From an uncultured Caulobacterales bacterium (GTDB lineage: Bacteria; Pseudomonadota; Alphaproteobacteria; Caulobacterales; Parvularculaceae): 36,508 nt of DNA. The notes beneath the pieces were generated by a model. It was not told the DNA's origin, did not search any database, and saw only the letters and a list, made by a program, of their open reading frames with translations. The position numbers were made by a program, and so were the translations under genes. The stretch lies in the NCBI GenBank assembly GCA_964493225.1, contig CAZBOC010000001.1, positions 12,107-48,614 on the forward strand, in the 5' to 3' direction. Each line of letters opens with the position of its first letter. The first letter of the stretch is position 1. Positions 1 to 36,508 of the stretch are shown here, one piece after another.

Positions 1-118
1 CGGCGTCGCCGAAGCCGTTCAGCATGACGTTCATGCCGGCTTCGGCGAAGCCCTTGGCAATGCCGAGGCCGATGCCGCTAGTCGATCCGGTGATGACGGC
101 GTTGCGTGCTTTTCCCAT
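1..118 (-). CDS. SDR-family dehydrogenase, N-terminal fragment (3-hydroxybutyrate dehydrogenase-like); the rest of the gene lies beyond the window start
   Basis: The reverse complement of 1-118 reads MGKARNAVITGSTSGIGLGIAKGFAEAGMNVMLNGFGDA. It has the Rossmann TGxxxGIG motif and the ...LNGFG continuation typical of BdhA-type SDRs. The ATG is at 116-118 on the minus strand. Confidence 0.6.
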   Translation of the reverse strand, partial: MGKARNAVITGSTSGIGLGIAKGFAEAGMNVMLNGFGDA

Positions 119-233
119 TACTTGGCGCTCCTTTCGTGGCCGGTGGTTGTTGCGGCGCACCATAACACCCAGCCGGTGCGCGGCAACGCTTCGCCGGCGT
201 CGCCCGGGCCAGGGGGCCGCGCGGCGGGTTCGC

Positions 234-1019
234 TCAGGCGCGCCCCGCGTCGCGCCATTCGCGGAAAACGAATCTTGCGGCCTCGCCGTCATAGTCGGGA
301 GAAACCGCTGCGAAGACGAGGGGCCGCAATTCGTTCGGATGCGGCAGGCTCGCGGGGTCTTCCCCCGGGACCGCCTGGGCGCGCATCCTGGTGCGCATCG
401 CGCCGGGATCAACCAGGGCGACGCGCACGCCGGCGATCCGCGCCTCCGCCGCGTAGGTCTTCGCAAGCATTTCAAGGCCCGCCTTGGAGGCCGCGTAGGG
501 GCCCCAGAAGGCGCGCGCGTCCTCGCCGCCGACCCGCGAGGTCAGGAAGACGACGCGCGCGGCGCCCGACGCCCGCAGAAGCGGGTCGAGCGCGCGAATG
601 AGAAGATAGTTCGCCGTAAGGTTCGTTTCGATCGCGCGCCGCCAGGCCTTGGGAGCGACGTCGGAAAGCGGCGCCAGTTCCCCGAGATCCCCGGCGGCGC
701 CAATGAGAATGTCGAGCTTGCCGAAGCGCGACGAGAGCGCGGGGCCGAGCTGTTCGATCGCCGTCTCGTCCGCGAGGTCGGCCGGAATGAGCGAAGCTGT
801 CCCGCCCGCCGCCTTGATTTCGTCGTCGAGTTCCTCAAGCGCGCCGACGGTGCGCGCGAGCGCCAGAACGTGGGCCCCGGCTTCGGCGAGCATGAGCGCG
901 CATGCGCGCCCGACGCCGCGCGAAGCCCCGGTGACGAGCGCGACCTTTCCCTTCATGTCGGGGCGCGCCGCGCCGGAAGGATCGGCCTGCGGATCGGGGG
1001 CGGACGGAGCGTTCGTCAT
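234..1019 (-). CDS. SDR-family oxidoreductase (short-chain dehydrogenase/reductase)
   Basis: ORF 234..1082. Motifs: KVALVTGASRGVGRA (TGxxxGxG) and GPYAASKAGLEML (YxxxK). The start is ambiguous. I chose the ATG at 1019 (MTNAPS...); the ATG giving MKGKVALVTG and the ORF-maximal start at 1082 are alternatives. Confidence 0.85.
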   Translation of the reverse strand: MTNAPSAPDPQADPSGAARPDMKGKVALVTGASRGVGRACALMLAEAGAHVLALARTVGALEELDDEIKAAGGTASLIPADLADETAIEQLGPALSSRFGKLDILIGAAGDLGELAPLSDVAPKAWRRAIETNLTANYLLIRALDPLLRASGAARVVFLTSRVGGEDARAFWGPYAASKAGLEMLAKTYAAEARIAGVRVALVDPGAMRTRMRAQAVPGEDPASLPHPNELRPLVFAAVSPDYDGEAARFVFREWRDAGRA

Positions 1020-1078
1020 GGCTGTACGGGTTACGCCGGAACGGCGCGCGCCGCAACGTGCGCGCTCCGCCTCGGGGC

Positions 1079-1975
1079 TCATTCTTCTGGGAGCGGGATA
1101 AACTCCTCCTCGCCCGCGGGCAGGCCGAAAAGTCCTTCGCGGGAGGGCGCCGCCGTCGCCGCGCGCCAGTCGGACTTGGCCTTTTCAATCCGCTCCCTTG
1201 AGGATGAGACGAGGTTCCACCAGATGCGCCGCGGGCCGAGAGGCGCACCCCCCAGAAGCATCGCCCGCGCAGGCTCGAGCGCTTCGATCTCGCAGGCGGC
1301 GCCCTGCTCCAGGACGATCATTTTTTGCGGGCCGGTCTCAACGCCGTTGATCTTCAGCCGTCCGGTCAATCCGTATAGGGCGCGATCCGCGTGCTCGTCG
1401 GGCATGGGAATGGCGGCGCCGGGCTGCGCCTCGACGGCGACATAGAAGATCGGCGAGAAGGTCTTCACCGGCGACGCGGCGCCGAAGGCTTCCCCGGCTA
1501 TGAGGCGAAGGCGCGCGCCGCCGCGGTCGATGACGGGGAGCGTATCCGCTCCATGGTGGTGAAACGCAGGGTCGGTTTCTTCATCGGCCTCGGGCAGCGC
1601 AACCCAGCTCTGTACGCCATGCATCGTCTGGCCCGCGCGACGGGGCTCTTCGGCTGTCCTTTCCGAATGGACGACGCCGCGGCCGGCCGTCATCCAGTTC
1701 ACGTCGCCGGGCCTTATGATTTGGTCGAAGCCCAGATTGTCGCGGTGGCGCAATTCGCCCTCCAAGAGATACGTGACGGTCGCCAGACCGATATGGGGGT
1801 GCGGGCGCACGTCAATTCCTTCGCCGGGCGCGAACGACGACGGGCCCATTTCGTCGAAAAAGATAAAGGGGCCGACCATGCGCCGTGTTGCGTGGGGAAG
1901 CACGCGTCCCACGGAGAAGCCGCCAAGGTCGCGTTTTCGCGGTTCGATGACGGAGGATGCGCCGGGAATGTCCAT
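1079..1975 (-). CDS. Pirin-family protein (cupin)
   Basis: 298 aa with FIFFDEMGP and the metal-binding HPHIGLATVTYLLEGELRHRD motif, plus a bicupin length typical of pirins. ATG at 1973-1975 (minus). Confidence 0.9.
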   Translation of the reverse strand: MDIPGASSVIEPRKRDLGGFSVGRVLPHATRRMVGPFIFFDEMGPSSFAPGEGIDVRPHPHIGLATVTYLLEGELRHRDNLGFDQIIRPGDVNWMTAGRGVVHSERTAEEPRRAGQTMHGVQSWVALPEADEETDPAFHHHGADTLPVIDRGGARLRLIAGEAFGAASPVKTFSPIFYVAVEAQPGAAIPMPDEHADRALYGLTGRLKINGVETGPQKMIVLEQGAACEIEALEPARAMLLGGAPLGPRRIWWNLVSSSRERIEKAKSDWRAATAAPSREGLFGLPAGEEEFIPLPEE

Positions 1976-2144
1976 AGGTTGTTTCTTCCTGCGTTCGTGC
2001 GTCTCGGGCCTCGGCTGCGGGGCGGCTGCGATGTCCGACGCTGTCGGATTTGCTGGTGTCGTACTCTATTGCATCGTTCGCCTCGGCCTGATTTTCTGTT
2101 ACGGTGGTGCGGCTTGACCCGGGGGGACCTGTTATTTTAGGACG

Positions 2145-2314
2145 CAATGGTCGTCGGTTTTCGGGCCAAGGCGCGTTAAGCTTGGTGCGGGATCGGGTGA
2201 CCGCGACGCAGTTTTCCGACCGCACCGATCAGTTCCCGGACGTGCGACTACTCTCCCCCAAGGTCGCGCTAAGGGGGTTAGGCCGCGACGCATTGCGTTG
2301 CGGCCTTTCCTTGT
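2145..2314 (+). ncRNA. Candidate small RNA (unclassified); the 5' end is only a guess
   Basis: No credible ORF in the 443-bp pirin/trmFO gap. The plus strand carries three consecutive hairpins. (1) ggtgcgg-ga-tcgg ... ccga-ccgcacc at 2184-2226. (2) gcgac/gtcgc at 2244-2267, exposing the loop uacucucccccaag (CUCCC-type anti-SD motif). (3) A 10-11 bp GC-rich stem at 2281-2305 followed by tttccttgt. TTGACC at 2114-2119 is a possible -35. Confidence 0.3.
2281..2314 (+). terminator. Rho-independent terminator-like hairpin (3' end of the candidate sRNA)
   Basis: ggccgcgacgc-att-gcgttgcggcc (10-11 bp including one G:U) followed by TTTCCTTGT on the plus strand. On the minus strand it is followed by taaccccctt, so it is not U-rich in that direction. 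Confidence 0.45.
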
Positions 2315-2418
2315 CGGAACGGGGCGCCAGATCCTCATCGTCACCAACCTCCGCTTCGTCACGGCCATTTCGGCCCGCCTCTGCGATAATACTCACGCTG
2401 TTCCGCGCGGCGCGCGAT

Positions 2419-3831
2419 CTATTCGGCGGCGCTTCTCAGGCTCGCCTCGCCCCAACGCGCCAAATCTTCCAGGGCCCTGTTGCAGTATGCGCGCTTTTTC
2501 GCGCGGCCCCTTTCCTTGCCCTTGAGGCGCCGTCCGGTCTCGTCCGTTCTCGGCGTCTCGACCGGAGGAAACAGGCCGAAATTCACGTTCATGGGCTGAA
2601 ACGCGCCAGCCGAGCCGGCGCCCGTCGAAAGGTGTCCGCCGGTGATATGCGCGAGGAGGGCCCCGAGCGCCGTCGTCGCCGGCGGCGGATCAGCCGGCGC
2701 GCCGAGCGCCTCGCCGGCGGCGAAACGGCCAGCGAGCAGGCCGATGGCCGCGCTCTCAAGGTAGCCTTCGACCCCGGTGATCTGGCCGGCGAAGCGCAAG
2801 GCGGGGCGCGATTTCAGTCGCAGCGCGCCGTCCAGAAGCTTCGGCGAGTTCAGGAACGTGTTGCGGTGAATGCCGCCTAGCCGGACGAATTCGGCCTTCT
2901 CAAGACCAGGGATCATGCGGAACACCTCCGTCTGCGCCCCGTATTTCAGCTTCGTCTGGAAGCCGACCATGTTGTACAGCGTGCCGAGGGCGTTGTCCTG
3001 GCGCAGTTGAACCACCGCGTAGGGGCGTTCGTCACGGCGGGGGTTGGCGAGGCCCACCGGCTTCATCGGTCCGAAGCGCAGCGTTTCCCGGCCTCGCTCG
3101 GCCATTACCTCGATCGGCAGGCATGCCTCGAAATAGGGCGTCGAGCGCTCCCATTCCTTGAAATCGGTTTTCTCGCCGGCGAGCAAGGCGTCAATAAAGG
3201 CGTTGTACTGATCTTCGCTTAGCGGACAGTTGATATAGTCCGCCCCGTCTCCTCCCGGGCCCTTCTTGTCGTAGCGCGATTGAAACCACGCGACTTCGAA
3301 ATCGATGCTCTCCTTGTGAACGATGGGCGCAATAGCGTCGAAGAAGGCGAGGGCGGTCTCGCCGGTCTCGGCGTGTATCGCCCGGGCCAGGGGTTCGGCG
3401 GTGAGCGGGCCAGTCGCGACGATCACGTTCGCCCAGCTCTCCGGCGGCAGCCCCGTGATCTCCTCTCGGACGATCTCGATGTTGGCGTGGCCAGCAAGCG
3501 CCCCCGTGACCGCGGCGGCGAAGCCCTCCCGGTCGACGGCCAGCGCGCCCCCGGCCGGCACCTGATTGGCGTCGGCGGCGGCCATGATCAGCGAGCCCAT
3601 GCGGCGCATCTCTTCGTGCAAAAGGCCGACGGCGTTCGATTGGAAATCGTCTGAGCGAAACGAATTGGAGCAGACGAGCTCCGCGCAGGCGTCCGTCTGG
3701 TGCGCCTGCGTCTTCCGGTGCGGGCGCATTTCGTGGATGAGGACGCGCGCGCCCCTGTTGGCGGCGGTCCATGCGGCTTCCGAGCCGGCGAGGCCGGCCC
3801 CGATAACGTGGATCAAGGGATCTTGTTTCAT
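2419..3831 (-). CDS. trmFO: Methylenetetrahydrofolate--tRNA-(uracil54-C5)-methyltransferase TrmFO
   Basis: 470 aa. N-terminal FAD fold [15 protein letters not shown], the [13 protein letters not shown] motif, and length and overall pattern of TrmFO/Gid. Confidence 0.95.
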
Positions 3832-4095
3832 GGCGCAAGTCTACGCGCTGCGAACCGCGGGGGCAAAGGCGGCTGAAGGAAGCGGTTCGCAAGGCGGCCC
3901 CGCCGCCGATTGCGCGGAACGCTTGCGCGGCAGGGGGCGCGCGTTAGAGTGAGACTTGCGGATTGGGGGCCGTGCGCTTTATCGGGAGCGATCCGACATC
4001 AGGGGCGATGGTCCGCGCCGGCCGCCGTCAAATCTCCAGACAAGGAGGAGGCCGCCGATGGAGACGGTTCCGCTTTCACCTATCGGACGGCGTCG

Positions 4096-5379
4096 ATGAC
4101 GACGCCGACAAAGACGCCGATTTTCCCGACCGCGGCGCACGCGCTTCATTTCGGCGCAGGCCGCATGGAGACGATCATCCGCGTCGCATGGCTGCCGGTC
4201 GTGCTTTTGCTGATCGTGAACATGGCGACGCTGTTCGGCTATGTCTCGGTGATGGCCGAGCGCCTCGTCACTTTCGAAGAGGCGGTGCCGACGTTCCGGG
4301 CGCTTGAACGAATCGGCGCCCAGGCGGCCGAGGCGGGCTGGGACAAGAATCCTCGCGCCATGTCCGCGATCACCGCGGCGAGCCTCTCGCTTCAGTTCAT
4401 CCTGATTTCGGCCTTCATGGCCCCGCTCATTCGCCTCGCCGGCCTTGGCGAACGCCCGGGCCCCGGCCTTTTTCGCATTCCTTTCGGCCCGGACCAGATC
4501 CGCTTCGCTCTCGCGACGATTGCGAGCTTCTTCGCCATTGGCGCGCTCGTTCTGGGACCGATGGCGCTCGTCACCGACGCAACGGCGAGCTATGTTGCGG
4601 ACGCCTTGTCTGAAACGCTCGCTTACTTCCCGGACGAGGCCAGCCTGCATACGATCGAACTGGTTACGAGGCAGGATCTGATCGCGGAAAGCGGCGCGCA
4701 GTGGATCTACGACCTCGCCATTCCCCTGAGCGTCGCCGCGCCCGTCTTCATCGCATTCTGGGGACTGTTGCTGTTTCACTTCAGGCCAACGCAATCGGGA
4801 ACGTCGGCTCGCTGGGCGGTCCGCGCCTTGTCGACTTTCGTCGGCGCGGTTCTCGTCACGGCGCTTTTCTCCGTCTACGTCACCATTTCGGCGGGACTCG
4901 CCTTTGAGCGGAGCATCGCCGGGTTCGCCTTTCTGACGGCCGCTTTCATCGCGCTCTTTTACTACCTGCAACTGCGCGCTGCGCCTTACACCGGGGTTGT
5001 CGTGTGCCGACGGTCGATGGCGCCAGGGCCAAGCCTTTCCGTCACGCGGCGATGGGACATCGTGCGCGTCCTCGCGATCATCGTTCTCCTCACCGCCCTG
5101 CTTTTCGCGATCCAGTTCGTCATCAACGAATATGTCCTTGGGCGGTGGATTGCAGCCGCCGTCAACCAAATGTACGTGGCCGCGGAGTCTTACGCGGTTC
5201 TGCTCTCGGGCGGCGACGGCGCGGGCTGGGTCCTGCCGACCTTCGCCTGGATATGGAACATCACGAAAATCCTGATCAATATTTTCTGGATGCTGTTCTC
5301 GTATGGCGTGGTCGCTGGCCTGTTCGGGGATCTCTACCGCCAGAGCGCGGGTCTCGGTCCCGGGGCGGCCGCCGTTTGA
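4096..5379 (+). CDS. Polytopic inner-membrane protein, function unknown
   Basis: In-frame ATG at 4096 (MTTPTKTPIF...) within ORF 3910..5379. About 8-10 hydrophobic helices (e.g. VAWLPVVLLLIVNMATLFGYV, VFIAFWGLLLFHF, VLAIIVLLTALLFAIQFVI). No catalytic motif recognised. Confidence 0.7.
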   Translation: MTTPTKTPIFPTAAHALHFGAGRMETIIRVAWLPVVLLLIVNMATLFGYVSVMAERLVTFEEAVPTFRALERIGAQAAEAGWDKNPRAMSAITAASLSLQFILISAFMAPLIRLAGLGERPGPGLFRIPFGPDQIRFALATIASFFAIGALVLGPMALVTDATASYVADALSETLAYFPDEASLHTIELVTRQDLIAESGAQWIYDLAIPLSVAAPVFIAFWGLLLFHFRPTQSGTSARWAVRALSTFVGAVLVTALFSVYVTISAGLAFERSIAGFAFLTAAFIALFYYLQLRAAPYTGVVVCRRSMAPGPSLSVTRRWDIVRVLAIIVLLTALLFAIQFVINEYVLGRWIAAAVNQMYVAAESYAVLLSGGDGAGWVLPTFAWIWNITKILINIFWMLFSYGVVAGLFGDLYRQSAGLGPGAAAV

Positions 5380-5439
5380 CGGCGCCCGCCCGCCGCGACC
5401 AGCGAGAGGCGGCTCGCGCACTGGAGCCGGAAACTCTTC

Positions 5440-5453
5440 AATAGTTAACAATT
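5440..5453. promoter_or_regulatory. AT-rich imperfect palindrome in the leader of the GTPase operon (possible operator or promoter element)
   Basis: AATAGTTAACAATT: 6 of 7 half-site positions are symmetric around GTTAAC. It is an isolated AT-rich patch in the 306-nt untranslated gap at 5380-5685. Confidence 0.2.
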
Positions 5454-5685
5454 CACCGGCCTCTCGCAGGGGCCTTACGGCTGGATCATGTTGAGACGCG
5501 CTTATAAAGGAGTATGGGTTCTGCGCTTCGCTGCGCGCCAATTGCGCCCCTTTGACGAGCGCCCCCGCGGTTCCGTCGGCGGAAGATCGTGGGGCGACGT
5601 CTGGGGATGGCGAGCGCGGCCGGGGGATCCGGAGACTGCAATCTACGAAGACGGCGGCCAAGCCGGAAGCGGGAGTCAGACAAGC

Positions 5686-7302
5686 ATGGGGAACAATATG
5701 CAGACGTCGTCCATCGTCTCGCAGCTCGGGGGCCTCGAAGACGCCTGTGCGAAGCTGACGGAGAAATTCCAGATCGACACCGTTCAGGTCGACAAGCTCC
5801 TGAGCGGCGTTCAGAATCTGAAGAAGAGCCAGGACGCGTTCATTCCCCAGATCGCATTCTGCGGCGACGCCGGGGCCGGCAAGACGACGCTTGTCAAGCA
5901 CCTCTTTCACGACCTCTGGCCCGATATCGTCAAGCTTCCGGGCGGGCCGACCGGTTCCATACCGGCGCCCATGGTCATCCGCTTCGAGCCCAAGGATCCG
6001 GGCGGCAACGGCGCGGGCGCGGCGCAATATCAGACGAATTACTTCACACGGGAAGAATATGTCGACACGGTCCTTTGGACCCTTGATAATCTTCTCGACG
6101 AGGCCGACGCCAAGACGCAACAGGCGATCGTCGAGGCCAATGCGAGCCGGACCTTTGAAGACATCAGGAAGGCGTGCGAGGCGGCGCTCGCCGTCGCCGG
6201 CGGGGACCGGCCCGCCCTGCGCAAACATTTCCGCCTCGTCGAAGAAGATTGCCGCGACGCGCAGAAACTCGAAGACGCGTTCGCGTCGTTGAAGCAACAG
6301 AATTACGTCAAGCGCCGCAATGACGCCGCCTCATTGCGCCCCGGGGAAATCGATCCCCTCAACGGCCTTGTCAAGGCGGTCACCGTTGCAGCGCCGGTCG
6401 AGGCGGACGCCATTCCGTGCGCATTTCAAATCATCGACCTGCCAGGCTTCCGCAGCGACGGCGTGCTCGCCCTCCATTACGGAACGAACTACGCCCAGCG
6501 TTACGCGGACGCTTTCGTCGCCTGCATTTCCTCGGCTGACCAGAGCATGGATGAGGAGGGCGTGCGCTATTTCAGCAAGCTTATCGGCCGCGACAGTTTT
6601 TCATCAAGCCGGGCCCGCGTCATCTACGCCCTGACGAAAGCGCTGTCGCCGAACGACGAAAAAAGCGACGTGCGCTTCAGCGAAACCCTGCTGGAGAATC
6701 TCATTTCGACCCACCACTGGACCGAACCCGGATTTTCTCCGGGCGGACAACAGGGCGTCGCGAGTGTTTTCGTGGTCGACGGGCTTGCTGGCGTTCTCCA
6801 TTCCATGCGCTCCGCCTCCGATCTTGGCAAGACTGCGCGAGAACATCTGGGGCTCGCGAGCGACGGCGAATACAAGGCGATCAAGAAGCGGTGGAATTCC
6901 GGCCGAGCCGGGCAGGACAACCAGGCCCTGAAGCTGGCGATCCTCAAATTCGTCACCTATACGATGCCTAAGGAAAATTTTCAGGCCGTGAAGTCCGCGG
7001 CGAACGATCTCGTCGCCAAATACAAGGGCATTGTCGCCGGGATCAAGCCGGAGCAGTCTACCTGGCACGCCCACGCGCTCGCCGGTCTGCAGCATGACGC
7101 GCGCGCGCGCTTCGACGAATGCGCGGCGTCGGTCGAAGGCCAACTCGACGTCCTGCACAGGACCTTGCGCCATGACATCATCGCGAAGCTGAACGCGACG
7201 CTCGCCGTCGGCAACGGCGTGGACGCCGCGCCGGAGCCGTTTCAGCCCGCGCCCGCCGGGGTCGAGCCGCCGCGCCCGGCGGCCGCCGCGGCTCAAAAAT
7301 AA
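5686..7302 (+). CDS. Dynamin-like (large) GTPase family protein
   Basis: ATG at 5686 (MGNNMQTSS...) preceded by gggag. G1/P-loop FCGDAGAGKTTLV; G2-region GPTGSIPAPMVIRF (compare dynamin G.VTRRPLVLQL); G3 CAFQIIDLPGF (dynamin LVDLPG); a degenerate G4 in RVIYALTKAL (TKxD-like). The C-terminus is helical with a Pro/Ala-rich tail. Confidence 0.75.
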   Translation: MGNNMQTSSIVSQLGGLEDACAKLTEKFQIDTVQVDKLLSGVQNLKKSQDAFIPQIAFCGDAGAGKTTLVKHLFHDLWPDIVKLPGGPTGSIPAPMVIRFEPKDPGGNGAGAAQYQTNYFTREEYVDTVLWTLDNLLDEADAKTQQAIVEANASRTFEDIRKACEAALAVAGGDRPALRKHFRLVEEDCRDAQKLEDAFASLKQQNYVKRRNDAASLRPGEIDPLNGLVKAVTVAAPVEADAIPCAFQIIDLPGFRSDGVLALHYGTNYAQRYADAFVACISSADQSMDEEGVRYFSKLIGRDSFSSSRARVIYALTKALSPNDEKSDVRFSETLLENLISTHHWTEPGFSPGGQQGVASVFVVDGLAGVLHSMRSASDLGKTAREHLGLASDGEYKAIKKRWNSGRAGQDNQALKLAILKFVTYTMPKENFQAVKSAANDLVAKYKGIVAGIKPEQSTWHAHALAGLQHDARARFDECAASVEGQLDVLHRTLRHDIIAKLNATLAVGNGVDAAPEPFQPAPAGVEPPRPAAAAAQK

Positions 7303-7360
7303 AGCCGGCGGAAGCGCCGTGTGCGCCGCAGGCCCCGCGGAAAGGTCAGGCAGGAAGAAC

Positions 7361-8323
7361 ATGTTTTCCACACGGAAGTTCATCGAACAGGAAACGGCGC
7401 GAATCAATTATCATGGTTTCGTCGACCAGAACGTGACGGGCCTCGCCGGGCGTCTCAGGCCTATGCCGCGCGAGATCGAGAACCGGATCATCTACCAGAT
7501 TAATACGAATTTTCGCCGCGCATTTCTCCACTCCCTGTCGCTGATCATCAATGACATTTTCGAACAGTTTCGCGCCGACGGGCAGGTGCAGAAAAGCATC
7601 AACCAGGTCGACGATTTCTTCACCGAGAACGGGCTCGGCGAATATCTTCTCGAGCATTATCGCGCGCAGAACATCAGCGCATTCTCGTTCTCCCAATGGT
7701 TTTACGACGTTTATCTGAACGAGATGCAGGAGAAGGTGCTGGGCGTCTCCAGCCGGCTCGCAGGGGAGACCGCGAACAGCCTGAACGAGATCTCCGACCA
7801 TCCGGACCTCAATGATCTTATTCTGCGTGAAGAGGATTTCGGCCCCGACGGCCTGCCGAAACGCTCTACGGCCGTGCGCAAGAAGCAGGACGCGCTCGCC
7901 GCCTTCTTACGGCGCGAGTATAATCAGATCATCGGCGAGAAGATCCGCGCGATCGTCGACCGCTCCGGACAGTTCTTCGCAGACCCGGTTCTTGAGGCGA
8001 TCGAAAGGCTTGTCGGCATGAAGTCGAATCTGCGCGAGCGTCTCATCCGGGTCATCGAAAACCGCCATGATCAGAAAATGAACATCTCCGGTCTGCGCCA
8101 TGCACTGCGCGACGGGCCCGAGACGAGCCATTTCGAAGACCTCGAAGTGATCGTGCTCAAGGCGCTGGGCGTTTCTGAGTATCTGCGCACGCAGCTGTCG
8201 AAGGACAAGGGCCAGGACATCAGGGCGGAACTCAACCAGTTCGCCGCGGTCGCCGACGCCGTCGCCGCCGGGATCGAAAATGAAGCACAGCGCTTTTCCG
8301 GCGCCATCGAGCGTTGGGCGTGA
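7361..8323 (+). CDS. Hypothetical protein, predicted all-helical; partner of the dynamin-like GTPase
   Basis: ATG at 7361 preceded by aggaag, 58 nt after the GTPase stop. 320 aa, rich in charged and helix-forming residues, with no recognisable motif. It has protein-like composition despite the lowest GC in the window. Confidence 0.65.
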   Translation: MFSTRKFIEQETARINYHGFVDQNVTGLAGRLRPMPREIENRIIYQINTNFRRAFLHSLSLIINDIFEQFRADGQVQKSINQVDDFFTENGLGEYLLEHYRAQNISAFSFSQWFYDVYLNEMQEKVLGVSSRLAGETANSLNEISDHPDLNDLILREEDFGPDGLPKRSTAVRKKQDALAAFLRREYNQIIGEKIRAIVDRSGQFFADPVLEAIERLVGMKSNLRERLIRVIENRHDQKMNISGLRHALRDGPETSHFEDLEVIVLKALGVSEYLRTQLSKDKGQDIRAELNQFAAVADAVAAGIENEAQRFSGAIERWA

Positions 8324-8341
8324 GGCCGGCGCCCCGCGGCG

Positions 8342-8638
8342 ATGAGCCCCGGAAAAGCCTCGTTTGAGGTTGCGAAGACGTTCGCACCGCCTTCAAGGAA
8401 CTGGTTTGTCCTCGCCGGCGAGATCGTCGAGGGCTTCGTCGATCAGGGAATGACCATATTGGCTGCAGAACCGGAAGGCGGCGAGGCCCGTCTCGCAATC
8501 TCAAATGTCGAATTCTTATCGTATGGGGAACGCCAGCCTTCGGCGGAGACCGCGCTCGTCATTCAATATGGCTGCGAAAAAGAGCTTGAGCGACTGGAGT
8601 CGCTCGCTCTTGGAGGAAAAACCCTGAGCATCCGTTGA
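8342..8638 (+). CDS. Small hypothetical protein (98 aa), third gene of the GTPase module
   Basis: ATG at 8342, 18 nt after the previous stop. Non-repetitive, protein-like composition. The segment FEVAKTFAPPSRNWFVLAGEIVEGFVDQGMTI resembles the G-x-V-x-G-x-V-xx-G pattern of translation-GTPase domain-2 beta-barrels (weak, by eye). The SD is weak. Confidence 0.55.
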   Translation: MSPGKASFEVAKTFAPPSRNWFVLAGEIVEGFVDQGMTILAAEPEGGEARLAISNVEFLSYGERQPSAETALVIQYGCEKELERLESLALGGKTLSIR

Positions 8639-8660
8639 AGGGGAGGCGGACCGGCGCCCG

Positions 8661-9488
8661 TTACTCCTTCAACGCCGCCTCGTCGGGCATGCCGACAATG
8701 TGGAAGCCGCCGTCGACATGCAGCGTCTCGCCGGTGCAGGACGCGCCGAGGTCGGACAAAAGATAGAGCGCCGCGCCGGCGACGCCCTTCGGATCCGTGT
8801 CGTCGCGAAGCGGGCTCGCCGCACGGTTGAAGGAAAACATGTGGCGCCCGGAGGAAATGCCGGCGGCCGCAAGGGTCTTGATCGGGCCCGCGGAAATCGC
8901 GTTGACGCGGATGTGTCGGGGCCCGAGGTCGCGGGCGATATAGCGCGTCGCAGCCTCAAGGGCGGCCTTTGCGCCGCCCATGACATTGTAGTTCGGGATC
9001 GTCCGCTCACTGCCGAGATAGGTGAGCGTGACCATGGCGCCGCCTTCGGTCATGAGTTCGGCGGCGCGCCGCGCGGCGTCGACGAAGGAGAACGCCGAGA
9101 CGTCCATCGTGTCCCTAAAGATCTGACGCGTCGTGTTTTCGACGAAAGAGCCTTCAAGCGCGGCCTTGTCCGTGAAGGCGATGGCGTGGACGAGAAAATC
9201 GAGCGATCCCCAATTCTCCGCGATCTTCTCGAAACAGGCGGTCATTTCCTCTTCGCTCGTCACGTCGCAGGGAAGGATCATCTGCGCGTTTGAATTCTCG
9301 CCGGCGAGGCTTTCCGCAAGCGGGCGCACGCGGCGCTCCATAGCCTCGTTCACATAGGTGAAGGCGAGCTCGGCGCCTTGCGCGTGGAGCTGCCGGGCGA
9401 TGCTCCAGGCGATCGAATTCTTGTTCGCGACGCCCATGACGAGCCCGCGCTTGCCCTTCATCAGTTCCCCTGTCGGAAAATCGCTCAT
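8661..9488 (-). CDS. fabI: Enoyl-[acyl-carrier-protein] reductase (NADH) FabI
   Basis: 275 aa with LMKGKRGLVMGVANKNSIAW, NVMGGAKAALEAATRYIA (Y-x6-K region) and GPIKTLAA. Confidence 0.95.
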   Translation of the reverse strand: MSDFPTGELMKGKRGLVMGVANKNSIAWSIARQLHAQGAELAFTYVNEAMERRVRPLAESLAGENSNAQMILPCDVTSEEEMTACFEKIAENWGSLDFLVHAIAFTDKAALEGSFVENTTRQIFRDTMDVSAFSFVDAARRAAELMTEGGAMVTLTYLGSERTIPNYNVMGGAKAALEAATRYIARDLGPRHIRVNAISAGPIKTLAAAGISSGRHMFSFNRAASPLRDDTDPKGVAGAALYLLSDLGASCTGETLHVDGGFHIVGMPDEAALKE

Positions 9489-9530
9489 CGCGCGGCTCCT
9501 TTCCTTCCTGCGGCGGCCGGCGATCGGGGA

Positions 9531-9719
9531 TCAAGAAGCGCCGCCGGCAAGGATGATCACCAGAATGAAGTAGGCGAGCCAGATCAGGGCGTAAAGCCCG
9601 AATCGCAGGGGCCTCTCAGCCGCGAGGAGCCGTTCCTTCAAGACGAGGCGGAACCACCACGCTCCCGCGAACGCGACCAGCGCGGCGACGAGAACAACGA
9701 CGACGGAGGGACCCGCCAT
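9531..9719 (-). CDS. Possible small two-helix membrane protein (62 aa) between fabB and fabI
   Basis: MAGPSVVVVLVAALVAFAGAWWF...FGLYALIWLAYFILVIILAGG. It has two clear hydrophobic helices and fills the 237-bp fabB-fabI gap on the same strand. The SD-like gggagg lies directly against the ATG, so spacing is poor. Confidence 0.4.
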   Translation of the reverse strand: MAGPSVVVVLVAALVAFAGAWWFRLVLKERLLAAERPLRFGLYALIWLAYFILVIILAGGAS

Positions 9720-9725
9720 TCCTCC

Positions 9726-10946
9726 CTATCCGTCGTATCGCTGGACGACGAGGCAGCCGTTCGTGCCGCCGAATCCGAAGGAGTTCGTTAGGAAACAGTC
9801 GATCTTTGCGTCGTCGATGCGCTCACGGACGATTGGCAGGTCCTCGAATTCGGGGTCGAGTGTTTCGATATGGGCAGAGGCGGCGATGAAGCGCTCCTTC
9901 ATCATCAAGAGCGAGTAGATTGCCTCCTGCGCGCCGGCTGCGCCGAGGGAATGGCCGGTCAGCGATTTCGTCGAGTTGAAAGGCGGGACCCGCGCCCCGA
10001 AGACCGTGCGGATCGCTTCCGCCTCGCGCACGTCGCCGATTGGCGTGGAGGTGCCGTGGGCGTTGATGTAGTCGATTGGCCGGCGAACCGTCTCAAGGGC
10101 CGCCGCCATGCACCGGACCGCTCCTTCTCCTGACGGCTGGACCATGTCGGCGCCGTCCGAATTCGCGCCGTAACCGACGATTTCCCCGTAGATGGTCGCG
10201 CCCCGCGCCCGCGCGCGTTCAAGCTCTTCCAGAACGACGACGCCTGCGCCGCCGGCGATGACGAAACCGTCGCGGCTGGCGTCATAAGCGCGGCTCGCCG
10301 TCTCCGGCGTTTCGTTGTGCTTTGTCGTCATCGCGCCCATGGCGTCGAACATGTTCGATAGCGTCCAGTCGAGATCCTCGCCGCCGCCGGCGAAGATCAT
10401 GTCCTGCTTGCCCCACTGGATCTGTTCATAGGCGGCGCCGATGCAGTGCACTGACGTCGCGCATGCGGAGGAAATTGAATAATTCAGGCCAAGGATCTTG
10501 AAGGCGACAGCAAGCGTCGCGGAGTTCGTCGAGGACATGGCCTTGGGAACCTGGGTGGGACCAATCTTCTTCGTGCTTCCGGATTCGCGCGTCTTGTCCG
10601 CCGCCATGACGATCGTCTCGGTCGACGGGCCGCCCGAGCCCATGATGATGCCGGTCATCGGATGGCTGATGTCGCCGTCTTCAAGTCCCGCGTCGGCGAT
10701 CGCCTCGCGCATGGCGACATAGTTCCAGGCGGCGCCTTCGCCCATGAACCGGCGCGTCTTGCGGTCCAGCGCTTGTTCGACATTGAGCGCCGGTCGCGCC
10801 GCCACCTGGCAACGAAAGCCGTGATCGGCGAATTCGCCGCAACGTGAAACCCCCGAGCGGGCGGCGCGCAGAGACGCAGCGACTTCCGCGGCGTTATCGC
10901 CGATGGAGGATACAATGCCCATGCCTGTGATCACGACGCGTCGCAT
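9726..10946 (-). CDS. fabB: 3-oxoacyl-[ACP] synthase I (beta-ketoacyl-ACP synthase I) FabB
   Basis: 406 aa with [16 protein letters not shown], the active-site [20 protein letters not shown] and NSFGFGGTN. It lies immediately downstream of fabA. Confidence 0.95.
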
Positions 10947-10994
10947 GTTTTTCCTTCCGCTGAGCAGTATTCCGGTCCGCGTGTCGCCCAGTGA

Positions 10995-11525
10995 TCAGGC
11001 GTCGAGCCCGGCGTCGAGTTGCTCGCGAGAGAACAGCCCCACCCGCAGATCCCTCGCCTGGTAGCTTTCCCTCCCGTCGATAAAGAGCTTTCCGTCCGCA
11101 ATCCCCAGGATCAGCGGTTTGCGCATGACACGGCGGATGTCAATTTCGTAGCGAACGATTTTTGCGTCGGGGGTCACCATGCCGGAGAATTTCACGTCCT
11201 TCGCGCCCAGGGCTCGGCCATGGCCCGGCAGTTCCGACCAGGTGAGAAAAAATCCCACGAGTTGCCAGAGCGCGTCGAGACCGAGACAGCCGGGCATCAC
11301 CGGATCGCCGGGAAAATGACAATTGAAGAACCAGAGGTCCGGATTGATATCCAGCTCCGCGACGATGCGCCCCTTGTCGTAGGCTCCGCCGGCGTCGGCG
11401 ATTTCTGCGATGCGGTCGAACATCAGCATCGGCGGCACGGGCAGCTGCGCCGTTCCCGGACCGCGCAGCCCGTGGTATCCGCACTCCAGAAGATCGTCGC
11501 GGGTGTAGCTATTTTTGCCTGTCAT
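10995..11525 (-). CDS. fabA: 3-hydroxydecanoyl-[ACP] dehydratase / trans-2-decenoyl-ACP isomerase FabA
   Basis: 176 aa with [12 protein letters not shown] and the FabA signature [26 protein letters not shown]. Confidence 0.95.
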
Positions 11526-11578
11526 TCACCGCCGTCCGGTTAACGAAGCCGGCTACCTAGGCCGGCGCGCCAACGCGG

Positions 11579-12112
11579 TCAATCCGGTGCGGCGCGCGCG
11601 TCCCGAAGAACGTCGACGCCCCAGAGATCGCGCGACGGTGTCCAGCCGGCGTGCCGGCCCGCAGAGACCTTGATCCAGTCGCCGCGCGCGCTTTGAACTT
11701 CGACCAGCAAATCTCGCGACAGCCGGGCCCTGACGCGCGCCGACGCTTTCGGACGCGCGAGAAGGTTTGTTTCGCGCGCGACGAATGCGTGTTTCGCGCT
11801 GCGCAAAAGCGTGTGATGGACCCAGCATTCGTCGCCGTCCCTGTCGCGGATCTTACGCCAGTGGTCGACGGTTTCGGCGATAACGATCACGGGGGCGTTG
11901 GGCTTTGAAAAGACGAAGCGCACGGGATGGCGCAATGAAGGGCCCATTCGGCAGTTGGTCGGCGCGCCCTTCAGCGCCACGATCCGCGGGACCGGAAAGC
12001 CGGAGGGCGTGTCCGTTCGCCGGCGTTCTTCCGCCGCCTCCGCGTGTGCAGCCGGGGCCGCCGCCGCGATCAGGAGCGCCGCCAGCGCGTGCTTACGCAA
12101 CCAGAATCCCAT
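11579..12112 (-). CDS. Secreted SH3-like domain protein (DUF1058-like)
   Basis: Start at the ATG giving MGFWLRKHALAALLIAAAAPAAHA (signal peptide). Two SH3b-like segments (...CRMGPSLRHPV...WRKIRDRDGDECWVH... and ...LLARPKASARV...GDWIKVSAGRHAGW). Confidence 0.6.
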   Translation of the reverse strand: MGFWLRKHALAALLIAAAAPAAHAEAAEERRRTDTPSGFPVPRIVALKGAPTNCRMGPSLRHPVRFVFSKPNAPVIVIAETVDHWRKIRDRDGDECWVHHTLLRSAKHAFVARETNLLARPKASARVRARLSRDLLVEVQSARGDWIKVSAGRHAGWTPSRDLWGVDVLRDARAAPD

Positions 12113-12259
12113 CGCCCCCTTTCCGACGCCCCCCTCGTTCAATGATTAACAGAGTTTTTCCATGCCGCTGAGATGTTAAGACGTCGTTAACGATCGAACC
12201 GTCCGATAGCGTTTTGGGCGCGCATGGCGCGTCGCAGACGCCCCCGAGCCGAGGAGCCG

Positions 12260-13228
12260 ATGAAAGTCGTCGTCACAATGAAACTCCCCGATGCGACGGA
12301 ACAGCGTCTCGTCGATCTGTTCGACGCCGAGTTGAACCGGTCCGGGGAGACCTATGAGCCAGCGACGCTTCTGGCGGCGGCGCAGGGCGCGGACGTCCTC
12401 GCCGTATCGCTCGGAGACAGGCTTGACGCGGCCTTTTTCGATGCAGTGGGCGATCGCCTGAAGCTGGTGGCGAATTTCGGGGCCGGGGTCGACCATATCG
12501 ACCTTGAAGCGGCGGCGCGGGCCGGCGTGACGGTCACGAACACCCCCTCCGTCCTCGCCGAAGACGCCGCCGACATGGCGATGGCTCTCATCCTCGCCGT
12601 GCCGCGCCGGCTCGTGGAAGGCGTCAGGGCGCTTCAGGAGGGCCGCTTCAAGGGATGGACGCCGACATGGATGCTGGGCCGGCGGGTGCGCGGCAAGAAG
12701 CTTGGAATCATCGGGCTCGGTCGCGTCGGCGAGGCGATCGCCCACCGTGCGAAAGCGTTCGGACTGTCGATCCATTATCACAACCGAAGCCCGATCAATC
12801 CGCATCTGGAGGAGGAACTGGAGGCGACCTACTGGGAGAGTCTCGACCAGATGCTCGCGCATATGGACATCATCTCGGTGAACTGCCCGCACACGCCGGC
12901 GACCTATCACCTGCTTTCACGCCGCCGACTCGAGCTGATGCCGCACCATGCCTACATCGTAAATATCTCGCGGGGCGAGATCGTGGACGAGGACGCCCTC
13001 GGCGACCTGATCGCGTCCGGCCGCCTCGCCGGGGCGGGCCTCGACGTTTTCGAAAAGGAGACCCGGCCCAACGACAAGCTCATGGCCGCGCCCAACGTCG
13101 TCCTGCTTCCGCATATGGCCTCGGCCACGGTCGAAAGCCGCATCGAAATGGGTGACCGCGTGATCATCAACATCAAGATGTTCGCGGACGGCCACAAACC
13201 CCCTGACCGCGTCATTCTCGGCCTTTAG
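12260..13228 (+). CDS. D-isomer-specific 2-hydroxyacid dehydrogenase (glyoxylate/hydroxypyruvate reductase-like)
   Basis: ATG at 12260 after GAGGAG. NAD-binding KKLGIIGLGRVGEAIA, the RGEIVDEDAL motif and catalytic-region LLPHMASAT. Confidence 0.9.
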   Translation: MKVVVTMKLPDATEQRLVDLFDAELNRSGETYEPATLLAAAQGADVLAVSLGDRLDAAFFDAVGDRLKLVANFGAGVDHIDLEAAARAGVTVTNTPSVLAEDAADMAMALILAVPRRLVEGVRALQEGRFKGWTPTWMLGRRVRGKKLGIIGLGRVGEAIAHRAKAFGLSIHYHNRSPINPHLEEELEATYWESLDQMLAHMDIISVNCPHTPATYHLLSRRRLELMPHHAYIVNISRGEIVDEDALGDLIASGRLAGAGLDVFEKETRPNDKLMAAPNVVLLPHMASATVESRIEMGDRVIINIKMFADGHKPPDRVILGL

Positions 13229-13440
13229 AGCGGCTTTGCGGGTCTTCCTGGGCCGCGCGCAGGAGCGTTGCATGGCGGTAACATCGGCTGACCGTTTCGC
13301 GAGCAGGGCAAGATTAGGCTTGTCTCGCGTCACGGAATGATAATGTCTGTGGTCGATGTCTGGTTTCCGAACCGTCGCGCGCGCGGCGGTCGCCGTGATC
13401 GACTGTGAGCTGTGGACGAGACGAGGTCGTGGCTGTGGCG

Positions 13441-13923
13441 ATGCGATTGGCGAATGTTGGTCTGGCGGCGGCGCTCCTTGCGCTCCAGGGCTTGACGTGC
13501 GCGCGCGCGGATTCAGCGCCGAAGCCGAACCCGTTCGCGAAATACGCCGACCCTGACGGCGTCGTCCTCGCGGTGGAGACGCCTTTCGCCGAGGAGCGCG
13601 GCTCGGTGCGCCTGACAGTCTATGACGACGAACAGTCGTTTCTGGAAGAGGCCGCGACAAAACACTTCGCCACCCTCGACGAGGACGGCGTTGCCATCAT
13701 GCGCCTCGGGGCCATCGAACCCGGCGAGTACGCCTTCGTCGTTTACTACGATGAAAACGGCGACGGAAAACTCAACCGCGGCAAACTGCTCGGCAAGCCG
13801 AAAGAGCCCCTGGCGTTCTCCAACGGCGTGCGCCCGAAACTGCGCAGGCCGAAATTCGAAGAGGCGAAGGTCGACGTGGAGCCGGGAAGCGTCGTCGTGA
13901 TCCGGATTGAAGACGAGGATTGA
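13441..13923 (+). CDS. DUF2141-family secreted protein
   Basis: Signal peptide MRLANVGLAAALLALQGLTCARA, and the characteristic YYDENGDGKLNRGKLLGKPKEPLAFSNG block. Confidence 0.75.
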   Translation: MRLANVGLAAALLALQGLTCARADSAPKPNPFAKYADPDGVVLAVETPFAEERGSVRLTVYDDEQSFLEEAATKHFATLDEDGVAIMRLGAIEPGEYAFVVYYDENGDGKLNRGKLLGKPKEPLAFSNGVRPKLRRPKFEEAKVDVEPGSVVVIRIEDED

Positions 13924-13927
13924 GCGA

Positions 13928-14545
13928 TTATCGCCGCTCGAACTCGGCTTCGATTTCGACCATGACGTCATTTCCGACAACGCCGGCGAAGCGATCGATC
14001 CCGAAAACCGTTCGGTCGAACGAGCCGCTTGCGGAGAAACCGACGACGTAGGAGCCGCTCCGCAGGATATCTCGCGCGCCGCCGTTGAAGGTGACGTCGA
14101 GCGTGACCGGCGCCGTTACGCCCTTCAGCGTCAGATCGCCAGTCATCCGGCCCGCGCCGGCGCCGGTAACCTCGATCGTGGTCGAACGGAACACGGCCTC
14201 TGGAAAGGCCTCGGCGTCGAACCATCCGGGACCCATCAGCGTTGCGGCGAAGTCCTCGTCGGCCACGTCGAGCGAAGTCATATCGACGACCGCCTCGACT
14301 CGCGCGGCGGCGGGATCTTCCGCGTCGAAATCAAGCTGCGCGTCAAAGCGCTTGAGGCGACCTACGTAGTTTGAAAAGCCGAGATGGTCGACCTTGAAGG
14401 TGAGCGCCGCATGGGTCCGGTCCAGGGCGTAAGCGCCGTCCTTCAGGGCGGCCGGCTCGACCGCGACGCGTGGCGCGACCAGCGAGGCGCAGCCTGTCAG
14501 CGCGACGACCGCGAGACCGGAGGCGATGAGATTATTCTGCGGCAT
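13928..14545 (-). CDS. YceI-family periplasmic (lipo)protein
   Basis: Lipobox ALTGC. YALDRTHAALTFKVDHLGFSNYVGRLKRF and GDLTLKGVT are typical of YceI-like polyisoprenoid-binding proteins. Confidence 0.85.
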   Translation of the reverse strand: MPQNNLIASGLAVVALTGCASLVAPRVAVEPAALKDGAYALDRTHAALTFKVDHLGFSNYVGRLKRFDAQLDFDAEDPAAARVEAVVDMTSLDVADEDFAATLMGPGWFDAEAFPEAVFRSTTIEVTGAGAGRMTGDLTLKGVTAPVTLDVTFNGGARDILRSGSYVVGFSASGSFDRTVFGIDRFAGVVGNDVMVEIEAEFERR

Positions 14546-15323
14546 GGGCGTGTTTCTCCTTCAGCGCACGGCATTCCGGACAGGCCGGATCGTGCGTCAG
14601 GACGACCGTCCGGGTGCTTGCGGCGAGCCCGTCATAAATCAGCAAGCGACCGGCGAGCGCGTCGCCGACGCCGAGGATCGCCTTTAGGACCTCCATCGCG
14701 GCGAGGGTCCCGACGACGCCGGTAACGGCGCCGAGAACGCCTTCCTCGGCGCAGTTGATCTGATCGGTTGCAGGCGGCGCCTCGGGAACGAGGCAGCGAT
14801 AACAGGGCAGGACGCCCGGCGCCTCATAGGGCTTGAACGTCGACAACTGCCCTTCGAAGCGGCCGACGGCGGCCGATACGAGCGGCGTTTCAAGGGCGAT
14901 CGCGGCGCGGTTCAAGACGAAGCGCGTCTCGAAATTGTCGACGCCCTCGACGATGAGATCATAGTCGCGCGCAACGCTGGCGGCGTTCGCGGCGTCCATC
15001 TTCATTTGGTGCGCGCGCACATGCGTCTGCGGGGAAAGCCTTGCGAGCGCTGCCTGCGCCGCCTCGGCTTTGAGCGCGCCCACATCTTCCGTGCGGTAAA
15101 TGACCTGACGCTGGAGGTTCGATAGCGAAACCACGTCGTCGTCGGCGATGCCGATGGTTCCGACGCCGGCTGCGGCGAGATATTGCAGCACGGGCGCGCC
15201 GATCCCGCCGGCGCCGACCACGAGAACCCGAGCCGAAAGGAGACGCTGCTGGCCTTGTCCGCCCACTTCGCGCAGGAGAAGGTGGCGCTTGTAGCGCTCG
15301 GTCTGTTCGGGGTTGAGGCTCAT
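14532..15323 (-). CDS. HesA/MoeB/ThiF-family adenylyltransferase (molybdopterin-synthase adenylyltransferase-like)
   Basis: RYKRHLLLREVGGQGQQRL, VLVVGAGGIGAP, SNLQRQV and two CxxC pairs (CYRC, CPEC). It overlaps the yceI-like start by 14 nt. Confidence 0.85.
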   Translation of the reverse strand: MSLNPEQTERYKRHLLLREVGGQGQQRLLSARVLVVGAGGIGAPVLQYLAAAGVGTIGIADDDVVSLSNLQRQVIYRTEDVGALKAEAAQAALARLSPQTHVRAHQMKMDAANAASVARDYDLIVEGVDNFETRFVLNRAAIALETPLVSAAVGRFEGQLSTFKPYEAPGVLPCYRCLVPEAPPATDQINCAEEGVLGAVTGVVGTLAAMEVLKAILGVGDALAGRLLIYDGLAASTRTVVLTHDPACPECRALKEKHAHAAE

Positions 15324-15412
15324 TCAGCGCACGCAGCGGGCCCGAGCTCGGGGCATGCCGGCGCCGCCTCGGGTCCTGCTTGTCGCGGTCTGCATCATCG
15401 CGCTCTCTCGCC

Positions 15413-15880
15413 TCAAACGCCGGTGGATCCGAACCCGCCTGCCCCGCGCGCCGTTTCATCCAGCGCTTCGACCTCCCTGAATGTAGCCTGCCGAACGGGT
15501 GAGATCACCATCTGCGCAATCCGGTCGCCGCGTTTGACGACGAAAGGCTCACCTCCGTGATTGATGAGGATGACCATGATCTCGCCGCGATAATCGGCGT
15601 CGATCGTCCCCGGCGCGTTGAGGCAGGTGACCGCGAATTTCGCCGCAAGCCCCGAGCGCGGGCGTATCTGCGCCTCCCACCCTGCGGGCAGGGCGAGGGT
15701 GAGGCCGGTCGGCACGAGCGCGCGCTCGCGCGGGGCGAGGATTACGGGCTCCCCGACGGCGGCCCTGAGGTCGGCTCCTGCGGCGAGCGCGGTCTCATAG
15801 CGCGGCGGCTCGAGCCCCTCGGCATGGGCGAGCCGCTTGATCATGACGACCGGGGACGGGGCGGGCGAGGGATGGTCCAT
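15413..15880 (-). CDS. dut: dUTP diphosphatase
   Basis: AAGADLRA, the motif [28 protein letters not shown] and the C-terminal GGFGSTG. Confidence 0.95.
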
Positions 15881-15951
15881 CAGGGCGGTTCTCCGGAGTG
15901 CGTGCGGCGCTTGCGGCGGGCGTAGTTCCGATCATGGCTCAGGTTCGCCCG

Positions 15952-16833
15952 TCAGACCGCCGGCGCCGCCGGCCAGTTATCGATGAGCCGGGTTCGCCCG
16001 ATGGTCGCGGCGGCGAACACTCTGGCGGGTCTTCCGAGCCGGCCGGGCCCCGCCTCTGCGAGATCGTCTTCATAGCGGACCTCAAGATAGTCAAGCTCGG
16101 CGACGCCGCGCGCGACGAGGGCCCGCCGGCCGGCCGGGACGACCTGCGACACCGGTTCGCCGCCGCTCAGCGCGCCCGCCATTTCCTCCAGGACCTTGTT
16201 GAGGCCGCCGGCGATTCCCCGCTCGTCTTCCGTGAGATAAGCGTTTCGCGACGACATGGCGAGCCCGTCCGCCTCGCGCACCGTCGGAGCCCCGAGAATC
16301 ATGACGTCAAGGTCGAGATCGCGCGCCATGCGCCTGATGATGACCAGCTGCTGAAAGTCCTTTTCGCCGAAGATCGCGAAATCCGGTCGGCACTGGTTGA
16401 GGAGCTTGCAAACGATGGTCGAGACGCCGCCGAAAAAGTGCGGTCGAGAGCGCCCGCAGAGAATTCGGGCGAGATCGGGCACGGCCACTTCCGTCCCGAA
16501 GCCCGGCGGATAGATTTCGCCGGCGTCCGGCAGATAGGCGAGATCGCAGCCTGCTTCGTGCAAATGGTCGCAGTCCGCGCTTTCGTCTCTCGGGTAGGTT
16601 GCAAAATCCTCATGCGGGGCGAACTGGGCGGGGTTGACGAAAATGCTCGCCACGGTCCTGTCGGCGACTGCGCTGGCCTTGGCGATCAGCGACAGGTGCC
16701 CGGCGTGAAGCGCCCCCATGGTCGGGACGAGGGCGACGGTCCGCCCGTCGCCGCGCCACGCGTCGACGCGCGCGCGCAAGGCGCTTATGGTTCGCGCCAC
16801 ACCGAAACGAGAATCGCCGTTTCTTGTCGACAT
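15952..16833 (-). CDS. panC: Pantoate--beta-alanine ligase
   Basis: VALVPTMGALHAGHLSLI (HIGH-type motif), FVNPAQF, FGEKDFQQ and MSSRN. Confidence 0.95.
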   Translation of the reverse strand: MSTRNGDSRFGVARTISALRARVDAWRGDGRTVALVPTMGALHAGHLSLIAKASAVADRTVASIFVNPAQFAPHEDFATYPRDESADCDHLHEAGCDLAYLPDAGEIYPPGFGTEVAVPDLARILCGRSRPHFFGGVSTIVCKLLNQCRPDFAIFGEKDFQQLVIIRRMARDLDLDVMILGAPTVREADGLAMSSRNAYLTEDERGIAGGLNKVLEEMAGALSGGEPVSQVVPAGRRALVARGVAELDYLEVRYEDDLAEAGPGRLGRPARVFAAATIGRTRLIDNWPAAPAV

Positions 16834-16891
16834 GAATGCGGCCTTTTCTTAAAGGTTAACTTCAAGTAATGTCGTGCCATTGGAGAATCTA

Positions 16892-17695
16892 ATGCGATAT
16901 GCGACGCCAACGCGCAATAGGATCCGATGGGGTCGAGCCGTCGCCGCGCCAGTCGCCGCCGCGGGCCTCGCGATCCAGTCCTGCGCGGCCATAGGCGGCG
17001 GGCGGGCGCAGCCTGATCTCGTCGGAGACGAACCTTCGGAACTGAACTGGAGTTTCGCCGACGCGGCGCGCCTGCAGGACGAAATCGCTGATCTGAAATC
17101 GGAAAACGCGAAGTTGAAGGCGGAATTGGCGAGCCTGGAGCGCGCGAAGAAAGAGGCGGAAGCCGAGGCGAACGAAATCGCCAGGAGACGGGCGGCGACG
17201 GCCGTCTCTCAGGCCAAGGCGACGCTTTCGCCCGCCGGCGAGGCGCGCGCGCCATCGAAAACGGTGATCGCGGCGGCCGACATCGACCGGGCGCTCGCGG
17301 ATGCGCCGCCGCCCGTCGAAGCCTCGCCCCGTCTGGTCAAGCCTTCCTTTTCCGACGAAAAGGCGGTGTTTGAAAACGAAGCCGCCTCGGGCGAGGTTCG
17401 TTTGACGGCGGCGCTGTTCGGCGTGCACCTCGCGTCCTACAAGACCCTTGAGAAGGCGCGGGCCGGGTGGAGCGAATTGCAGCGGGCCTTTCCCGACGAA
17501 CTCGGCCTGCTTGAGCCCAGGATCGAACAGGTCATGATCCCGGGAAGGGGCGAGTTTCTGCGCCTTATCGGCGGCGGCTTCTCTTCGCAGGACAAGGCAT
17601 TGTCCCTGTGCAAACTTTTGCGCGACAAGGGAAAATACTGCGAAGTCGCGGGTTTTCGCGGCGAACGGCTCTCCGTCGTCGAGGCCTCAGGCTGA
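16892..17695 (+). CDS. SPOR domain-containing protein with an N-terminal coiled coil
   Basis: ATG at 16892 after ggaga. Coiled-coil LQDEIADLKSENAKLKAELASLERAKKEAEAEA. C-terminal SPOR-like FGVHLASYKTLEKARAGW...FLRLIGGGFSSQDKALSLCKLLRDKGKYCEV. Confidence 0.8.
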   Translation: MRYATPTRNRIRWGRAVAAPVAAAGLAIQSCAAIGGGRAQPDLVGDEPSELNWSFADAARLQDEIADLKSENAKLKAELASLERAKKEAEAEANEIARRRAATAVSQAKATLSPAGEARAPSKTVIAAADIDRALADAPPPVEASPRLVKPSFSDEKAVFENEAASGEVRLTAALFGVHLASYKTLEKARAGWSELQRAFPDELGLLEPRIEQVMIPGRGEFLRLIGGGFSSQDKALSLCKLLRDKGKYCEVAGFRGERLSVVEASG

Positions 17696-17699
17696 CGGG

Positions 17700-17720
17700 C
17701 GCGCCGGTTCGACCGGCGCG
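17700..17720. terminator. GC hairpin between convergent genes (possible bidirectional terminator)
   Basis: cgcgccgg-ttcga-ccggcgcg: a perfect 8-bp stem in the 30-nt gap between the SPOR gene stop (17695) and the chaperone-like gene stop (17726). No clear U-tract. Confidence 0.4.
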
Positions 17721-17725
17721 ACGCG

Positions 17726-18529
17726 CTATCGGGGCGGCTTGAGCGCGAAGGATCGTGCGTCGAACTCCTCGCCCGCGAACTCCGCGTCCCCGTCGAAGCG
17801 CACCGTCAGCACGCCCTCGCCGAATTCCTTTCGCCCCAAAGGAATTCTCACCCGACGGCGCTCTGTGTCCGGATAAACGGCGATGTTGTTGAGGCGCGCG
17901 ATCTCCCGCGCCTTCCTTCGCGCATCCCTGGTGAACAGGACGCTGAGGCGGCCGTAGGCGGAATATTCTCCTGAGACGGCGATGTCGGTCTCGAGCGCGA
18001 GCGATCCATCCTCGTCCCGCACGAGCCGGGTCGTCCCGATGGCGGCCGAGGCGCGCGCTTCGCCGCCGCGCACGATCACCGGCGTCGAAATCGCCATGTC
18101 CAGATCAAGCTGGACGCCGCCGCCGGCGCGCCGGATCAGCGAACGCTCGGCGCGGGCCGCGATCTTGAGATGCGAGCGCCGCTCTCCGGGGAGGGGCTCG
18201 ACGCCGCGTCGCAGGGCCACGAACAAACTCTCTCGTTTTCCCGGCTCCAAGGTGAAATGGGTCGGGGAGACGACGAGATAGGGCGCTGCGCTCGATCGCG
18301 CCCGCGTTTGCGCGTCGGCCGGGGCGTAGCCGCGCTCGGTGGCGACAAGGTCGACCCAGGAAACCTCGACGTCGATCGTGCGCGCCGATGGATTCGAGAT
18401 CTCGTAAACGCCCGTGCGGGCCGTTTCGCCGAGGACCTGGCGCAGGGGCGTAACCTGGATCTCGGCATGCGCGCCCTTCGCGGCGATCATCGCCAGAATG
18501 ACCGCGGCGATGGTCGGGCTTGTCCGCAT
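17726..18529 (-). CDS. PapD-like periplasmic pilus-chaperone-fold protein (orphan)
   Basis: Only the C-terminal 268 codons of ORF 17726..19405 look real. They have a signal peptide MRTSPTIAAVILAMIAAKGAHA, then IQVTPLRQVL...GVYEISNPSARTIDVEVSWVDL, which resembles the N-domain pattern of fimbrial chaperones. The upstream part of the ORF is antisense to mipZ. Confidence 0.55.
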   Translation of the reverse strand: MRTSPTIAAVILAMIAAKGAHAEIQVTPLRQVLGETARTGVYEISNPSARTIDVEVSWVDLVATERGYAPADAQTRARSSAAPYLVVSPTHFTLEPGKRESLFVALRRGVEPLPGERRSHLKIAARAERSLIRRAGGGVQLDLDMAISTPVIVRGGEARASAAIGTTRLVRDEDGSLALETDIAVSGEYSAYGRLSVLFTRDARRKAREIARLNNIAVYPDTERRRVRIPLGRKEFGEGVLTVRFDGDAEFAGEEFDARSFALKPPR

Positions 18530-18652
18530 TGTGCAGAATCGGCGCATAGTCGCTCGCGTAATAAGCGTGGTCCGATTATCGCCATGCGGGTTCGGCGCCA
18601 GTTTGGTCGGTCGGGAAGGCGCGCGCAGCGTTCGCGCGCGACGTTCGGGAAA

Positions 18653-19552
18653 GTGACAAACGTGACACATGTGATCGTGCTCGGAAACGAGAAGGGGGGC
18701 TCGGGAAAATCGACCGCGGCCATGCATATCGTCGTCGCGCTGATGAAAAGCGGCTACCGGGTGGCGGCGATTGACCTCGACATGCGCCAGCAGAGCCTCA
18801 GCCGATACCTGGAGAACCGGCGCAAATTCGCGCACGCGAACGGCAAGGAACTGTTCTTCCCGTTGACGCCGGCTGTCGCGCCATCGGACCACGACAGCCG
18901 CGAGCAGGCGACGCGCGAGGAGACCGCCGCCTTCACGGGCACGCTGTCCGGGCTCGGCGATTGCGACTTCGTGGTGATTGATTGTCCGGGCGCCAACACG
19001 CATCTCTCGCGTCTCGCCCACGACCATGCCGACACGATTGTCACGCCGCTGAACGACAGTTTCGTCGATTTCGATCTTCTGGCGCGGCTCGACCCCGAGA
19101 CCGGCGCGATCCTCGGCCCCAGCCTTTACGCCGAAATGGTCTGGAGCGCGCGCAAGCGCCGGGCAATGTCGGGCGTCCACGGCGGCATCGACTGGGTCGT
19201 GATGCGCAACCGCGTCTCGGCGACACGCGCGAACAACAAAAAGCGCATGGCTGAAAAGCTCGAGGACCTGTCGAGCCGGATCGGATTTCGCCTCGGCCGC
19301 GGCTTCGGCGATCGGGTCATCTATCGCGAACTTTTCCCTATGGGCCTCACGCTTCTCGACCTCGGCGGCGCTGACGCGCCCGTGCGCCTTTCCACAATGA
19401 GCCACGTGACTGCGCGCCTTGAGATCCGTTCACTGATCGCGATGCTGAATTTGCCGCAAAAGGTGCGGGAAGATGCTGACGCGGACGCGGAAGGCGAGCC
19501 GAGCGCCGACGCGCAGAACCGCGAAACCGGCGCCGAATCCCGGGCGGCCTGA
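18653..19552 (+). CDS. mipZ: Division-plane positioning ATPase MipZ (ParA/MinD superfamily)
   Basis: THVIVLGNEKGGSGKSTAAMHIVVAL (deviant Walker A), AAIDLDMRQQSLSRYLENRR, TPLNDSFVDFDLL and DRVIYRELFPMGLTLLDL closely follow the MipZ pattern. The start is uncertain: GTG at 18653, 18662 or 18671. Confidence 0.9.
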   Translation: MTNVTHVIVLGNEKGGSGKSTAAMHIVVALMKSGYRVAAIDLDMRQQSLSRYLENRRKFAHANGKELFFPLTPAVAPSDHDSREQATREETAAFTGTLSGLGDCDFVVIDCPGANTHLSRLAHDHADTIVTPLNDSFVDFDLLARLDPETGAILGPSLYAEMVWSARKRRAMSGVHGGIDWVVMRNRVSATRANNKKRMAEKLEDLSSRIGFRLGRGFGDRVIYRELFPMGLTLLDLGGADAPVRLSTMSHVTARLEIRSLIAMLNLPQKVREDADADAEGEPSADAQNRETGAESRAA

Positions 19553-19624
19553 GCGGCGGACCGTATTTGCCAATGGGGCGGAAATCGGCGAGGCTGCGAT
19601 CCGTGTCTTTCGGAGCTTTAACCG

Positions 19625-21283
19625 ATGGCCAGTTTCAAACCTCGAGCCGACCTCGGATCGCACGAGGTCGCTAATCAGCCCTCGCCGCTGGAGGACGTCA
19701 ATCTTTTTGAAACGGACGAGGCGCTCAAGGGCGCGCTGCGCGCCCTTGGCGGAGCGGTCCACGCCGAGGCGCTGAGCGCGTTCGGGGCGCGCTGCGGGTC
19801 CGGCCAGACCCTCGATCTGGCGCGCCAGGCCAATGAATTCCCGCCGCGGCTGAAGTCCTTCGATCGGTTCGGGCGACGGCTCGACGAGGTCGAATTCCAT
19901 CCCGCCTATCACGAATTAATGCGGCTCGGGCTCGACAGCGGCTTGTCGGGCGCGCCCTGGCGCGGCGTCGAGGCCGGCCACGTTCTCCATGGCGCGATGA
20001 TGATCCTGATCAACCAGGCGGACCCCGGCGTCAGCTGTCCCATGTCGATGACCTACGCCTGCGTGCCGCCGCTTCGCGCGACGCCGGGCGTCGCAGATCC
20101 CTGGGTCGGGAAGATCACGGCGCAGCGCTATGATCCGAATTTCGTGCCGGTATCGGGCAAGGCCGGCGCCACTGTGGGCATGGCGATGACCGAGAAACAG
20201 GGCGGTTCGGACGTCAGGGCCAACACGACCCGCGCCGAACCCGACGGCCACGGGGATTTCACGCTCATCGGACACAAATGGTTCTGTTCCGCACCGATGT
20301 CGGACGCGTTTTTGACGCTGGCCTACGAAGAGGCGGGCCTGTCCTGTTTCCTGACGCCGCGATGGACGCCGGACGGGTCCCGCAACCGCATTCACATTAT
20401 GCGTCTGAAGGACAAGATGGGCGACAAGTCGAACGCCTCCTCGGAGATTGAATACCACGGCGCGTGGGCGCAGCGGCTCGGCGAACCCGGGAGGGGCGTG
20501 CGAACCATCATCGAGATGGTCCAGCACACGCGTTACGACTGCATCCTCGGCTCGACCGGCGGCATGCGCGCCGCCCTTTCACAGGCGCTCTGGCACGCGG
20601 GCCAGCGCCGGGTTTTCCAAAAGACCCTGGTCGACCAGCCGGCGATGCGCGGCGTTCTGGCCGATCTCGTCCTCGATTACGAGGCGGCGGTCGCGCTGGC
20701 GCTGCGCATCGGGGCAAGCGTCGACCGCAAAGACGAGGACGAGACGGAGGCGGCGTATATGCGCCTTGCGACGCCGGCGGCGAAATACTGGATATGCAAG
20801 CGCCAGCCTGGTTTCGTCTATGAGGCCCTCGAATGCCTTGGGGGCGGCGGCTATGTCGAGGAGGGACCGATGCCGCGCCTTTTCCGGCAATCCCCGCTGA
20901 ACGCGATCTGGGAAGGATCGGGCAATGTCATCGCTCTGGATATCCTGCGAGCCATGGGCAGGGAGCCGGAGACCTTCGACATTCTTCTCGGGGAGATGCG
21001 CGCCTGCGCCGCCGGCGCGCATGCGGCCTATGACGCGCATCTGGAACGCCTCGAGCGCTACGCGAAACCCGGCGAACTGCACGAGGGCGCCGCACGGGCC
21101 TTCGCGCAGGATCTCGCGCTGGGCCTTCAGGCCGCCGCGCTTGCGCGGACTGCGCCGGGTTTTGTCTTCGAAGCCTTTTGCGAGCAGCGGATCGCTGCGG
21201 AGGGACGGGGATTTCTTTACGGAGCGATCGCTGAAGGGCTGCCGGTTTCGGATCTCCTCGATCGGTCCGCGCCACGACACTGA
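19625..21283 (+). CDS. AidB-like acyl-CoA dehydrogenase family protein
   Basis: 552 aa. The N-terminal ANQPSPLEDVNLFETDEAL, MTEKQGGSDVRANTTRAEP, KWFCSAP and the C-terminal helical domain are typical of AidB-type proteins. Confidence 0.85.
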   Translation: MASFKPRADLGSHEVANQPSPLEDVNLFETDEALKGALRALGGAVHAEALSAFGARCGSGQTLDLARQANEFPPRLKSFDRFGRRLDEVEFHPAYHELMRLGLDSGLSGAPWRGVEAGHVLHGAMMILINQADPGVSCPMSMTYACVPPLRATPGVADPWVGKITAQRYDPNFVPVSGKAGATVGMAMTEKQGGSDVRANTTRAEPDGHGDFTLIGHKWFCSAPMSDAFLTLAYEEAGLSCFLTPRWTPDGSRNRIHIMRLKDKMGDKSNASSEIEYHGAWAQRLGEPGRGVRTIIEMVQHTRYDCILGSTGGMRAALSQALWHAGQRRVFQKTLVDQPAMRGVLADLVLDYEAAVALALRIGASVDRKDEDETEAAYMRLATPAAKYWICKRQPGFVYEALECLGGGGYVEEGPMPRLFRQSPLNAIWEGSGNVIALDILRAMGREPETFDILLGEMRACAAGAHAAYDAHLERLERYAKPGELHEGAARAFAQDLALGLQAAALARTAPGFVFEAFCEQRIAAEGRGFLYGAIAEGLPVSDLLDRSAPRH

Positions 21284-21303
21284 ACGCCGTCCTGCCCCCA
21301 ACT

Positions 21304-21360
21304 CCGGCGCGCGCGCCAATCATCAGTGTAAAGATTAAATGGCGCGCGCCCGGATTTCTG
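21304..21360 (+). terminator. Stem-loop downstream of the aidB-like gene (terminator-like)
   Basis: ggcgcgcgcgcc (21306-21317) pairs with ggcgcgcgcc (21341-21350) around a 23-nt AT-rich loop, followed by cggatttctgttcttg. It lies in the convergent gap with the ABC-F gene. Confidence 0.4.
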
Positions 21361-21390
21361 TTCTTGATCGCGATCGCCGCGCCTGCAGCC

Positions 21391-23235
21391 TTACGAGCAT
21401 GACGCCTCCCGCTTCATTTCCAGTGCGAGCCATTCGTCCTCGGCCTCGGACAGGCGAGCCTCGGCCCTGGCGAGGGCGTCGGCGAGTTTTGCGAATTCGT
21501 CCGGGTTCTTCTCATAAAGCGCCTGGTCGGCGAGGGCGTCGTTCGCCGCAGCGATCTCGGCCTCGAGCCTCGCGATCTCGCCCGGTAATTTTTCAAGCGC
21601 GTACTTCTCCTTGTAGGAAAGGCGCGCCGAGGCGTTCTTCGGCCGTGCGGGCCGACCTTCGGATCCGTCAGCGTTTCGCGGCTTTTTTGATTCGTGTACC
21701 GAGTATCTATTCGCTCCCGGGCTCTCGAAGCCGGGGGCGCTCCCGCGCTGGCGAACCATGTCGTCATAGCCCCCTGGATACTCGATCCAGGTTCCCGCGC
21801 GGCCCTCGGGGTCGGTGGTGACGATGCTGGTGACGATATGATCCAGAAATGCGCGATCATGACTGACGAGGAGAAGGGTGCCCGAATAGTCGGCGAGCAT
21901 TTCCTCCAGGAGCTCCAGCGTTTCGAGGTCAAGGTCGTTCGTCGGTTCATCGAGGACGAGGAGGTTCGATCGCTTCGCCATGGCGGCGGCGCGCGCGAGC
22001 CGGCCGCGTTCGCCGCCGGAAAGCGCGCCGACCGGCGCGCGCCATTGTTCGGGTGCGAAGAGAAAATCCTTCAGATATGTCGAGACGTGCCGTTTCGCGC
22101 CGCCGATCTCGACCCAGTCGCCGCGTCCGTCCGTGATCGCGTCGGCGACGCTCTCGTCGTCGCGCAACCCCGCGCGCCGCTGGTCGAGGGAGACGATGTC
22201 GAGATTGGTCCCGAGACTGACCGCGCCGTCATCGGGGGCGATCACGCCCGTCAACAGCTTCACGAGCGTCGTCTTGCCTGCGCCGTTCGGGCCGATAAGG
22301 CCCACCCGGTCGCCGCGGGCGATCTCGATGCTGAAATCGTCGACAATACGCCGTTCCCCGTAGGACTTTGAGACGCCTTCCGCGACCATGACCTGTTTGC
22401 CGGAGGCGTCGGCGGCGGCGGTCGTGAATTTCACCGAGCCTTGCGCCGTTCGTTCGCCTCGCCGCCTCGCGCGCATCTCGTCAAGCTCGCGCATTCGCCG
22501 GACGTTGCGCTTGCGCCGCGCCGTCACCCCGTAACGCACCCAGTCTTCCTCGGCCGCGATCTTCCGGTCCAGTTTGTGGCGCTCGCGTTCCTCCTCCTCC
22601 AGCAGCTGGTCGCGCCAGGCCTCGAAGGCGGCGAAACCCCGGTCCAGCGATCTCGTCCGGCCACGGTCTATCCAGACCGTCTGTGTCGTGACCTTTTCCA
22701 GAAACCGCCTGTCGTGGCTGATGACGACGACCGCGGCGGGCGACGCCCGCAACGTCTCCTCAAGCCAGCCGATCGCAGGCAGATCGAGATGGTTCGTCGG
22801 CTCGTCGAGGAGGAGAATGTCGGGCTCGGCCGCCAGCAGGCGGGCGATCGCCGCGCGCCGCGCTTCTCCGCCGGACACAAGAGCGGGATCGGCCCGCCGG
22901 TCGACGCCGAGCGCGTCCATCAGACGCCGGGCCGCGGCCGGGTCGCTCGTCTCGTTCAGGTCCGCCTCGACATAGGCCCCGAGCGTCTCAAAGCCCGACA
23001 GGTCAGGCGCCTGTTCGAGATATCCCGTTGTCGCGCCTGGGTCGACAAAGCGCCGGCCGGCGTCCGGCTCGACGAGACCGGCCGCGATCTTCAAAAGGGT
23101 CGACTTGCCGGATCCGTTGCGTCCGACAAGCGCGATGCGATCACGTGGATTGACGATCAACGACGCGCCTGCGAGCAGCGGGTCGCCGCCGAAGGATAAC
23201 TCCATGTCGGCTAGGGTCAGAAGCGGCGGAGCCAT
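21391..23235 (-). CDS. ABC-F family ATPase (Uup-like, no transmembrane domain)
   Basis: 614 aa with two Walker A motifs (GRNGSGKST, GPNGAGKTT), two signature motifs (VSGGEARRAA, LSGGERGRLA), two Walker B motifs (LLLDEPTNHLD, LVLDEPTNDLD) and a C-terminal coiled coil. Confidence 0.9.
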   Translation of the reverse strand: MAPPLLTLADMELSFGGDPLLAGASLIVNPRDRIALVGRNGSGKSTLLKIAAGLVEPDAGRRFVDPGATTGYLEQAPDLSGFETLGAYVEADLNETSDPAAARRLMDALGVDRRADPALVSGGEARRAAIARLLAAEPDILLLDEPTNHLDLPAIGWLEETLRASPAAVVVISHDRRFLEKVTTQTVWIDRGRTRSLDRGFAAFEAWRDQLLEEEERERHKLDRKIAAEEDWVRYGVTARRKRNVRRMRELDEMRARRRGERTAQGSVKFTTAAADASGKQVMVAEGVSKSYGERRIVDDFSIEIARGDRVGLIGPNGAGKTTLVKLLTGVIAPDDGAVSLGTNLDIVSLDQRRAGLRDDESVADAITDGRGDWVEIGGAKRHVSTYLKDFLFAPEQWRAPVGALSGGERGRLARAAAMAKRSNLLVLDEPTNDLDLETLELLEEMLADYSGTLLLVSHDRAFLDHIVTSIVTTDPEGRAGTWIEYPGGYDDMVRQRGSAPGFESPGANRYSVHESKKPRNADGSEGRPARPKNASARLSYKEKYALEKLPGEIARLEAEIAAANDALADQALYEKNPDEFAKLADALARAEARLSEAEDEWLALEMKREASCS

Positions 23236-23354
23236 GACGCGATCTACACAGTCTTCCCCATTCGCCGCAAGCGCCGCGCGCCGCCGCGTTCATCAATCGG
23301 CAAGGATGCCGCTGGTAGCCTGCTGCGGCCGCACTATGGGACGCGCCCGTTTCG

Positions 23355-23936
23355 ATGCACCCTTTGACCGCCTATCTGGAGGCCAGCGGCGAGGCTCCGC
23401 CGGAATTCGCCAAACGCGCCGATGTGGATACAGGAAATCTGTACGACATTATTGCAAAACGCGCCCCGATGACTTTATCCTTGGCGCGGCGCATTTCAAA
23501 GGCGACGGCGGGGGCGGTGACTGTGGAGGAACTTTTCGGGCATGCGGGATCGGACGCCGCGCCGGTCATTGACATATCTCAATTCCGGAACGCGGTGGGA
23601 ACATGCGCCCGCTCGATCGGCGGCGTCGAGCCGGCGCGGCTGGCGGCGATCCTCTGCGACGATTTCGCCCAGCAAGGCGTCTCGAGGGTTACGGACAGCC
23701 CGACGAGGGCGGCGGCGCTCATTTCCGAGGCGACGGCGAACCTTTTCGATCTCCTCGGCGATGAAGCGCCGGTTGATCCCGAGGATCGTCTTCGCAAAGC
23801 TCTTCTTTCAGTGCTTCGACAAGCGCTCGCAGAGAACCCGGTTCCTGGGGGGGGCGACCCGGCGCGGAGCAAGGCCGCGATCCGTCAGATGGCGGATCGA
23901 ATCGCCCGCCGATATTTTCACAATTTGAAACCCTGA
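23355..23936 (+). CDS. Hypothetical protein with an N-terminal Cro/YdaS-like helix-turn-helix
   Basis: The first ~65 aa (LTAYLEASGEAPPEFAKRADVDTGNLYDIIAKRAPMTLSLARRISKATAGAVTVEELF) fit a short Cro/CI-type HTH. The remaining ~125 aa match nothing I recognise. Confidence 0.6.
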   Translation: MHPLTAYLEASGEAPPEFAKRADVDTGNLYDIIAKRAPMTLSLARRISKATAGAVTVEELFGHAGSDAAPVIDISQFRNAVGTCARSIGGVEPARLAAILCDDFAQQGVSRVTDSPTRAAALISEATANLFDLLGDEAPVDPEDRLRKALLSVLRQALAENPVPGGGDPARSKAAIRQMADRIARRYFHNLKP

Positions 23937-24155
23937 AGCAATCCGGCGCGAAAACGCTTTCGGCGAGCGCGCGCGCGCTCCGCGCCCGGCGTTTTGAAAG
24001 CCGCCACATCAGCGCGCCCATCTTTGCGGCGTAAATGTCGTCTTCCTGCTCCAACGTTAATTTCCCGTTATGGATGAATCAAGTCTTTCTAAGAGACGCT
24101 CTGGCCTATACACTTAGAATGGTGTGAGTAAGAAATATTTAACAGGAGACGGAAA

Positions 24156-24470
24156 ATGACGAAAAAAGACATCCGCAAGGAACAGCTCGCATTGTTGCGT
24201 TTCGAAAAGCAGATCGCCGGTCTGGCCACGGTTCTCGCCGCCGGCGCGGCGACGTCCGCGTCGGCGAACGACAAGCTCGGCGGCGATGCGGCGAGCCAGG
24301 CTTACGCCGACATCCAGGCTTCCCTCGTCCATCTCGCCGACGTCACGGCGGCTGCTCATGAAAAGTTAAATGTTGAGGCGGTTGAATTGGGTTTTCGCGT
24401 TTCGCAGGTCTTCGGCACGCCGAAACCTGATGGAGGAAGGCTCGTCCGATCGATACTGGGGATTGGATAA
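24156..24470 (+). CDS. Hypothetical protein (104 aa)
   Basis: Well-spaced SD (AGGAG 24144-24148, 7 nt before the ATG at 24156) behind a ~40% GC promoter-like stretch. Ala-rich helical sequence with no motif. Confidence 0.5.
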   Translation: MTKKDIRKEQLALLRFEKQIAGLATVLAAGAATSASANDKLGGDAASQAYADIQASLVHLADVTAAAHEKLNVEAVELGFRVSQVFGTPKPDGGRLVRSILGIG

Positions 24471-24535
24471 CCATCGGCTTTTACGGCGCGGCCCTTGGCG
24501 CAAGCTACGGGCTCGCCCACTGGTCCGGATCGGGT

Positions 24536-24868
24536 TTGATCAAGACCGCGGTCTGGACGCTTTCGGCCGGATGGATTTGTTGTCTCGGCTGGTACGCAGC
24601 ATTCGGAGACACGGAACTCAGCTTCGGATTCGCCGTCATTAATCTTGCGATGGCTGCGCAATTCTGGCGCATGTCTCGTCTGAGGTGGTTTCCGGCGCCG
24701 CTGTTCTTTCTTCACGCGCTGCAGATCGTGAATTATCTTATCGCCTCGGCGCTTTCAATCGGGACCTGGTGGCAGGTTGCTTTGGCGAATCGGATCTTCG
24801 ACGTCGAGGTCGCCTACATTCTTTGCTGCGCACTTTTCCGGATCGCGCGCCGCCGAAAATTTGCTTAA
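24536..24868 (+). CDS. Small polytopic membrane protein (start uncertain)
   Basis: 3-4 hydrophobic helices (AVWTLSAGWICCLGWYAAF, FGFAVINLAMAAQFW, LFFLHALQIVNYLIASAL, VAYILCCALFRI). The first canonical start is TTG at 24536, but the open frame and helix-like sequence extend back to 24431. Confidence 0.5.
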   Translation: MIKTAVWTLSAGWICCLGWYAAFGDTELSFGFAVINLAMAAQFWRMSRLRWFPAPLFFLHALQIVNYLIASALSIGTWWQVALANRIFDVEVAYILCCALFRIARRRKFA

Positions 24869-25372
24869 TCGCGCGTTTGCCGGTGCGTGCGCCCGCGGGC
24901 CCGGCTTTCCGCTTACGTCTCCCGGCCAATCGCCCCTTGCGCGCGCTTCCCTGGAAAACCCTTTCGCCGCTTCTTGGATCCGCGAGTCGCGCTCACCCCC
25001 GCGGCTTCGCTCCCCGCGACCTTGGCGAAATGCGATCAAGGCACAAAGTTGATCGGTGCAAAGATGGCCGGGCTGTATCCGCATGCGGTGAATGGCAAGC
25101 GCATTCACGCCCGGCCGAACCCGAGCGGGCCCGGACGTTTGGCTGCCAGCTGTTCTTTTTCGCTCTTGGAGCGCCGGCGACCAAGAGATCAGCGCGCGCA
25201 TCTTGCGAGGTTCGGGCGCCGCGCCCGTCGGCCGCACCTGTCAGCCGTCCGAGGCCAAGGCTGCTAACAGATTGAAAAATAACCCAATTTTGATTTTTTA
25301 GGCTTGTCATGCCGCATGCGTTTCAATCACGATACGCGACGACGCGCTAAGGAGCAGCAAGCGAGGTTCGCC

Positions 25373-25657
25373 ATGACGGAAGCATCTCTCGAATACCGCT
25401 CGCCAATGGAGAAGCTGATTCGCGGCTACCGACTGGCGACGGCGGAAATACTCTACAAGATGCCGGACCATCCTTCGCTGCTGCAAAGCTACGTGTGGCA
25501 GGATTACGACATCGCGCCGAAATATCCCGTGCTGCGCCGGTTTCTCGATTTCTGGACGACCGAACTGGACGGTCCCATTCACTCCGTCAAGGTCGCCGGA
25601 AAAACATTGATTTCACCCTCGGAATTCCGTGCGGGAGCAGGGCTCTATCTGCAATAG
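25373..25657 (+). CDS. Usg-like family protein
   Basis: 94 aa from the ATG at 25373. [57 protein letters not shown] matches the conserved alphaproteobacterial Usg-like pattern. Confidence 0.8.
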
Positions 25658-25734
25658 GTGACGAAACATTCACCATTGCAATCGGACCATACGGCCGATA
25701 CTCCTCGCGGCGGCAAAAATCCGAGGAGATAAAT

Positions 25735-26754
25735 ATGCGATCCGCCTTTGTTACGGCGTCGGCCGGCGCAGCGCTTATGCTCGCCGCATGCGGGGAAGAA
25801 GCAACGAAGAACGCCGAAGAGGCCGTCGAGGAGGCGAAGACGGCGCCTGCATCTGCGGAAGCCGCTGAAGGCGCCGAGGGCGACGCCGCACACGGTGAAA
25901 CGGCGGGCGATGCGGCGGCCGGCGGCCCCACGCCGGAGGAGCTTGAAAAAATCGCTGCGGAAAATCTCGCGGCGGCGGAAAAATTCCTCGCCGAAAATGC
26001 GCAAGCCGAAAACGTCAAGGTCACCGAGAGCGGCCTGCAATACGAAATCCTCGAGGAAGGTCCCGACGACGGATTTACGCCGAAGGCGGAGGATATTGTG
26101 CACGTTCATTACGTCGGTACGCTGACGGATGGCGTCGAGTTCGACTCCTCGCGCGCCCGCGGCGCAGCGGCCAAGTTTCCCCTGAACCAGGTCATTCCGG
26201 GATGGACCGAAGGCGTCCAGCTCATGAGCGAAGGCGACCGTTTCCGCTTCTTCATTCCGCCGGAGCTCGCCTATGGCGAACGCGGCGCCGGTCCGATCGA
26301 GCCGAATTCCGCGCTGATATTCGATGTCGAGCTGTTGAAGGTCGACAATGCGGAGCGCAATCTCGCCGCCGCCGAGGCTTTCCTGTCGGAAAACGCGGCG
26401 AAAGAGGGCGTGCAGACCACGGAAAGCGGGCTTCAGTATCGAGTCGTCACCGAAGGGCCGGCGGACGGCAAGACGCCGAACGACGCGAGCAAGGTCAAGG
26501 TGCATTACAAGGGTACGCTGATCAACGGCGCGGAATTCGACTCCTCGATCGCCCGCGGCGAGCCAGCCGAGTTTCCCGTCGCCAACGTCATCCCCGGCTG
26601 GACGGAAGGGCTCCAACTGATGAGCGAGGGCGACAAGTTCGAATTCTTCATTCACCCGGACCTCGCCTATGGCGAACGTCCCCATCCGCGCAGCCCCATC
26701 GGGCCGAACGACGCCCTGGTCTTCGAGGTCGAGCTCCTCGAAGTGCAGGAATAG
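25735..26754 (+). CDS. Lipoprotein with two tandem FKBP-type peptidyl-prolyl cis-trans isomerase modules
   Basis: ATG at 25735 after gaggag. Lipobox MLAAC, then an acidic Ala/Glu linker. Two copies of the module ...ESGLQY...VHY.GTL..G.EFDSS...F....[25 protein letters not shown]....VF.VELL.V. Confidence 0.9.
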
Positions 26755-26825
26755 CCGCTCTTTCGCAAGCCGGGCCCGGCGAGAACCCTGATCATCATTC
26801 AGCGAACGGCGGGCCGGCGAGGGCG

Positions 26826-27968
26826 ATGCACGTAGACAGAAGAAAAATGGTCGCGCTGGGGGGCGGTTTTCTCATCGCCGGCTGCGAGTCCATGGGCGGC
26901 GGCGGCGCCGCCGCCTTCGCGCCTGCTCCGCCACTGCGCCCGCTGAAGCTGACGCGGGACAGACTGATGCGCGTGACCGTCTGCACGCGGCCATTTCGCG
27001 CGTCCGGTCCGCGCCTCAATGCTGAAACGGTAGACGGCAAGCATATTATCCATAATTACGGGCATGGCGGGTCGGGCTGGTCTCTCGCCTGGGGATGCGC
27101 AGATGATGCGGCCGCGCTCGCTATCAAGCGCGGCGAGGGCGGAGAGGTTGCGGTCGTCGGCGCCGGTGTCATGGGCCTCACGACGGCGCTTCGCCTGGCG
27201 GAATCCGGGCTCCGGGCGACCATTTATGCGAAAGAGTTTCCGCTGGAGTCGCGTTCCGCCCGGGCGACCGGCGTCTGGTCGCCGTCGAGCCGGATCGCCC
27301 TGGCGGGCGAGATCGAAGCCGGCTTCGAGGCGAAGTGGGAGCGCTGGGCCCGGGCCTCCTACGCCGCCCACCAACGCCGAATCGGCGCGCTCGGCGATCC
27401 TGTCGAATTTCTGCCCCATCACGTTCTCGCCGATGAAGACGGGCCGCAGCCTGTCCCGCCGCGGCGCAAATTCCTGCATCTGGACCGGCGCCTGCGCGGC
27501 CTGACGCCGCCCTGGCGGGACGCGCCGGCCGGCGATCATCCGTTTCCCGTCGACCGCGTGCGCCGCGGGCTGACCATGGTGTTCAACGTCGGGCGCTATG
27601 CCGAAGCGCTGACGCAGGAATTTCTCTCGCGCGGCGGTCGCATGGTGCGCAAGGCGTTCCCCGAGCGTTCCGCGATTCTCGGCTTTGGCGAGCAGGTCAT
27701 CGTCAACTGCACGGGTTATGGGGCCAGGGCGCTCTTCGGAGACGACAGCCTCGCGCCCGTCCGGGGGCAGATCAACTGGTTCGCGCCGCAGTCCGAGGCG
27801 CGCTACGGCGTATTCCACCGTCAGGCGCTCGCCATTTCACGCCGCGACGGCGTCGTCGTGCAGTATCTCGGCGATAACGATGATTTCGGCTTCGGGGATG
27901 AAACGGAAACGCCTGATCCCGCCGAGACCGACAAGGCTTTAAAGCGCCTCGCGCCGCTCTTCGCCTGA
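26826..27968 (+). CDS. FAD-dependent oxidoreductase, D-amino-acid-oxidase family, with a Tat/lipoprotein-like leader
   Basis: ATG at 26826 inside ORF 26202..27968. Leader DRRKMVALGGGFLIAGC. IIHNYGHGGSGWSLAWGCA lies near the N-terminus, followed by the dinucleotide fold VAVVGAGVMGLTTALRLAESG, then VIVNCTGYGA and VRGQI. Confidence 0.75.
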   Translation: MHVDRRKMVALGGGFLIAGCESMGGGGAAAFAPAPPLRPLKLTRDRLMRVTVCTRPFRASGPRLNAETVDGKHIIHNYGHGGSGWSLAWGCADDAAALAIKRGEGGEVAVVGAGVMGLTTALRLAESGLRATIYAKEFPLESRSARATGVWSPSSRIALAGEIEAGFEAKWERWARASYAAHQRRIGALGDPVEFLPHHVLADEDGPQPVPPRRKFLHLDRRLRGLTPPWRDAPAGDHPFPVDRVRRGLTMVFNVGRYAEALTQEFLSRGGRMVRKAFPERSAILGFGEQVIVNCTGYGARALFGDDSLAPVRGQINWFAPQSEARYGVFHRQALAISRRDGVVVQYLGDNDDFGFGDETETPDPAETDKALKRLAPLFA

Positions 27969-28026
27969 TGGCGATTGCAAATTGCAAGGCGGGCGCGCCC
28001 TGGGCGTCGCGTTCCTGATTTGCCAT

Positions 28027-28048
28027 CATATAAGGAATTCTTTATATG
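28027..28048. promoter_or_regulatory. 22-bp AT-rich near-perfect palindrome upstream of the homocysteine methyltransferase gene (candidate operator)
   Basis: CATATAAGGAATTCTTTATATG: 10 of 11 positions are symmetric around GAATTC. It ends 25 nt upstream of the ATG at 28074, just before the SD aaaggag. Confidence 0.4.
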
Positions 28049-28073
28049 AATCGGCGAAAAGGAGTGGTTAGCC

Positions 28074-29147
28074 ATGACCGACCCAAATCCGCACCGGCGA
28101 GAGCGCCTCGAGGCGCTGGCTTCGGCGCTTGAAGAACGCATCCTGATCCTCGACGGCGCGGCGGGGACTTTCATCCAGGGTTTCGACCTTGACGAGGCCG
28201 GCTACCGCGGCGAACGGTTCGCCGAATGGCCCGTCGACGTGAAGGGCAACAATGACCTGCTGATCCTTTCGCGGCCAGAACTCGTCCGCGAGATGCACGA
28301 CGCCTACCTCGCCGCCGGCGCCGACATCATCGAAACGAACACTTTTTCCTCCACGACCATAGCCCAGGCCGATTACGCGATGGAGGATCTCGCCTTCGAG
28401 TTGAATCGCGAGGGCGCGCGGATTGCGCGCGAGGCCGCTGACGCCGCCGCCGCGCCTGGACGACCGTGCTATGTCGCCGGCGCCATCGGCCCGACGAACC
28501 GAACCGCGTCGATCTCGCCCGACGTCAACGATCCGGCCAAGCGCAATGTGGATTTTCCCGAATTATCGCAGGCCTACGCCGATGCGGCCCGCGGGCTCAT
28601 CGAGGGCGGCGCCGATATGCTCCTTATAGAGACGATCTTCGACACGTTGAACGCCAAGGCTGCAATCTACGGCGTGCAGGATCTGTTCGACGCGCTCGAC
28701 TTTTCCGTGCCCGTTATGCTTTCGGTGACGATTACGGACCAGTCCGGCCGCACTTTGTCCGGCCAGACGCCCGAGGCTTTCTGGAACGCGGTCGCCCATT
28801 CAACGCCACTTTCGGTCGGCGTGAACTGCGCCCTGGGTCCCGACCTGATGCGCCCCTATGTCGAGGAGCTCTCGCGTGTCGCGGGCTGTTACATCTCCAC
28901 ACACCCCAATGCGGGGCTGCCCAACGCCTTCGGCGAATACGACGAGACGCCGGAGAGCATGACGTCGCATTTGCGCGAATGGGCGCAAAGCCGTCTTGTG
29001 AACATCGTCGGCGGCTGTTGCGGCACGACGCCCGACCATATCCGGGCCTTCGCAGGGGCGATTGAGGGACTGGCGCCGCGGCGGCGACCGGCGATCGACG
29101 GCGCGCTCAGGCTGTCAGGGCTTGAGGCGTTCGCCTATGGGGGCTGA
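28074..29147 (+). CDS. Homocysteine S-methyltransferase domain protein (MetH N-terminal Hcy-binding module only)
   Basis: 357 aa. [55 protein letters not shown] and [15 protein letters not shown] follow cobalamin-dependent methionine synthase residues ~1-355. The stop comes right after ...[13 protein letters not shown], at the Hcy/pterin domain boundary. Confidence 0.85.
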
Positions 29148-29212
29148 ATGACGCGCCGGCGTCGCGTCGGCGATCGGTCTCCAGCCTCGCCGCCCCTCCG
29201 TATGGATACGAG

Positions 29213-30301
29213 ATGATTCGCCTGCGTCCTTATTTCAACAAGGCCGCCACTTATGTGGCCGGGCGCGCGACCATGGACGCTCTCGCCGCTTCGGTTGAAA
29301 ATCTCGAGGCCGCCGAAGAGGAATGGTGTCCGCCAGCCGTCTTTCTTGACGGCGAACTCGACAAGGTCGTGGCGGCCCAGGGCGAGACCTCTCTCAAAGC
29401 GGAATTCGCGCGCGTGAACGGTCGTTGGGCGACCCACAAGCCGCTCAGGCGTTACGAACTCCATGACGTACTCGTCTATCCGAGCGGGTTCAGTCTGCGC
29501 GGCGGGACCTTCGTGCGATACGGCCCATTGCCCCACAAAGCGCTCCTTGCAGGGCCGGTTCATCGCCTCGGCGAGGCTGTTTTCTGCGCCGACCAGCCGA
29601 CCATGCGCTATTTCGGGCACTGGCTGATGGAGGCGTGCTGCACCGCGCTCCTACGGCGCGGCGAAGAAGCGCTCATTCTGCCGACTCCGGAGAACTGGTC
29701 GCACTGCCGCGACTATGTGCGCATCTTTGACTTCGATCCCGCTCCGGGGGAGATCTTCCACGTGGACAAATTGTCCTGGTACGTTGATTACATGCAGGGA
29801 CGCTCGCACCGCGCGCGCTACGCAGAGCTTCGCAGGCGCGTCACGGCCCGGTTCGCCGGCGCGGACGGCGCGGGGCGGCGCTTCTTTCTGCGCCGGAGCG
29901 CGGGCGGCGCGCGTCGCGATCTCGCAAACGAGGAGCACGTCTTGACCCGGCTTCGCTCGGCGGGTTTTGAGGTCCTCGATCTGGAGCACGAAGCGCTGGA
30001 CGCGGTCATGGAAAGAGCCGTCGGCGCTGACATGATCGTCACGATGGAGGGCAGCAACCAGGCGCATGCGACGATGCTGCTGAGAGACGGCGGCGTACTA
30101 TTGGCGATCCAGCCGGCCGACCGGTTCAACAATGTCTACCGCGAGCGCACGCACGCAATGGGGCTGGAATACGGGTTCGTCGTCGCCCCGCGCGATCCCG
30201 AAACAGGCGACTATTATCTGGACACGGATGTGCTATTGCGAACAATCGACATTGCCGGAACCCGGTTGCGGGCCGAGCATGCGGACGGGCCGCGCGACTG
30301 A
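29213..30301 (+). CDS. Glycosyltransferase family 61 / DUF563-like protein (tentative)
   Basis: 362 aa. The FGHWLMEA motif and the later MIVTMEGSNQAHATML block resemble the YGHF(L)... and ...HGAGLTN... blocks of GT61/DUF563 proteins. Judged by eye only. Confidence 0.5.
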   Translation: MIRLRPYFNKAATYVAGRATMDALAASVENLEAAEEEWCPPAVFLDGELDKVVAAQGETSLKAEFARVNGRWATHKPLRRYELHDVLVYPSGFSLRGGTFVRYGPLPHKALLAGPVHRLGEAVFCADQPTMRYFGHWLMEACCTALLRRGEEALILPTPENWSHCRDYVRIFDFDPAPGEIFHVDKLSWYVDYMQGRSHRARYAELRRRVTARFAGADGAGRRFFLRRSAGGARRDLANEEHVLTRLRSAGFEVLDLEHEALDAVMERAVGADMIVTMEGSNQAHATMLLRDGGVLLAIQPADRFNNVYRERTHAMGLEYGFVVAPRDPETGDYYLDTDVLLRTIDIAGTRLRAEHADGPRD

Positions 30302-30382
30302 ACGCGATCGCGCATAGCGCCGCGCGCGCGCATCCTATATGCTTAAGGGCTTCGGGGTTTCGGTCGCTGCAGGAAAACGGAT

Positions 30383-31534
30383 ATGGACATCGCACAGCAA
30401 AAGCGCTGGCTTGAACGCCTTGTCGCCCACGATACAACGTCCTCGCGCTCCAATCTCGCATTGATCGAGGAAGTCGAGGCGCATCTCGTGGCCCATGGCG
30501 CGGCGACGGCGCGCGTCTATAACGCGGACCGGACCAAGGCGAACCTTTACGCCATCGTCGGCCCGATGGAGAGGGGCGGCGTCGTTCTTTCCGGTCACAC
30601 AGACGTCGTCCCGGTCGAGGGCCAGGACTGGAACACTGACCCGTGGACGCTCAGCGAGCGGGGCGGGCGGCTTTACGGGCGCGGCGCCTGCGACATGAAG
30701 GCCTTTTCGGCTGTCGGGCTCTCCCTGGTTGCCGAAATGGCGGGCGCCGACCTGAAGCGCCCGGTCATTTTCGCGTTATCCTACGACGAAGAGGTGGGCT
30801 GCCTCGGGGCCCCCTCAATGATTCGTGAGCTGAAGGAAAATGTCCCTGCGCCGTCGGCGGTGATCGTCGGCGAGCCGACCATGATGCGGGTCATAGACGG
30901 CCATAAGGGCATTGCGTCCTGCCGGGTGACCGTGACCGGATATACGACCCATTCCAGTCAGACTGATCGCGGCGTCTCGGCCGTCGAGGCGGCGGCGAAA
31001 CTGATCGTGAAGGTTGCGTCAATGCGCGAGCAACGCGCCGCCGCGGCGGCGGGCGGGCCGTTCTCGCCGCCCCATTCGACCATGACGGTCAACGTCGCCC
31101 ATGGCGGCACGCAACTTAACATCATGGCTGGCGCGTGCAGCTTTGACTTCGATGTTCGCGTCGTGCCCGGAGAGACGGCGGCCGCGATCTTCGACGAGTT
31201 TCGCGATTACGCGCGGGGGGTCGAGGCGGAAATGCGCGCGCGCGCGCCCGGTTGCCGCGTCGAGGTCGCTGAGATGACGAATGCGCCCTGCCTCGCGCCG
31301 CAACAGGATAATCCCGCCGCAGACCTCGCCAAGGCGCTGACCGGACATAACTCGACCGACGTCGTCGCCTACGCGGCCGAAGCCGGCCAGTTCCAGGAAG
31401 CCGGCTTCGACACTGTCGTCTGCGGCCCCGGATCGATCGATCAGGCCCACCAGGCGGATGAGTATGTCAGCATCGACCAGCTGGGCGAATGCACGAAATT
31501 CCTGCGCAGACTGATCGTGCGCCTCACCGCCTGA
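30383..31534 (+). CDS. argE: Acetylornithine deacetylase (M20 peptidase family)
   Basis: LSGHTDVVPVEGQDWNTDPWTL, LYGRGACDMKAF, YDEEVGCLGA and the C-terminal VVCGPGSIDQAHQADEYVSI closely parallel E. coli ArgE. Confidence 0.9.
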   Translation: MDIAQQKRWLERLVAHDTTSSRSNLALIEEVEAHLVAHGAATARVYNADRTKANLYAIVGPMERGGVVLSGHTDVVPVEGQDWNTDPWTLSERGGRLYGRGACDMKAFSAVGLSLVAEMAGADLKRPVIFALSYDEEVGCLGAPSMIRELKENVPAPSAVIVGEPTMMRVIDGHKGIASCRVTVTGYTTHSSQTDRGVSAVEAAAKLIVKVASMREQRAAAAAGGPFSPPHSTMTVNVAHGGTQLNIMAGACSFDFDVRVVPGETAAAIFDEFRDYARGVEAEMRARAPGCRVEVAEMTNAPCLAPQQDNPAADLAKALTGHNSTDVVAYAAEAGQFQEAGFDTVVCGPGSIDQAHQADEYVSIDQLGECTKFLRRLIVRLTA

Positions 31535-31544
31535 GCTTGCTGAA

Positions 31545-31571
31545 AGCGCCGAACGGCGCTCTTTCTGTTTC
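31545..31571 (+). terminator. Rho-independent terminator of argE
   Basis: agcgcc-gaac-ggcgct (6-bp stem, 4-nt loop), 11 nt after the stop and followed by ctttctgtttc. Confidence 0.65.
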
Positions 31572-31700
31572 AGCCCCGACGGAGAGGGCCGGGTTTCCGT
31601 AAAGAATCTCTTCAGCATAATTACGAAAAATTTTCAGCGTAAATAATTCAGCCGGGCTTCAATATTTTACCGGGTCTTTACGACGTCCTGACACGGTCTT

Positions 31701-33095
31701 GTGCGAAACGAGGCGTTGTCGACGGGGCTTTGGGTGAAGAAGGTCAACCGGTGCAGGGTGTGCGGATCGTCGGCGCTGACGCCTGCGCTTTCGCTGGAGA
31801 ACGCGGCGACGACCCTGCGGGTCGGAAGGCGGTCGTCCAGCGCGGACTTCGTCCTGTGCGACGCCTCCCGGGACGCTTTCGCCTGCGGGCTCTTGCAGCG
31901 TTCGGCGCATGAGCGCCGGGCCGGGCCGGAGCGCGCGCCGTCGGGAGCCTATCGCACCGTGCGCGCGCATCTGCGGTGCGCTGCGACTGAAGCGCTCGAA
32001 ATCATCTCCGGGCGCGATTGCGCCGCCCTCGATATCGGCTGCAATGACGGCACGCTTTTGTCCTATTACCCGCGTTGGGTCGAACGCGTCGGCGTGGATG
32101 CGAACATCAAGGCGACGCCTGTCGGGTCCTGGGCGACGACAATTGAGGGCGCCTTTCCCGACACGGACGTCATGCGTGCGCTCGGCGAGCGGAAGTTCGA
32201 CGTCGTCACCGCGATTTCCGTCCTTGAACGGATGGCTGATCCAACGGGGTTCGTGTCCGCCCTGAAGTCGATCCTCGCCGATGACGGCGTCGCCGTGATC
32301 GAGACGTTGTATGCGCCGATGGCCCTGGCGGGAACGCAAGTCGAAGGGCTCGCGGCTGGCGGCGAGGCGGTTTATTCGCTCAGCGTGCTGGAACGCCTCG
32401 CGCGCGACGGGGGGCTCAAGATTTTTCGCGGGGCGCTGACGGACAAGGAGGGCGGCTCCATTCGTCTCTTCCTAACCCACACGGATAATCACGATTACGA
32501 CTTCGACCCGTGGTTTGATCGCCTTGCGCGCCTGTGGGACGAGGAGAACGCGCTGGCCCTGCGCGCGCTGCAACCCTATCAGGCCTTCGAGGAGCGGGCC
32601 CGCGCGGGGCGCGCGGCGTTCGCGCAGCTGTTGGACGACCTCGCCGCGCGCGGCCGGAAGGCCTATCTCCTTTCGACCGGACCCGCGGCTGTCGCCCTTT
32701 ATCGCTGGGCGGGCGCGGCGGCGGGCGTCATCGAGGCGGCCATATGCGAGGGCGCGACCGCACCGCGGGCGCGGCTCTGCGAAAACGGGCCCGCGATCAT
32801 TTGCGAGGGCGCGGCCCGCGCGTTGGAGCCGGACTATCTGATCGCGCCGGCGCCCTTGAAACGCGAAATGCTCGAACGCTGGCGCGAGCCCCTGATGCTC
32901 GGTGCGGCGATGATCATCGCCGGCCCGGAGCCTCAACTGGTTGACGCTTCGAACTATTCGGCCGTCTACGGAAAAGCCCTCGCGGGCGGAGACCATGCCG
33001 GCGGCGTTGAAACGCTTCGCGCAATTCTCACGGCAGCCGGGGGGCCGCGGCTCATCGCCGAGACGTCGCCCGGACGCGCCGCCGCGATCGGTTGA
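31701..33095 (+). CDS. Class I SAM-dependent methyltransferase with an N-terminal Cys4 zinc ribbon (sugar C-methyltransferase-like architecture)
   Basis: No in-frame ATG near the 5' end (GTG at 31701 or 31734). CRVCGSS...LCDASRDAFACGLLQ (four Cys), the SAM motif I ALDIGCNDGTLL, and FDVVTAISVLERMADP, followed by a ~200-aa C-terminal domain as in NDP-hexose C-methyltransferases. Confidence 0.7.
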   Translation: MRNEALSTGLWVKKVNRCRVCGSSALTPALSLENAATTLRVGRRSSSADFVLCDASRDAFACGLLQRSAHERRAGPERAPSGAYRTVRAHLRCAATEALEIISGRDCAALDIGCNDGTLLSYYPRWVERVGVDANIKATPVGSWATTIEGAFPDTDVMRALGERKFDVVTAISVLERMADPTGFVSALKSILADDGVAVIETLYAPMALAGTQVEGLAAGGEAVYSLSVLERLARDGGLKIFRGALTDKEGGSIRLFLTHTDNHDYDFDPWFDRLARLWDEENALALRALQPYQAFEERARAGRAAFAQLLDDLAARGRKAYLLSTGPAAVALYRWAGAAAGVIEAAICEGATAPRARLCENGPAIICEGAARALEPDYLIAPAPLKREMLERWREPLMLGAAMIIAGPEPQLVDASNYSAVYGKALAGGDHAGGVETLRAILTAAGGPRLIAETSPGRAAAIG

Positions 33096-33101
33096 AGCAA
33101 C

Positions 33102-33881
33102 TCAGGTCGAAATGAAGCGCCGTCGGCGTCCTTCAAGCATGACGGCCGACAGCCGGCCTGACCAGCAGGCCCCCGTGTCGACATTGATCCGCCAGCCAAG
33201 ATCCTGCGGCTTTTTCACCGGATGGTGTCCGTGGACGACCGTTTTCTCCGGCCGATGCTCGGCGGGGGAGTCGTGGAACTCGCCGCGGATCCACAGAAGG
33301 TCCCGCGCTGACTGGTCCTCGAGCGCGACGCCGGGCCTGACGCCCGCATGGACGAAGAGATAATCGTCCAGCGTGCAGTAGAGTTCGAGGCTTTCCAGAA
33401 AGTCGCGGTGGGCGTGTGGCATTCTCTCAGCGAGCTCCGCGGCGAGATCGTTCTCCTCGCGGCTCCAGATGCGCTCCACGCCGTAGCTTCGCAGCGTCTC
33501 CGCGCCGCCCCAGTGCAGCCATTCGCCGTGGCGGGTCGGCTCCGCCAGAAAATCGAGCAGGGCCGCTTCATGGTTGCCCATCAGAAACGTCGCGCCAGTC
33601 CGGCTGGCGCGCAGATTGACGAGCGTGTTGAGAACGGCCCGGCTGTCTGGACCGCGGTCGATGTAATCCCCGAGAAATACAAGCGTCGGCTCGTCCGTGT
33701 TGTCGGACGACGTCGCGGTTTCCGCGTCGATCATGTCGATGATCGCCCGGAGTTCGTTGAGACAACCGTGAATGTCGCCGATGGCGTAAATGCGCCGGCT
33801 GGACGCGCCCCGAGGCGCGGCCGCATCTTTTTTGGCGAAAAGTCTGCCGAGCATCGCTTCATTCATTTGTCGCAAACGCAT
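33102..33881 (-). CDS. Metallophosphoesterase (PPP-family Ser/Thr phosphatase-like)
   Basis: IYAIGDIHGC, LVFLGDYIDRGPDS, FLMGNHE and VHGHH are the canonical PPP/ApaH-type motifs. The start is among three nearby Met codons. Confidence 0.85.
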   Translation of the reverse strand: MRLRQMNEAMLGRLFAKKDAAAPRGASSRRIYAIGDIHGCLNELRAIIDMIDAETATSSDNTDEPTLVFLGDYIDRGPDSRAVLNTLVNLRASRTGATFLMGNHEAALLDFLAEPTRHGEWLHWGGAETLRSYGVERIWSREENDLAAELAERMPHAHRDFLESLELYCTLDDYLFVHAGVRPGVALEDQSARDLLWIRGEFHDSPAEHRPEKTVVHGHHPVKKPQDLGWRINVDTGACWSGRLSAVMLEGRRRRFIST

Positions 33882-34002
33882 TATACTACCTCGGATCGGT
33901 CGCCGTTTAGCAGTATCTTAGCGCGAGAGTCCCAGCGTCGGCGTCATATGGGAAGACCGGCGACGGGACAATGACCGGATCGCCGCCGCTCGGGAGGGCA
34001 GC

Positions 34003-34998
34003 ATGACCGTTTTGGTGACAGGCGGAGCCGGTTACGTGGGCGCGCACATGTTGCTTGCGCTCGCAGACGCGGGCGAGGACGCCGTCGCGCTCGACAATCT
34101 GTCGCGCGGCGCGAGGTGGCTGGCGCCCGCATCGGCGCCGCTCGTGGTCGCGGATGTGGGCGACAAGGCCGCGCTCGCGGAAGTCTTCGCCGCCCACGAC
34201 ATCAAGGAGGTGATTCATTTCGCCGGATCGCTCCTGATCGGTCAGTCCATCAAGGACCCCCTGAGCTATTACCGCAACAATACGGCGAACACCTTAACCC
34301 TCCTTGAGGCCTGCATCGAAAGCAACGTCTGGAACTTCATCTTCTCCTCGACGGCTTCGGTCTACGGCCGTCCGGAGACGATCCCCGTTTCCGAATCCGC
34401 GCCGGTGAATTCGATCACGCCCTATGGCGCCTCCATGGCGATGAGCGAGAAGATCCTCGCCGACGCCGCCGCCGCCTACAATCTGAACTACGTGACTTTG
34501 CGGTATTTCAATGTCGCCGGCGCTGACCCCCTGGGGCGGGCCGGGGAGATCGGCAAACCGACGCACCTCGTGAAAGTCGCCGCCCAGATTGCGGTGGGTG
34601 CGCGCAAAGAAGAGCTGCAGATCTACGGTGATGACTACCCAACGCCTGACGGGACCGCGATCCGGGACTACGTGCATGTAAACGATCTCGCCGAAGCCCA
34701 TTTGCAGGCGCTCGAGCTCTTGCGCGGGGGCGGGGAGTCGATCACGCTAAATTGCGGTTACGGGCGCGGGTATTCCGTGCGCGAAGTGGTCGAGGCCGTC
34801 AGCCGCGTCTCCGGCGAAATGCTGCCGTTCACCGTGGGCCCGCGGCGTCCGGGCGACCCGCCCCAGCTCATCGCCGACAGCGCCGCCATCCGCACGGTCC
34901 TTGATTGGCGCCCCCGTTATGACGATATCGATTTCATCGTGCGCACCGCCATGGACTGGGAGCGCAAGCTCGCTGAGTTAGAGGCCGGGAAGTCCTGA
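34003..34998 (+). CDS. galE: UDP-glucose 4-epimerase
   Basis: MTVLVTGGAGYVGAH, FSSTASVYG, YGASMAMSEK (YxxxK) and RYFNVAGADP. Confidence 0.95.
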   Translation: MTVLVTGGAGYVGAHMLLALADAGEDAVALDNLSRGARWLAPASAPLVVADVGDKAALAEVFAAHDIKEVIHFAGSLLIGQSIKDPLSYYRNNTANTLTLLEACIESNVWNFIFSSTASVYGRPETIPVSESAPVNSITPYGASMAMSEKILADAAAAYNLNYVTLRYFNVAGADPLGRAGEIGKPTHLVKVAAQIAVGARKEELQIYGDDYPTPDGTAIRDYVHVNDLAEAHLQALELLRGGGESITLNCGYGRGYSVREVVEAVSRVSGEMLPFTVGPRRPGDPPQLIADSAAIRTVLDWRPRYDDIDFIVRTAMDWERKLAELEAGKS

Positions 34999-35411
34999 TG
35001 AGTTTCATAATCGCTGCGCGTGTTCTGGCCGCGAGTCTTTTCGCCCTCGTCACCTATCTGACTCTGACCCCGAACCCGGAAACCGCGAAACAGGGCATGG
35101 ATGTGACCCGTTGGCTCGCGGAGATGATATTCGGCGACGCCGACCTCGGCGACAAGGTCGCCCACTTCGCCGCCTATGGCGCGTTAGGCTTTTCCGCGCT
35201 TGTGGCGCAGGTGAAGTTTTTCGGCCGGCGGATATACGCCGCGATCATTCTGGCCCTTTACGGCGCGTTCCTCGAGATCCTCCAGGGGATCGGCGGCGTG
35301 CGGACGGCCGATTTCGTCGACGCCTTCGCCAATGGGCTTGGCGTGATGTGCGCGTGGCCGGCCGCCGTGGTCGTGCAGGAAATTTTTGCGAAGCGGCGCG
35401 AGCTCGCGTGA
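34998..35411 (+). CDS. VanZ-family membrane protein
   Basis: 137 aa with four hydrophobic helices and the DKVAHFAAYGALGF motif. Its ATG overlaps the galE TGA (TGATG). Confidence 0.75.
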   Translation: MSFIIAARVLAASLFALVTYLTLTPNPETAKQGMDVTRWLAEMIFGDADLGDKVAHFAAYGALGFSALVAQVKFFGRRIYAAIILALYGAFLEILQGIGGVRTADFVDAFANGLGVMCAWPAAVVVQEIFAKRRELA

Positions 35412-36154
35412 GGGCGGCTATCGTCATCCCCGCGCGCTACGCGTCGACGCGTTTGCCTGGGAAGGCGCTCCTCGATCTCGCGGGCAAGCCGGTCATTCGC
35501 CATGTTTATGAGCGCGCGGCTGCATGCCGCGAGGCCGACCGCATCGTGGTCGCGACGGATGACGAACGCATCCGCAGCGCCGTGTCGGCGTTCGGCGGCG
35601 AGGCGGTCATGACGCGTGCTGATCATGGCTCCGGAACGGACCGCGTCGCCGAGGCGGCGCGCGGGCTCGACGCCGAGATTATCGTAAACCTTCAAGGAGA
35701 CGAGCCGGAACTCGACCCCGGCGCTGTGGATCGCCTGATCGCGCTGCAGCGCGAGTTTTCGCCCTTTGCGTCGACTTTGTGCTGTCCGTTTCCGGCCGGG
35801 CTTTCGCCGGATGATCCGTCCCAGGTGAAAGTCGTACTCGGGCCACGCGACGCCGCCGGCGCTGCAAGCGCGCTCTACTTCTCCCGTGCGCCGATTCCCT
35901 TCGCCCGAGATCCGTCGGGGGCGGACCATTTTCTGCATATCGGCGTTTACGCGTTTTCGCGCCAGAGCCTTTTTTCCTTCTGCGCGGCCCCCCGCGGCAG
36001 GCTCGAAGCGGTTGAACATCTTGAACAGCTGCGGATTCTTGAAATGGGAGAAACGCTGCTCGTCGTCGAGATTGCCGACGCCGCCGCCGGAATCGATACG
36101 CACGAAGACCTCGAGGCGGCGCGGGCGCGGTTTTCAAAGGGCGCGGCCCGCTAG
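35408..36154 (+). CDS. kdsB: 3-deoxy-manno-octulosonate cytidylyltransferase (CMP-KDO synthetase)
   Basis: The GTG at 35408 overlaps the vanZ stop (GTGA). AIVIPARYASTRLPGKAL, VVATDDERI, DHGSGTDRVAEA and NLQGDEP. The upstream part of ORF 35111..36154 is out of frame with vanZ and is not protein-like. Confidence 0.95.
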   Translation: MRAAIVIPARYASTRLPGKALLDLAGKPVIRHVYERAAACREADRIVVATDDERIRSAVSAFGGEAVMTRADHGSGTDRVAEAARGLDAEIIVNLQGDEPELDPGAVDRLIALQREFSPFASTLCCPFPAGLSPDDPSQVKVVLGPRDAAGAASALYFSRAPIPFARDPSGADHFLHIGVYAFSRQSLFSFCAAPRGRLEAVEHLEQLRILEMGETLLVVEIADAAAGIDTHEDLEAARARFSKGAAR

Positions 36155-36243
36155 GCGCAGTGCGCCGGCTTCGACCGGGTCGGAAAGAACGCGCCGGCTC
36201 GTTCGGGCAGGTCTCGCGCCGGGGGCCGGACCGTGACGCCGCC

Positions 36244-36333
36244 TCAGGCGAGCGCGGCGAACGTGTAAAGGGCGGGCGCCATGGCGGCGACGATGACGCT
36301 CGTGCTGATCAGTATGGTGATGACGCGGCTCAT
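36244..36333 (-). CDS. Possible 29-aa hydrophobic micro-protein
   Basis: MSRVITILISTSVIVAAMAPALYTFAALA is a single transmembrane helix. On the minus strand the ATG is preceded by gagaggaaaaaccaATG, a purine-rich SD at good spacing. Very short, so confidence is low. Confidence 0.3.
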   Translation of the reverse strand: MSRVITILISTSVIVAAMAPALYTFAALA

Positions 36334-36508
36334 TGGTTTTTCCTCTCTGGTGGCGACACGTTTGAAGTAGTCGATATGCGGAGGAAGTGAAGATCTCAGG
36401 GTCGCCGCCGGGCGCTTCTGGCGAACGGCTTGTCGCAAGCAAATCAGCAGCTTTCGGCTCGCCGCAGACGGGGCGCGATTCGTCGCGCGCTCAACGCGCG
36501 CTAGGGGC

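What the first reader, a model, noticed from the sequence alone, without database searches (positions are those of the whole stretch)
5686..8638. Low-GC three-gene module (dynamin-like GTPase, helical partner, small beta-rich protein) among housekeeping genes: candidate undescribed GTPase system
Three same-strand ORFs separated by 58 nt and 18 nt look like one operon. A (5686-7302, 538 aa) has dynamin-type G motifs. B (7361-8323, 320 aa) and C (8342-8638, 98 aa) have no motif I recognise. The genes around them are core functions: trmFO upstream (beyond the 4096-5379 membrane-protein gene) and the fabI-fabB-fabA cluster immediately downstream. Hand counts of G+C in four consecutive 60-nt lines of gene B (7501-7740) give 26, 33, 35 and 27 out of 60 (about 50%), against 41 of 60 in fabI (8701-8760). 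The module is therefore compositionally foreign, consistent with horizontal acquisition, although no integrase or transposase flanks it. Bacterial dynamin-like proteins are known as membrane remodellers and as the components of the Eleos (LeoA/LeoBC) anti-phage system, but those are built from several dynamin-like proteins. One GTPase plus two unrelated small partners is an architecture I cannot assign to any named system.
Basis: partly seen in the sequence, partly recalled or inferred. Interest (0 to 1): 0.85.

Follow-up and report, generated by a model that had tools for sequence, protein, structure and literature searches.

The report
Split dynamin-like GTPase gene pair
Two adjacent genes together encode one dynamin-like protein that has been cut into two chains; the pair is a rare, vertically inherited core gene pair of a small group of marine alphaproteobacteria, not a foreign three-gene defence module, and the third small gene is a strain-specific orphan.

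Summary

- **A (538 aa)** is a very divergent dynamin-superfamily NTPase.
- **B (320 aa)** is not an unrelated partner. Its profile aligns with the C-terminal helical region of the same single-chain 820-890 aa dynamin-like proteins whose N-terminal part matches A. A+B concatenated (858 aa) aligns end to end with them. The A/B junction falls in their variable low-complexity linker. A-B is therefore a split dynamin-like protein.
- **The pair** is adjacent, with its own ribosome-binding site before B, in all seven independent loci found.
- **C (98 aa)** has no homologue anywhere. It sits in a 337-bp stretch that is only 18 bp in the closest relative.
- **"Compositionally foreign" is refuted.** GC3 of A and B tracks the host in five genomes of 51-65% GC. 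B's low GC is a codon-position-2 (amino-acid) effect.
- **Selection and synteny.** dN/dS is 0.08 for A and 0.04 for B, like the FabI/B/A genes. A-B-fabI-fabB-fabA order is conserved.
- **No defence or mobile-element link.** There are no defence-profile, phage or plasmid hits.
- **The family is extremely rare**, about ten genomes.

The function, presumably nucleotide-driven membrane remodelling, is inferred and not shown.

The parts
5686..7302 (+). Gene A, 538 aa: N-terminal part of a split dynamin-like protein. It has two N-terminal helices, an enlarged G domain with a helical insert, C-terminal helices and a Pro/Ala-rich tail.
   Evidence: ORF. Only 7 close homologues among 5.8e9 proteins. 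The exhaustive profile search finds 3 family clusters, then bona fide Dynamin_N proteins as the next hits. hhalign to P0023: probability 97%, E 3e-11 over A 55-426. Foldseek top hits are all dynamin superfamily. Secondary structure comes from a low-confidence model.
5863..5889 (+). G1 / P-loop GDAGAGKTT (A residues 60-68)
   Evidence: G60, G65 and K66 are nearly invariant and T68 is invariant in the family, and all are conserved in the fused relatives.
6436..6447 (+). G3 / switch 2 DLPG (A residues 251-254)
   Evidence: D251, L252 and P253 are invariant. G254 is replaced by A or T in the second subclade.
7207..7299 (+). Low-complexity Pro/Ala-rich C-terminal tail of A (residues 508-538). It corresponds to the variable linker of the single-chain relatives.
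   Evidence: 19% identity among orthologues against 43-84% elsewhere. It aligns with the variable, gap-rich linker columns of P0021, P0023 and L011.
7303..7360 (+). A-B spacer (58 nt) with the Shine-Dalgarno-like AGGAAG at 7352-7357
   Evidence: Purine-rich SD-like sequences lie 4-9 nt before the B ATG in all seven loci, with spacers of 14-58 nt.
7361..8323 (+). Gene B, 320 aa, all-helical: C-terminal (stalk / effector-like) part of the split dynamin-like protein
   Evidence: ORF. 9 homologues of 320-323 aa, always next to an A homologue. hhalign to P0021 569-815 and P0023 617-791: E about 5e-6, score 49-51, against shuffles at 14.7 +/- 2.3 and the reversed sequence at 18-19. HMMER gives 15-23 bits, colinear, with negative controls at or below 2.3 bits. 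The all-helical model is low confidence.
7679..7717 (+). Aromatic-rich segment AFSFSQWFYDVYL (B residues 107-119), nearly all positions invariant. Candidate surface or membrane-contact element (inferred).
   Evidence: Invariant columns A107 S109 F110 S111 W113 F114 Y115 Y118 L119. The segment is partly deleted in the fused relatives. A and B have no transmembrane segment.
8324..8660 (.). 337-bp stretch between the B stop and the fabI stop carrying ORF C (8342-8638, +). It is strain-specific and NOT part of the conserved module.
   Evidence: The same interval is 18 bp in L008 and about 49 bp in L002. C has no homologue among 5.8e9 proteins other than identical copies in three assemblies of one project. 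GC3 is 0.62 against 0.76-0.83 for the neighbouring genes. No Pfam, NCBIfam, PADLOC, PHROG or PDB match.

Best explanation
A and B together are one dynamin-like protein (DLP) encoded as two polypeptides.

A carries two N-terminal helices, the nucleotide-binding G domain and the first set of C-terminal helices. B supplies the remaining helical region. In single-chain relatives that region follows a disordered linker. The gene was split (or the relatives fused) at that linker.

Shown:
- Both halves are homologous to, and colinear with, the same single-chain proteins.
- The two genes are strictly adjacent, and B has its own ribosome-binding site, in seven loci.
- The pair is under strong purifying selection.
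- Synteny with fabI-fabB-fabA is conserved, and composition matches the host.

Inferred:
- The two chains are co-translated from one mRNA and assemble 1:1, so that B's helices complete the stalk/neck bundle begun by A. This is how the C-terminal effector helices pack back on the middle domain and G domain in every solved DLP.
- Nucleotide binding and G-domain dimerisation then drive a conformational change in this bundle. The change acts on a membrane (fusion, fission or repair) from the cytoplasmic side as a peripheral protein.

The pair is a lineage-restricted housekeeping function of a few Parvularculales-like Alphaproteobacteria. It is not a mobile or defence module. ORF C is a strain-specific orphan of doubtful coding status and takes no part.
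For: **Identity of A**
- The exhaustive profile search of 1.84e9 representatives finds only 3 family clusters. The next hits (P0021, P0023, P0022) pass or approach the Pfam Dynamin_N threshold: 43.9 and 51.6 bits against a cut-off of 27, and 24 bits for the fragment P0022.
- hhalign of A to P0023: probability 97%, E 3e-11 over 324 columns.
- HMMER gives 55-61 bits, E 5e-12 to 5e-10 at full database size.
- 8 of 10 family members hit Dynamin_N below threshold.
- The Foldseek top hits are C. jejuni DLP, SynDLP, mitofusins, Drp1, Vps1 and BDLP.

**Identity of B**
- hhalign to the C-terminal 170-250 residues of both P0021 and P0023 gives E about 5e-6.
- Scores are 49-51, against 14.7 +/- 2.3 (maximum 22.6) for 100 shuffles and 18-19 for the reversed sequence.
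- RdcB and RdcA as negative controls score 12.6-15.8.
- HMMER hits are colinear, 15-23 bits.

**Colinearity**
- Concatenated A+B (856-870 aa) aligns end to end with the 818-894 aa proteins. The junction lies in their gap-rich linker.

**Operon**
- A-B are adjacent in all seven independent loci (window, L001, L002, L004, L006-L008; L003, L005, L009 duplicate these). Spacers are 14-58 nt, with SD-like sequences.

**Core-gene behaviour**
- dN/dS is 0.083 for A and 0.037 for B, against FabI 0.076, FabB 0.065 and FabA 0.055. dS values are similar.
- Identities parallel those of the fab genes.
- GC3 tracks the host in five genomes.
- A-B-fabI-fabB-fabA order is conserved in L002 and L008.

**Precedent**
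- A DLP split into two genes has been described: LeoC/LeoB (PMC4159319).
Against: - No biochemical or structural proof that A and B bind each other. Both structure models are poor (pLDDT 47 and 56), so the Foldseek result for A rests on local 3Di similarity (TM about 0.29), and B gave no fold match.
- The B-to-fused-protein homology is at 86-89% hhalign probability. It would not be significant in a blind database-wide HMMER search. It is convincing only as a targeted, colinear test with controls.
- Catalytic motifs are imperfect. G4 is not NKxD. The position of the catalytic G2 threonine is I or M in the window's subclade. The G3 glycine is A or T in the other subclade.
- There is no hydrophobic paddle or transmembrane segment, so membrane action is an assumption carried over from the superfamily.
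- Helical parts are more conserved than the G domain. This is atypical for DLPs and not explained by the model.
Confidence: 0.7

Rival explanations
1. A-B is a soluble regulatory GTPase pair of the RdcA/RdcB (YjdA/YjcZ) kind. A dynamin-like NTPase with an accessory chain docks on a signalling or other protein according to nucleotide state, rather than remodelling membranes.
For: - Both proteins are soluble, with no paddle or transmembrane segment.
- The DLP is solitary, not tandem.
- The described rdcA-rdcB operon has the same outline of one DLP plus a partner of about 33 kDa, and acts on a diguanylate cyclase (PMC6510439).
- In the second subclade (L004, L006, L007) hybrid histidine kinase / response regulator genes lie just downstream.
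- Degenerate catalytic motifs would suit a switch better than a mechano-enzyme.
Against: [quoted passage not shown]
- B is part of the DLP body itself, not an accessory factor.
- The kinase neighbourhood is on the opposite strand, confined to one subclade of related genomes, and absent from the window's subclade.
Confidence: 0.15
2. B is an unrelated helical partner, and the similarity to the C-terminal regions of P0021/P0023 is a helical-composition artefact.
For: - hhalign probabilities are below 90%, with very low alignment diversity (Neff 1.8) and single-sequence templates.
- HMMER bit scores of 15-23 are not significant database-wide.
- B's fold search found only generic helical bundles.
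Against: - Two divergent fused proteins are hit in the same C-terminal place, colinearly.
- Scores are about 15 SD above composition-preserving shuffles and about 2.7 times the reversed-sequence score.
- The helical negative controls RdcA and RdcB score at noise.
- MAFFT aligns A+B end to end with the fused proteins. Shared motifs include AGR..(H/P)xE(I/L)E..(V/I)I...N..(F/I/L)R..F.
- Summed lengths match: 858 aa against 818-894 aa.
Confidence: 0.1
3. A-B, with or without C, is a new anti-phage defence system related to Eleos or DynA.
For: - Bacterial DLPs do act in phage defence: Eleos LeoA/LeoBC (bioRxiv 10.1101/2022.05.11.491447) and DynA (PMC12998192).
- The best PADLOC hits, all far below significance, are LeoA and LeoBC.
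Against: - The PADLOC hits cover only the P-loop region (E 1.3e-3 and 9.5e-3, 13-16 bits).
- There is no second DLP gene.
- No defence genes lie in any of the seven neighbourhoods.
- No homologues in phage, plasmid or viral-contig collections.
- dN/dS is 0.04-0.08 and synteny with fab genes is conserved.
- GC3 matches the host.
- Distribution is confined to about ten related genomes rather than scattered by transfer.
Confidence: 0.04
4. C is a genuine third subunit acquired recently by this strain.
For: - C is on the same strand, 18 nt after B. The 98-codon ORF fills most of the inserted stretch.
- The identical sequence was recovered in three further assemblies.
Against: - No homologue at all.
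- Absent from the 88%-identical relative and from all other loci.
- GC3 is 0.62, equal to its GC1 and unlike every neighbouring gene.
- By my estimate, an ORF of this length has roughly a 10-15% chance of occurring in six frames of 57% GC sequence.
- The three extra copies come from one sequencing project and are the same strain.
Confidence: 0.03

Closest known systems
Single-chain bacterial dynamin-like proteins of the P0021/P0023/L011 type (uncharacterised, 818-894 aa, Pfam Dynamin_N; probably cyanobacterial, judged from 40% GC and Pkinase-WD40, FIST and DJ-1 neighbours)
   Same: The whole length of A+B is colinear with them. The G domain has the same helical insert, the PTV(I/V) switch-1 strand and the DLPG motif. 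The C-terminal helical region is homologous to B.
   Different: - They are one polypeptide, with a 60-100-residue low-complexity linker where A ends and B begins.
- Identity to A+B is only 18-19%.
- They lack B's aromatic segment.
- Their function is unknown.
SynDLP (Slr0869) of Synechocystis, PDB 7ZW6 / 9EM9
   Same: - It is a solitary (not tandem) soluble bacterial DLP with a two-helix N-terminal bundle element, an enlarged G domain and a helical stalk without a hydrophobic paddle (PMC10104851).
- It is the second and third best Foldseek hit of the A model.
- It is the only PDB sequence hit of P0023 beyond the P-loop (E 7.5e-4).
   Different: - It is a single chain of 812 aa.
- There is no detectable sequence similarity to A or B themselves.
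- The Cys8-Cys777 disulphide has no counterpart, because B has no invariant Cys.
- There is no KGK-domain gene downstream.
LeoC/LeoB of ETEC (split DLP of the LeoABC / Eleos type)
   Same: This is a described case in which one DLP is encoded by two adjacent genes, conserved as such in several bacteria (PMC4159319).
   Different: - The Leo split lies inside the G domain, between switch 1 and switch 2. Here it lies after the middle helices, at the linker.
- LeoC has a membrane anchor and LeoB a predicted membrane-binding region. A and B have none.
- LeoBC works with a second DLP, LeoA. Here there is none.
- PADLOC LeoA and LeoBC profiles do not match beyond the P-loop.
RdcA/RdcB (YjdA/YjcZ, also CrfC) of E. 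coli
   Same: It is a two-gene operon of a soluble, solitary dynamin-like GTPase followed by a soluble partner of about 300 aa. The partner binds the GTPase (PMC6510439).
   Different: - RdcA is already a full-length 742-aa DLP.
- RdcB is unrelated to B.
- A matches RdcA only weakly, in the G domain (probability 18%).
BDLP (Nostoc), C. jejuni DLP1/DLP2, mitofusins
   Same: They share the general plan of N-terminal helices, G domain and a helical neck/trunk that folds back. They are among the top Foldseek hits of the A model (5oxf_B E 8.8e-7, MFN2 1.3e-3, BDLP 2j68 E 2.4).
   Different: - They have a hydrophobic paddle or transmembrane region.
- The bacterial ones are usually encoded as tandem DLP pairs.
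- There is no sequence-level match.

Membership tests
Dynamin superfamily / bacterial dynamin-like proteins | P-loop G1 motif GxxxxGK[ST] | tested here: met
   GDAGAGKTT at A residues 60-68. G60, G65 and K66 are nearly invariant and T68 is invariant in the family, and all are conserved in the fused relatives.
Dynamin superfamily / bacterial dynamin-like proteins | Catalytic switch-1 (G2) threonine | tested here: inconclusive
   By alignment with RdcA (catalytic T103; PMC6510439), the equivalent position is T in subclade 2 and in the fused relatives. It is I or M in the window's subclade, with a nearby Ser.
Dynamin superfamily / bacterial dynamin-like proteins | Switch-2 (G3) DxxG | tested here: met
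   DLPG at A residues 251-254 in the window. Note DLPA in L004 and DLPT in L007 in the other subclade.
Dynamin superfamily / bacterial dynamin-like proteins | G4 (N/T)(K/R)xD guanine-specificity motif | tested here: not met
   The window has TKAL. The family has [TN][KQHR][AS][ILV]. The fused relatives have NKW[HY][DE] and NKFFD. Base specificity is therefore unproven.
Dynamin superfamily / bacterial dynamin-like proteins | Pfam Dynamin_N (PF00350) at or above the gathering score | tested here: not met
   A scores 14.9 bits against a cut-off of 27, but over the whole domain span (56-291 to 1-145/168). 8 of 10 family members hit below threshold, best E 4.6e-5. The nearest outgroup relatives do pass, at 43.9-51.6 bits. 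Membership is therefore transitive.
Dynamin superfamily / bacterial dynamin-like proteins | Large G domain flanked by helical neck/BSE and stalk/trunk; fold similarity to solved DLPs | tested here: inconclusive
   Predicted helices lie at A 7-47 and 367-507, and B is all helical. The Foldseek top 3 are DLPs at E below 4e-6, with 17 of the top 20 hits in the dynamin superfamily. The models are poor (pLDDT 47 and 56, TM about 0.29). B has no fold hit.
Dynamin superfamily / bacterial dynamin-like proteins | GTP hydrolysis stimulated by assembly; membrane binding or remodelling | not testable with these tools
   Needs purified A-B, nucleotide hydrolysis assays and liposome assays.
Eleos (LeoA + LeoBC) anti-phage system | Significant match to LeoA and LeoBC profiles; two DLP genes in one operon | tested here: not met
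   PADLOC LeoA E 1.3e-3 (15.9 bits) and LeoBC E 9.5e-3 (13.1 bits), both in the P-loop region only. The window and the related loci carry only one G-domain gene.
Eleos (LeoA + LeoBC) anti-phage system | Membrane anchor or paddle in LeoBC; defence-island or mobile context | tested here: not met
   No hydrophobic segment in A or B. Neighbours are housekeeping genes. No phage, plasmid or viral homologues.
RdcA/RdcB (YjdA/YjcZ) | Partner protein homologous to RdcB (YjcZ family) | tested here: not met
   hhalign of the B profile against E. coli RdcB: probability 0.1%, score 12.6. No Pfam hit for B at E up to 1.
RdcA/RdcB (YjdA/YjcZ) | GTPase homologous to RdcA over its full length | tested here: not met
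   Only a weak G-domain alignment (probability 18%, E 1.3e-3). The HMMER A profile against RdcA gives 2.4 bits.
SynDLP / cyanobacterial KGK-clade DLPs | KGK-domain gene downstream; conserved Cys pair linking the N- and C-terminal bundle helices | tested here: not met
   No KGK (PF08872) hit for C or any neighbour. A has a nearly invariant C21 in its N-terminal helix, but B has no invariant Cys. The definition is taken from PMC5827413 and PMC10104851.
Split DLP of the LeoC/LeoB type | Gene split inside the G domain, between switch 1 and switch 2, with a membrane anchor on the first chain | tested here: not met
   A contains G1 through G4 and the first C-terminal helices. The split lies at the linker after residue 507. 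There is no anchor. The definition is taken from PMC4159319.

The most novel reading that the evidence does not exclude
The A-B pair has left the usual dynamin job. Three observations point that way. The helical half B is conserved more tightly than FabI. Each subclade has lost a different canonical catalytic residue. There is no membrane-binding element. Together these would fit a dynamin-derived, stalk-driven scaffold or filament, with A as a nucleotide-sensing cap. That would be a new bacterial cytoskeletal or organising element in stalked or budding Parvularculales. A bactofilin gene next to the pair in one genome and a ParA/MipZ-like gene in another are weak hints.
Probability: 0.1. Interest if true: 0.7.

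Novelty: new variant of a known kind. Interest (0 to 1): 0.35.

Why it matters
- It removes a false lead. This is not a foreign three-gene defence candidate.
- It gives a natural, anciently fixed example of a dynamin-like protein divided at the tip of its helical region. Nature has here done the experiment of supplying the C-terminal effector/stalk half in trans. That could help dissect how the helical bundle and the G domain of DLPs communicate.
- It defines a very rare, deep branch of the dynamin superfamily that no Pfam, NCBIfam or PADLOC model recognises.
- Its helical half is conserved more strongly than its G domain, which is the reverse of the usual pattern.
- The practical importance is limited, because the family is confined to about ten uncultured or little-studied genomes.

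Tried and rejected
- **Family scans.** Pfam, NCBIfam, PADLOC and PHROGs scans of A, B, C and the upstream membrane protein gave nothing above threshold.
- **PDB sequence searches.** Searches with the A, B, A+B and C profiles hit only P-loop stretches.
- **Structure prediction.** Both jobs gave poor models (pLDDT 56 for B, 47 for A). The B fold search was uninformative.
- **Collection scans.** The metagenome scan with the B profile found nothing. The viral-contig scans with the A and B profiles found nothing. tblastn against plasmids and phages found nothing. The GTDB species-representative scan found a single locus.
- **Rfam and promoter/terminator scans of 5300-8800.** No credible RNA element turned up. 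The consensus matches were unremarkable.
- **Upstream-region alignment.** It showed only a block shared by the two closest genomes, too few sequences to call a motif.
- **Cluster look-up of the fused relatives.** It gave no names or taxonomy.
- **C insert as a mobile element.** I considered and rejected this. The 9-nt direct repeat CCGGCGCCC at its ends is expected by chance in this GC-rich DNA, and no other copy or inverted terminal repeat was found.
- **Upstream gene 4096-5379 as part of the module.** I considered and rejected this, because it has no counterpart in any related locus.

Full report
**1. Observation**

The three same-strand ORFs exist at the stated coordinates. A is 5686-7302 (538 aa), B is 7361-8323 (320 aa) and C is 8342-8638 (98 aa). 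The gaps are 58 and 18 nt. The mechanical ORF for A reaches back to 5488, but the alignment of homologues supports a start at 5686/5698, preceded by GGGAG. The flanks are as described: trmFO, a polytopic membrane protein (79 hydrophobic windows), and fabI-fabB-fabA on the opposite strand.

The 7501-7740 stretch (50.4% GC) is in the lowest 0.3% of 240-nt windows of this 64.7% GC window.

**2. The low GC does not mean foreign DNA**

- GC3 is 0.788 for A and 0.763 for B. The neighbouring genes (trmFO, the upstream membrane-protein gene, fabI, fabB, fabA, the SH3 gene and the 2-hydroxyacid dehydrogenase gene) range from 0.757 to 0.826.
This reflects a protein rich in I, F, N, E, D and K.
- The same holds in four other genomes of 51-63% GC. 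There, GC3 of A and B tracks the host genes and GC2 of B is always 0.32-0.36.
- Between the window and its closest relative L008, dS of A (0.88) and B (0.76) is like that of fabB, fabA and the SH3 gene (0.71-0.97).
- dN/dS is 0.083 for A and 0.037 for B, against 0.055-0.076 for FabI, FabB and FabA.
- The order A-B-fabI-(62-aa ORF)-fabB-fabA-SH3-2-hydroxyacid dehydrogenase is kept in L008 (A 87.5%, B 95% identical) and in L002 (66%, 79%).

A-B is therefore an old, vertically inherited resident of this chromosome region.

**3. What belongs together**

- A has only 7 close homologues and B only 9 among 5.8e9 clustered proteins.
- In every locus that could be read, an A homologue is followed by a B homologue. 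These are the window, L001, L002/L003, L004/L005/L009, L006, L007 and L008.
- The spacers are 14-58 nt, and each has a purine-rich Shine-Dalgarno-like sequence before an invariant MFST start.
- Nothing else is shared by all loci. The upstream membrane protein of the window has no counterpart elsewhere.

C is different:
- It has no homologue at all, apart from identical copies in three assemblies of one sequencing project.
- It matches no family or structure.
- Its GC3 is 0.62.
- It lies in a 337-bp stretch between the B and fabI stop codons. That stretch is 18 bp in L008 and about 49 bp in L002.

The conserved unit is therefore A-B. C is a strain-specific orphan ORF of doubtful coding status.

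**4. What A is**

- No curated model reaches threshold. Dynamin_N gives 14.9 bits over the whole G-domain span. LeoA and LeoBC match only at the P-loop.
- An exhaustive HMMER search of 1.84e9 representatives with the family profile found just three family clusters. The next hits were P0021 (818 aa), P0023 (894 aa) and the fragment P0022.
- The two full-length proteins are bona fide Dynamin_N members, at 43.9 and 51.6 bits against a cut-off of 27. The fragment P0022 falls just short at 24 bits.
- hhalign of the A profile against P0023 gives probability 97% and E 3e-11 over A 55-426.
- A wider A profile scores 55-61 bits, E 5e-12 to 5e-10 at full database size.
- 8 of 10 family members hit Dynamin_N below threshold.
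- The AlphaFold model of A is poor (pLDDT 47). Even so, its Foldseek hits are led by C. jejuni DLP (E 8.8e-7), SynDLP and MFN2, followed by MFN1, Drp1, Vps1 and BDLP.

A is therefore a very divergent dynamin-superfamily NTPase.

Its motifs are imperfect:
- G1 is invariant.
- G3 is DLPG here, but DLPA or DLPT in the second subclade.
- G4 is never NKxD.
- The position equivalent to the catalytic threonine of RdcA (T103) is I or M in the window's subclade.

**5. What B is**

B has no family or PDB match. Its model is all-helical but of low confidence, and it has no meaningful fold hit.

I tested the B profile against the same long proteins that match A.
- It aligns with P0021 residues 569-815 and P0023 residues 617-791. 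Probability is 86-87% and E is 4-5e-6.
- The scores are 49-51. One hundred composition-preserving shuffles gave 14.7 +/- 2.3 (maximum 22.6), and the reversed sequences gave 18-19.
- The helical controls RdcB and RdcA score 12.6-15.8.
- HMMER independently places B colinearly in the C-terminal regions of P0021, P0023 and L011 at 15-23 bits. The controls score at or below 2.3 bits. These scores are meaningful only because the targets were chosen beforehand.
- Concatenated A+B from four genomes (856-870 aa) aligns end to end with P0021, P0023 and L011 (818-894 aa). A's Pro/Ala-rich tail and the A/B junction fall in the gap-rich low-complexity linker of the single-chain proteins. B's N-terminus starts right after that linker.

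A-B is therefore one dynamin-like protein in two chains.

The fused relatives come from an organism of about 40% GC. Their neighbours encode DJ-1, FIST and Pkinase-WD40 proteins. P0023 weakly matches SynDLP (E 7.5e-4).

**6. How it probably works**

Shown:
- Homology and colinearity of both halves.
- Obligate adjacency of the two genes.
- Separate translation start signals.
- Strong purifying selection.

Inferred from the common architecture of DLPs (PMC10104851):
- The chains assemble so that B completes the helical stalk/neck bundle begun by A 367-507, and probably A 7-47.
- Nucleotide binding and G-domain dimerisation change the bundle's conformation.
- The complex acts peripherally on the cytoplasmic membrane.

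There is no transmembrane or paddle segment. The nearly invariant, family-specific aromatic segment AFSFSQWFYDVYL of B is a candidate contact element.

Two things remain unexplained. The helical parts (B 1-222 at 58-84% identity, A 351-507 at 43-75%) are more conserved than the G core (37-70%). This is the reverse of the usual DLP pattern. And each subclade lacks a different canonical catalytic residue.

**7. Comparison with known systems**

- **LeoC/LeoB.** A DLP encoded by two genes has been described (PMC4159319). That split lies inside the G domain, the first chain has a membrane anchor, and the pair works with a second DLP, LeoA.
- **RdcA/RdcB of E. coli.** This has the outline of one soluble DLP plus a partner of about 300 aa (PMC6510439). 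RdcB is unrelated to B, and RdcA is already full-length.
- **Eleos.** Membership fails on profile matches, gene content, membrane elements and context.
- **Mobile elements.** No phage, plasmid or viral-contig homologues exist.
- **Named host.** The only named host is a Marinicaulis (now Hyphococcus) MAG of the Parvularculaceae. It is also the only hit among 185,579 GTDB species representatives.

**8. Verdict**

The ORFs and the GC counts are correct. The foreign origin and the three-gene unit are not.
The dynamin-like GTPase operon with no named system is right. The horizontal acquisition, the two unrelated partners and the defence candidacy are wrong.
- I rate it a new variant of a known kind: a split, very divergent, lineage-restricted dynamin-like protein.
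- Interest is moderate to low (0.35). It is a neat natural split and an unrecognised deep DLP branch with an unusual conservation pattern. It has no demonstrated function and a tiny distribution.

Noticed in passing
window 23300-25500: This is the lowest-GC stretch of the window (0.57-0.60). It has no ORFs with high GC3. ORFs 23355-23936, 24356-24715(-), 24685-25275 and 24755-25237(-) have no Pfam hit. It is a better candidate for compositionally odd DNA than the A-B genes.
   Followed up: partly
window 9531-9719 (-): A small hydrophobic 62-aa ORF lies between fabI and fabB. It is conserved in L008 (81%) and L002 (67%), and is called as a 62/54-aa gene there. It is an unannotated small membrane protein embedded in the fab cluster.
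   Followed up: partly
window 8324-8660: The strain-specific insert carrying ORF C has the 9-nt repeat CCGGCGCCC at both ends (8326-8334 and 8651-8659), which is about what chance gives in this GC-rich DNA. A 9-bp hairpin (8633-8641 / 8666-8674) bridges the stop codons of C and fabI.
   Followed up: partly
L004 5248-5829 (-) and L004 9620-13758; L007 2869-6957; L006 1186-4129: In the second subclade (Hyphococcus/Marinicaulis MAG and relatives) a bactofilin gene lies about 560 nt upstream of A. Hybrid histidine kinase / response regulator genes lie just downstream of B.
   Followed up: no
L001 8432-9693 and 12580-13128: On the 2.19-Mb contig, A-B is not next to the fab genes. It is preceded on the same strand by a ParA/MipZ-like ATPase gene and a 182-aa ORF. 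It is followed by another 182-aa ORF that overlaps the end of B, and then by an Mrp antiporter operon.
   Followed up: no
L004 6390-8036, L007 2-1450: The G3 motif of the A orthologues in the second subclade is DLPA or DLPT instead of DLPG, while they keep the switch-1 Thr that the window's subclade lacks. The loss of canonical catalytic residues is therefore mosaic.
   Followed up: partly
L010 137-2800, L011 82-2721: Single-chain 879-890 aa dynamin-like proteins (Dynamin_N 48.5 bits) occur in a metagenomic organism of about 40% GC. They are followed by a 188-aa ORF without a Pfam hit, then by DJ-1/PfpI, FIST and Pkinase-WD40 genes. They are the closest fused relatives of A+B.
   Followed up: partly
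window 16874-17695 (+) and 21391-23235 (-): A SPOR-domain protein gene and an ABC-F type ATPase gene. The rest of the window downstream of the fab cluster (DUF2141, YceI, ThiF, dUTPase, PanC, AidB-like acyl-CoA dehydrogenase) is ordinary housekeeping. Parts of it recur in L002 (DUF2141, ThiF, dUTPase, PanC) and L008 (DUF2141, YceI).
   Followed up: no
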